Below are positions 1 to 64,000 of a stretch of DNA of 64,000 bases, piece by piece (within the stretch, counting starts at the first letter, position 1; the number at the start of each line of letters is the position of its first letter). The notes below the pieces were generated by a model. That model worked only from the letters and a program-made list of their open reading frames with translations. It did no database searches and was not told the DNA's origin. The position numbers and the translations under genes are program-made. Source of the DNA: Eledone cirrhosa (lineage: Eukaryota); assembly GCA_964016885.1 (NCBI GenBank), contig OZ024742.1, positions 219,108,001 to 219,172,000 on the forward strand, read 5' to 3'.

Positions 1-128
1 TTAGCCGTCCAAACGGCTTGAGCTCAGCCGTCGGGGTCATACTCGTTCCTATTACCCACTCTACTACCCTAAGTATTGAGTACTTTGGTGCGTTATGGTC
101 CACCTGGTTCCTTACCACATTTCCTTCG

Positions 129-224
<96 letters not shown>

Positions 225-427
225 CACATGACAACTGAAAGTATAACCGTACTAATTGAGATTGGATCTGTGTTATTTAGAATTTGGTATCAATTTCGAA
301 ACTTAGAATTTGGTATCAATAGCGAAACTTAAAGTACCAATCCTTTGTCATCTATTGTACTGTACTAATATAAATATTTAACTCTGTCTTTATTGAGTTT
401 TCTTTTACGTTTTCTTGTTTGTAAACT

Positions 428-528
<101 letters not shown>

Positions 529-1032
529 ATATCAATTTGATTCATTTCAATTTTTTTTCTTTCTTGTGTGGAAGTGGGGCGTAAATTTCGTTTTGTGTTT
601 AAATTTCATCTACAGTGAGTTTGTTTTATTTTAGTATTTTCTGATTTGAATTCCAGCCTTGAAATTTTAAGTGTAAAAAAAGTATTTTAAACCGAAAATA
701 ACTTCAGTAGAAGAGAAGTTAGGCTAAGAAAATATTTAAAGAAAAAGGTGTGTGAGAAGGGACAGTCAGACATGAATTGAAATTTGTGTTACATATATTT
801 ATTTATCTATTACTTAAATGTAATCAGAAAACATAAGTGGTATATACATACACACACATATATATATATGAGCTTGTGTGTGTACACACACACACACATA
901 TATATATATATATTTGTTTTTTTTTTAAATATATATATATATATATATGTGTGTGTGTATGTGTGTGTGTACACACAAGCTCATATATATATATGCGCGT
1001 GTGTATGTATATACCACTTATGTTTTCTGATT

Positions 1033-1081
<49 letters not shown>

Positions 1082-1083
<2 letters not shown>

Positions 1084-1295
1084 GGAAAATTTGAACAGGA
1101 ACAAGACAGAGAGGCAGTACAACGAATGTTTATTAATTTCACGCTCTTGAGAGTGGGGTGGTGGTGGGGAACGACGTTTCGGGCATAAGCCCTTCTTCAG
1201 GTCAAAAGTGTGTGGGAAGAGAGTTCAAAGGGTGTGTAGGGGAGTGGTGGGGAGACATATAGCAAAAGGGGGGTGGGAGGAAACGGTGCAAATGA
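1082..1295 (-). mobile_element. Penelope-like pseudo-LTR fragment between (TA)n tracts; second copy at about 46752-46955
   Basis: Two similar copies in the window, both abutting (TA)n and carrying a minimal hammerhead. Confidence 0.6.
1170..1203 (-). ncRNA. Minimal hammerhead of Penelope pseudo-LTR type
   Basis: Minus strand: GAC-CUGAAGA-A-GGGC(UUAU)GCCC-GAAAC-GUC^-GUU. Confidence 0.72.
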
Positions 1296-1737
1296 AATTA
1301 TATATATATATATGTTGGTGTGTGTGTGTGTTTGTGTGTACGCTCTACGCTCTTTGGATTCAAAATCTTAGCGAAAAAAAAAATATAATAAGGAAAGAAG
1401 GAGAAAATGAAAGAAAGAAGAAAAAAAAAAAGGTTTTTAAGTAATCATAAAACATGTGAAGAATGTTAGTATTGTGAATTCTGACATCCTTCCTCGTTCG
1501 TTTGCATCATATGATAAGCTGGCCCGCGCTCTCTTAGACGGCAATTTAAAACATCTGTATCTTGGCATGAGAGTTGAGTGAGAGAGAGGGGGTAGGGAGA
1601 GGAGAGAGACCTTCTACCCCAATAAACATATACTGTGGTGGCGATTATTTATTCACTTAAAAGTTTTTTTCAGCTTTAAACTACTACAGCTGCTACTGCT
1701 GCTATTACTAATACTACTACACACATATGTATATATA

Positions 1738-1788
<51 letters not shown>

Positions 1789-1962
1789 GTTAACGGAATT
1801 GACTGTGACTTCAAAGTTTCGCCGAGGATAACTTTCTTTAGCTAATGGTTGTTGTTAGTCATTAAGCACATATTAATGACATATGCACGTGTGTGTGTGT
1901 GGTGTGTGTGTGTGTGTGTGTGTGTGTGTGCACGCGTATGTATGTGTGCGTGCACGCGCGTA

Positions 1963-2038
<76 letters not shown>

Positions 2039-2303
2039 AGCGGGAGAGATTCACACTCTGTCATAAGTGCCTCTTATAAAACATGCCATTTCTCTTCTCA
2101 GAAAACCCCCAGAAAGCCACGGTTGTGGCTACAATCATAATGTGAGATCCTCTACGTGGTCGATTAGCCTACTAGAAATAGCAACAAAATCTCACTTTAA
2201 TTCACTGTCACAAAAAAAAAGAAAGAACACAGACAATGTAAACCTATATATCCACTCCGCCAAAAATGTCAGCTCTGCCGGGTTTGATCTGGATCTAAAC
2301 CAT

Positions 2304-2334
<31 letters not shown>

Positions 2335-2719
2335 TGAATACGTTCAAGAAGACTTTGTGTAGCTATCCAGCCTAATAGAAACAACAGTTAAACCTTCCTC
2401 AAATTCGCCGGCTAAAAGAAGAAATGGTGTCTTTGAGTCGTTGTAGTCACTGATTGAATGCCTTTGATCTTAAGTTTGCTCTGTCTTGGGGTTAAGCAAA
2501 AAATAATAGAGTAGTGAAGTTAATACGAAGCATTTGTTTTTAAAGCCGGTACAATGCGGTAGAAAAATACGAAGGGCAAATAATGACAAATAAAACAAAA
2601 AAAAAACAGAGTAATGTTTTACCCAGTGTATTTTAGCATGGTGTTTCAGGGTTATTATCCTCTTTTCAGATGCAAAGCTGAAACAGTCCAAGACAAAACA
2701 AACAAGGGATCAGACTTTT

Positions 2720-3427
2720 CTTCCCTAAGTGGTCTATGTGTTTGCAAAACGCATGCGCATGCGTGGGGTCGCTACAGTAACCATTCTTTATCGTGCATTT
2801 CTGACCTAGTATTTATCTCTGGTTTTATTCGGCTGATGAAAATGATCTCCTTAATCCTTAAATTCCCCATATTTCTTTCAGTGTATGTGAAACAGTCTCT
2901 TCAACAAGGGTCTCCAGTGTGCCAGCCGTATATTCAGTCCCTCCATACAGATGGATTGTCTGATGGCAGCTGAAGTCTTCTCATTGAAATATGGCTGCTT
3001 TAGCCAGCATATGTTATCCTTAGGTACTCGTGTCCTCTTTGTTCTTTTACGTGTTGCTGTCTTGACATTTCAGTGTTTGGTGAAAGAAGTAGGGTAGCTG
3101 GTTTCGGTAAGAACTCTTTGGAATTTCACCGTGTTGATATGTCTGTCGCTACCCTCGCTGCGTATCCAGGAGATCTGTCCGTATATAGGCCATTTTTGCT
3201 CTGTAGGGAAGGGAGGAGTTCTGGTACACAAAAATGTCTTTGCAGGCATCCTTCCTGTATAATTTGGTGTATATAGATCCCTTCTCTGTGACTCATAGTG
3301 TAAAGTCGAGTAGAGAGAGGGATCCAGTGGTGTTTGAATGTTCAACCTCAAATTTTGCGTGCGTCAATGTTTTCTTGAGGGCTTCTTCACAAGGTGAAGT
3401 GAGCTTAAGGATGACATCCACGTACCT
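2720..3427 (-). mobile_element. Degenerate Penelope-like reverse transcriptase fragment
   Basis: The minus strand reads YVDVIL ... GSLSLLDFTL* ... KLYRKDACKDIFVYQNSSLPYRAKMAYIR, resembling the PLE motifs YVDD / LPFLD / YRKPT..S.HP..K. Confidence 0.62.
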
Positions 3428-6400
3428 GAATAATAATAATATACAAACTAAAGGGATCTAGACATTAAGGGAAAGCCCAAGATACCGTATTTAAATTTTA
3501 AATTTAATTTTACTTTTTAATTTTATTTCTATTTTTATATTCACTTTTCTCTGTATATTTTGTTTTTTTGTTTCTCAATTGCAAGAAGTGCTAGATACTT
3601 CCCCTAGTCTGTTGTGGATTACTAGCTCTATACGGACGTTTAAATTCATTAAATAGATAAATAAATACCCCGACTATAACTCGGTAACATTACGAGTTGA
3701 TAGTATAATCCCGCCATTAGACAGAGGTTTTGGTATATATGAAGCGATGGATCTGTGGGTCATACAATGTTGTTAGACCATTTAGTCGAGCAGGGTTCAG
3801 CAGGGTTGCCGATGAACAACAACATACCTCATGTTCCACTTTTTACTAAATTAACGACTCTTGGAATATTGCTTCTACATTGAGGCAGTACTACAGCTAT
3901 TACTCGTAGCACTATACATAAATCACATGTATTTAGCACTAATTACTAAAATACTTGATGAATAATTTAAAATCGGACCTACATTTCACATCTAGTCTGG
4001 GCCTATATACCAACTACCGTGGCTTACATTTTATAGTTGCACTGGACCTATCACCAGCTTTGCAGGGAGCAGAATATTAAACATACAAACATCTTAAACT
4101 ACGTCCCATAAAAAGCCACCCAATTGATTGGCATGAAGTTGCTCCCCGACGCACTCCATCCTTTGTCCCACGGGCACTCTCACTCCTCTCGCTACCTTTC
4201 TACTGTTACTACAATCTCCTTCGAGCTCCTCGAAGCTAGACACATTCAACCTCCGCTCAGGCACTCCCAAGTCATTCATCTCTCGTCACTCCTCTCACCC
4301 GCAAGTTATGTGTGAAACACTTCCCCAGCAGTCCTTCCTACTCATTTAATTTCATTACTCTATAAGACATGTACTTCCAGTTAGGTTTAAGTTACAATTT
4401 CTCCTGCCCTTTCCTTACCAGAAAAATTTGACAATGTGTTTTTGTTTTTAAAAAAATTATTATTTATGTAAGTATGTAATAAATAGAAGCACTCCTAAGG
4501 TCAAAATCAAATGCTAGTGATTCAATTAATGTAGAAGAACCCTTCCCAAGAATGTACTTTATCTGATAAGATAAAGAGATAGTTTTCCTTAGGTCAACCA
4601 AAGCCTTGTGAGTGAAGTTTGGTTGGCGGAAGTTATGTGGAAGCACGTCGGATAGACTGTTCCTTTTCTTGTGTGGTAGATTTCATCGCCACTCACTTTA
4701 CCCCGCACACTCCCATCACCGACTTGGCCCTTAGGTACTTTTAAAAGAGTTCACTCTGTTGCGAAGAAATATTAATATGGAAAGGAGAAAAAGATTATTA
4801 AAATGTTATGTATGGTTCATTCTACTATATATACTGTGAAGACAAATGAATCTTTTGAAGGGTTTCAATATTTTAGGTTCAAGAGTCCTTTGCACGTCTC
4901 AAAAAGTTTAAACACTGCTTTTGTATAGTGTTTCTCTGTTCTGGGGAACTTTTTGGATGACATTTTTCTGGACATTTTACTGGACACGTTTTGCTGGACA
5001 AAAGTCGATTTTACATCATAAGATTTACTGTGATTTAATTTAGAAATTCGTTCATGACTCTCATACTGAGACTGCAAGATTCCTACAAGCACAGACAATG
5101 TAAAAAGTTGCATAATTCATCAAATATAATACACTCAACATAGATCCCATAAATGATAAATAATGTTTATTATTTGCATACGAATACATGGCATGTAATT
5201 CTCTTACATAATATTTGTCGCAACAAGTTGTCTTTTTTTTTAATATACTTTTAAAGCATTTCACTGGTTAAGAATTCTTTTTACACTACTATTTCTCGCC
5301 AAATACCTTGTAACTGAAGGCGGGGAATTGATAGAGTCGTATAAACGTCGGATACAATGTTTTGCAGTATTCGTTCCGGCTCTCTGCTCTCTGAGTTCAA
5401 ATCCCACCGAGATCAACTTTGCTTTTCGGCCATCGAGGTCGATAAAAAAGTACCAGAATTATTCTTCCTCTATATCCCTTTCTTACTTTCTTTCTCTCAC
5501 TTTCGTTCTCTCACTTTCTATCCTTCTCTGGAAGAATTCTACTATATTTAGACCTGAAGACGTGGTGGGATCCCGCAGGTTTAAAAATGCCCTAGAAACA
5601 CCGTATGCCAATCCGGCGCCCCTACAACTCCCTCGGGTGCTACGAGACTAAAGAAATAAAGATCTTGTACCTTAAAGTAAATCAGTTTCAATGGTTCCTC
5701 ACCATATTTGATTAATTTGTATATTAAATGTAAGACTTGTAAATTTTGCTTAGCAGATCATCATCATCATCATCATCGCCCACTTATTCCTGAGAAGGTG
5801 ATAGGGGCAGAGTCCTCAACCACTCCTTCTAGTGAGTCCTGTCAGAAGCAACCATCTCCAATTGATCTGGCTTCATTTAAACATAAATTCCAAGCCCGTG
5901 GTCTTATAGCAAATTCTTCTCTAATATCTTGTTGTTTAACCTTTTAATGTTCAAACCGGCCCAAACCGGCCAGAATTATCTGCCTCTTTCTGTTGAAACT
6001 GGTTGTAACTGGTCGCTCAAACTGATGTTATGGTATTGTTCTCAAAATAAATACTTTCAAAATCTCATAGATTCGATATTATGTGAGATAATTATGTGAG
6101 GTAAAGCCTTTACCATGAAAATATAATAGTATATATAGAGTAATGTGAATGCTAAATCTTAAGTCACTGTTCATCTTATGAATGATTGGTTGAGAAGCGT
6201 CTTTCATTTGCAACAGAAGTTTCAGTGATGACCAACAAAAGCTGGATTAGTTTAACAGTTCCAGACATAACTGACAAGAAACCAAGGTTTTGTGCTACAA
6301 AGTGTCTATAAGTTAAAAAGAAAAGAAAACACTTTACATCGCAGAACCCCACATGTTTTTTGTGTAACCCACTTTAAAAAACTGTGATATTATGTGTTCT

Positions 6401-7311
6401 GCCCTTATATAAGATTTGGCAGCCTTATTTTTAATAATTAGAGCAAGATATGCCATTTACGACAGGTGCAATGACTGTGCTATTTTGCTGTCTTAAGATA
6501 AATCCTATATATATTATTGCTAGTGAAAAAATTTTTTTTTTTTTCGAATCAAATATTTAACCTTGGGAACGGGTTGGTATGATTTCTAATTTGTATTGAT
6601 TGTTCTCACGTATTATTGGCTTCAAGAATGATATACCTCACTGATATATACACATATATGCACACATACATACACGATGACTGCAAACTCTGCTAAGAGT
6701 ATTGCAATAGCTTGTCAGATTACAGAAAATTGTGCCCTTTTAGGCTACGGCCAGCCACACGAAATTGTAACATAACCTGAACAAGCAATGCCTGTGCTTT
6801 GAATGTTTTTTAAGTGGGGAAAGGCCTTTCACTTCTCCAATCCTACTCTCTGAGCATCGAAAACACAACCCGAAAAGGAGAACTGGTCAACATCATTGGA
6901 TGCTTCCGAAGCCCCAGATTTTTTTTCTTTTTTAGAGTTTCCCTCTCTTAGAAAGGTGTTGTGACAACAACTGGGGGCCTCCCAGGTGAAAAAAAATACT
7001 ATTTGGATGGCCATTGACTCTGAGTTCCTCCACCCTTCACCGGGTCTTGTATTTCATCCCGCGACTATGAGACAGGTTGTACTGGGTTACATGTTACCAA
7101 TAGCACTCGAGAGCGACCTGACATGACATACATACATACATACATGCATACATACATACATGATGATACATACATACATACATACATACATACATACATA
7201 CACACATACACACATACACACATACATACATACATACATACATACATACATACATACATACATACATACATACATACATACATACATACATACATACATA
7301 CATACGTATAT

Positions 7312-9480
7312 AGATACTGAAAAACTCCTAATCAACAAAACTGCGATGTCGGAGGTGCGACAACTTAGGAGCAATATGGCTACAGTCTGGCTGGACTACA
7401 GGAAAGCTTTCGATTCTGTTCCCTACTCTTGGATGATAGAGGCCTTCCGACTTGCTAAAGTCCCAAACATTATTATCAGAGCCATAGAGAAGCTGACTTC
7501 TTCTTGGGCTACTATCCTAAAGTTCAAAACAGAGAAGGAGGACTCTATTTTCACTGATAAAATAGAATATCACATAGGTGTATTTCAAGTAGACAGTCTC
7601 TCTGCGATATTATTTATTCTGTCATTAAACTCCTTGTCCTTTCTGCTCAAGAAATGTGAAGGATACATCATTGGCTCACAGGAGGACAGAAATACGAACT
7701 TAATTTCTTTGTGGGTGATCTGAAACTCTATGCCAAGAACATAGATGGGATGAAGAAAATTCTTGACCTGGTTACAACATTCTCAAAGGATATAGGAATG
7801 GAGTTTGGCCAAGATAAATGCCCATATATGACTGTAAAGCGGGCAAAAACTACAACTCAATCTAGCAACATTGTCATGAATGGCCTAACTGTTTCACCGA
7901 TATCTGACGAGGACTGCTACAGATACCTGGAAATAGATGAGAACATATCCTATAATGGTATTTGTAATAAGGAACGCGTAACCAGGGAATATTGCACCCG
8001 ATTAAGAAAAATATGGTCATCGGAACTCTCTGTGCACAATAAAACAGTGGCTCACAATGCGTTTGCTGTGCCTGTCCTAACACCAACGTTTGGAATACTC
8101 AATTGGACGATAGACGAAATCCGAGCAATTGATGTTAGGACTCGAAAAATACTAAACAACACCGGAAACTTCCACATCAACAGTGACATAGACCGCCTCT
8201 ACTTGAAACATAAGCAGGGAGGCAGAGGCCTAACATCAGTCCAGACAGCATTTGAATGTCGCATCATATCCCCCCGACAATATTTATGAACTTCGAAGCG
8301 TAGGACCCCGTCTATTGAGAAAGTCTATCTGCATGAGACAGATAAGATCATAAGAGGTGGGAAGGAACTCCTTGAAAGATATTCCCTGCGTGATAATCAA
8401 AAACTCACACCCAGAGAACTTGCCCAGCAGTACCGCAGTGAATCCATGGATGAAAAACTGTATGCTTATCAGCAAAACATCATGCATGGATATGGTGCCA
8501 GGAAGCTCCAGGGTTAGAGTAATATAGATAAACAAAGTAGTCTATCTTGGACCTGAGGATATGCTTTTGCAATCCAATAACAGGAAATCAACACGAAATA
8601 CCTGATTCACAAAAGAGATAGGGATACAGGCAAAACACCTAGATGTGACAACAAGTGCAGACTCTGCAGAATTAACATCAAAGATGTTACCCATGTCATA
8701 AGCAGCTGTCCAAAGATGTCATCGCCGTACTATCTACCTATGAGGCATGATGTAGTGGCCAAAACATTGTACGATGCAATCCGTAGAAAAGATAGCCCCG
8801 ATAATAAACACATTAAAAACTACAGCAATGTGGAAGACATACATATACATAATATGAAAGAGTACTGGTGGAATATTCCAGTAAAAACCCCAATAAAATT
8901 CAGGCATAACAGACCAGATATTATGATATGGGACAGGGAAAAGAAGGCATGCACAGTAGTGGAAGTTAGCTGTCCAGCAGATGCCAATATAATATCAAAG
9001 ATTAGCGAAAAGGAGAATATTTATGCAGAACTGATGAGAAATCTGCAGATACTCCACCCTGAATACACCTTCAGATTTATGCCTGTGATTATTGTGGAGC
9101 TGGGATATGTTAGTAACTGCCTCAATACAAATCTTGAGAAGCTAGGCTTCACAGGAAGAGAAAGAACACTAGTTAGGAAATTACAAGTACAATCAATTAA
9201 TGGAACAGTAAAAATATGTAAAACATTCCAAAATTGTTGCACCTAATAACTGCATATACACATGTACAGATAGAAAGCATATACACATGCGCACATACAA
9301 CACAAAACATACACATCCACACATACAATACCATCCATATCTACATATGCATGCATGCAGGCATGCATACATATGTACCTAGTTGATGTGTAAATTCCAA
9401 TGAGAGAGTCTTGTGTCTATGTTAGAAACCGACTCTCTCTCTATTGGCAAAAATTTGTGAAATTATAAAACCAGCGGAAC
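7312..9480 (+). mobile_element. 5'-truncated R4/Dong-type non-LTR retrotransposon (RT plus restriction-like endonuclease), decayed
   Basis: WLDYRKAFDSVPYSW, GVFQVDSLS, GDLKLYAK, IDRLYLKHKQGGRGL, CRLC..H..SSC, RHD and NRPDI..D..VEVS motifs, with frameshifts and stops. Flanked by (CATA)n on both sides. Confidence 0.88.
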
Positions 9481-9506
9481 ATACATACATACATACATAC
9501 ATACAT

Positions 9507-10100
9507 GGTGGCTGCCAACTCGTTTTCGAGTACGGCCACTACTTTATATCCATGTAGGAGAACTCCTACCGATGCGCTGAACGAGTGTGACTTTTTAGTC
9601 CAGCCAGAGACTTGAAAACTCTGGTACAAACACTACACTTGTGACAAATATTGACACATAGTGCTGGGCCCATGATACCATGTGATGACAAGTGCAGAGA
9701 GATCTCTAGATATAAAGCAATGCCTGTGCCGTGAAGCTTTTATAGTGAGCAAAGGCACTGCACAAAGCCAGCCCCACTCTCTTAACCAAGATGATATTTA
9801 CCAAAAAGAAGAACAAGTCAACATCATTGGATACCATCAGAGTTGCAGGTGTTATATCAGAGTTTTCCTTCTCCTAGAATTCTGCCTTGACAAAGGCTAA
9901 GGGGTCATCTCTCCTGGTGATTTTGGATGGCCATTGACTCTTAAGAGATCCTTTGCCCTTTGACAGGTTTTGTTTTTAGTCCTGCAGGATGTCCAAAGTT
10001 ACCCTCCTCACCAAGAAACCTTGGTGGGGTTGCCAGTTTAGTCGCCAACGACCCGACCATGAGACAGGTTGTACTGGGATACATGTTACCAGTAGCACCA
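9507..10100 (-). mobile_element. About 600-bp non-autonomous retroelement with (TATG)n tail; near-identical copy at 21257-21866 and related fragment at about 6870-7125
   Basis: Two highly similar copies, each embedded in (CATA)n. The minus-strand 3' end is a hairpin plus (TATG)n. It contains ggagaaggaaaactctga, reminiscent of RTE 5' UTRs (family call is an inference). Confidence 0.7.
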
Positions 10101-11070
10101 ACATACATACATACATACATGCATACATACATACATACATATGTACATACGTACATACATACATACATACATACATACATACATACATACATACATACAT
10201 ACATACATACATACGTTCATATTTGTTCTTTAGCCAGCTTCCAACGAAAAACTACAACAAACTTTAAATCACATATACACAAACAGAACTCCCTGTATGC
10301 ACCACGCCACTTGTAGGAGTACTTTATTTGTATGTAGTACTTTGTTCACAATGGTTGTATATATTGCTCGGTTTAAGTTCACTTCCTATCGGAGGAGTCA
10401 AGAATGGGGGTTAAATGGTCAACAACAGAAGTTTAAGTGTTACTAAGCTATGCTTTCTTCCTTATGGATATGACCTATATCTATCTGGTATAGTAGAGAT
10501 CTTTAGAACAGTCATACCAAGGGAGGGGAGGCAGAGGAGGAGGCAGAGGAGGAGGGGGAAGTAAAAACTATGCAGCTGACAATTATGAAATACACTCTAC
10601 TGTAAATAATATTAAGTACAAGGCCACACAGGCACCGAGTTGGCAGAGTTGTTAAAACGCCGGATAGGATGCTTTGCCGTATTCGTTTCAGGCTCCCTAC
10701 TCTTTGAGTTCAAATCCCACCGATGTCAACTTTGCCTTTCATCCATTCGGGGGTGTCGATAAAAAAAATACCAGTCTAGTACTGGGCTCGATTTTTCCCC
10801 TATATCCATTTCTCACTTCCTTTCTCTCACTCTCTATCCTCCTCTAGAAGAAATCTGCTGTATTCAGATCTGGAGAGAAGATGGGATCCTCCAGGTTTTA
10901 AAACGCCCTAGAAACACCGCATGTTAATACGGCGCCTCTACGATTCCCTTGTGAGTTAAGGAAGAAGAAGGAGGCCACGCAAGAAGAAGGCCACAAGTGC
11001 AGTCAATTATATCGACACTAATGTTTTGAAACGCACATTTGACTGGGACCAAATTTGAACTTTAAATAAT

Positions 11071-11244
11071 TGTTTCTACTTTAGGCACAAGGCCAGCAAT
11101 TACCCAGTGCATTACTGGTACTTTATTTTATCGACCCCGTAAGGATGAAAGGCAAAGTCAACCTCGGCGGTATTTGAACTCAGATCGTAAAGGGACGTAA
11201 CTATGCCGGAAAGCATGGCGTCCGATACTGCCAATCCACCGCCC
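11071..11244 (-). mobile_element. SINE copy
   Basis: Reverse complement of the family consensus. TSD aatttgaactttaaataat. Confidence 0.85.
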
Positions 11245-12717
11245 TAATTTGAACTTTAAATAATATCGACCGTTCTCTCTAAAATATTGATCGTTGATAT
11301 TCTTATTTCATTCCCTAGTTTTAGTCAGATTTGATGTAGCAGACCTACAGTTGTTTTTAACATAGACACAAGGCCAATCATTTTGGAGCAGGGGGGGGGG
11401 GGGGGCAGTGAACTAAATCGACTCCAGTACTTTACTGGTACTTTATTTCGTCGATCTCTGAAGGATGAAAAGCAAAGCTGTCATCGGCGGAATTTGAACT
11501 AAGAACGCAAAGGACCGTTACTACATGTTTGTGTGAAAGGTTGGAAGGCAAAGTTGACCTCGATGGGATTTGACCTCAGGGCGCAATGAACTAGAGCACC
11601 CTAACGACTTACAATTTTTAGTATCGATATTATCTCTTTATGTTCTGGATTTAAATTACATTTAACTTTAACTTAAACCCCTCTTGGTGTATTAAAATAA
11701 TGTACGAAAGAGTATACTCTTTGTAGTTCAAGTGATTATTTGGCAGGGACAATGCAGCTTTCAAACAAAATGTCGTCTAATAGCATTTAGTTTTTATTTT
11801 TCTATCTACGTTCGCGGTTTCATTCCGTCAACGTCTAATTTGGTTTTCTTCTCTATTGGAATTATAAAGTAAATAATGGTTTGAAATAGAGGGACAAGGC
11901 CAGAAAAGGAATGTCTGAAAGGATAAAAGACAAAATTCACCTCGGAATAAATACCACAAAACACTTCGTTCGCGCTCTATCAATTCAGCGCTCTAACAGG
12001 ATTTATAAATATATATAAATATATATACTTTATATGTTTTTTTGTTTTTTTTCTTAATGATGAATACAGTTTAATAGAAAAGGAAACAAAAGAAAAAATA
12101 AGAAAATATAGAGAAAAAGAAAGAAAATAACGGGAAGAGGCAAGAACTGTAGTGTTGCAGAGATGATTTTAAATGCAAAATTGTGGACCTGATATCATTA
12201 TCGTTGTTGTTTAGCCCCCCAAGTCGGTTCTTACCGAACAGACAGGATAAATGTCTTGACTTCACTGTATTTTAAGGCAAAGTTTATTTTTGACAACCTT
12301 ATCCTATGTAGCCGTTTTTAAAATTATAGAGTGCGATTTGAGGGAGACTAGGCTGCTACATCTAACACATTGAACGACTGTGTAGAGGTTCCCTTAATAG
12401 CTTGTTGTTATTGTTGCTGTTCTATTAAGCAGGTACGACTAGCTAAACAGCCAATTGACCTAGATACCTTAGAGCTGTTAAGATAATATCAAACATTTTT
12501 TAAATACTCAGCCATAAAAACATTAATTGTTTTAATATTCTGTAAATATGAACATAAGAGAATAATGGACTAGATATTGTGCTTTGTTCTTTTTCTTCTT
12601 ATCAAGTCATCTTTACATTTCGCTAAATTTTCTTCACCCTAGACTGAGCTCATTTCTCTGTCTTTTCATTGTACGCTACAAGGTCAACTTAGGTGTATGG
12701 TTCTTGTATTAGATAAC

Positions 12718-12901
12718 TGTTTCTACTTTAGGCACAAGGCCAGCAATTACCCAGTGCATTACTGGTACTTTATTTTATCGACCCCGTAAGGATGAAAGGC
12801 AAAGTCAACCTCGGCGGGATTTGAACTCAGATCGTAAAGGGACGTAATTATGCTGGAAAGCATGGCGTCCGACCCTCCACCGATACTGCCAATCCACCGC
12901 C
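12718..12901 (-). mobile_element. SINE copy
   Basis: Reverse complement of the consensus. TSD gttcttgtattagataac. Confidence 0.87.
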
Positions 12902-13516
12902 ACCGTTCTTGTATTAGATAACATCTCAATAAATGCTCTATAGTTGTGGATGTGTGCCACAGTCACGTATGGTGTTGTCATTAGACAAACTGGACCTCCA
13001 TTTATTGTCACATTGGCTCTACCAACTACCGTCGTCAGTTAATCTACTGTTTCCCAACTTGCATCCACACATGCCGGTAGTTGCTCATCCCCACTTTTTT
13101 TCTATTATAGTTGAGTGTGGAAGTCTATAGTTTCCTTCTTTCCATAAAGTTCTTCTTATGGATATCAACCTTAAAGAACGTTGTTCCGTGACTTCAAACG
13201 ACTCCGAACTGATGGCGTTTGGTCTAACATATCTATCTATCTGCTGTCACTAACGCTCTTTCATACTCACACACTATCTTCTAATGGAATTCGCTATTCT
13301 CTGTTCAAATTCTATCAGAACTGATGTTGCTGTTTCAATTCTGTACGATGTCATAACTCCTACACATTTTAAGTATTTATTTTGTATATAAAGATTTTTC
13401 TCGAAGGAAAATAAGTGTTTGTCAGGAGAAAATAAGATAAGACGTGAATCGTGATAACCAGAAGACTATTAAATAATGCGTAGGTTTTGAAAAATGTCAT
13501 GTTATCTGAAATCTTG

Positions 13517-13578
<62 letters not shown>

Positions 13579-13824
13579 TAAAGTATAGAAATTATTGTGA
13601 GCGTGAAGCCAACAGTATTTCATAATATATAAGTGACTATAACGTCAAAATGGAAAAATAGTTAACGAAAGATGTGGGGAAATAATTCAAACTCAATTAA
13701 AAAAAAATCAAGACATAGATTAATCCTTAGAATTTTGTGAAATCCAGGGAAAAATCAATAGAGCCTTAACTCAGAATAAAATAAAGTCTAAATACTCATC
13801 CTTCAATTTGGAAAAACTACAAAT

Positions 13825-13904
13825 GCTCTGTATAGTCTTAAAAAGACTATTTCGCGAAACTTTCAGTGGGGATGGTCACGGTTGGAATCGTTCATCAGCT
13901 GAGC
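13825..13904 (-). ncRNA. Type I hammerhead-like ribozyme with full stem III, slightly degenerate
   Basis: Minus strand: GCUCAG-CUGAUGA-ACGA...UCGC-GAAA-UAGUCUU(UUU)AAGACUA-UA^-CAGAGC. 7-bp stem III, 5 of 6 pairs in stem I, weak stem II. Confidence 0.62.
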
Positions 13905-13958
13905 TCAAACACGATAAGCACTAATATCACTGTAGAATATGCCAAAAATAGAATTTAA

Positions 13959-14012
<54 letters not shown>

Positions 14013-15693
14013 CGAAGGAAATGTGGTAAAGAACCAGGTGCACCATAACGCAACAAAGTACTCAATACTTAGGGAAGTAGAGTGGGTAATAGGAACGAGT
14101 AGGACCCCGACGGCTGAGATCAAGCCGTTTCGACGGCTAATTCTGGACCAGGATTAGCCGTCGAAACGGCTTGAGCTCAGCCGTCGGGGTCCTACTCGTT
14201 CCTATATATATATATATATATATATATATACTTCACTAGTTAAGTTTACGAAATAATTTCTTACTTGATGTCTCATAGTAAAATTTGTTTTTGTTTTAAT
14301 TCATGAAATTTCTTCTTTGCTTTTCATTGAGAAGAAAATCAAATGGATGAGGTTATCTGGCGCTCATTAAATCATGAATCTTTCCCTCAAATCCCTCAAA
14401 TCCCAACGAAAGGAAATTTCCCCAGGTTAAGAATTGTAGGTTTCGAGGAAGGGTCTGTGCCAATGGCCTCCATAGGCCCTCCGAGAACGACGGTTACGGC
14501 TGCAGGGAAAACATAATCAAGGGAGAATTTCAGAAATGTTCAATGCAAGAAGGAGTGAGCGTAGTGGTTGAGTCGAGGTTGCCTGAGTGGATGTGGTACA
14601 ACTCCAACTAGCTCTGAGGAGCAAACGCCACGGGAAAGTCTGAAATCTTAAAGCCTCAGTTGCCAGACTAGATTATTTGTTTTATTTAGTTATTTTCTTT
14701 AATGCTGTCAGTACACTTTCAGAGCTCGAAACTGAGAAAATATATACCAGTCATTTACTCGGGTTCACTATAACCACATTCTGATAATATTTCTGGCCTT
14801 CTGTCAGTGTTAGAAATCCTTATTGCTCTTATTCGAAAACAATGTGAGAGAATCGGTAGAGCAACAAAACATAATACTCTGAAGTATTGGGTTACGTCAC
14901 TTAACTTCTGGGTTTTGACATGTCGTTGGGTTCTATTACGTTACGTTCCTGACCACGATATCTCTTTATTCCCTCCCTTTTTTTATAAAAGCATATATAA
15001 TCCCTTATAAAATGCTTACGTATAATGGTTTCTGATTTAGTTACGAGGCAAACAATTTTTGCGGGAAGAGGAAAGTTGATTAAATCGATCCCAGTGCATT
15101 ATTGTTGCTTTATTTTATCGACCTCGTAAGGATGAAAGGCAAATCTATCCTGGACGAGATTTGAACTCAAGACGTATAGGGCCGTAACTATATGTCGCAA
15201 AACATGTGGCCCGACGCTCGATTGATAATGCCAATCTACCGCCCTTCTACATATGTTTACCTATATTGCACATGCCTTTACTCCGCTCAAGTTATACTAA
15301 ATGTAAATAAGCCATCATCAAAAATAGTTTGTTTACACAATTTCTAAAAGTATATTATCTTTCACAACTCAGCCTCTCGGTGTAAGTGGTGGCGAACTGT
15401 AATGCAGCCGCCACTCTTACCTTTATGCTGAAGTAGCTGTGGCATAATCACAACTTAAAATACTCATAACTGGACTAAATATAGTTTCTGTGAAGAATAG
15501 AAAAGTTCTGACATTTCAGGCGATAAATTCTTTATATATAATGATATATATAATAATGAAATTATTGTGTACAGTGCTCAGGTGCACTACAACTCATCAA
15601 AGGTGCATGTATAGTACATAGAATAATGTACAAATGTCAGGAAAATGAACAGTGTATGAGTCATGATATAATAATAATAATAATAATAATATT

Positions 15694-17600
15694 TTGTCAT
15701 TCAGTATGAAGACATGGAGAACGACATTCCTTTTGAATAGTGAAACAAAATCACTGGAAGCTGGAGAAGTTAATATTAATTGTGGAATTTTTCAGGGTGA
15801 CTCTTTATCACCGCTTTTATTCTGCATCGCACTTATACCATTAAGTAAAATGCTCAATGAAACAAAACATGGATATAAAGTCTATGACAAAACCATTAAT
15901 CACCTGTTCTACATGGATGACCTGAAACTATTTGCAAAAAATGATGAACAATTGCAAGGGCTATTATCCACTGTGAAGCAGTTCAGTGATGACATTAAAA
16001 TGGAGTTTGGACTGGATAAATGCGCCAAAGCAACGTTCACCAGAGGAAAGCTGCTGAAGAGTTCAGACATTAATCTTGATCGGGGGAACGTGATAAGAGA
16101 GCTTGATCAAGAAAAACTTACAAATATCTAGGTGTTTGTGAAGGAGACGGAATCAAGCACTCGACAATGAGGGAAAGGATAAGGAAGGAATGTTACCGCA
16201 GAGTCAGAGCAATCTTAAGAACGGAATTGAATGCAAGGAATAGGATCGATGCCATAAACACGCTTGCCATACCAGTAGTAACCTACAGTTACAATGTCAT
16301 CAACTGGTCAAGCACAGAGATCCGTAGGCTCGATACAAAAATCCGAAAATTCTTAACCATGCACAGAATGCATCACCCTAAGGCAGACATAGATAGAATA
16401 TATCTCCCTAGGAAAGAAGGAGGACGTGGGTTAATCCAGTTAGACATTGCGTTGAAAACTGCAACAATTGGATTATCCACATATCTAAGGGAATCACATG
16501 ATTGAATGATCAAACTCGTTTTGAAACACGAAAGCACCAAAAGATCATATTCCATTACAAAAGATGCACAAAGATACAGTATTGGACTACAAATTTCAGA
16601 AGTCCCATTTACTGCTTAAATGGAAAACACAGAAAAAGCAAAGCAGGTAAAAGTAACTGCAAAGAAAGAACTGCTACAGAAACTGGCTAAGAAATGGCAA
16701 GAAAAGCCTCTGTATGGAAAATACCCAGAGCGAGCTAACAATCCTGATGTTGACAAAACTTTAACCCATCAGTGGTTGGCATCCTCTGGACTGAAATCGG
16801 AGACTGAAGGACTGATTATATCGGCACAAGATCAGTGTCTGCCAACAAAAAATTACCAAGCCAACATAATAAAAAATGGGTGCAGCCCATTATGCCGTGT
16901 ATGCAAAAAACAACCAGAGACCATTGACCATATAATTTCAATGTGCAGTCCTATAGCTCCAACCGAATACCTAAACAGGCATGACAGAGCTGCACAATAC
17001 ATACATTGGATAATGTGTAAGCATTTTGACCTGCCCCATCAAAAGAATTGGTGGGAGCATCAACCACCTCCCATACTTGAAAAAGATCACATCTCAATCT
17101 TGTGGAACTTTAGCATCCAAACAGACCGAAAAATAGATGCAAATAGACCTGATATAATATTGAAGGACTGTCAAAGGAGGGTATGCCTGCTAATTGATAT
17201 GTCTGTTCCAATAGACAAGAATGTATCTATAAAAACATTTGAAAAATTGAGCAAGTATAAGGACCTGGAGATAGAAATTGGAAAAATGTGGAAATTGAGA
17301 ACTAAAACAATACCAGTGGTTGTAGGCGCACTGGGAATGATACCTAAGGGGTCTAACGACTACTTATCGCAAATCCCAGGAAACCCGCGTATAGGAGAAA
17401 TACAAAAGATAGTACTAATGGGAACTGCCCATATACTAAGGAAGATCCTGTCAATATAAGTACATCACAAGTCTAAACACTAAGGATGCATGTGTGAATA
17501 TGTATGTTCTTTCTTGAACATGGCGGACCTTGTTGTCTCTTGAGGTCACTGGTTGTGACTTGGTGATAACTCGTATGAACATAAAGCAAGATAAATGCAA
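15694..17600 (+). mobile_element. 5'-truncated R4/Dong-type non-LTR retrotransposon in (TAA)n
   Basis: GIFQGDSLSPLLF, HLFYMDDLKLF, CRVC..HIISMC, RHD, NRPDI and KLSKYKDL motifs, with few lesions. (TAA)n at both ends. Confidence 0.92.
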
Positions 17601-18028
17601 ATAATAATAATAATAATGAAATATTGTGTACAGTGCCCATCGGGGAAGAGAAGAGAGAGTTTGGTGATTTTGTATTTGAAATGTATAAAAAATTGTATTC
17701 TCCTTTCATCGCAGTAAAAGCATTTATTTTTTATTTATCTATTTATTTATTTATTTTATTTATTTTTTTTTTTTTTTACTTATTTATTAGTACATTTCTT
17801 CTATTAAGTGTTACTGGCGCTGGTGCTCAACAGTAAACACCGATTCTGGAGTTTCTGAGACATTTAGTTGCCAGTCTGACACACCTAGCAACCTGACCGT
17901 ATTTAACTGTATCGTTATGGGAATACATAACGCTACAAATAGATAGATATTTCTAGAATGAAATAAAAAAAAAATCAAGGAAAGGAGCATTTTGATGGGA
18001 TAAAGAGGCTAAATAAAAATAGATTATG

Positions 18029-18132
<104 letters not shown>

Positions 18133-18848
18133 ACGTGCGTGCTTGTGCGTTTTTTTGACTCCTGGCCAAGTATAAGCGAGCTAAAAATAAGACTAAAAAC
18201 ATATAATAGTGCTTAGTTATGTTAAATATTGCTTTGTTTTATTTTCCATTCAGCAATATCTACTATGTACTGTATGTTACGTCGAACATATGTCTGGCTT
18301 TTAACAATGAAATTGCACTTCATCCTGTGAAATTTGGTTCACAGAAACTGCAGAAGCGCATTGTATAAATATATGTGAGTGAGAGTTTAAAATTACGTTC
18401 ATGCCTCCCAATTTAGCGATTCAAAGCAATTGATAAAATAAGTATAATTTAAGGTGGAGTCTCAGCATGGCAACACTCAAATGACTGAAATCAACAAAAG
18501 AATATCAGCCAAGTGCTTATTAACTGGCCAGTTAAATGAATTTCATGGAAATATTAAATATGTTTTACCATATTTCTAATGAAATACACTGCATTTGTAT
18601 TAATTAATGAAGAATTTCGAAGGATTTACTAAAATTTTCATTTCATAATTAAAATACAACATAACTTATATCAAATTATGTTGAAAGATTTCAATTAAAA
18701 TAGGAATTCTCTAAAATAGGTAGTTTTGTTTTATAAAACCAGAGGCCATTTTGGGTGGGTTTTATGAAAATGCTTTACTTTCTCTCTCTCTCTATCTCTA
18801 TCTAGCTATTTATATCTATATCTATATCTATCTATCTATCTATATGTA

Positions 18849-18890
<42 letters not shown>

Positions 18891-19041
18891 GATAGATATA
18901 TAGATATAGATATAAATAGCTAGATAGAGATAGAGAGTACTCACAAGGGAGCGGATGAAAAACCCAAAAACACGCAATTCATCCGTTCCCATGTCGATCC
19001 AATTTGGATTGCCTCGGAAACATAACCTTATTATGTAACAA

Positions 19042-19115
19042 GCTGTCTGATGATGACACGACACTCGCACACAGAACAGTGTGGCCAGTGTCGTCACTGA
19101 AATATATATCACAGC
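19042..19115 (+). ncRNA. Type I hammerhead-like ribozyme with extended stem II
   Basis: GCUGU-CUGAUGA-[ACGACACU..CACAC/GUGUG..AGUGUCGU]-GAAA-UAUAU-AUC^-ACAGC. Perfect 5-bp stem I and palindromic AUAUAUAU stem III. The base of stem II is irregular. Confidence 0.7.
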
Positions 19116-19235
19116 ATTATTAAAGGACTTGAACATCTGAAACTACTTCGCTTTTCCTTATTCGATATTTACTCCGTCACTCCTATGTGGAAAAAGTACG
19201 TTGAGTGCTTGAATTGAATTGCATCAATATTTACC

Positions 19236-19310
<75 letters not shown>

Positions 19311-19521
19311 CGTTTCTGAATTTGTTTAGCAAGATTCTTTATCTGAAATCGTGTGTTGAAACCGATATTGTTATACTTTGGGAGGGTCATGTTGCCAATA
19401 TGTGGAACCAACCAACCAACCAGAAATTTATAAATTTATAAATTTATAAATATATAATAAATTGAAGTGAAAGCAACTGGTGCGTGTGTTTCTTATTGGC
19501 AACATGACCCTCCCAAAGTAT

Positions 19522-19605
<84 letters not shown>

Positions 19606-20093
19606 AGGGTCTATATATATACATATATATATGTGTGCGTGTGTGTATGTATATGTATATATTAATCTTGCACAGATACGAGACTCTTGGCAAAACACAC
19701 GTACAATGTTTTATGTTGGACACCCGTCAGTTCAGACGACGAGTGTTCTAGTTGTTTGATTAACGTAACAGCCACAGCCTGCTCGTGAAATTAACGTGCA
19801 AGTGGCTGAGTATTCCACAAACACGTGTACCTTTAATACAATTCTGTCCCTTTCAATTATGAATACAAATCATGTTCTATCAGCTGAGTGGATTGGAGCA
19901 ACGTAAAATAAAATGTTCTGTCCAAATACAACCCGTGTCGCTGGAAATTGAACTCGAGACCTTTCAATCGTGAGCCGAACCATTACGCCACACGGTTTCA
20001 CATATACTTTCTAAATGAACAGCTTTACTCAACTGCATCTATTGAGTGTTAACACAAGCATCAAGCCAAATATTTCTAGATTACTGATAATTG

Positions 20094-20136
<43 letters not shown>

Positions 20137-20259
20137 AACCAGTAGGACCCGACGGCTGAGCCCAAGGTCCTACTCGTTCCTATTACCCACTCTACTACCC
20201 TAGGTATTGAGTACTTTGGTGCGTTATGGTCCACCTGGTTCTTTACCACATTTCCTTCG

Positions 20260-20311
<52 letters not shown>

Positions 20312-20574
20312 CGGCGATGAATTATTTTTGCGAGGTTTTTGATATGAAATCGTGTGTCGAAACAAATATTGTTATACTTGGGGAGGGTCATATTTGTGTA
20401 ATATTGCCAGAATTAATAACAGAACACACTCACTGTTTGGTTGGTTTTCGCTTTTCGCTTCTGTGTCTTTTATATCGGTTAATTTAATTTATTTGGTCCT
20501 CAATGTTGCCATTGACTGACCGACGGTCAAAAATACAGATACAATAAAGACACAAACACATATATATATAGTTT

Positions 20575-20614
20575 ATCAAAGTTCTTTCGTTGCACATCGG
20601 CAACATCGTCAGTG
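20575..20614 (-). ncRNA. Hammerhead-like motif related to the one at 22187
   Basis: Minus strand: CCA-CUGACGA-U-GUUGC(CGAUGU)GCAAC-GAAA-GAACUU-UGA. Shares nearby ctacgccatctt with the 22108 element. Confidence 0.48.
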
Positions 20615-21256
20615 GTGCTATTGTTTCCTCCCGTTGCATTGTATTTTCTACGCCATCTTTATTTAGTCTGTTTATATATTTATTTATTTTTTGTCTTCTT
20701 TGCGCATGCGTTTGCGTGTGTGTATAGTGTTTTGTTTGATGTGTGTTCGTGATTGGGTGACTGTGTATTGGTTAATGTATTCTATCTTTACTAGTGTGTG
20801 TTTATATGTGTTTGTTGTTATTGTGCTTGTGTATGTATTTATTTATCTATTATATATATAGTTATGTAATAAACAACATAAGGCAATTATTTCATTTACC
20901 AGTGGTTTCTTAAAAGCAAAAAAATTTTGCTTTCAATCATCAGAATGAAAAAATCCTGGTGTATTTATTCGCGTTGGATTTTAAAAACAAAAATATAATC
21001 TATATGAAAGTGAGGCTGGAAAAGGAAGAAGGAAAGGAAAAATAAAAACACATGCAAACACACACACACACAAATATATACATACACACATACACATACA
21101 CATACACACACATACACACACACACACATATATATATATATGTGTACATATATCCATACACATACATATACACATACATACACACATAAATATCAACATA
21201 TCCATACATACACATACATACAAATACACACATATATATATATATATATACATACA

Positions 21257-21866
21257 TGGTGGCTGCCAACTCGTTTTCGAGTACGGCCACTACTTTATAT
21301 CCATGTAGGAGAACCCCCTACCGATGCGCTGAACGAATGTGACTTTAGTCCAGCCAGCGACTTGAAAACTCTGGCACAAAGACTACACTTGTGACCATTA
21401 TTGACACATAGTGCAGGGCCCATGGTACCATGTGATGACAAGTGCAGAGAGATCTCCAGATATAAAGCAATGCCTGTGCTGTGAAGCTTTTATAGTGAGC
21501 AAAGGCACTGCACAAAGCCAGTCCCACTCTCTTAACCAAGATGATATTTACCAAAAAGAAGAACAGGTCAACATCATTGGATACCATCAGGATTGCAGGT
21601 GTTATATCAGAGTTTTCCTTCTCCTAGAATTCTGCCTTGACAAAGGCTAAGGGGTCATCTCTCCCGGTGATTTTGGATGGCTATTGACTCTTAAGAGCTC
21701 CCTTGCCCTTTGACAGGTTTTGTTTTTAGTCCTGCAGGATGTCCAAAGTCACCCTCCTCACCAAGAAACCTTGGTGGGGTTGCCAGTTTAGTCGCCAACG
21801 ACCCGACCATGAGACAGGTTGTACTGGGATACATGTTACCAGTAGCACCAACTGGTGACCTGACAT
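21257..21866 (-). mobile_element. Second copy of the 600-bp non-autonomous retroelement
   Basis: Colinear with 9507-10100. Confidence 0.7.
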
Positions 21867-22058
21867 GTTATATATACATACATACATACATACATACAAT
21901 CATACGTATATACACACGTACATACATACACATACATACACACATATATACACGTATACATACGCATGCACAAATATATTGTTTATTACATAACTATTAA
22001 GCTCTGTTACCTAAATAGAGCACTCTTTTTTCCTGGACTTTTCCGACGGAATTACTTC

Positions 22059-22112
<54 letters not shown>

Positions 22113-22186
22113 CTGTCCTACGCCATCTTGTTTGATGGCGTAGGACAGAACAAAGGAGAGGCACAAAACAAAGAAAAGAATCCCCA

Positions 22187-22229
22187 GTCACTGAAGAAGT
22201 CACAGAATGTGTGACGAAACAACTTTGAC
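22187..22229 (+). ncRNA. Hammerhead-like motif with degenerate stem III
   Basis: GUCA-CUGAAGA-A-GUCAC(AGAAUGU)GUGAC-GAAA-CAACUU-UGAC. Confidence 0.58.
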
Positions 22230-22505
22230 AATATATGAACAACCGTCCGGTTGTGGAGCCAACCAACCGAAAATTTATGAATTCTTTAAAAAAAAATTGT
22301 TTTTTTAATTTTTTAATTTTTTAATTTTTTAATTTTTTAATTTTTTAATTTTTTAATTTATAATAAATTGGAGTGAAAGCAAGTGGTGCGTGTGTTTCTT
22401 ATTAGCAACATGACCCTCCCAAAGTATAACAATATCGGTTTCAACACACGTTTTCAGATAAAGAATCTTGCTAAACAGATTCAGAAACGAAATATATATA
22501 TATAT

Positions 22506-22718
22506 AACGAAGGAAATGTGGTAAGGAACCAGGTGGACCATAACGCACCAAAGTACTCAATACTTAGGGTAGTAGAGTGGGTAATAGGAACGAGTAGGAC
22601 CCTGACGGCTGAGCTCAAGCCGTTTCGACGGCTAATTCTGGACTAAAACTTTATTTTAGTCCAGAATTAGCCGTCGAAACGGCTTGAGCTCAGCCGTCGG
22701 GGTCCTACTCGTTCCTAT
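22506..22718. mobile_element. (TA)n-embedded fold-back element; copies at 1-130, 14010-14205 and 20131-20261, fragment at about 33230-33270
   Basis: About 80 bp of unique sequence followed by a ~60-bp arm and its inverted copy, with (TA)n at both ends. Confidence 0.75.
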
Positions 22719-23642
22719 ATATATATATATATATATATATATAACCCGTAACTCCCGAAGGAGTCGTAGGAGCGCCACATTGACATATGCCGCTTCTAGT
22801 GCATTTTTAAAACCTGGTGGATCTATTTACACTATCTATACATTGTTAATAACTGTATTTACACTATCTATACATTGTTAATGACTGTATTTACACTATC
22901 TATACACTGTTAATAACTGTATTTTACCTCTTAACAGTGTATAGATAGTGTAAATACAGTCATTAATACAGTAGATTTCTTCCAGCGAAGGATAGAGAGT
23001 GGAAGGATGGAAGTAAGAAAAATATATATTGAGGAAGAATCGACCCCAGTACTAAACTGGTACTTTTTTTATCGATCTGAAATGGATGAAAGATAAAGTT
23101 GACCTTGGCGAGATTTGAACTCAGAGAGCAATCTGATGTTTTAACAGCTCTGCCAATTCACCGCCTTTTGTAAGATATTAAGGCGTGATATTTAAGGGAG
23201 ATTTTATTACTATTTCTAACAGGTTGATCAACCACGTGGAGGCTCCCCTTGTTGTTGATTGTTTTTCTGTAGCTCTAGATAATCTTTAATCGAGCGGACT
23301 TATGACATATAGCTAGTTGGCAGAACGATGAGGCAAAAGCGATAGATACACCATGCCAATTATATCCAGCCTCTCTATCAAGTTGGGATCGTGTTCTACA
23401 CGCCAATATGAAGTGATGATTATAGTATAACAGTCTGGACATATTGCACGCACTCCACTTGCTAGATTAATTCTGAACACCTGTATATTTTAGTTGCTCT
23501 TCCTCTGCACATATTAGTAATGGTGTGTAATGTTTGGGAAAAGTGGGACTATTGAAATTGCAATTATTTCCTTTATGTTTATACGGACTGAATGGCGGTG
23601 ATAGTGTTAAGAATGTGGTTTGTGGTGTTGTGAACACATATA

Positions 23643-23910
23643 CCGTATTTCCCGGCGTCGAAGACGCTACATTTTTCCTAAAATTAGTCTCAAAAATCTA
23701 CCATGCGTCCTGGAGGCTGAAGGTTGTTTATTATTTTTATCCCGCCGAGGTTAACTTTGCCTTTCATCCTTACGGGATCGATAAAATAAAGTACCAGTAA
23801 TGCACTGGGTAATTGCTGGCCTTGTGCCTAAAGTAGAAACAATTATTTTTGGTTGTCAAAATTAGGGTGCGTCCTCGAGGACGGAGCGTCTTCAGCGCCG
23901 GGAAATACGG
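23643..23910. mobile_element. Tc1/mariner-superfamily MITE with a nested SINE 3' half (about 23739-23846)
   Basis: TA|ccgtatttcccggcg..gaagacgct ... agcgtcttc..cgccgggaaatacgg|TA. Confidence 0.82.
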
Positions 23911-23919
23911 TAAGTGTTT

Positions 23920-26000
23920 GAAGGTGGTTTTTCATGTACTGTCAGAAAATGTAATAGTTCAATAAAGTGTCTTTCAGTTTTTGTATTCATGTTTCGTTGA
24001 GTAGGTGGTCTGTGCCTGCGAGCTGTATATAGCTTGATTATAATGTGCAGTGTGCTGTTTTGCTTTTGTTTTTGTTCTTGTTTTTGTCGTTTATTGTGGT
24101 TTGTGGCGGAAAGATTTCGGGTCCAGACAGGATTGCATGATAAATGACGGATCTAATATATTGTTTCTACACTATTGTTGCTATTTATTTTTGTTGGCTC
24201 CAGATAATACTTGTGATTGCTCTGTGTATGCTTGTGCTTTGTTCTGTTTTCTGTGTTTTCTGCGTCTGTTGTAGATGGTTTGTAACTATTAGTACCTTTG
24301 CCGTCTGTGTTTTGCAAGTTTTATGTTGATGCGTGCATCGTTGGTTTTATTTAATGTTCTCTGACTTTGCTGGTAAGATGGGTGACAGCTGGTTTATGTG
24401 CTACTTTAAGTCTGTTGTTGTGGAACCAGGTTTTTAGAGAAATTATGCAGGATAAAAGTAGTTGTACAGGAGTATCTGGAGAACAGTAGTATGTATGAGC
24501 GCGTTGTCATCTACGTGTGAGGCTATATATATTATGGCATATGTTGAAAAGAGCAGGTGAGTGGACGGATTCATTTGATGCTCCATTCAGAAAATTGCAA
24601 ATTTTGAAAGTACTTTTGTATTAGTCAATAGCTTTATTGATGTCGGTGGTAGATAGAATGATCTGCTTTGTTTGGGAGCAGGGGGTGGGTTGTTGCTGAA
24701 GCCATCATATATTTTTGTGTTAGGTTTGTGAGTTGGTTGAATGTAGTAGTCTGACTCCGTATTGTGATTTGAATAGGGGGCTATGTGGATTATAGATGTC
24801 AAGGATTATCTTTACTAGAATTGTTTACTCTGTGTATACCCGAGTGAGTTCTGTGTGATGTTATTTCGCTAGAAGGGCGGTGGATTGGCAGTATCGGTAG
24901 AGGGTCGGACGCCATGCTTTCCAGCATAGTTACGTCCCTTTACGATCTGAGTTCAAATCCCGCCGAGGTTGACTTTGCCTTTCATCCTTACGGGGTCGAT
25001 AAAATAAAGTACCAGTTATGCACTGGGTAATTGCTGGCCTTGTGCCTAAAGTAGAAACAGTTATTTCGCTAGAGTTATCGTTGAGCTTTAAATTTGTTAT
25101 AGTTTGATCCATCTCCAAGATGATTCTGAGAATGTGACAGTGTTAGTGCAAGTAGTTATACATGTTATTAAGTGTAGGGATTGTTGCAAGTTCTAGACTC
25201 TTTAGAAGTATGTTTGTGAATTTGACTGCTCATAAGGAGTTTTAGTTTTTTAGATTTCTCTGATGACAGAAAGAAGTAAAAATTGTGGTCTTGGTTTGTA
25301 TTTTCATTTTGGTTTTCTGTTTTCTTTTAATGGCCGATTTAAGAAATGTCTCATAAGGTCTTATGCTTTGTGTTGCAATATTAGAACATATATATATATA
25401 AGATTGTAACTATTATCATTGTTGATGCAGCAAATTATTCATTTAATGTCTTACTGTTAGTGTTATGGTTTATAAAGTAAATGACAGATTTCTGGCTTTC
25501 TCTGGTTTATATCTATTTATTCTGTTTTTAAACCCCAGACCAGGATCTTCTCCGTCTCTGATACCTACCACTAGGCCACCTTTGTTTTTTGTTGTTTGAG
25601 GCTGAGTTCCATTTTGGTTGAATGCGGTTTTATTGTTTGGTGTTACCACAAGTTTTTGTGAGGCTAGCTTATTCTTTTATATAACTGACATTTGTTTTTT
25701 TATGTTGACTTGCGTGATATAGTTTTTGTAAATGTGTCTATTAATATAAACTGCAGTATCTATGTCGGTGATTGTGGTGATTGATGGAACACATTCCATT
25801 GGACATTTTTGAAGTTTGTAAAAATTGTTTCTGCTTTCTTCATTTCTGTGTGAAGGTGTTGTGATGATAGATTGTTGGTGGTCTGTAGAGAGTTGAGGAA
25901 TTGTTTTCCAAATTGTTATGATAGCTAAGTGTGTAGATCAGAAGGTTATGTTTGGGGAGAGCTGTAATTGGCTAGGTGAAGTATGTATATTTTAGTGTGG
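23920..26000 (-). mobile_element. Highly decayed Penelope-like RT/GIY-YIG relic (tentative)
   Basis: Strong strand bias and only faint minus-strand remnants (LDI..I, LKVAHKP). No ORF. Confidence 0.4.
24875..25059 (+). mobile_element. tRNA-derived SINE (~185 bp), representative of more than 15 copies or fragments in the window
   Basis: A box tggcagtatcggt, B box gagttcaaatcc and conserved gcctttcatcct..ggggtcgataaaataaagtaccag. 14-bp TSD gttatttcgctaga. Confidence 0.9.
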
Positions 26001-26401
26001 ATTCCGACTGCAGAAAGAACATGATCTTAACCTAATTGGACCTCAACAGCTTCGATGCCGCTCCAACCATCCACGTTCCTGTGGATTCTTTATTTATCAG
26101 TTGATATTTTTTATGTTTCAAACGGGTGTGCACACTTGAAAATAAGTGTCTTTATATACCACTTAGACACAACACTTGGATATAAGTGTATAAGTATATA
26201 ATACATTTTACAGCACACGAATTAATTCAATATGAGTACAATTCATTTTGTCTTGCTGTAAAATAATTTCGGGAATATGACCCCAAGAAAAAGCATGCAA
26301 TATTGATGAACAAAAAGAAACTGAATGAGACCCTACTAGATTAAATTACGATCCCTCATTTGTGAGACATGTCTGTTTCTTTTCAGTGTTATAAAGAGGA
26401 A

Positions 26402-27692
26402 CTTATTTTAGAAGAGTAAACCTATTATATTTTGTAGTGTCTTATTTTAGAAGAGTAAACCTATTATATTTTGTAGTGTCTTATTTTAGAAGAGTAAACC
26501 TATTATATTTTGTAGTGTCCTATTTTAGAAGAGTAAACCTATTATATTTTGTAGTGTCTTATTTTAGAAGAGTAAACCTATTATATTTTGTAGTGTCTTA
26601 TTTTAGAAGAGTAAACCTATTATATTTTGTAGTGTCTTATTTTAGAAGAGTAAACCTATTATATTTTGTAGTGTCTTATTTTAGAAGAGTAAACCTATTA
26701 TATTTTGTAGTGTCTTATTTTAGAAGAGTAAACCTATTATATTTTGTAGTGTCTTATTTTAGAAGAGTAAACCTATTATATTTTGTAGTGTCTTATTTTA
26801 GAAGAGTAAACCTATTATATTTTGTAGTGTCTTATTTTAGAAGAGTAAACCTATTATATTTTGTAGTGTCTTATTTTAGAAGAGTAAACCTATTATATTT
26901 TGTAGTGTCTTATTTTAGAAGAGTAAACCTATTATATTTTGTAGTGTCTTATTTTAGAAGAGTAAACCTATTATATTTTGTAGTGTCTTATTTTAGAAGA
27001 GTAAACCTATTATATTTTGTAGTGTCTTATTTTAGAAGAGTAAACCTATTATATTTTGTAGTGTCTTATTTTAGAAGAGTAAACCTATTATATTTTGTAG
27101 TGTCTTATTTTAGAAGAGTAAACCTATTATATTTTGTAGTGTCTTATTTTAGAAGAGTAAACCTATTATATTTTGTAGTGTCTTATTTTAGAAGAGTAAA
27201 CCTATTATATTTTGTAGTGTCCTATTTTAGAAGAGTAAACCTATTATATTTTGTAGTGTCTTATTTTAGAAGAGTAAACCTATTATATTTTGTAGTGTCT
27301 TATTTTAGAAGAGTAAACCTATTATATTTTGTAGTGTCTTATTTTAGAAGAGTAAACCTATTATATTTTGTAGTGTCTTATTTTAGAAGAGTAAACCTAT
27401 TATATTTTGTAGTGTCTTATTTTAGAAGAGTAAACCTATTATATTTTGTAGTGTCTTATTTTAGAAGAGTAAACCTATTATATTTTGTAGTGTCCTATTT
27501 TAGAAGAGTAAACCTATTATATTTTGTAGTGTCTTATTTTAGAAGAGTAAACCTATTATATTTTGTAGTGTCTTATTTTAGAAGAGTAAACCTATTATAT
27601 TTTGTAGTGTCCTATTTTAGAAGAGTAAACCTATTATATTTTGTAGTGTCTTATTTTAGAAGAGTAAACCTATTATATTTTGTAGTGTCCTA
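26402..27692. repeat. 39-bp minisatellite, about 33 copies
   Basis: Unit gtcttattttagaagagtaaacctattatattttgtagt, with an occasional T>C variant (gtcct). No spacers. Confidence 0.97.
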
Positions 27693-27715
27693 AGTAAATG
27701 TTCTTAGCATCAACG

Positions 27716-27794
27716 CAACACTACTACCGCCACCACTACAACCATCACAACAGCCACTATCATAACTACCACGGCCTTAATCATTACTACTACA

Positions 27795-27839
<45 letters not shown>

Positions 27840-28072
27840 AACAACAACAACAACAACAACAACAACCACGATCATCACTACAACTTCCACCATTACCAAG
27901 CACAACTACCGCACCACAACTCCCACCCCGAACACTAAAACTCCACCACCACTACTACCACCGCCACCACCCGCATTACCATCACCACCGCCGCCACCAC
28001 TGACACTGCTACAACCTATACCACAACTAGCACAACAACAATCATCAGCATCATCATCATCATCATCAACAA
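27716..28072. repeat. Compound trinucleotide repeat (CAC/CCG/CGA/CAA/CAT)
   Basis: Read directly, with a (CCG)n(CGA)n(CAA)n run at about 27796-27866. Confidence 0.9.
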
Positions 28073-28158
28073 CCCTTACTCTGACAGTGTTACACTCATT
28101 ACCACCTTACTAATATTTTTTTTTTTTTTTTTTTTTTTTTTCTTATATTTATTCACAG

Positions 28159-28325
28159 TTCAAAGGAGTTAATCAAACAAGCTATTCTTGAAAATGACTT
28201 CATGCAGAAGTTGGAAATGCCACAGATCCGTGAGATAGTGGATTGTATGTACCCTGTAGAATATGCTGAGAACAGCCTGATCATCAAGGAGGGGGATGAA
28301 GGTTCGCTGGTATTTGTCATGGAAG
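28159..28325 (+). CDS. PRKG1: cGMP-dependent protein kinase, first exon found in window (start of cNMP-binding domain A)
   Basis: Poly-T tract then cacag| acceptor and |gtacg donor. Translates [55 protein letters not shown], closely matching PKG I (SKDLIKEAILDNDFMKNLE...). Starts in phase 2, so an upstream exon is required. Confidence 0.96.
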
Positions 28326-30626
28326 GTACGTTTCACAAATTATTGCTCTCTAAATTTAACGGAAATCGGTGGAATGAACAATGAGGCGTGATTTGAAAGA
28401 GATTTACGCGTTATGTCTAACCGGTCATGTAACCAGTAAAAATAAAGTCAATGCTAACATATTTAATTTAGTGAGTCGAGAAGGTTTTAATTATTTATCA
28501 TCATCATTACGACTAGAGTCGAACACTCCTGACAAAGTCTCTCCACAATTTATGATTTTCCATTTCACCTGGTTACTGAGGTTCGAATTGTCTCACAGTC
28601 GATAGTTGACTGTTGTAGCAGATTTTCCTCGGCTGCGTCTCCCGTGTGTTGGTTCCCACAATAGTAGCTTATATATAACTTCCAGCTTGCTTCTTCAGTA
28701 ATATCCTGCAAATAGTAACAGTCTTTCAGCAATTGTAGTTTGGACAAGTTTCAGTGTAAACTTTCATTTGTAATACATTGACACCAGTTTATATTTTGTA
28801 CAACACTAAGAATGTTAGTGTATATACCATCTAGTTTCTTCTCAATTGCCTGTACCTGATCCATACAACACTGACTCAACAGTCGTTATTTATATTAAAA
28901 CATAATGAGGGGGGAATTATTACTTAATTACAAATTCTGGTTAAGAAAGGCAAGGGAGACAGCTCTGGTGCTTAAATTAATAAAAAAATATTTAAAAAAC
29001 ATGATGGAACAGATAGGTAATCTAATCTTTAGAAATATGGTGACCTTTATGGACATGTTTCACTCTTGTAATAATCATTTCTACTATAGGCACAAGGTCA
29101 GCAATTTAGGGGAGGGGAAAGTCGATTAAATCGACCCCAGTTCATTACAGATGCTTTATGTTATCGACCCCGTAAGGATGAAAGACCAAGCTAACCTCGG
29201 CAGGATTTTGAACTCAGACCGTAAAGGACCGTGACTGTGTTGCAAAGCATGCTGTCCGATGCTCTACCGATACTGCCAATCCACCACCCACACTCTTGTA
29301 ATAATAGACAGGATTCCTATCCAGAGAGATTTACCTCTCATCCACTTTACGTGACAAATCTACAGCTCAACACTGGATTACATGGATCTCTACTTTCCAA
29401 ACTAATCTCCTTCTTTATGTTATCACTTCTCTCTCTCTCTCTTTTTCATTTTCTCCTTTCACACCGCCTCAACTTCCAATTCTACTGCCACCATACAACT
29501 CGCTCATTTTCAATAACTATATCAGTAAATTATAACTGCACTCAGAATTTCAAGTCAACAACCGATCTTTCTCAATAAATAATATTCCCTTTCGAGATTT
29601 TCAACACCTATAAAACTTGAACAATTCATCAAGACGAGTTGAGAATTTATTCCCATCACTTTTTTAGTCTTTACTCTTCAGTATAAGTTTACCATTTACA
29701 AACCGTTACCTGTGTGCTGTCAGTAAGATATAACCTAACTTCCGCATTATTACAATTATTACTACAGCTAACTAGGGCGGTAGATTGGCCGGCTCGGCAG
29801 AGCGTCGGATAACATGCTTTGTGGCATATAATTACGAACTTTTACAATCTGAGTTCAAATCCCACCGAGGTTAGCTTCACCTTTCATCCTTATGGGGTCA
29901 ATAAAATAAAGTAACAATAACGCGATGGTGTCTACCCCTTCAAATTGCTGGCCTTGTGCCAAATGTAGAATCAATTATTTTATTCATGACCTGGCAGAAT
30001 CGGTAGATCGCCGGACATAATGCTTTGTGGTATTTAGTTACGACTTTCTAATTTCAAATCTCGCCGAAGTCAACTTTACCATTCATATTTCCGGGATCGA
30101 AAAACGAAAGTACCAGTTACGAACTTGGGTCGATTTCATCGACTTTCCCCTTCCCATCAAATTGCCGACCTTGTGTCAAAAGTAGAAACATTACATCTAA
30201 CTAGGGGGTAGCAGAATTACCAGAGGCTCTTGTGGTACTTATTCAGGATTTTAAATTCTGAATTCAAATCCTGCTGAGATCAATTTTGACTTTCATCATT
30301 CCAGGGTTGATATGATAATGTACGAGTCATTAACTGGGGTTGGTATAGTCAGCAGTTCTCCTCTCTCCATATTTCTGACGGAGTTTGCCCCAGCTGGAGC
30401 AGAAACTTCAGGCTGGTTCGTTGCTCTGTTCGCAACACTCGACCGTCTAAAATTGAGGAGCTGTTAACAAAACAACGTGAAAAAACATACAATGGCTGCG
30501 GAGAGCTGAGATCGCAGTTATATACTTCCAGGACATTACACCTCTTGGTGACGCAACCCGCTAATCCATACCCGGCTCATAGCTCACACAGCACACTGTC
30601 CTGTTACTTTTCGGACACATCTCGTG

Positions 30627-33061
30627 TGTATATATATATATAGTTAGTAGCGCCACGAGTAATCAGTTTGATAGAAAGATGTGTTTATGTTATATCGACA
30701 AACGAGTAACATGATAATAACGTCAACAAGAAGAATGTTCGTGAGATAAAATGTATGTTTATTTTCATTGTAGCACAAAGTAATGTTTTTTTAATTTGTA
30801 TGGTTGAAGTTAAACATAAAAAGGTTACAAAAGGGATGTGCCATTGTGGCAAGCCCAAGGCAGGCCGGCAGGCGTAAGTGCAAATCTCACCGTTACATAT
30901 TGTACGTGTCGGTCCTTCGGCGTTGAAGCAGCAAGAGACCAAGTGGTCTTTACTATCCCATGGTCAGGATTCGAGAGATTGATTTCTCTAATTCACGCGG
31001 GAATTTCTCCCTCAGGGCGCGTAGAGATACATTCTCTTCTGCTGGCGCTGATTGACTGAGCTGAGCCAAATCATGCACAGAGAATGTATGTGAGCCCGCG
31101 GAATGTAGGTCACTACAATACCCCCTTCCTAGTCGTAAGACGATACAGATTATTGAATCAGCAGGAAAAATGCTGAAAGAGCACATCAATGAAAAAATTG
31201 AACAAAAGAATACATGCAAGAAGAAAAATGAGGCGCTAAGGGCCGTGTTGAGCCGCTGTGTCAAATGACTAGCTGTTTTGCTATTTATACGTGACCACCA
31301 GGGGTCTAACAGAAAAACGGATAAAGTCTGACATGGACGAAGTTGCTGTTCTTGCATTAAATGTTAATGGCAAGTGTTGTACCAGTAGCTGTGGATCAAG
31401 CTATTATGGTAGTTTACCAGTGCTGGCAAGAAAATGATGGGTAGGCGAGAAAATGTCAGCCTCCTAGATGTATTGCCGAAAGTGTTAGGCATCCAGGAAA
31501 AACTGGCTGGTTGCTTTGAAAAGAAAAAAAGCAAGTTGAATCTGTAGGTGGGTAGTAGTTGAAATGTAAATTCCATAACTCTGGCGAATCCATAGGAGAA
31601 ATGGTGGAAATGCTGACAAGTCCAGTTCCATTTGTTTTTTTCCCAGTGAGTCGGGTAAAGTAACAAGATGGAGGTTGTTATGCTATAGGACGATGAGTGT
31701 GCAGCGAGATGCGAACTGTTTGAATCCAGCTGCAGTTAGCATTCTCGTGTTGCGGTGCCAGTTTGAGTTCAGGTGAATTAAGCTGCTAAGTGTCGACAGC
31801 ATGTTTGGTGTCTCCACAAAGTGAGAAGGGATCTCGCAGAATATTACAACGCTTGAAGATCATTTACTAAGGCAACAACATGTTGGTGTGTGTGTCAAAG
31901 AAATATGTGTGCATATGCAGGCATGTAATACAGAAAAGAATGTGTGGGTGCAGTCATATATACAATGATAAAGAAAATGATGCAGTCATATATAAAATGA
32001 TTAAAAAAAATAAATGTCCGAACATTGCCTGTAAAAAGAGAAAGAAAGAAAGAATTGTTTTTTAACAAAAAGTTCGCTTTTTCTTTTCCTTAAAATTTCT
32101 TTGTGATCGCTCTTACTAGGAAGCTAGTAGAGTTGTTGTTATCAAAGCAAAGTCACAGTAAATCTTCTGTAGAATCGAAGTCGCACGCCGAAAAGCTGAG
32201 AGTCACCACGTGAGTTTGGTGTTTTGCTTGTTAGTATTGCAGAAAGCCGTATCGAAAGAAAAAAGAAATGTCTCCGGGCTATAATTTTGAAAATACAGCT
32301 AATTTTTTTCTTTCAATAATGTTGTCGTGGACGCTGCTTTTGATGGTGCTGAAGTTGTTATAGTAGCCGTGTCGAAGCTGTGGCAGTAGTAGCGGCGGTT
32401 TAACTACAAAGGTGTCTCTATGCTGCGTCAGTTGCTGCTGATGTCTTGTAGTAGAGAAGCACTTGGTGGTAGCCATTTTGAAATTTCCTCGTGGCGAAAA
32501 GTTTTTGAAATACTGCTAATTATTTTAATTTTAAAAGGAATATTTTGTATTTAAAATATTCCTCATGTCAGGTCACCAATTTGGCAGCTAATTGTGTTAT
32601 AGTTAGTAGCGCCACGAGTAATCAGTTTTGGAGAAAGATGTGTTTATGTTATATCGACAAACGAGTAACATGATAATAACGTCAACAAGAAGAATGTTCG
32701 TGAGATGAAATGTATGTTTATTTTCATTGTAGCACAAAGTAATGTTTGTTAATTTGTATGGTTGAAGTTAAACATAAAAAGGTTAAAAAAGGAATGTGCC
32801 AAGGCAGGCCGGCAGGCCAAAGTGCAAATCTCACCGTTACATATTGTACGTGTCGGTCCTTCGGCGTTGAAGCAGCAAGAGACCAAGTGGTCTTTACTAT
32901 CCCATGGTCAGGATTCGAGAGATTGATTTCTCTAATTCACGCGGGAATTTCTCCCTCAGGGCGCGTAGGGATACATTTTCTTCTGCTGGCGCTGATTGGC
33001 TGAGCTGAGCCAAATCACGCACAGAGAATGTATGTGAGCCCGCGGAATGTAGGTCACTACA
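30627..33061 (-). mobile_element. Short non-autonomous LTR retrotransposon (LTRs at about 30627-31117 and 32595-33061)
   Basis: Direct repeats of about 470-490 bp with TG...CA ends. On the minus strand there is a polypurine tract (ggaagggggtat) next to the left LTR and a PBS-like tggtgacctgacatga near the right LTR. The ~1.5 kb interior has no recognisable pol. Confidence 0.8.
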
Positions 33062-34009
33062 TGGTCATAGCAAAACTGGCTCTACAGGGAACTGTCTTGA
33101 GAATTATGGTTCATCATCCAGACGTGCATTAAGCATGTAGCATTGCATAGACGTGGCAGGTCCAAATTTCTCAAAAGGATGTTGGGAGTTCCAATCTTTT
33201 ATATTATATATATAGACATAAACGTCTAGAAATAGCCGTCGAAACGGCTTAAGCTCTGCCGTCGGGGTCTTGAACATGTTCCTATAGACATAAACATATA
33301 TATATAAATGTGTGTGTGTGGGGGGGGGGTGTAAACCAGCGTTCAAATCTACGGAGATAATGGCCTTGATACCTGAGTATCGCTGACAACGCAGAGAGAA
33401 TCCCTTATGGTTGTCTCTCATCCTGCTAGAAATAGCAGTCGGGTTGGTTAGCATATCCGGGATGTTTTTCTTCTTTTTGATGTTATAAAATGAGTATCAA
33501 TAAACTTTCCTGGGTATAGCCTTATTCCATTGGTGTACTTACTTTTCGATTATCGTTTTCGTTTTTGTGTGATGTGCGAAAAACCAGCCAACATCTCTCT
33601 TTTATATTATATATAGATTTACTCATGTAATGGGTGTACATGTCACGTTCGTACATGAGTGTTTGTGATTACTCTTTTACGGTTGTGTGTGTATGTATTA
33701 TGCACATTACGATTGTGTGTTTGTGTTCATTCCAGGAAACTTATATTGAAAATCTTTGGCAATGTTTTACTAATCATCGCAGCACCATTAATCATTTGTA
33801 TTTTGGGGGATATGAATTAGTTTACTTTTTTCTTACTTGTAAAACCTCAGCATTTACAGATTTTTATGCAAATCGCAGGGGCGTTGGAACTGGGTAGGAG
33901 GGGACCAGTCACCCCCCAATAAATTATCTTTTTACCCCCAACTACCATAACACACATATATTTGTGTATGCGCTACAATTTATGTACATGTTATGTAGAG
34001 ACAGATGGC

Positions 34010-35200
34010 AGAGATAGATATAGATATAGAGGGGGGGAGTGTTTGGTGGTAATTGATATAGAGAGGAAGGTCGGGAGAGTGTGTTGTATATTAGATATAG
34101 AGAGGGGGAGAGATTGATATTTATTGATGGAGTAAGGGATATTGGAAGAGAGTTCCATGTGCATATAGAGAGGGGGGGGGGGTACTAATTGATATAGAGG
34201 GGGGAATGGAAGAGAGTACTGTGTAGTAGATATAGAGAGGGGGAGAGTTTGGTGTTACTTGATATAAAGAGGGGAATTGGAAGAGAGTTCCGTGTGGTAG
34301 ATATAAAGGGGGTGAGGGTTTGGTGGCTGTGAATAGAGTGAGGGGATTGATAGAGATAGGTATTGATAGATATAGAGAGGGGAAGAGTTTGATAGTGATG
34401 GATAGAGTGAGAAGGAATGAGAGAGAGTGTTGTATGGTAGATATAGAGATGGAGATAGTTTGGTGGTAATTGATATAGTGAGGGTGATTGGGAGAGTGTT
34501 TTGTATATTAGATATAGAGAAGGGGGAGAGTTTGGTGTTACTTAATATAGAGAGGGGTATTGGAAGAGTATGTTATATGGTTGATGTAGAGAGGGGGAGA
34601 GTTTGGTAGATATAGATATTGATAGCTATAGAGAAGGAGAGAGTTCAGTGTGGTAGATATAGAGAGGGAGTGAGGGTTTGGTGGTTATGAATAGAGATAG
34701 GTATTGATAGATATAGAGAGAGGAAGAGTTTGGTAGTAATGGATAGAGTGAGAAGGAATGAGAGAGAGTGTTGTATGGTAAATATAGAGAGGGGGATTGT
34801 TTGGTGGTAATTGATATAGTGAGGGGGAGGAATGAGAGAGTGGTGTATAGCAGATATAGAGAGGGGGATAGTTTGGTGGTAATTGATATAGTGAGGGGGT
34901 TGGGAGAGTGTGTTGTATATTAGATATAGAGAGGAGGGAGTGATTGGTGTTTATTGATATAATTAGGGATATTGGAAGAGTTCCGTGTCGTAGATATAGA
35001 GAGGGGGAGAGTTTGATGTTAATAGTAGCTATAGAGAGTGATAGAATTTGGTGGGTGTAGGTATACAGAGAGGGATAATGGAAGAGTCCCATGTAGTAGA
35101 TATAGAAAGTAGGAGAGTTTAGGCGTGATTGATATACAGAGGGGAATTGTGAGAGATAAATGTAGATGTTTATAGAAACGGAAGTGAGAGAGGTAATCAG
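34010..35200. repeat. Degenerate GA-rich minisatellite
   Basis: Recurrent gatatagagagggggagagtttggtggtaattgatata motif with local duplications. Confidence 0.85.
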
Positions 35201-36321
35201 TATATAGAGATAATGATTTTTAATGTAAAAGAAAATTATTAGATTCTCTAGCTGCTGTATCAATATGAATCACTTACAATAACATTTTGCCGGAGATAGA
35301 TTAGCAAAATTTAATAAGCTGTGGGTAGGGACGATTATTCAAGAACTGAGAGTACGTGAATTATTGACAGATGTAAGATTGAAAACCCAATAACGAAGTA
35401 GAAATCAAATATTCATTTATTATTGTTACTCTGGAGTCTCACCTGCGTACTCATCAGACAAGACTGGTGATCCAAAGAGCTAAACTAATCACTACACCTA
35501 AATTGTCCAAATTTGCCACTCCCTCCAATTCACAAATGCTTCCACCGCCCTTGAATCCTTTCTGACATATCCCAATATGTGCAAATGATAATCTATAACA
35601 TGCATTCAGAGGTTGTAAGTTCCGATAGATGTTCTCTTTTTTTTTTTCATAAATTTAGATGAGCTATTCACATTTACAGAGTATCTGACCTCGATAACAG
35701 TGAATTACGAGCGGACTCCCTTGCAATATTTGTTCTGCGCCGAGTTACAATTACTCCCTTGTCACTCTTGCCATCAGAAATGCAGTAAAATTAATGTTCG
35801 CTGGAAACCAGCGACACTATTGTTTTTCAAATGTAATCTTTAAACAAATAATAAGTAAAAGAAGTGGTGCGGTGTAAAAGTGACTTATTTACTGTATTTA
35901 GTTATATCACTTAAAAGTTCTGAATTCAAATCTAACCGAAGTCGAATTTTTTACCTTTCTGCATTCTGGGGTCCGATGAATGCATATTGACTAAAACCCT
36001 CTTTCCTCGAATATGTAGGCTTGTGACACCCATTTCAAATATCATTATTAAAAATATCTGAGTATGTGTTTAAGTATGTGCGTTTAAATGTGTGTGTGGG
36101 GGAGGGTTAAAAGTTAAGGTGTGTAGACCATCTAGAGGATCATCAGGCCGAAGCTTTAACCCGGTTTCATTAACATTAATTGACTGGGTGTATAAGACTC
36201 CTGCCTACATATGTGTATTTATATAATTCAGTCATCTGTGTGTTTGTATATGTATGTATGGATTAATATTTTATTGTTTTATATCATTCTGTTTCCAATG
36301 TTTCCACTTATTTTTTTACAG

Positions 36322-36435
36322 AGGGTAAGGTGGAAGTGACAAAAGAGGGCCAAAAGTTGTGTCGAATCGGGCCTGGGAAGGTATTCGGAGAATTGGCAAC
36401 CCTATACAATTGTACCCGTACTGCCAGTGTTAGAG
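36322..36435 (+). CDS. PRKG1: PKG exon, CNB-A phosphate-binding cassette
   Basis: ttttacag| ... |gtaag. (E)[37 protein letters not shown], phase-compatible with both neighbours. Confidence 0.96.
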
Positions 36436-36499
36436 GTAAGCTTTAAATTGAAACTAAACTGCTTGATAAATGTGATTCTTGTTGCTGCTACTTTATTTA

Positions 36500-38350
36500 A
36501 GGCTAGTGTATCCATATATATAGGGAACACTATCAAACACCTTTTCGTACTCGATCCATGCCATTCTGAAGTTTTTTTCTGCAGTTTTCAGTTATGGCTT
36601 TATTGATTAGCAACTGATCTTTATAGCCATATGAGACATTGCAGCATCCTTTCTGTTCTTCTGGGAGCATGTTATTTTTTCCATGTGTTTGATCAGAATC
36701 TGCGATACTATTGCAATTAAAATTTTGTATATAGTTGGCAGACATGTTATGGGCCTGTAGTTTGGGAGATTTGCTGTATCCTTATTCTTGGGGATCAGGA
36801 TGGTTTTGCCCTTAGTGAGCCAGTCAGGTGGGGGGTTTTTTCTGGCTTTGTCGGCAACTCATTAAAGTTTTTTGCAAGTGCATCATACGTCCCTGCTAAT
36901 TATTTCAGCCAAAAGTTGGGGACCTTGTCATGTCCCGGTGCGTTCCAGTTGCTGGGGGGGGGGGGGGTTCTTAGTGTGCTAAACACATATGTTGTAATAC
37001 CCTCCAACAGTTGTTCAGCTGCTGCATTCGTTTTTCTTGCTAGTTTTGTGCAAGGTAATTTCTCTTCTCCTTCTGTCCATAGTCTTCTTCAGAACTCTTC
37101 AACTTCTTTTACTTTCGGGGCTATATTTACATCTATTTTGCTCCTCTTAATAGAGTCCTTTTGGATTGGAGCAAAGTAGCTGGCTTTGTTCAAAAACCTT
37201 TTGGCGCTTTTTATATCTCCGGATTCCTTGTGCCTTTGCAAGTATTTGTTGTTTTAGGCATTTTTTAGTCTCCAGGATTTCCTTTTCTGTTGTAATATAT
37301 TTCTTTAATATTTTTATTTTCTTTCCTATTCCTTGTCTTGTTGTTTTCCTTCCTATTTCATTTAAGATTGAGAGGTCTTTTATTTTATTTTCTATCATAT
37401 TTTGTATCTTTGATTTCCATGTTTGTGCGAGTTTTGTTTTTCATGCTTGTGTAGATCTAAGGGGGTACCCACTTTCTTTTATAACAACAGTGGTTGCTGC
37501 ATTTAGCCTTGTGATGTTTTTATTCATGTTTATTAAATTCATGATGACTAACTTAGCGGGGCTTTTTTTTATAATTGTTGTTATTTTATTATTAATGTTT
37601 AACTTTGGTCCATAGGAAGATCTATTGTTTGGAGTTCTTAGACTATTTCAATCTTTATCCTGTTGTAGTCTTGAGTTTCGTGTTTAGGGTTTCTTTTTCC
37701 TACATCTTTCTCCTCATATTTCTTTTCATTTGTATATTTGGTTGTGTTGTCCTGAATCGGTTTCTGTTGGTTAGTATTGTATGTTATTTAGGGTTGGGGT
37801 TTATTGCGTTTTGTTGTCTACTTTATCTGTTTTGGATATGTTGGCTTTTTCTTCATGTTTTAAATTCTCAATATATTTATGTTCGTTAGTTGTTTTGTGT
37901 TCGTTATTTGTGTTTTCGTGTGTATTTGTTCTTTTAAATAGTCTATTTCCATTTCTGATGATTATAATATATTTTTTAATATGTAACTTCTTAAATTTGT
38001 TAGTTTGTTGTGGGTGAGCTTTAAATCAGACTGTGGGCTGCTTTTTTTTCTTCGCCAGATTTTATTTGTGTGTTGTGTTATCATTTTTAGGGTATAGTGT
38101 TGCTTTAAAATATGCGTGTAGAATTGAAGCATATGCCTCACGTGTCCATTTGTGTCTTTGATTTTTCTTGTGTCACTTGAGGGGTAAAGTCCGGCCCATC
38201 ATTTATAATGTTATCATTTTTGTTGGGTATGGGCCTTTGTGCTTCTTAATTTGTACGTTTTTGCGCTCATCGATCTTCGTACAATTTGTTTTCTTAAGTT
38301 CAAAGAACGAACATCGTAGATCTTTCGCTGTTTTTAGAATATAAGAACTA
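36500..38350 (-). mobile_element. 5' half of a decayed R4-type element (N-terminal region to start of RT)
   Basis: Minus strand: RHKWTREAY..ILHAYF, KQQILAKAQGIRRY, PEEQKGC...KDQLLINKAI. Confidence 0.8.
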
Positions 38351-38401
38351 TAATTCAATCGATAACTTTTTTGTTACTTATATGTATCCGTACTCCTTTT
38401 T

Positions 38402-39100
38402 TTATTTTGGTTGTAAACTCTCTGCGTTGTGTGGTGGTTGTTTTGCCGTCTCCACTTTCAATTCGGAGTCCCTGGTGATTTGTTCAACCTCTTTACTCGC
38501 AATATTCAAGTCCTTTGGTATGGCTACATCTATGATCTGACAGTATTTATCTTTCTTGTTTAATACAATAATGTCCGGTCGGCGATTATCAATTACTCTA
38601 TCAGTCTGAAAATCATAATCGCAGAACATCATGGCTTTTCCATCTTCCTGCATTACAAGGCACATGTTCATACCAATTCTCTATTACTTCATATTGGTAT
38701 TTACGACATTACAGCCAATAACGATACAAACAGACTTTATCATGGCACCGCTTGTATTCTTTTTGCGCAAGGCTCTCACATTCACTTACCGATTCTTTTC
38801 ACAGAGTCTACATTTCTGGGTGTTAGAAGTTTTGTAGATGTTATACATCACCAAATTGGTAGCAAGAGCTTGGTCTCGTGCTGCAATTATAAGGCTTTGG
38901 GTGGTACGCTTCAAATCACCTTGCTTAAGCCATATCCATAATATTGTTTTATCCTTGATATCCTGCGTATTTCTTCCAAACTCCCAGTGCATTCTCATTT
39001 CCAGATCTTTTCTTTCCTCTTCAACTCTTTGGTTAAATTCTTCCTTACCAACCAATCCGTCTGCACCTATACTTAGATCTCGATTATAATAGCAAATATT
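38402..39100 (-). mobile_element. 3' (zinc knuckle and RLE) fragment of an R4-type element
   Basis: WLKQGDLKRTTQSLIIAARDQAL, CRLC and NRRPDIIV..IIDVAIP motifs. Confidence 0.82.
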
Positions 39101-39665
39101 TATAAGAGAACTTCAAATACTGAAGTGGAGAAAGGTTCCATGCCAACGGTGGTTAAACACCAGTCAGTCGGTCCTAGGAAGCGGGTGAAAGCTTGTATGA
39201 AAGGTATCAGATCAATCCTTCCCTCATTGTCAGCATCCAAACGATGTGTGGTAGAATACGAAGAAAATAAAAATAGTTTTCTTTTCGTTATTTCTCGAAA
39301 AACATTGAATAATTTTCTTTATAAATCTTCAAATGAAGCTACTTTCATGGCAAGTCGGTCATCAATATAGCAAATGAAGAGATGTCTTATTGAAACTTGA
39401 AAAATTACTCGTCCTTCTCATTTAACTCTCGAAACTTAGTATGGAGACTGTGTTTCTTAAAGAGTAACAAAAGTGATATGGACCAGATATTTTCGCTTCC
39501 ATGAACGAACATCACCTTCTGAAATTGGTAATGAGTGAAATTAACTGAGTACAAGGAATCGAACCCCACAGGCGCATCTGTCCACATTTTTCCATATCCA
39601 GGAGTACTTTACTAGATATTTTTCATATATTATTTATAGTGATTGACTATCATTATGACTGATTA

Positions 39666-40041
39666 GGGCGGTGGATTGGCAGTATCAGTAGAGAGTCGGA
39701 CGCCATGCTTTCAAGCATAGTTACGTCCCTTTACGATCTGAGTTCAAATCCCGCCCGAGGTTGACTTTGCCTTTCATCCTTACGGGGTCGATAAAATAAA
39801 GTACCAGTAATGCACTGGGTAATTGCTGGCCTTGTGCCTAAAGTAGAGACAATTATGACTGATTGGCAGTATCGGTAGAGAGTCGGACACAATGCTTTGA
39901 AGCATAGAGTTACGTCCCTTTATGATCTGAGTTCAAATCCCGCCGAGGTTAACTTTGCCTTTCATCCTTACAGGGTCGATAAAATAAAGTACCAGTAATG
40001 TACTGGGTAATTGCTGGCCTTGTGCCTAAAAATAGAAACAA
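39666..40041 (+). mobile_element. Two head-to-tail SINE copies
   Basis: Two consensus copies. The first is flanked by the direct repeat attatgactgatt. Confidence 0.87.
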
Positions 40042-40270
40042 TTATAACTATTTGCGTTGGGACGCACACATTACTATTGTTGTTGTAAGATAAAGCTACC
40101 CAGCTCCATTTGACCAGACCTAGCTAACTCCATAGAATTAAGGTATTTCTAAAGATTTTAAAATTCTAGTTTCGTCACGTTTCTTCTTACAATTGTATAA
40201 CCTTTCAAAGAAACAACTAAATATGTTGAACTATAGGATTTCTTTAACTTCTCTTCTGTCTCTTTTTCAG

Positions 40271-40376
40271 CCCTTACTCCGTGTAGACTATGGGCCATCG
40301 ACCGACCAAGCTTTCAAAGTATAATGATGAGTACAGGGTTGTTACGGCACTCTGAAAATATGGCGCTGTTGAGAAG
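40271..40376 (+). CDS. PRKG1: PKG exon, end of CNB-A
   Basis: tttttcag| ... |gttagt. (A)LTPCRLWAIDRPSFQSIMMSTGLLRHSENMALLR(S). Confidence 0.95.
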
Positions 40377-42223
40377 GTTAGTTGGAAATTTTTCGTGTCA
40401 AGTTAGTTTGTATCTCATTGTAACATTTTAATATTCCACGTATGTATATATAATTATAAACTCCAAACCATATGGTTATGAACTCTTTAACCACTCCAAA
40501 CATATAAATATATATAATCACATTCATTTATTCCTTCGTCGATTTTATCATTGGACTGCATCGACCACAGGTGAAAAGAATGTAACCAAATCAAATTCCA
40601 TAATCAATTTTGATCGCAGTTTCCACTCATTTTGTCATCCAAGGACATATATACATATTCTGCGTATTCTACAGATACTTATGCTCATAACGAAAATTTC
40701 GAGCAAACCCAACGTGAGATAATGTTTAACACTGATGGATCATTTCAATTACATATATGATTCAGGCAACAGACTTCCACGCAGTTTCCGTTAATCAAAT
40801 TTCATTCACAAGGTTTTAGTCAACCCTTGTCTACGGTTAAAGGAAACGTACCTCAAAGCGACAAATAGTGGAATCAAACTGGTGTATTTAGATGCATTCG
40901 AGATTCAAATGCTACTGGAATCAATTTTTCTTTTTATCTTACTGCTTGATGGCAATAAACCATGTGTCAGCCATACAGTTGTGGATCACTTCCATCGATT
41001 GTACTTCAACTCCTAAAATTGTGTGCCCTTGTGTCCATGCAAGACACCGTTATCAATAGACGTACGATAAGATATATCAGTGGATGTAGTTCCTCTATAT
41101 ATATTCTTGTTGAAAACTGTTACTATTTACGGATTGACATATATCTAGGTTCAGTTTCCTACCTCAACCAGTCAATATGCCTATTTGGTTAATTGTAGTC
41201 AGTTGATAACGTGTAACTGGTGCCGTATCTTCTATTCTTGGACGTGTCTCCTTTATCTTTACACCAAGATTGTCTCCTGATAATGCTGCTTTGTATATTA
41301 GTTTCATAACAACTTCAGCTGACGTTGCTACTCTCGCCTGACTTTTCAAATATATACTAATTTAGTTATGTTTTTCTAATAATTCGCCTACATATTTATG
41401 ATTATCGTGGAATATGAAGATATTGTGCTGCTATATTTCCAAAAGAACATATTTTAACGAAAATATTTTTTGTAATAGATTTTTAAAAACAACTAGACCA
41501 TCCGTGACAGTTCACTTCAAAATATTTTTTTAAAATCATGTTCACTTAAAAATAATTTTTGAATAATTAAAATATACACAGACATGTATATAATGTGAAA
41601 TGGACTAGAAGACCCATATATATGCGTGTGTGTATATATGTGTGTGTGTATAAATATATGTATGTCTGTGTGTGGGTGTCTGTGATCTATATACACTGGT
41701 CATAGACACACACACATATATATATACACACACACTCACATATATATATATATATATATATACACAACAACACTACCAGCTCTCTTCCATTCTCCTTCTC
41801 TGTCTCCTCACCCTCTCTCTATGTCTCTCTTTCAATCTACTCTGTCACAACCACTATCTCTTCCTCTCTATCTTTCTCTCTCTTTGTTTATGAAGGTACC
41901 CGGAAAACCCCATATCTCGGGAACCCGTGGTCCGATTTACACGAAACTTGTTTTATTCCATTTGTATTCCCATTTCAGGGTCAATTTCCTTTCAAAGTAT
42001 TTTCCCATTATGCACCCTTTTGGCTGTATTACATTACAGACAAGCAATAAAGCAAGCAGAGAGTTTTAGTATTATACAGATAGATAGTACCCTCTCTAAT
42101 CGAATTTGGATTGAACTGTTCATCAGCTATACTTCTAAGTGGTCACTCAACTAGCTAGAAATAACAACCAAATTACTCTCGCAATCAGCCGTCTTTAAAA
42201 AATGGATGGATATGTGAAATAAT

Positions 42224-42402
42224 TGTTTCTACTTTTTGGCACAAGGCCAGCAATTATCCCAGTGCATTACTGGTACTTTATTTTATCTGTAAGGATGAAA
42301 GGCAAAGTTGACCTCAGCAAGATTTGAACTCAGATCATAAAGGGGCGTAACTCTGCAAAGCATGGTGTCCGACGCTCTACCGATACTGCCAATCCACCGC
42401 CC
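42224..42402 (-). mobile_element. SINE copy
   Basis: TSD tggatatgtgaaataat. Confidence 0.86.
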
Positions 42403-42662
42403 TTGGATATGTGAAATAATGAAGTTTGATATATTGTCAGAAAAGATGGAGTGGTCATGGTTATTAAAGTATTTGATAATACCTCTGCTCAATGGCGGTA
42501 CCCTGGAACAAAACTAAAAAATAGCAACAATGATAGTATTTGCAACAATGTTCGCGGGTATCTAGTTATCTATATGTCTAGGTGGGTTTTCTGTTCTGTC
42601 TGATCCTGTATGTGTATGTATGTTTATCTATGTACCTATCAATCTATTTGTACATATTTGTG

Positions 42663-42695
<33 letters not shown>

Positions 42696-42701
<6 letters not shown>

Positions 42702-45261
42702 ATAAATGCTCTGAAATAGCGATATATATGTGAATATAGACATAGAATATTCGAAAATATTCTGTATGTTTATAATAAACATTTTGAAGACCTAATCGCT
42801 ATAGAATAGAATACGTCACGTATTACAATTAGATTCTCGATAAAAGCAAGGGAAGTAATCTACGCGTTTCATTCTTGTTAGAATTCATCAGGACCACATA
42901 TCCAGTGCTTTTATCGAGAATGACACAGCTAGAGACTTATAGAATACTTAGCTGTGTACAGGAACTGGTTTGAAAGAGCGGTTGCCGGTCCGGCAGAAAT
43001 TAGAAATTGGAATAAATGCTCTGAAATAGCGATATATATGTGAATATAGACATAGAATATTCGAAAATATTCTGTATGTTTATAATAAACATTTTGAAGA
43101 CCTAATCGCTATAGAATAGAATACGTCACGTATTACAATTAGATTCTCGATAAAAGCAAGGGAAGTAATCTACGCGTTTCATTCTTGTTAGAATTCATCA
43201 GGACCACATATCCAGTGCTTTTATCGAGAATGACACAGCTAGAGACTTATAGAATACTTAGCTGTGTACAGGAACTGGTTTGAAAGAGCGGTTGCCGGTC
43301 CGGCAGAAATTAGAAATTGGAATAAATGCTCTGAAATAGCGATATATATGTGAATATAGACATAGAATATTCGAAAATATTCTGTATGTTTATAATAAAC
43401 ATTTTGAAGACCTAATCGCTATAGAATAGAATACGTCACGTATTACAATTAGATTCTCGATAAAAGCAAGGGAAGTAGTCTACGCGTTTCATTCTTGTTA
43501 GAATTCATCAGGACCACATATCCAGTGCTTTTATCGAGAATGACACAGCTAGAGACTTATAGAATACTTAGCTGTGTACAGGAACTGGTTTGAAAGAGCG
43601 GTTGCCGGTCCGGCAGAAATTAGAAATTGGAATAAATGCTCTGAAATAGCGATATATATGTGAATATAGACATAGAATATTCGAAAATATTCTGTATGTT
43701 TATAATAAACATTTTGAAGACCTAATCGCTATAGAATAGAATACGTCACGTATTACAATTAGATTCTCGATAAAAGCAAGGGAAGTAATCTACGCGTTTC
43801 ATTCTTGTTAGAATTCATCAGGACCACATATCCAGTGCTTTTATCGAGAATGACACAGCTAGAGACTTATAGAATACTTAGCTGTGTACAGGAACTGGTT
43901 TGAAAGAGCGGTTGCCGGTCCGGCAGAAATTAGAAATTGGAATAAATGCTCTGAAATAGCGATATATATGTGAATATAGACATAGAATATTCGAAAATAT
44001 TCTGTATGTTTATAATAAACATTTTGAAGACCTAATCGCTATAGAATAGAATACGTCACGTATTACAATTAGATTCTCGATAAAAGCAAGGGAAGTAATC
44101 TACGCGTTTCATTCTTGTTAGAATTCATCAGGACCACATATCCAGTGCTTTTATCGAGAATGACACAGCTAGAGACTTATAGAATACTTAGCTGTGTACA
44201 GGAACTGGTTTGAAAGAGCGGTTGCCGGTCCGGCAGAAATTAGAAATTGGAATAAATGCTCTGAAATAGCGATATATATGTGAATATAGACATAGAATAT
44301 TCGAAAATATTCTGTATGTTTATAATAAACATTTTGAAGACCTAATCGCTATAGAATAGAATACGTCACGTATTACAATTAGATTCTCGATAAAAGCAAG
44401 GGAAGTAATCTACGCGTTTCATTCTTGTTAGAATTCATCAGGACCACATATCCAGTGCTTTTATCGAGAATGACACAGCTAGAGACTTATAGAATACTTA
44501 GCTGTGTACAGGAACTGGTTTGAAAGAGCGGTTGCCGGTCCGGCAGAAATTAGAAATTGGAATAAATGCTCTGAAATAGCGATATATATGTGAATATAGA
44601 CATAGAATATTCGAAAATATTCTGTATGTTTATAATAAACATTTTGAAGACCTAATCGCTATAGAATAGAATACGTCACGTATTACAATTAGATTCTCGA
44701 TAAAAGCAAGGGAAGTAATCTACGCGTTTCATTCTTGTTAGAATTCATCAGGACCACATATCCAGTGCTTTTATCGAGAATGACACAGCTAGAGACTTAT
44801 AGAATACTTAGCTGTGTACAGGAACTGGTTTGAAAGAGCGGTTGCCGGTCCGGCAGAAATTAGAAATTGGAATAAATGCTCTGAAATAGCGATATATATG
44901 TGAATATAGACATAGAATATTCGAAAATATTCTGTATGTTTATAATAAACATTTTGAAGACCTAATCGCTATAGAATAGAATACGTCACGTATTACAATT
45001 AGATTCTCGATAAAAGCAAGGGAAGTAATCTACGCGTTTCATTCTTGTTAGAATTCATCAGGACCACATATCCAGTGCTTTTATCGAGAATGACACAGCT
45101 AGAGACTTATAGAATACTTAGCTGTGTACAGGAACTGGTTTGAAAGAGCGGTTGCCGGTCCGGCAGAAATTAGAAATTGGAATAAATGCTCTGAAATAGC
45201 GATATATATGTGAATATAGACATAGAATATTCGAAAATATTCTGTATGTTTATAATAAACA
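42696..45261 (-). repeat. 310-bp tandem array, left arm (about 8.3 units); hammerhead-containing retrozyme-like units on the minus strand
   Basis: aataaatgct recurs at 42701, 43011, 43321 ... 45181 (period 310). Units are near identical and the arm is preceded by (TA)n. Confidence 0.95.
42855..42897 (-). ncRNA. Same hammerhead on the minus strand; 8 copies at 310-bp spacing (42855 ... 45025)
   Basis: gtaatc-tacgcg-tttc-attcttgttagaat-tcatcag-gaccac is the reverse complement of the motif at 45319. Confidence 0.88.
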
Positions 45262-46725
45262 CAGCTAAGTATTCTATAAGTCTCTAGCTGTGTCATTCTC
45301 GATAAAAGCACTGGATATGTGGTCCTGATGAATTCTAACAAGAATGAAACGCGTAGATTACTTCCCTTGCTTTTATCGAGAATCTAATTGTAATACGTGA
45401 CGTATTCTATTCTATAGCGATTAGGTCTTCAAAATGTTTATTATAAACATACAGAATATTTTCGAATATTCTATGTCTATATTCACATATATATCGCTAT
45501 TTCAGAGCATTTATTCCAATTTCTAATTTCTGCCGGACCGGCAACCGCTCTTTCAAACCAGTTCCTGTACACAGCTAAGTATTCTATAAGTCTCTAGCTG
45601 TGTCATTCTCGATAAAAGCACTGGATATGTGGTCCTGATGAATTCTAACAAGAATGAAACGCGTAGATTACTTCCCTTGCTTTTATCGAGAATCTAATTG
45701 TAATACGTGACGTATTCTATTCTATAGCGATTAGGTCTTCAAAATGTTTATTATAAACATACAGAATATTTTCGAATATTCTATGTCTATATTCACATAT
45801 ATATCGCTATTTCAGAGCATTTATTCCAATTTCTAATTTCTGCCGGACCGGCAACCGCTCTTTCAAACCAGTTCCTGTACACAGCTAAGTATTCTATAAG
45901 TCTCTAGCTGTGTCATTCTCGATAAAAGCACTGGATATGTGGTCCTGATGAATTCTAACAAGAATGAAACGCGTAGATTACTTCCCTTGCTTTTATCGAG
46001 AATCTAATTGTAATACGTGACGTATTCTATTCTATAGCGATTAGGTCTTCAAAATGTTTATTATAAACATACAGAATATTTTCGAATATTCTATGTCTAT
46101 ATTCACATATATATCGCTATTTCAGAGCATTTATTCCAATTTCTAATTTCTGCCGGACCGGCAACCGCTCTTTCAAACCAGTTCCTGTACACAGCTAAGT
46201 ATTCTATAAGTCTCTAGCTGTGTCATTCTCGATAAAAGCACTGGATATGTGGTCCTGATGAATTCTAACAAGAATGAAACGCGTAGATTACTTCCCTTGC
46301 TTTTATCGAGAATCTAATTGTAATACGTGACGTATTCTATTCTATAGCGATTAGGTCTTCAAAATGTTTATTATAAACATACAGAATATTTTCGAATATT
46401 CTATGTCTATATTCACATATATATCGCTATTTCAGAGCATTTATTCCAATTTCTAATTTCTGCCGGACCGGCAACCGCTCTTTCAAACCAGTTCCTGTAC
46501 ACAGCTAAGTATTCTATAAGTCTCTAGCTGTGTCATTCTCGATAAAAGCACTGGATATGTGGTCCTGATGAATTCTAACAAGAATGAAACGCGTAGATTA
46601 CTTCCCTTGCTTTTATCGAGAATCTAATTGTAATACGTGACGTATTCTATTCTATAGCGATTAGGTCTTCAAAATGTTTATTATAAACATACAGAATATT
46701 TTCGAATATTCTATGTCTATATTCA
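45259..46725 (+). repeat. 310-bp tandem array, inverted right arm (about 4.7 units); hammerheads on the plus strand
   Basis: Reverse complement of the left-arm unit. acagctaagt recurs at 45261, 45571, 45881, 46191 and 46501. Ends in (TA)n. Confidence 0.95.
45319..45361 (+). ncRNA. Type I hammerhead ribozyme with minimal stem III; further + copies start at 45629, 45939, 46249 and 46559
   Basis: GUGGUC-CUGAUGA-AUUCU(AACA)AGAAU-GAAA-CGC-GUA^-GAUUAC. Intact core, 5-bp stem II, 6-bp stem I continuing into a 16-bp helix, palindromic ACGCGU. Confidence 0.88.
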
Positions 46726-46840
46726 TATATATATATATATATATATATATAAGGGAAAAATTTGAACAGGGACAAAACAGAGAGGCAGTACAACGAATGT
46801 TTATTAATTTCACGCTCTGGAGAGTGGGGTGTTGGTGGGG

Positions 46841-46874
46841 GACGACGTTTCGGGCATAAGCCCTTCCTCAGGTG
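46841..46874 (-). ncRNA. Minimal hammerhead, same family as the one at 1170-1203
   Basis: Minus strand: CAC-CUGAGGA-A-GGGC(UUAU)GCCC-GAAAC-GUC^-GUC. The core differs only at the tolerant N7 position, and stem I is weak. Confidence 0.65.
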
Positions 46875-47983
46875 AGAAGTGTGTGGGAACAGAGTTCAAA
46901 GGGTGTGTAGGAGAGTGGTGGAGAGACATATAGCGAAAGGAAACGGTGCGAATGAAAAAAATAAAAAAATAAAAATAAAATTAAATGAATAAAAAATGGC
47001 GAGCTGTGTTGTTGCATTTAAGTATAATAAATGAAGAATTAAAAATAGAAGTTAGGAATATCCGTCATCAGTTGTCTACTAGCCATCATAGGTATTTCTT
47101 AACATTACAGACAATATACCTCCAGCTCGGGCGATACAATAACTAAAATAAGTTATTGGGATAAAAAGAGTTGGGCGGAGAAAGAGAGACAGGTAAACAA
47201 ACACGAAAGGTGAGGCAACGTAAAGAGAGGAGAAAAATGAAAAAAATCAAGTCAATAATTCATTTCCAACATAAGAACGGGCGAATATAAATTCAAGAAT
47301 TACATATCAAAAGACTAAGTTAGATAAGAAAACATTAGTGGATCCTGTACAAAAATCGACATTTAATTATGGAAGCAATACTTGTATCACAGTTTGATGC
47401 TAATATCAATATCCCGTTTGGTGCCAGCCATACGAACAGCATACAGACGTCATAAACACGTACTGTGCGACGTGTGAGTCTAACGGGCGGGTTTAATATC
47501 CAAATACTGGTATGAAAACCATAGAATGATGAAGTAATACCTGTATAACATCATCATTATCATCATCAGCACCATCATCATTATCATCTAACGTCCATTT
47601 TTTCCTTACTAGCATATAACTTCAGAAAATATGTGCTGTAAAAATAAACCAACAACCCTCGATAAAGGGACCGTGAAGGTCTTAAAACGTTGATAAATAT
47701 TATGTTCCGAACAAACTGTAGAAACCTTATTAGAAATACGAGAAAGAAATTAAATATAGTCACCACTTAACAACACATGGATAAAATAAGGTTGTTTATT
47801 GTGTGTGTGTGTGTGTCTGTTCTTTATGGGTGTCTGTTGGTGTGTGTGTCTCTCTCTATGTGTGTATGTGCTTGTGTATATGTGTGTCTCTCTCTGTATA
47901 TGTGAGTGTAAATGTGTGTGTGTATGTATGTGTGTCAATGTGTATCTGTTCCTATTTACTGATTGGTCTTTCTTTATTTCTAG

Positions 47984-48047
47984 TGTTCCAACTTTTATGA
48001 GTCTCATTGATGAAAACCTCAGTAAAATTGCAGATTTACTGGAAGAG
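47984..48047 (+). CDS. PRKG1: PKG exon, start of CNB-B
   Basis: tttctag| ... |gtaagt. (S)VPTFMSLIDENLSKIADLLEE. Confidence 0.95.
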
Positions 48048-49285
48048 GTAAGTACATATTTGCAAACAGTTTAGTTATGATGGTGATGGTGGAGGTGGCA
48101 ATGGTCGTAGTGGTGATGAGGGTGGTGGTGGTGTTTGCGGTAGTTGTGGTGTTGGCGGTGGCGGTGGAGTGCGAGTTGATATAGCAGTGGTGCCTATGGT
48201 GGTAGTAGTGATGATGGTGGTGGTCGTGGTGTTTGTGGTGGTAGTGTTGGTGGTGGCGCCGGTGGAGTGGGAGTTTATATAGTGGAGGTGTCTATGAGGA
48301 TGGGGTTGTCTGGGGATGATGGTGAGAATATTATTATTATTGTTTGTTGCCATTGACTTTCTGAGTATAAACTGAGTTCCAATCCTACCAGGGACTGAGA
48401 GCTTGTGCCTTCATCTCTTAGGTCTCGATAAATCAAGTTCCTCCATTAAACTGGTGCCTAAGCAATTGACTACACCATTCCCATGTAAATATGTGGCACT
48501 ATGTCAAAGTTAGAAAACATTAACTTTATTTAGGGTCTATAGATTTTTCTTTTTTTTTTATTTATATTATAACTTTGCAGTCTATTGGTGTCCTCAAGAT
48601 TTGCATGCCCATGCAGACTCAACCCAACCTAATGTTATTTTGTGTTACTTCCATGCTCTTCATCTGGCCACACTGTGCCATAAATATAACAGCAGGTCAA
48701 ACATCAAGTTTACTACAAATGTCTCAAGCTGTAGCTCTTGTATTTTGTCTCCCCATATACAGCCACATCAACCTGTGAATATATATGTGGTGCATCAATC
48801 CCATGTGTATTCACATTAGTCTTAATGACCAAGTTTATGTTTCCATACACTCCACCCTAGTCAATGAAATATGTCAGAGTTTCTTTGAACTATTCCTTTG
48901 TAAGCATATAAGAGTCTTCTCGAATTTTGTTATTCTCTTCTTTCCTGGATGTATTCATTGAGCAAGAATGCACTATCATTTGCAATAGACCCCCCATGCA
49001 AATACTGTGCAGAATTCTGTGGTTCCTTAAGCAAGAATGCACTATCATTTGCAACGCACCCTCACACAAATACAGTGCAGGATTTCATGGTTTAGTTAAA
49101 ACACAAGATACTCATGAGTAAATTCAGAATATCCAGTTTTCAGTAAGTGGTCAGATTCATAGGATACTCCAATCTTTCATAAGTGGCAATTTCTCATCTC
49201 TGTGTATGTGGATCGTCCTTGTTTATGTATTTTACTATTTTCTTAAACTGTTTCAATATATTTTATTTCATTATTACCTCCACCA

Positions 49286-49473
49286 GGGTGGTGGATTGGC
49301 AGTATCGGTAGAGGGTCGGACGCCATGCTTGAAGCATAGAGTTACCTCCCTTTATGATCTGAGTTCAAATCCCGCTGAGGTTAACTTTGCCTTTCATCCT
49401 TACAGGGTTGATAAAATAAAGTACCAGTAATACACTGGGATAATTGCTGGCCTTGTGCCAAAAAGTAGAAACA
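49286..49473 (+). mobile_element. SINE copy
   Basis: TSD attattacctccacca. Confidence 0.87.
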
Positions 49474-50374
49474 ATTATTACCTCCACCAACATTTATTAT
49501 ATATGCTTATATGAGTGTGGGGTAGGGGTTATAACCATATGTTTTGGAATTCTTTTGTATGACACATTTTGTATATGTTTAGTCCTTTGTGACCAATAAC
49601 GAAATAGTACTACTAATAATAATATATTTATTATTATTGCTATTGTTGTTGTTATTTTTTAGTTTGAGCATGACAAGAAATTACTGTTCTTAGTTCTTTC
49701 AGAACGTCTCTGACTAATAACGACAAAATCTCTGATGTTAAGTTTAAAACTCTGTCAGTCATTGTGTGCAAATGTTTATGCATCAGTTGCTTTTCCTCAG
49801 ATGCACTTTAAAATATTCTTGTTTGTAGTAAATTATGTCATCATCCTGCCAAAACTTTCTTATAAAGATATGATTTAAACCTGTCTCATATGATTACTGT
49901 ATTGTAATGATGGAAATAATCAGTCTGTGAGAGAGAACATCTTGAAGCTGATCATTAAAAAAACTAGCAAGATTGGAGATAGAATATATTGTAAAAGATC
50001 TACCAAAATGTTTTAGTACATGGAGGTCACAAAAAGATCCAACAACAGAACCGCCTAGCTGTCTTACAGCTTCCCATTTTTTTCTTTATCTTTTTTATGC
50101 TTATTTTGCTTCCCGTTGACCTTCCCTATTTAGTTTTTGTATTATATTTTATTTTATTTTATTTTATTTTATTTTATTTTAGTTTTTATTTCTATTTTTA
50201 TATTCACTTATCTCTGAAATCTTGTTTTTTGTTTGTCAACTGTAAGAAGTACTAGATACTTCTCCTAGTCTGTCATGGCTTACTAACTCTATACGGACGT
50301 TTACATTGATTAAATAAATAAATAAATAGATCATGGTTCAATCTCTGAACATATACAATTATCAATTATTGCAG

Positions 50375-50452
50375 GAGCACTATGAAAATGGTGAATATAT
50401 TATTCGTCAAGGAGCTCGTGGTGACACCTTTTATATTATCTCCAAAGGAATG
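50375..50452 (+). CDS. PRKG1: PKG exon, CNB-B
   Basis: ttgcag| ... |gtaagt. [26 protein letters not shown]. Confidence 0.96.
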
Positions 50453-51836
50453 GTAAGTACACTTATAATAACAATGTAACCAATATTTCACACAAATTTC
50501 ATCCCTCATCCCTTTGTCCTACATCCCTTTGTCATTTTAAGTTGATTCCAAATTGGTGAATTGAAAAATTCAATGATGCACTGAACTAAATATCATAATA
50601 ATGTTTTTTATGATAATGTCTAGGTTTGTTTTTCTAGGAGTTAATCTTGACCAAGTTTGACTTTTCTTATTTTTTCCCCCAAGAAATATCAGGAATATAC
50701 TTGGGTCCATTCAGTTGAATATATCCCACCCCCACCAATCTTCTTCAAAATGTTGCTTCATGCCCACTGAGTAAGAAACCAATATTCGATTTTGTTATTC
50801 TGTCTCATTTATAAGATCAATTTAATAAGTACCAGTAATATACTGTCATCATTGAACCTGGTGACATAAGCTAACTTTTCGCCAATCAAAGGTGAAGTGA
50901 AAAGACTATCAGTGCCAGAATTAGGTATAATATAAAGAACTATATTAGAACCTCCAAAATAATGCAGGGACCCCAAAATAATTAAAAAGCATAAATGTTT
51001 TCAGTTTTTGTGAGAAAACTTCTGGTGTATTTTTGAAACAAGGAGAGCTGCCCAGTGTCTAATTCCACAACTGAAGGTGATCATGTGATCCAAAACTAGA
51101 TACTGAATGGTATTTCATTTCAGTAGGTATTAAATTCTCACTGAAGTTAACTTTGTATATCTCCCCAGAGTCAATAATACCAATAATATCCTCAAGTAAA
51201 TTCAATTGATTATAGCCTTGTCTCATTTAAAATTGTATTGATGCCTAATAAAACAAACTCAGCAATACTTTATCTATAATTGCTAAGAAAATACATTGCT
51301 CAGGTTGTTTCTAGTTAATTTTTTGAAGCTACCTGCATTAAATGTTATTTAAAAATGTATATCACTGATATTAAATTCTCAGAAGCACCATATGCATGAA
51401 AAACCAACAGTGAAGTTGGTGTCAACATATTTAATGAAGGGAACAATAAAAATCTCCCTAGAAATAATTATGCAGTGGAGAAACAACAACAGTAATACTA
51501 ACTGAAATGCTTTTTTTTAGTGCTCTACTTAAGTTCGAAGTCCATTCAAGTTAACTTTGACTTTCAGTCACTTGTGTTTTAGAAATAATTCTTTCAAGAG
51601 TTCATTAATCATAAATCAATTGAGTGTGTGTAAAATAATCATTCAGAACCAACAATGAATACAAAAAGGTCTAAAGTCTACATCAAACCTGGAGGTTCAT
51701 TAGGCTGTTGCTTATCCCAGCTACTGTAACATGAAGCGACAGAAGAGATAAAAGTTTATCCCTTCCATTTTTCCTTGTCATAATCCACCATCTTCTTTCC
51801 TCTCCATTTCTTAAGCAAATAAAATTCGTTTTTCAG

Positions 51837-51931
51837 GTGAAAGTAACTAAAAAAGTGAGTGGTACACAACAAGATCAGTTAATTCGTGTTCTACAAAAAG
51901 GTGAATGTTTTGGAGAAAAAGCATTACATGG
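51837..51931 (+). CDS. PRKG1: PKG exon, CNB-B
   Basis: tttttcag| ... |gtaagt. VKVTKKVSGTQQDQLIRVLQKGECFGEKALH(G). Confidence 0.95.
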
Positions 51932-51939
51932 GTAAGTTT

Positions 51940-51980
<41 letters not shown>

Positions 51981-52344
51981 CATCATCATCATCACCGTTT
52001 TACATCCATTCTTTCATGCTAGCGTGGGTTAGACGGGTCGTCCTGTTGTGGGTAATGTCCGGTCGGCTGACCTTGCCTTGCTCATACGGGAACTGGTTTT
52101 GGCCTGATTTCTACAACTGGATGCCCTTCCTAACACCAACTTCATTTACAGTGAGTGCTGGTGCTTTTTTTTCGTGGTACCTACATGACCACTTTACAGT
52201 GTGGGCTGGGTGCTTTTTTGCCGTGGCACTCCCACGACCATTTTTCAGTGGGAGGGGGTGGGGACATTATATATATATATATATATCCTTGCAAGCAGGG
52301 AAAAAGCGGACGTAAAATAATGATGATGATGATATATATATAAA

Positions 52345-52750
52345 GCATGAAGGCACATGGTTTAGTGGTTAGAGCATTGGGCTTGCAATTGAGAGGCTAT
52401 GAGTTCAATTCTTGGACCAGGTGATACGTTGTGTCCTTGAGTAAGACACTTTATTTCATATTGCTCCAGTTTACTCAGCTGTAGAAATGAGTTGCGACGT
52501 CACTGGTGTCAAGCTGTATTGGTCATTGCCTTTCCCTTGGACAACAACAGTGGTATGGAGAGAGGAGACTGGTATGTGACTGCTGGTCTTCCACAAAACA
52601 AACCTTGCCCAGGCTTGTGCCTCAGAGGGAAATTTTCTAGGTGCAAAACCATGGTCATCCATGATCGAGAGTGGGGGCCACAACTAAAGCATTGCACATG
52701 TGACTGCTGCATTCTTTGGAATGTGGCACAATCACATTGTGGGAGAAATC
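52345..52750 (+). mobile_element. Second tRNA-derived SINE family, lying between two copies of another repeat (about 51980-52265 and 52750-53030)
   Basis: tggtttagtggttagagc A box, gagttcaattc B box and gttgtgtccttgagtaagacactt core. Confidence 0.65.
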
Positions 52751-55123
52751 ATCATCATCATCATCACCGTTTTACGTCCGTTCTTCCACGCTAGCATGGG
52801 TTAGACGGGTTGTCCTGTTGTGGGCAGTGTCTGGTCAGCTGACCATGCCTTGCTCATACAGGAACTGATTTGGCTTGATTTCTACAATGCCCTTCCTAAC
52901 ACCAACCTCATTTACAGTGAGTGCCGGGTGCTTTTTCGTGGCGCCTACACGTCCACTTTACAGTGTGGGCTGGGTGCTTTTTTGCCGTGGCACCTCCACG
53001 ACCACCTTGCGGTGGGGGGGGGGGGGCATATTGTCTATATGCTTCAGCTTGTACCCATGGGAGGTCGGGTACTCTGTATTAATATGAATTAATATTAAAA
53101 TGAATAATATTAACCGTTTCAACCAGTGAGAAGAGAATGAAGAATGTGTTAAGTGAAATGCTTCACCCATGAAGTGAAACCTTATCACAGACACAGGTAC
53201 TTAGTGATCATTATAATAAACTCTGTCGGACGCCATGCTTTCTAGCATAGTTATGTCCCTTTACGGTCTGGGTTCAAATCCTGCCAAAGTTAACTTTGCC
53301 TTTCATCCTTACGGCGTCGATAAAATAAAGTACCAGTAATGCACTGGGTAATTGCTGGCCTTGTGCCTAAAGTAGAAACAATTATAATAAACTGTGTGTG
53401 CACCTGAGTGTTCCAGTTGATTAGATCAATGGAGCAGTCAACTAGTAAAATTAATGTGCAAATGGTTGAACAAGCTACAGAGACCTGTACACTTAATGTA
53501 GTTCTCAGGGAGATTCAGCATAAAATAGGGTGTGACAAGTCTGGCCCTTTGAATTAAAGTAACAACTCCTTTTTATGCCAGCTGAATGGAGCAACAGTAA
53601 ATAATGTATCTTTCTCAAGGACACAATGCACCACCAGGAATCAAACTCACAACCTTGTGATCATGAGCCAAATGCCCTCACCACTAAGTTACACATCCTC
53701 ACAAACTATAAGAAAAACTATAGAGAAGCCTCCAAATGATCTGGTTGCTTGACCTTCTACAAATAGTAGCCAATATCTCTGAATATGTATGCAGATCAAA
53801 TTAGGTTAATGTAGTTCTAGATATTCCTGAAAAGAGGAAAAGACATAGTGGTGGTGATGGCGATGGTGATGATGGAATTGGTAGTGGTGGTTTTAGTGAG
53901 TAGATTTATGATCAAAAGCATTTTCCATACTATATCCATTGTATATGCTTTACTTTCTTTAAACAGTATGATTTGATATAAGGGATATTTGGTTACTATT
54001 TCTAGTAGGTTGAGCAACTCTGCAACTTGTACTGTATGATTAAAGAGTGCTTGGTTAACTTGAAATGCTGAATCAGAATTGTTTAACTATAATTGGGCCC
54101 ACTTGAATACAAGTAAAAGGTGATAAATTGACAGAATCATTAGACTGTTAATGTTTATCTCTTTCATCCTTCTGGAGATGATCAATAAACTTCTAGTCCT
54201 GTACTGGGAATACTTCATCTTTTTCTTTCTTTCAGAATTGGCTATGTTCCATCTTGAGATGGGTTGTGAGGGGGTGGGGGAATTTTATAGTGTCCCTTTC
54301 TCTAAGAATGTAGGAGGGTCCAGTGAATGGCTAACAACTTCATCTCTAAAAAAATATTTTGAAGGAGATTTTTTAATGAAATTTTCATCACTGTAAATTG
54401 AAGGGGTATTTCTTTCATTGAATGTTTTCTTTTGAAATCTTAAAATTGTTTCCTTAAATGTTGAATCAGATGCTGATGATGATGATCATCATCATTTAAT
54501 GCTCTTTTTCCTTGTTAGCAAGGGTTGGACGGGTTGTCAAAGACCAAAGCAGTAATTAATCAGAGCTAGTGACTTCTCTAAAGGGTCAGAGGCCCCACTT
54601 CTTACTTACATATGGCCCTGCACTCTACAGAGTACACTAAGTGCATTTTATTGTAGCACCAGCACTAGAGAAGTCATTATATCTTCAACACAGATGAGGA
54701 GTTCTCCCAACTTTTGGTTTAGCAGCCAAGTGTATACAAAAATCTATGATTAGTTTCCAGTATTAAAAAAATAACGGTAGTTGGCAGTATCGGTAGAGTG
54801 TCGGACACCATGCTTTGCAGCATAGAGTTACAGCCCTTTATGATCTGAGTTCAAATCTCGCCGAGGTTAACTTTGCCTTTCATCCTTATGGGGTCGATAA
54901 AATAAAGTACCAGTAATACACTGGGGTAATTGCTCGCCTTGTGCCAAAAGTAGAAACAATTATTAAAAAAATATGGTACTAAAATGAAAACGTGAAAACA
55001 AAAATAAAAATAAAAATTATTGGCTCACAAATTTTCCTTAAAGAAAATATAAATGGTCGCTTTTTTAAAATTGTATCAAATTCATACAGATGTTGATTAT
55101 ATTTTATAGTTCTGTTTTTGTAG

Positions 55124-55195
55124 AGATGACTTAAGAACAGCGAATATGATAGCTGCAGACCCGAGTGGAGTGGATTGTCTTGTACTGGACAGAGA
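55124..55195 (+). CDS. PRKG1: PKG exon, CNB-B (RTAN motif)
   Basis: ttttgtag| ... |gtaag. (G)DDLRTANMIAADPSGVDCLVLDR(E). Confidence 0.95.
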
Positions 55196-56003
55196 GTAAG
55201 ATTTTATATTTTTGTAATTTATTTGATTTTATATGTGTGTGTGTGTGTGGGAGGGGGGGGGGGCTTTCTGAAGTTTTTATTCATTATATTGTTGATTGAT
55301 ATACCAGAAGCAGGTGAGATCAGAGAGGGTAGGGGACCATTTAGGCCTGTTAGCATGGGTTTACAATTGTGAGGGGAGTCTGCCTTCCTCAAGTTTTAAT
55401 TCTTGTATTCTGTTCTGTAACTTGTTCATTATGGACATTACACGTACGTACCTCAAAGTCATACATAAATCAGATGTTTTTATCACTGGTTTCTAAAATA
55501 TTTAATGGGCAATGTAAAAAGAAAATATTTCTAAAATGTTGTGACATCAACTGTGCCAGCCCTGGGGTTGCTAGTACCCTCAGCTAACTGAATTTAGAAG
55601 TATAATTTTTAAACTTTTTTACACGGATGTATTACAAATGTGTTCTAGATTAAAATTCTTCATTATAAATTAAAGTTCAAAGTTCAGTCATAGTTGAGTG
55701 GGAAAATAGCAGAATTGAAACAGAATAAGGCATTCTGAAAAATAAATCGAAAGGCAAAAGATGTGGTTAACTACAGGATGTCTAAAAACACTGAAATTAT
55801 TTACAGAGAGGTGAAATATGTGAATTAACTTGTTTGGTGTTCAAAATAAGATAGAATTAGATTGACATAAAATTTAATAAGTTGTAAAATGAATTTATCA
55901 AATGTATGAATATTAAGACTTTATAAAATAAATTAGTAAATATTGGTTAAACATCACCAAATCTCTTGTCTGAACTAATATCTGATATTCTATTGTTATA
56001 TAG

Positions 56004-56075
56004 ATGTTATTCTCAGTTGATTGGAAACCTTGATAATGAACAAAGAAGGTATGAAGATAATGAAGATGAATTATT
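56004..56075 (+). CDS. PRKG1: PKG exon, end of CNB-B and linker
   Basis: tatatag| ... |gtaagt. (E)CYSQLIGNLDNEQRRYEDNEDEL(L), comparable to SFKHLIGGLDDVSNKAYED. Phases fit both neighbours. Confidence 0.88.
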
Positions 56076-56967
56076 GTAAGTATATCATATTTAGCAATTT
56101 TACTATAACACCAGCTAGTTTTACCTATTTCTTACATTTTAATTCTCTATATCATCTTAAATCTATACATTGTCTGAAATCTTTATTTTGTCATAAATCC
56201 CTATAGTCTAATATAAATTTATGTCATTTTAAATCTTAAAGTTTTAAATCTATGTTTTGTCTTAAATCTATATGTCACCGTACCAGCAATGAAATCATAT
56301 CCCCTCTCTTGCTCTGGAACCCTGACTCCAGCCTGACTAGGAGTAGGAAGCTGTTATTCCCTGACGTTATCTCTAGGGATACGGGAATCAGTAGACAGGA
56401 CCTGGGGGCAGCGATGGGGGACAGGGAATTCTGGGGCATGAGAGTGAGATCCATCATCTCGACAGTAGTCGACGAGTGATGATGATGATGATATGTCTTA
56501 AATGTGCATGTCTTAAGTCTGTATGTTGCCTAAAATCTGTTATCTAAAATCTCTATCACATTAAATCTAGATGATATCTTTAAACCCTTAAGTCTTAATG
56601 ACTTAAATGTCATACATTTAATTCTATATATGTAAGTTTTGTTTTGTTCCATTTTTATCTTAATACTTCAAAGACAGCAGTTGACTATGTTGTCGGACAC
56701 TGTGATGTTGGATGGATAAGCAGTATTGTCGGTAGGGGTTAAAACAGTGCACAACTACATTGACAGTCGATGAACATGGAATTTGTACTTGTTACCAATA
56801 CTACAATATCACCTGTGACACACACACACCTCATCTCCTCTTCCTTTGTTAAGTTATATACATACAAATGCAAGGAATTTTAGAACGCTGGTCTTTTGTA
56901 GTTTCTCACCACCCATTTTCTTCCTCAGTCATTCCATAAGTGTGTGTATGTATTTATCTATCAATAT

Positions 56968-57147
56968 TGGATTGGCAGTATCGGTAGAGGGTCGGACGCC
57001 ATGCTTTCCAGCATAGTTATGTCCCTTTACGATCTGAGTTCAAATCCCGCCGAGGTTGACTTTGCCTTTCATCCTTACGGGGTCGTTAAAATAAAGTACC
57101 AGTAATGAACTGGGTAATTGCTGGCCTTGTGCCTAAAGTAGACACAA
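56968..57147 (+). mobile_element. SINE copy
   Basis: Consensus match with flanking direct repeat tatttatctatcaatat. Confidence 0.85.
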
Positions 57148-57398
57148 ATATATTTATCTATCAATATCTATCTATTAATGTGCTTATCTATCTATGTATA
57201 CGGACATGTCAACTCTCCCCTTCACTGTGCACTTTCCTGACATTTGTGCGATGTTCTGTTAACTATACATGCACCTTTCATGAGTTGTGGTGCACCTGAG
57301 CACTGTACGCAATAATTTTTATTATTACTAGTACCATGTATAAACAGATGAAAATTACGAAAAAAAAATACTAATAGTAACTCTTATAATCTTTTCAG

Positions 57399-57486
57399 AC
57401 TAGATCCTGAGTTTAACAAACTAGAACTAACAGATCTCAAAGTGTTGACGACACTGGGTGTTGGAGGTTTTGGTCGTGTGGAACTG
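57399..57486 (+). CDS. PRKG1: PKG exon, kinase glycine-rich loop
   Basis: cttttcag| ... |gtaatg. LDPEFNKLELTDLKVLTTLGVGGFGRVEL. Confidence 0.96.
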
Positions 57487-59280
57487 GTAATGTAGTATAT
57501 CTCTTTCTTTCACACACACACACACACTCTCTCTCTTTCTCTTTCACACACACCCTCCCTCTTGCTCTCTCTTTCATACACACACACTCTCTCTCTCTCT
57601 TTCACATACACTCTCTCTCTCTCTTTCACACACACACACACACACTCTCTCTCTCTCTTTTACACACACACACACACTCTCTCTCTTTCAGACACACTCA
57701 TTCTCTCTCTCTATCTATCTATCTATCTCATACTCACTTTCTCCCTCTCCTTCTCTAAATGATTATTTCCTTACGGGTATAAGAAATTATTTCAGTTTGA
57801 TTAGATACAAACACTTTATAGTTTATTCAGAAAAGAAACAGGAAGTTGTTACATTTATGCCATTCCCCAAAATATTAGTGATTTATGTGATATGAAATAT
57901 TTTCAAATAGGAATTAAAGCTTCATCACACCCTCAGCTTTTTGGAACATTTAACCCTTTAGCATTTACATTACTCTATATTTACTATTGTATTTTCATGG
58001 TAAAGGCTTTATCTCACATAATTATCACATAATATCAAATCTATGAGATTTTGATATTATTTATTTTGAGAACAATACCTTAATGTCACAATGAGCAGCC
58101 AGTTATGGCCAGTTTGAACAGAAAGAGGTGAGAGAATTCTGGCCAGATATGATCGGTTTAAATACCCCTTTTCATATAATGACTAAGAGCCATAACTGAG
58201 TAGAGAAGAGATACTAAATTCACCCAGTCCCATTATATAGTTACATAAGGCTGTTTTCAGAGCCTTTGCAAACTCTCTAGGAACAATGCAAGCCAACAGC
58301 AGCAGTGGATTGGCAGTATCGGTAGAGCATCAGACAATATGCTTTATGGCATAGAGTTATACCCCTTTATGATCTGAGTTCAAATCCTACCAAGGTTAGC
58401 TTTGCCTTTCATCCTTATGGCATTGATAAAATAAAGTACCAGTAATGCACAAGGGTCAATTTAATTGACTTTCCCCACCCCCAAAATTGTTGGTCTTGTG
58501 CCTAAATCAGAAACCAATATTTATTTATATTCCTATAAATTCTGAATTCAAATCCTCCAGAGAATTACTTTGCCTTTCATTCTTTCCAATTTGTTATAAT
58601 GAAATAGCAATCAGGTAAGGAGGTACATGTAATCAACTGTACCCATACATTCATGACACCTACATCAAAAATCCTTACAAAATTGCTATTTATCCCAAGA
58701 TCTGACCTATGATTTGACCATCAGACCTTTAACTATGACCATCAAACCTTTGGCTGTGACCATCCAGTATTTTGATACATCCTTCTATTTTTTAATACAG
58801 TAGGATTTAGTGGATGTAGCATGGCTGAATGGTTACAAAGTTTGTTTTACAATCATTAGGTTTTGCATTCAATCCTACTGTATGGCATCTTGAGAAAGTC
58901 ACATCGAGTTGATTCATGCCTTGTCAGTAAAACTATGTAGATGGAACCTGTTTGGAATCCCATCAGATGGGCTGTACCTCTAATTCAAAGGACCAGTCTA
59001 GTCACACAATTTCACAATGAATCTCCCTGAGAATTACATTAAGAATACACATGTCTGTGGAATGCTCAGCCACTTACACATTCATTTCATGGACAAGCTG
59101 TTCTGTTGAACGAGCAATTGGAGCACTAATCGTCAAAACCAATGGAAGTCCATTCCACAATAGAATGATTGGCTGGAACCTGGTTGCTAGCATGACAAAT
59201 AGTTGCTCAGAAGCTCCCTAGTTAGCTTGTCCTTAAAAAGTGTCCTTCAATAGTGACTGGATTTATTTTCTTGATTTCAG

Positions 59281-59420
59281 GTCCAAATTAAAGATGATGA
59301 CACACGAACATTTGCACTAAAACAGATGAGGAAACAACACATTGTAGAAACACGTCAACAGGAACATATTCTTAATGAGAAGAAGATTATGGCTGAAGCA
59401 CGGTCACACTTTATTGTTAG
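59281..59420 (+). CDS. PRKG1: PKG exon, kinase subdomains II-IV
   Basis: atttcag| ... |gttata. [46 protein letters not shown](R). Confidence 0.95.
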
Positions 59421-59454
59421 GTTATACACTTTTTCTCAATTATTTTCTTTTTCT

Positions 59455-59940
59455 TCTTGCTCGATGAGGCCGGGGTCATCCTATGTCAGCGATCCCAAAG
59501 TATTGTTGTGCATAGGGCCGACCAAATCCACCAGCGCCCTCCATTGTTGATCGTTCCATCCCAGCTCCTCTGCATCCTTCAAGGTGATGTGGAGCCTCCA
59601 GAGATCTTCCCTGATGATATCCAGCCATCTGGTATGGGACCTCTTCCGGCCTGCAGCTACTGCGTCAAATGAGAGTAAGGCCCTGGTAAGATGATCTGGT
59701 GGAAAGTGGAGGACATGTCCATACTAGCGCATGCAGTGGATAGCTATGAGGTGGGAAGCTGAGGGCTGATGTGGGTGCGCACATAACACTTTGTTGGAAA
59801 TGTGGTTGTCCCATCTGATGTTTTTGATGGTCCTCATGGCTCTGCAATCAAATATCAAAGCTGTCAATCCTCTTTGCCAGGGTCTCTGTGAGGGGCCACG
59901 TTTCTGCTCCATAGAGGAGAACAGAGAGGATTGATGCATT
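59455..59940 (-). mobile_element. RTE-like LINE 3' fragment
   Basis: Minus strand: FDCRAMRTIKNIRWDNHISNKVL, with a (GAA)-like tail. A further RTE-like 3' end lies at about 56270-56490 (+). Confidence 0.65.
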
Positions 59941-60461
59941 GTAAATTATCTGCTCTGATTTAAATATAAATGATATTATAATTATCAATCCGAGATACAG
60001 AAAAACGAAAAAAAAAATGTTCTAAAGTGCATTTTTTTGTTTTAGGTCTTTTTAGTGTCTAAAATTGCTGTTTATTTATAATGAGAAACATATGTATTTT
60101 TACCAGGTGATATTTATGTTGTAGATGTATTTATTTGTGTGCTAAAATGTTTTCACTTTCTTACTAATCATGCTTATGGAAGTAGAAATATATTAATCAT
60201 TAAACAACATAAATACATGCTTAGGATTCCAGAGGAAAGAACCACCAGAGGGGGATCTTCAATGTGGAATTTACTATGGTGCAAATGCTAAATTGCAACT
60301 TTTTTTTTTTATTAAAAAAAAGAAAAAAATGGGTTGAAAATTTGCAAGTTTTCCTGTTGCTGTTGTTCCTCCCGATCCTTATCGTACTTTTACATCCACT
60401 TTACATCTATGCTATGATGGGTTGAATTGGTCATCACAGTTTGAAACAAGATGGATTAGAA

Positions 60462-60653
60462 CAGGCATGTCAAATGGAGGGTCCCATGAGGGCCACATGG
60501 CTCACATATGTGTTGTCTGAAGGCCACACATGACAACTAATTGCGCACATTACAACTAATATTTTTTATTTTATATTATGCTCGTGCTGTAAAAACCTTT
60601 GTGCGGGCTTGTAAAGGGTGTGTTTGTAAAGGGCTGCATGTTTGACATGCCTG
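60462..60653. mobile_element. hAT-type MITE
   Basis: TIRs caggcatgtcaaa / tttgacatgcctg, with an 8-bp TSD gattagaa / ggttagaa (one mismatch). Confidence 0.8.
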
Positions 60654-61381
60654 GGTTAGAAAATCATGTCTTATTCATATGTTCCATTATTAGTATGGCA
60701 GTGAATTGGCAGTATCAGTAGAATGTCAGACAACATGCATTGAACATGGAGTTACGGCCAAATACCACCAAGTTTAACTTTGCCTTTCATCCTTACGAGG
60801 ATGATAAAATAAAGTACCAGTCACACACTGGGGTCGACTTTCCCCTCCCCCAAAATTGTTGGCCTTGTGCCTAAATCATAAACTATTATAAAGTACCAGT
60901 AATGCACTGGGTAATTGCTGGCCTTGTGCTTAAAGTAGAAACAATTATTAGTATGGTTTCTACAGCTGGCTGTGCATCCTAACACCAACTACTTTACTGA
61001 GTGTACTGGATGCATTTTATCCTAACACTAGCATTACTGAGTTTGCTTTGGATCTCACAAGCCTAAAGAGTATTTAGTACCTTATGTTGTCTCTGTTCAT
61101 TCAAGGCATCATGATTAGAGGGTGGGAGAGTATGATGGGAAAGGCAGTGAGAGAAGGAAGATAAGTTGTTATGGGTGTATGACAAGTGTGATGAAATTTG
61201 ACAGGGTTATGAGTAGGAGATAGTATAGGCAAGGGATATTCACCAATATGTCAGGATTTTAGAGGTGGTGGGAACATAGTAATGACAGGAATAGTTACTA
61301 AGGAGTGATAAAGGGAGAAGGCATGGCTGGGGTGTACATTGAGGTTTTAAAAAATTTGTTCTTCGGACTCAGCACATTTAA

Positions 61382-61602
61382 CCCTTTAGCATTTACATTA
61401 TTCTTTATAAACTATTGTATTTTTGCAGTAAAAGGTCTTATCTTACATAATATCTCACATAATATTGAATCTATGACATTTTGATATTATTTATTTTGAG
61501 AACAATACCTTAAAGTCAGTATGAAGGGCCAGTTGCGGTCAGTTTGAACAGAAAAAGGTGAGAGAATTCTGGCCGGATATGGCCAGTTTAAATGCTGAAG
61601 GG
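61382..61602. mobile_element. piggyBac-type MITE; partial relatives at about 57953-58163 and 5940-6130
   Basis: TTAA|ccctttagcattta ... taaatgctgaaggg|TTAA. Confidence 0.8.
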
Positions 61603-62216
61603 TTAAACACAGTGGGTCAATGTTCACTTTCTGGAGAAACACCACAGATGACAAATTATATCAGTATGAAGTTCAAGCATTGGGTGGGGTAGACTTAACC
61701 CTATCATCACCATATTTCTAATGAAATACATTCTATTTCAATTTAATTCATGGAGAATTATTAATTATTAAGTATTTTATTCCTCAGAGAGTAACATAAG
61801 GTTCTTAAATAAAATTATGCTGGAATATCTTAATTTAAATAGAAACCCTTTTAAATTGGTGGTTTTGTATCACAGAACCAAAGCTAGTTTTGGCTGGTAT
61901 TAAAATATCAGGTTAGGCTCCTACCTACTACTGGTACCATGTAATCCAGTACAACCTGCTTCATGGTTGAGTAATTAAACCCCCATCATCAGCTGGGATT
62001 TTGAGTGTCTTTGGTGGAGCTAAATCTCCAATTTGAAGATAACTGCCGTCCTTTTTTTCTACCAGTTGTGGAACCCTAAAGAAAAAAAATAAAATCTTAC
62101 AGGTGCAGCCCTTCCCTTCTAAATTAAATGTTAAAAAAAATAAGAAATGGTGTGAATCGTCTGATTTATTGATATTGTTTCATTTTATCTCATTTTTATT
62201 TGTTTTGCCTTTCTAG

Positions 62217-62306
62217 GTTGTACAGATCATTCAAAAATGAAAAATATCTGTATATGTTACTTGAAGTATGTTTAGGTGGAGAACTATGGACGATATTACG
62301 TGACAA
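62217..62306 (+). CDS. PRKG1: PKG exon, kinase subdomain V
   Basis: tttctag| ... |gtactt. (R)[29 protein letters not shown](K). Confidence 0.96.
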
Positions 62307-62706
62307 GTACTTAAACATTATTATTTCTCTACAAGAAACTGAATTTCTTTGAAATTTCTCAAATTATTTCCCATTTCCACATATCTATCTACCTCTATCT
62401 CTTTACACAGACACACACACATATATATATATATGATCTCTCCAAAATGGCTGATTGAATATGCACGTGTTTTTTTTCTCAATTTTTTTCCCCATTCTTT
62501 CCTCTTCTCACTATCTTTCTATTTCATCTTTTATTTCTCATTCTATCTTATGATGAAGGACTAGTGTCCAAAACGTTAAGACTCTTTCCCTATTATTTCA
62601 AGCATTAAACTAATGTATTTCTTCATTTTCTTTGTTATTTCTGTTTATTTTTTACAAGCACACACACATATATATATATATAATTATCAAAAGAGTTATA
62701 TTCTGA

Positions 62707-62916
<210 letters not shown>

Positions 62917-63221
62917 TAGCCTTGATTTAAAATGATGTCAATATATTTGATCCAATGAAAGATCTTCTGTGTCATCAAATATAAAACAGAGAAATCTTCT
63001 GCAGTCTCTAGACCTGATAGAAATAACAGTCATATCTCCACCCTACCATATTGTGTAAATATAGAATAATAGCTTTGGCTAAGAAATTTACATCACAACC
63101 ATGTGGTTTCAATTTCAATCTCACTATGTGGTCCCTTGAGCAAAATTCCTCTATTATAGCCTGAAGCTCAACCAATGCCTTGTGATGAAATTTGGTAGAC
63201 AGAAACTGTGTGAAGTCCATC

Positions 63222-63252
<31 letters not shown>

Positions 63253-64000
63253 GCCGACCTTGCCAAATTGCATCTCTCAGAGGAGATGACACATGACCGG
63301 GATCTCAGGCAAAATGCAGTAAACAGAAAACCCAATTCCCCATGAGCACAAGCTGAAGCATATGTACAGTATGTCCTGCCACCCAACCCCCCTCACCCCC
63401 AACCGCCTCCCCCCAGCCCACACTGTAAATGTGGTTAGCGTTAGGAAGGGCATCCAGCCGTAGAAAACCAGCCAGAAACACCTCTATTTGAGCGAGACAC
63501 GATCACCCGACACAACTTGCCTTAAAATAGGACCCGTTTAATCCATGCTGCATGGAAGATGGATGTTAATCGATGATGATGATGATGGATTTCTGCACAG
63601 ACACTGTCAACCAAATTCATTAATCCTCCCCTACTCACTTCCTCCATCCTCACTTCGCATGTCTGCCTCCTTCCAGTATGGATTGGCAGCCCCCACTTCA
63701 CCATCCCACCTCATCCCACAACAATGCACAAAAACAGACATGGAAAATATACATTTAACAAGAATGATGACGTGCTCCCACCCTTATTTCCTACCACAGC
63801 CCTAATACATCAACTAGAACTCAGAAAGTTAAATGTGTTAGTCAACTATTGCTGTAAACTTAGTAAAAACTCTGACTCATGGTTGTTTTTTCTCTTCATT
63901 ACTTAAAATGTTCTCTTTTATACACAGTAACTCCCCTTGACAAATGCCATCTCTACATCTCCGTCACGAAATTAACCATCACCATCATTCTCATTATCAT

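Follow-up and report, generated by a model that had tools for sequence, protein, structure and literature searches.

Inverted hammerhead retrozyme arrays with paired ends in the genome of Eledone cirrhosa and their probable integration by a Penelope-like enzyme

Introduction

According to the text available from two accounts (PMC7229834; bioRxiv 10.64898/2026.07.22.740005), the non-LTR retrozymes of metazoans are dispersed, multicopy repeats made up of tandem units of 150–450 bp with a low GC content and a type I hammerhead in each unit, features shared with the arrays examined here. The same portions of these accounts describe the repeats as head-to-tail, propose a circRNA template and a Penelope-like element (PLE) or LINE as helper, and leave the mechanism of mobilisation open. 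The 2026 preprint (bioRxiv 10.64898/2026.07.22.740005), in the part available, invokes local amplification and unequal crossover to account for the arrays.

The EN+ PLEs (Neptune/Nematis) resemble the arrays in other respects. In the available text of PMC8557442, PMC3846280 and PMC11167929 they are described as forming head-to-head inverted, 5′-truncated copies with a 30–40-nt tail at one end and a bias for (TA)n, and a hammerhead lies upstream of two internal reverse transcription start sites (PMC11167929). In the accessible part of this last study, a purified anole PLE, predicted to be a dimer, cut and extended both target strands in vitro, and started at two internal sites whose spacing defines the 30–40-nt tail. 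The origin of the inverted copies and one-sided tails of PLEs is described as undefined in the text available from PMC8557442.

Retrozymes, their proposed PLE origin, and the inversions and tails of PLEs are thus already known. Inverted insertions are also produced by L1 twin priming, in which two primers are supplied by the two target strands and microhomology is found at the junction. For inverted retrozyme arrays with paired ends, no report was found in the literature covered, which included the available text of PMC11722881 and PMC8490949; most subscription papers and Repbase notes fall outside that coverage.

Here, we describe an array of this kind in an intron of a PKG-like gene of E. 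cirrhosa, together with the family to which it belongs. We consider it likely that the PKG array is a single recent hammerhead retrozyme insertion, generated when a PLE-like enzyme primed reverse transcription from both cut (TA)n strands on one, probably circular, RNA.

Results

Structure of the array and its host intron

The window analysed is a stretch of 64,000 nt (positions 219,108,001 to 219,172,000 of contig OZ024742.1 in assembly GCA_964016885.1), and all positions given below are those of the window. Tandem Repeats Finder called two 310-nt tandem arrays, at 42696–45261 (8.3 copies) and 45259–46734 (4.8 copies). These correspond to two arms that lie between (TA)n target tracts at 42667–42695 and 46726–46751, which abut the left and right outer ends, respectively. 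The left arm (42696–45261, − strand, antisense to PKG) contains 8.28 retrozyme units and eight hammerhead cores, and its outer end is site A, at unit position 164 (0 being directly after the cut). The right arm (45259–46725, + strand, sense) contains 4.73 units and five cores, making 13 cores in the 13 units that cover that part, and its outer end is site B, at position 129, or at 138 if one mismatch at 46726 is accepted.

The sequence-only reading of this stretch had placed an inversion at 45259–45261, with about eight antisense units followed by five sense hammerheads and a potential near-perfect duplex of about 1.46 kb, and each of these features was confirmed in the assembled sequence. The arms share exactly 3 bases, the microhomology ACA at 45259–45261 (unit positions 79–81 on the − strand and 213–215 on the + strand), and their reverse-complement match extends over 1476 nt with 100% identity after rounding, the nearest arms of the match being 131 nt apart. 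Comparison with one unit reveals one mismatch in the left arm (at 43478), and up to 46725 the right arm is free of mismatches, leaving a single mismatch in the whole array of approximately 4 kb.

The first sense type I hammerhead (45310–45375, + strand) has a stem I of 6 bp, a stem II of 5 bp and a palindromic stem III of 1–2 bp, and cleavage of the + strand is predicted after 45355 and then at every 310 nt. The Rfam model Hammerhead_HH9 aligned to this segment with the core intact (E 0.01), although its 21.5 bits fall short of the gathering score of 52, and no sequence in the whole window reached an Rfam gathering score. With a length of 310 nt and a GC content of 34.5%, the unit fits the range for non-LTR retrozymes (150–450 bp, GC under 50%), and it has the type I hammerhead per unit that is expected of them, as judged from predicted cores and an HH9 match below the gathering score. 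The array has no reading frame that reaches 100 aa and is therefore non-coding, and an ORF with a reverse transcriptase (RT) and a GIY-YIG domain, as would be needed for an autonomous PLE, was absent from it. The unit is predicted to fold stably (z −4.05) and a dimer fold was also predicted.

Three further elements of the unit are relevant to its ends, and are located here in the first full unit on the + strand. Site B (45482–45494) is an AU-rich tract for which pairing with (TA)n is possible, and site A (45520–45527) is used mostly at position 164, with about 2 nt of TA homology. Directly 3′ of site A is a GC-rich palindromic hairpin (45532–45542) that related families with about 70% identity also retain, and this hairpin may be an enzyme-binding element.

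PKG-like exons were found on the + strand, in the correct order, on both sides of the array, and matches to the Pfam family cNMP_binding (PF00027) lie near 36303 and 50375. We take the gene to be PKG from short PKG motifs together with these neighbouring Pfam matches. The array is inside a GT-AG intron of 7607 nt (40377–47983), and the flanking exons join in frame. The upstream exon (40271–40376, + strand), which is followed by the GT donor, ends the first cNMP-binding domain and the downstream exon (47984–48047, + strand) starts the second, in agreement with the earlier placement of the array between the CNB-A and CNB-B exons.

Inverted arrays across the genome

In a genome search using one unit, 40 of 128 candidates yielded at least 438 matches, most of them in blocks of − strand followed by + strand matches. 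The exact end motifs of one subtype were found genome-wide at 949 A ends and 667 B ends, indicating that the family is dispersed and multicopy. Eighty arrays from the one assembly were examined in three samples. The first, consisting of 20 arrays picked by identity and including the array in the window, is the only one free of end selection. The second comprised 40 arrays on one contig (C1) picked by an A end, and the third 20 arrays picked by a B end without an exact A partner in the list. As the 60 arrays in the latter two samples, from one contig, were picked by a 3′ end, tail-to-tail arrays would be undetectable there. The array of L078 is also present in L079 and entered the count a single time, the edge-cut second array of L037 was left out, and the very short sense arms of L037 and L086, which were missed by the script, were typed by eye.

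Inversion was found in 72 of the 80 arrays, of which 70 were complete and two (L040 and L085) had one end untyped. Four arrays had no inversion (L038, L089, L134 and L142) and four could not be classed (L035, L059, L080 and L143), so that 72 of the 76 resolved arrays were inverted. One arm of L080 exceeds 30 units. All 72 inverted arrays were head-to-head, with the antisense arm followed by the sense arm and the 3′ ends toward the flanks, and this included 18 of 18 in the sample free of end selection.

The outer ends also followed a strict pattern. Site A ends were 164–171 nt past the predicted ribozyme cut, mostly at 164, and site B ends were 126–138 nt past it. Each of the 70 complete inverted arrays had one A and one B end, approximately 26–45 nt apart, and never A/A or B/B. 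Seventeen of these arrays were end-unselected, 36 had been picked by the A end and 17 by the B end without an exact A partner; for the 17 end-unselected arrays the probability under independent and equal choice, calculated by hand, is 0.5^17. The combination of head-to-head arms and a tail at one end, which characterises PLE insertions, was therefore present in 70 of 70 complete inverted arrays. In the first sample TA was found at both ends except where another repeat interrupts (L035 and L040); arrays in the other two samples had been picked on one TA end. Any target-site duplication would be concealed by the (TA)n sequence. Inversion is thus the usual form of the family across the genome, with no specificity for PKG, and the PKG locus is an ordinary member.

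Arms and junctions

Among arrays with arms over 330 nt, the same majority variant of the unit was found in both arms of 40 out of 43, compared with 143 of 1806 between-locus pairs (8%). The 43 arrays included 19 unit variants, 13 of them seen once, with 0–10 deviating bases per array, and the variant in the PKG array recurs in five others. With 1 mismatch in about 4 kb, and with hardly any difference from copies on other contigs, the PKG copy is very young. Later gene conversion might add to the identity of arms.

The positions of the junctions were uniform round the unit (Rayleigh p 0.39 and 0.75) and only 3 of 102 junction ends were 5 nt or less from the cut site. Microhomology of at least 2 nt was present at 28 of 50 clean junctions (56%, versus 17.7% by chance), a count that excludes 763 values of '15' arising as an artefact of an inverted repeat inside the unit, and to which two loci contributed two junctions each. 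A further 21 junctions contain inserted or variant bases.

These data bear on the possibility that the enzyme makes one cDNA and then turns back, using this product or an antisense RNA as its next template until the AU tract pairs with (TA)n at the opposite end. In the available text of PMC3846280, head-to-head PLEs with palindromes at the junction are proposed to arise by self-priming on an antisense template, and copying back would account for the identical arms and the TA-like site B. The tendency of the A arm to be longer (median 5.2 versus 3.2 units for B, p 0.016) and a few junctions with near symmetry or signs of repeated switching (L039, L050) are also in keeping with it. However, an arm that has been copied back can be no longer than its template, yet of 51 arrays the B arm was the longer in 20 (in L061, for example, 19 versus 3.2 units) and the A arm in the other 31. 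Palindromic junctions would also be predicted, but near-symmetric junctions were at the level of chance (8 of 51 versus 6.7 expected), and the lack of palindromes above chance further distinguishes these junctions from those of EN+ PLEs. The arms are not fold-back copies of each other, and we regard this route as unlikely.

Penelope-like elements in the same genome

Many GIY-YIG frames are present in the genome. Those inspected, which include one of 938 aa, consist of an RT and a C-terminal nuclease, with C-X4-C-X2-C before the nuclease, and the elements mostly end in (TA)n. By sequence, they appear to fit the Neptune/Nematis type. A DNA search with a PLE pLTR gave no candidates, the search skipping very common words, and a pattern search on the end motif was used instead. 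For one PLE family, this yielded 3850 exact matches genome-wide, and among the first 100 listed there were, by eye, 22 −/+ pairs and no +/− pair within 5 kb. Twenty stretches were taken and 19 were true inverted pairs, the exception being L165. In four of these (L154, L159, L168 and L169) the motif continues into the ORF and they were left out of the typing. The tail was one-sided in all 15 typable pairs, the same rule as in the retrozyme arrays. The short end of this family is 123 nt past its own hammerhead cut and the long end, read off the sequences, about 165–175 nt, a spacing from the hammerhead that is close to that of the retrozyme. An autonomous PLE with the same footprint is therefore co-resident. 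In a second PLE family the single inverted copy seen (L115) has equal ends on both sides, so A/B pairing is not universal among PLEs. In the 40 GIY-YIG loci compared, a small part of the 10596 candidates (150 hits scored), related retrozyme-like repeats and TA-rich noise were all that the unit matched, and no partner PLE was identified by sequence.

The presence of this PLE footprint is also relevant to whether a non-PLE enzyme could have acted by twin priming in the manner of L1, for example one from the RT elements that adjoin simple repeats in the window. Twin priming is known to give inverted L1 insertions, RVT_1 fragments of other non-LTR elements adjoin microsatellites in the window, and the arrays share with L1 twin priming the proposed use of primers from two target strands, the inverted 5′ part and the microhomology at the junction. 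However, the arrays have no poly(A) or simple-repeat tail and hence no sign of poly(A) priming. Both ends are internal and fixed, rather than one primed at poly(A) and the other at a variable, random site. Inversion is the rule here, and the arms exceed the length of the unit. The spacing of the ends matches the PLE tail, and the co-resident PLE family has the same one-sided tail. An L1-style origin is consequently quite improbable.

Discussion

Integration from both target strands

The arrangement of the arrays is best accommodated by priming from both (TA)n strands on one RNA, through which arrays would be born multimeric and inverted. Retrozyme transcripts would first cleave themselves and then circularise. 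A dimer of a PLE RT/GIY-YIG enzyme would nick both (TA)n strands, and one 3′ end would prime at site A with little pairing while the other would prime at site B, about 26–45 nt away, via TA:AU pairing. Both cDNAs would then circle the template for unequal numbers of turns, and their free ends would be joined by microhomology-mediated end joining. The duplex in the intron would be a by-product of integration. A monomeric circle best explains three features: private variants that are fixed throughout both arms in every unit, arms that far exceed typical arrays in length, and seamless passage through the cut site. As a homogeneous linear multimer would give similar arrays, the circular template is something we infer. 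The sequence-only reading had suggested either template switching or twin priming during integration of a multimeric cDNA. Of these, twin priming is well supported by the A/B ends, the shared variant and the PLE rule, while the arm lengths and the symmetry of the junctions disfavour template switching.

The arrays differ from the described metazoan retrozymes in being bipartite, head-to-head and targeted to (TA)n with fixed, paired ends, which suggests that they were multimers at birth, made in one step. They differ from EN+ PLEs in having no ORF, in that both arms are multimers of one unit, and in that the one-sided tail, optional in PLEs, is found in every complete inverted array. A more specific picture can be offered tentatively, as a possibility to which we give rather less than even weight. 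In this, an asymmetric PLE dimer would grip the circular RNA by a pair of adjacent start sites, rolling it in opposite directions into both cut (TA)n strands, so that the array is born in one step, and this would explain the one-sided tail and the inversion of PLEs generally. Because head-to-head geometry places the antisense arm first in the transcript in either direction of the host gene, each insertion by such a rolling dimer would be a self-masking hairpin that may be tolerated in introns and may feed small RNAs against the family.

Duplex masking and the host gene

The inversion had also been read as an orientation switch whose antisense arm could silence ribozymes that would otherwise cut the PKG intron, in a duplex open to ADAR or Dicer. 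Were this a selected regulatory switch, the antisense arm would have evolved or been kept to silence the intronic ribozymes and to tune PKG via ADAR or Dicer. The PKG transcript would indeed contain more antisense than sense units, the duplex predicted for 44951–45575 (−362.9 kcal/mol) buries the hammerhead, and in folding predictions the stems of the hammerhead appear only in the absence of the left arm. In the available text of PMC2995048, a fast ribozyme blocked splicing, and fast ribozymes are cited there as able to abort it. Against this, the same text describes how introns can still be spliced in human cells and extracts after cleavage by a hammerhead or RNase H, and hammerheads with a short palindromic helix III are described in the accessible part of PMC4209133 as cleaving weakly as monomers, unless dimerised. 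Moreover, the inverted form is the default of the family (72/80) and at every such locus would set the antisense arm first whichever strand is transcribed, the copy is, from its near-identity to others, very recent, and no clustered A>G changes were found in the 43 arrays, which as DNA provide only indirect evidence. A switch selected at PKG is thus very improbable and this part of the earlier interpretation was not upheld. As the predicted duplex masks the hammerhead, silencing of the ribozyme and effects of RNA editing or Dicer are plausible side effects, and any benefit is more likely to come from general filtering of insertions in introns than from a switch.

That the junction is a fold-back read or an assembly artefact seems very remote. 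Among the contig pieces listed (24 of 1509 and 19 of 58), none spanned the ACA junction at 45259–45261, and contigs drop rare variants; of 4266 RAD reads from another sample, 37 were not flagged as partial and none of the 37 could be assigned. Inverted PLE structures are also reported to trouble assemblers in the available text of PMC8557442. However, the junction has an asymmetry of 131 nt, there is no mirroring of the flanks, and the order and frame of the exons are preserved from one side to the other. The ends of the PKG array obey the A/B rule, and an artefact would not give one polarity in all 18 arrays free of end selection. In run contigs, five further antisense-to-sense joints were found at a depth of 12–40, with 1–5 shared bases and short sides of 20–28 nt, and two of the five were present in two runs of one sample; the platform is not on record. 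Finally, although (TA)n tracts are reused as targets and neighbouring arrays exist (L037, L079), separate insertions of the two arms into one (TA)n, or inversion of part of a plain array after its insertion, are already largely refuted and barely credible given the variant shared by the two arms, the lack of TA at junctions, and the strict A/B pairing and outward 3′ ends, which do not follow from either.

Implications

The interest of these arrays lies in the mechanism of integration rather than in PKG. Mobilisation of animal retrozymes by PLEs had previously been argued from shared ribozymes and co-distribution. Under priming from both (TA)n strands by a PLE-like enzyme, the arrays would represent a clean and countable footprint of PLE integration at roughly a thousand young loci, and they supply exact start sites, a target and a template for the in vitro assay that already exists. 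They also speak for an origin of some satellite-like arrays in one reverse transcription event and not in unequal crossover.

Array subfamily and related hammerhead families

Most copies of the retrozyme family in the sequencing runs differ from the array in the PKG intron at two hammerhead positions (window 45321 and 45332), and this array therefore represents a minor subfamily; its hammerhead core had 184 exact matches. Related hammerhead repeat families with approximately 65–80 % identity to the 310-nt unit were found in four other stretches of the genome (L055:1300-1873, L111:278-705, L091:2433-2864 and L082:9518-9827). Their ribozymes differ from that of the unit, and they have in common with it the region of sites A and B, the two fixed outer ends of arrays, and the GC hairpin. 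The copies seen whole were also head-to-head and adjoined TA tracts.

A short head-to-head insert within (TA)n (L123:3130-3330) has a hammerhead core near that of the 310-nt family. Its ends are unequal, one being approximately 60 nt longer, and it is present in two copies through tandem duplication. The array junctions in L039, L050 and L077 are complex: sense and antisense pieces alternate in short repeated switches, resembling the templated insertions of end joining.

Other repeats and candidate mobilising elements

The window also contains a tandem array of 33 copies of a 39-nt unit (26402-27689, 99 % match), with a PKG exon approximately 400 nt downstream. Broken non-LTR retrotransposon copies with RVT_1 matches (7127-9246 and 15667-17459) have starts adjoining (ACAT)n and AAT/AAC-type simple repeats. 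Around the flanking PKG exons lie SINE-like repeats of either orientation (39674-40049, 42218-42403 and 49285-49479), which form additional inverted pairs 2–7 kb apart.

Long frames encoding RT and GIY-YIG domains (1096 and 938 aa from stop to stop) were found together with head-to-head copies of Penelope-like elements in L110, L111, L115 and L120 (G000 C1). These elements are candidates for the source of the enzyme mobilising the retrozyme.
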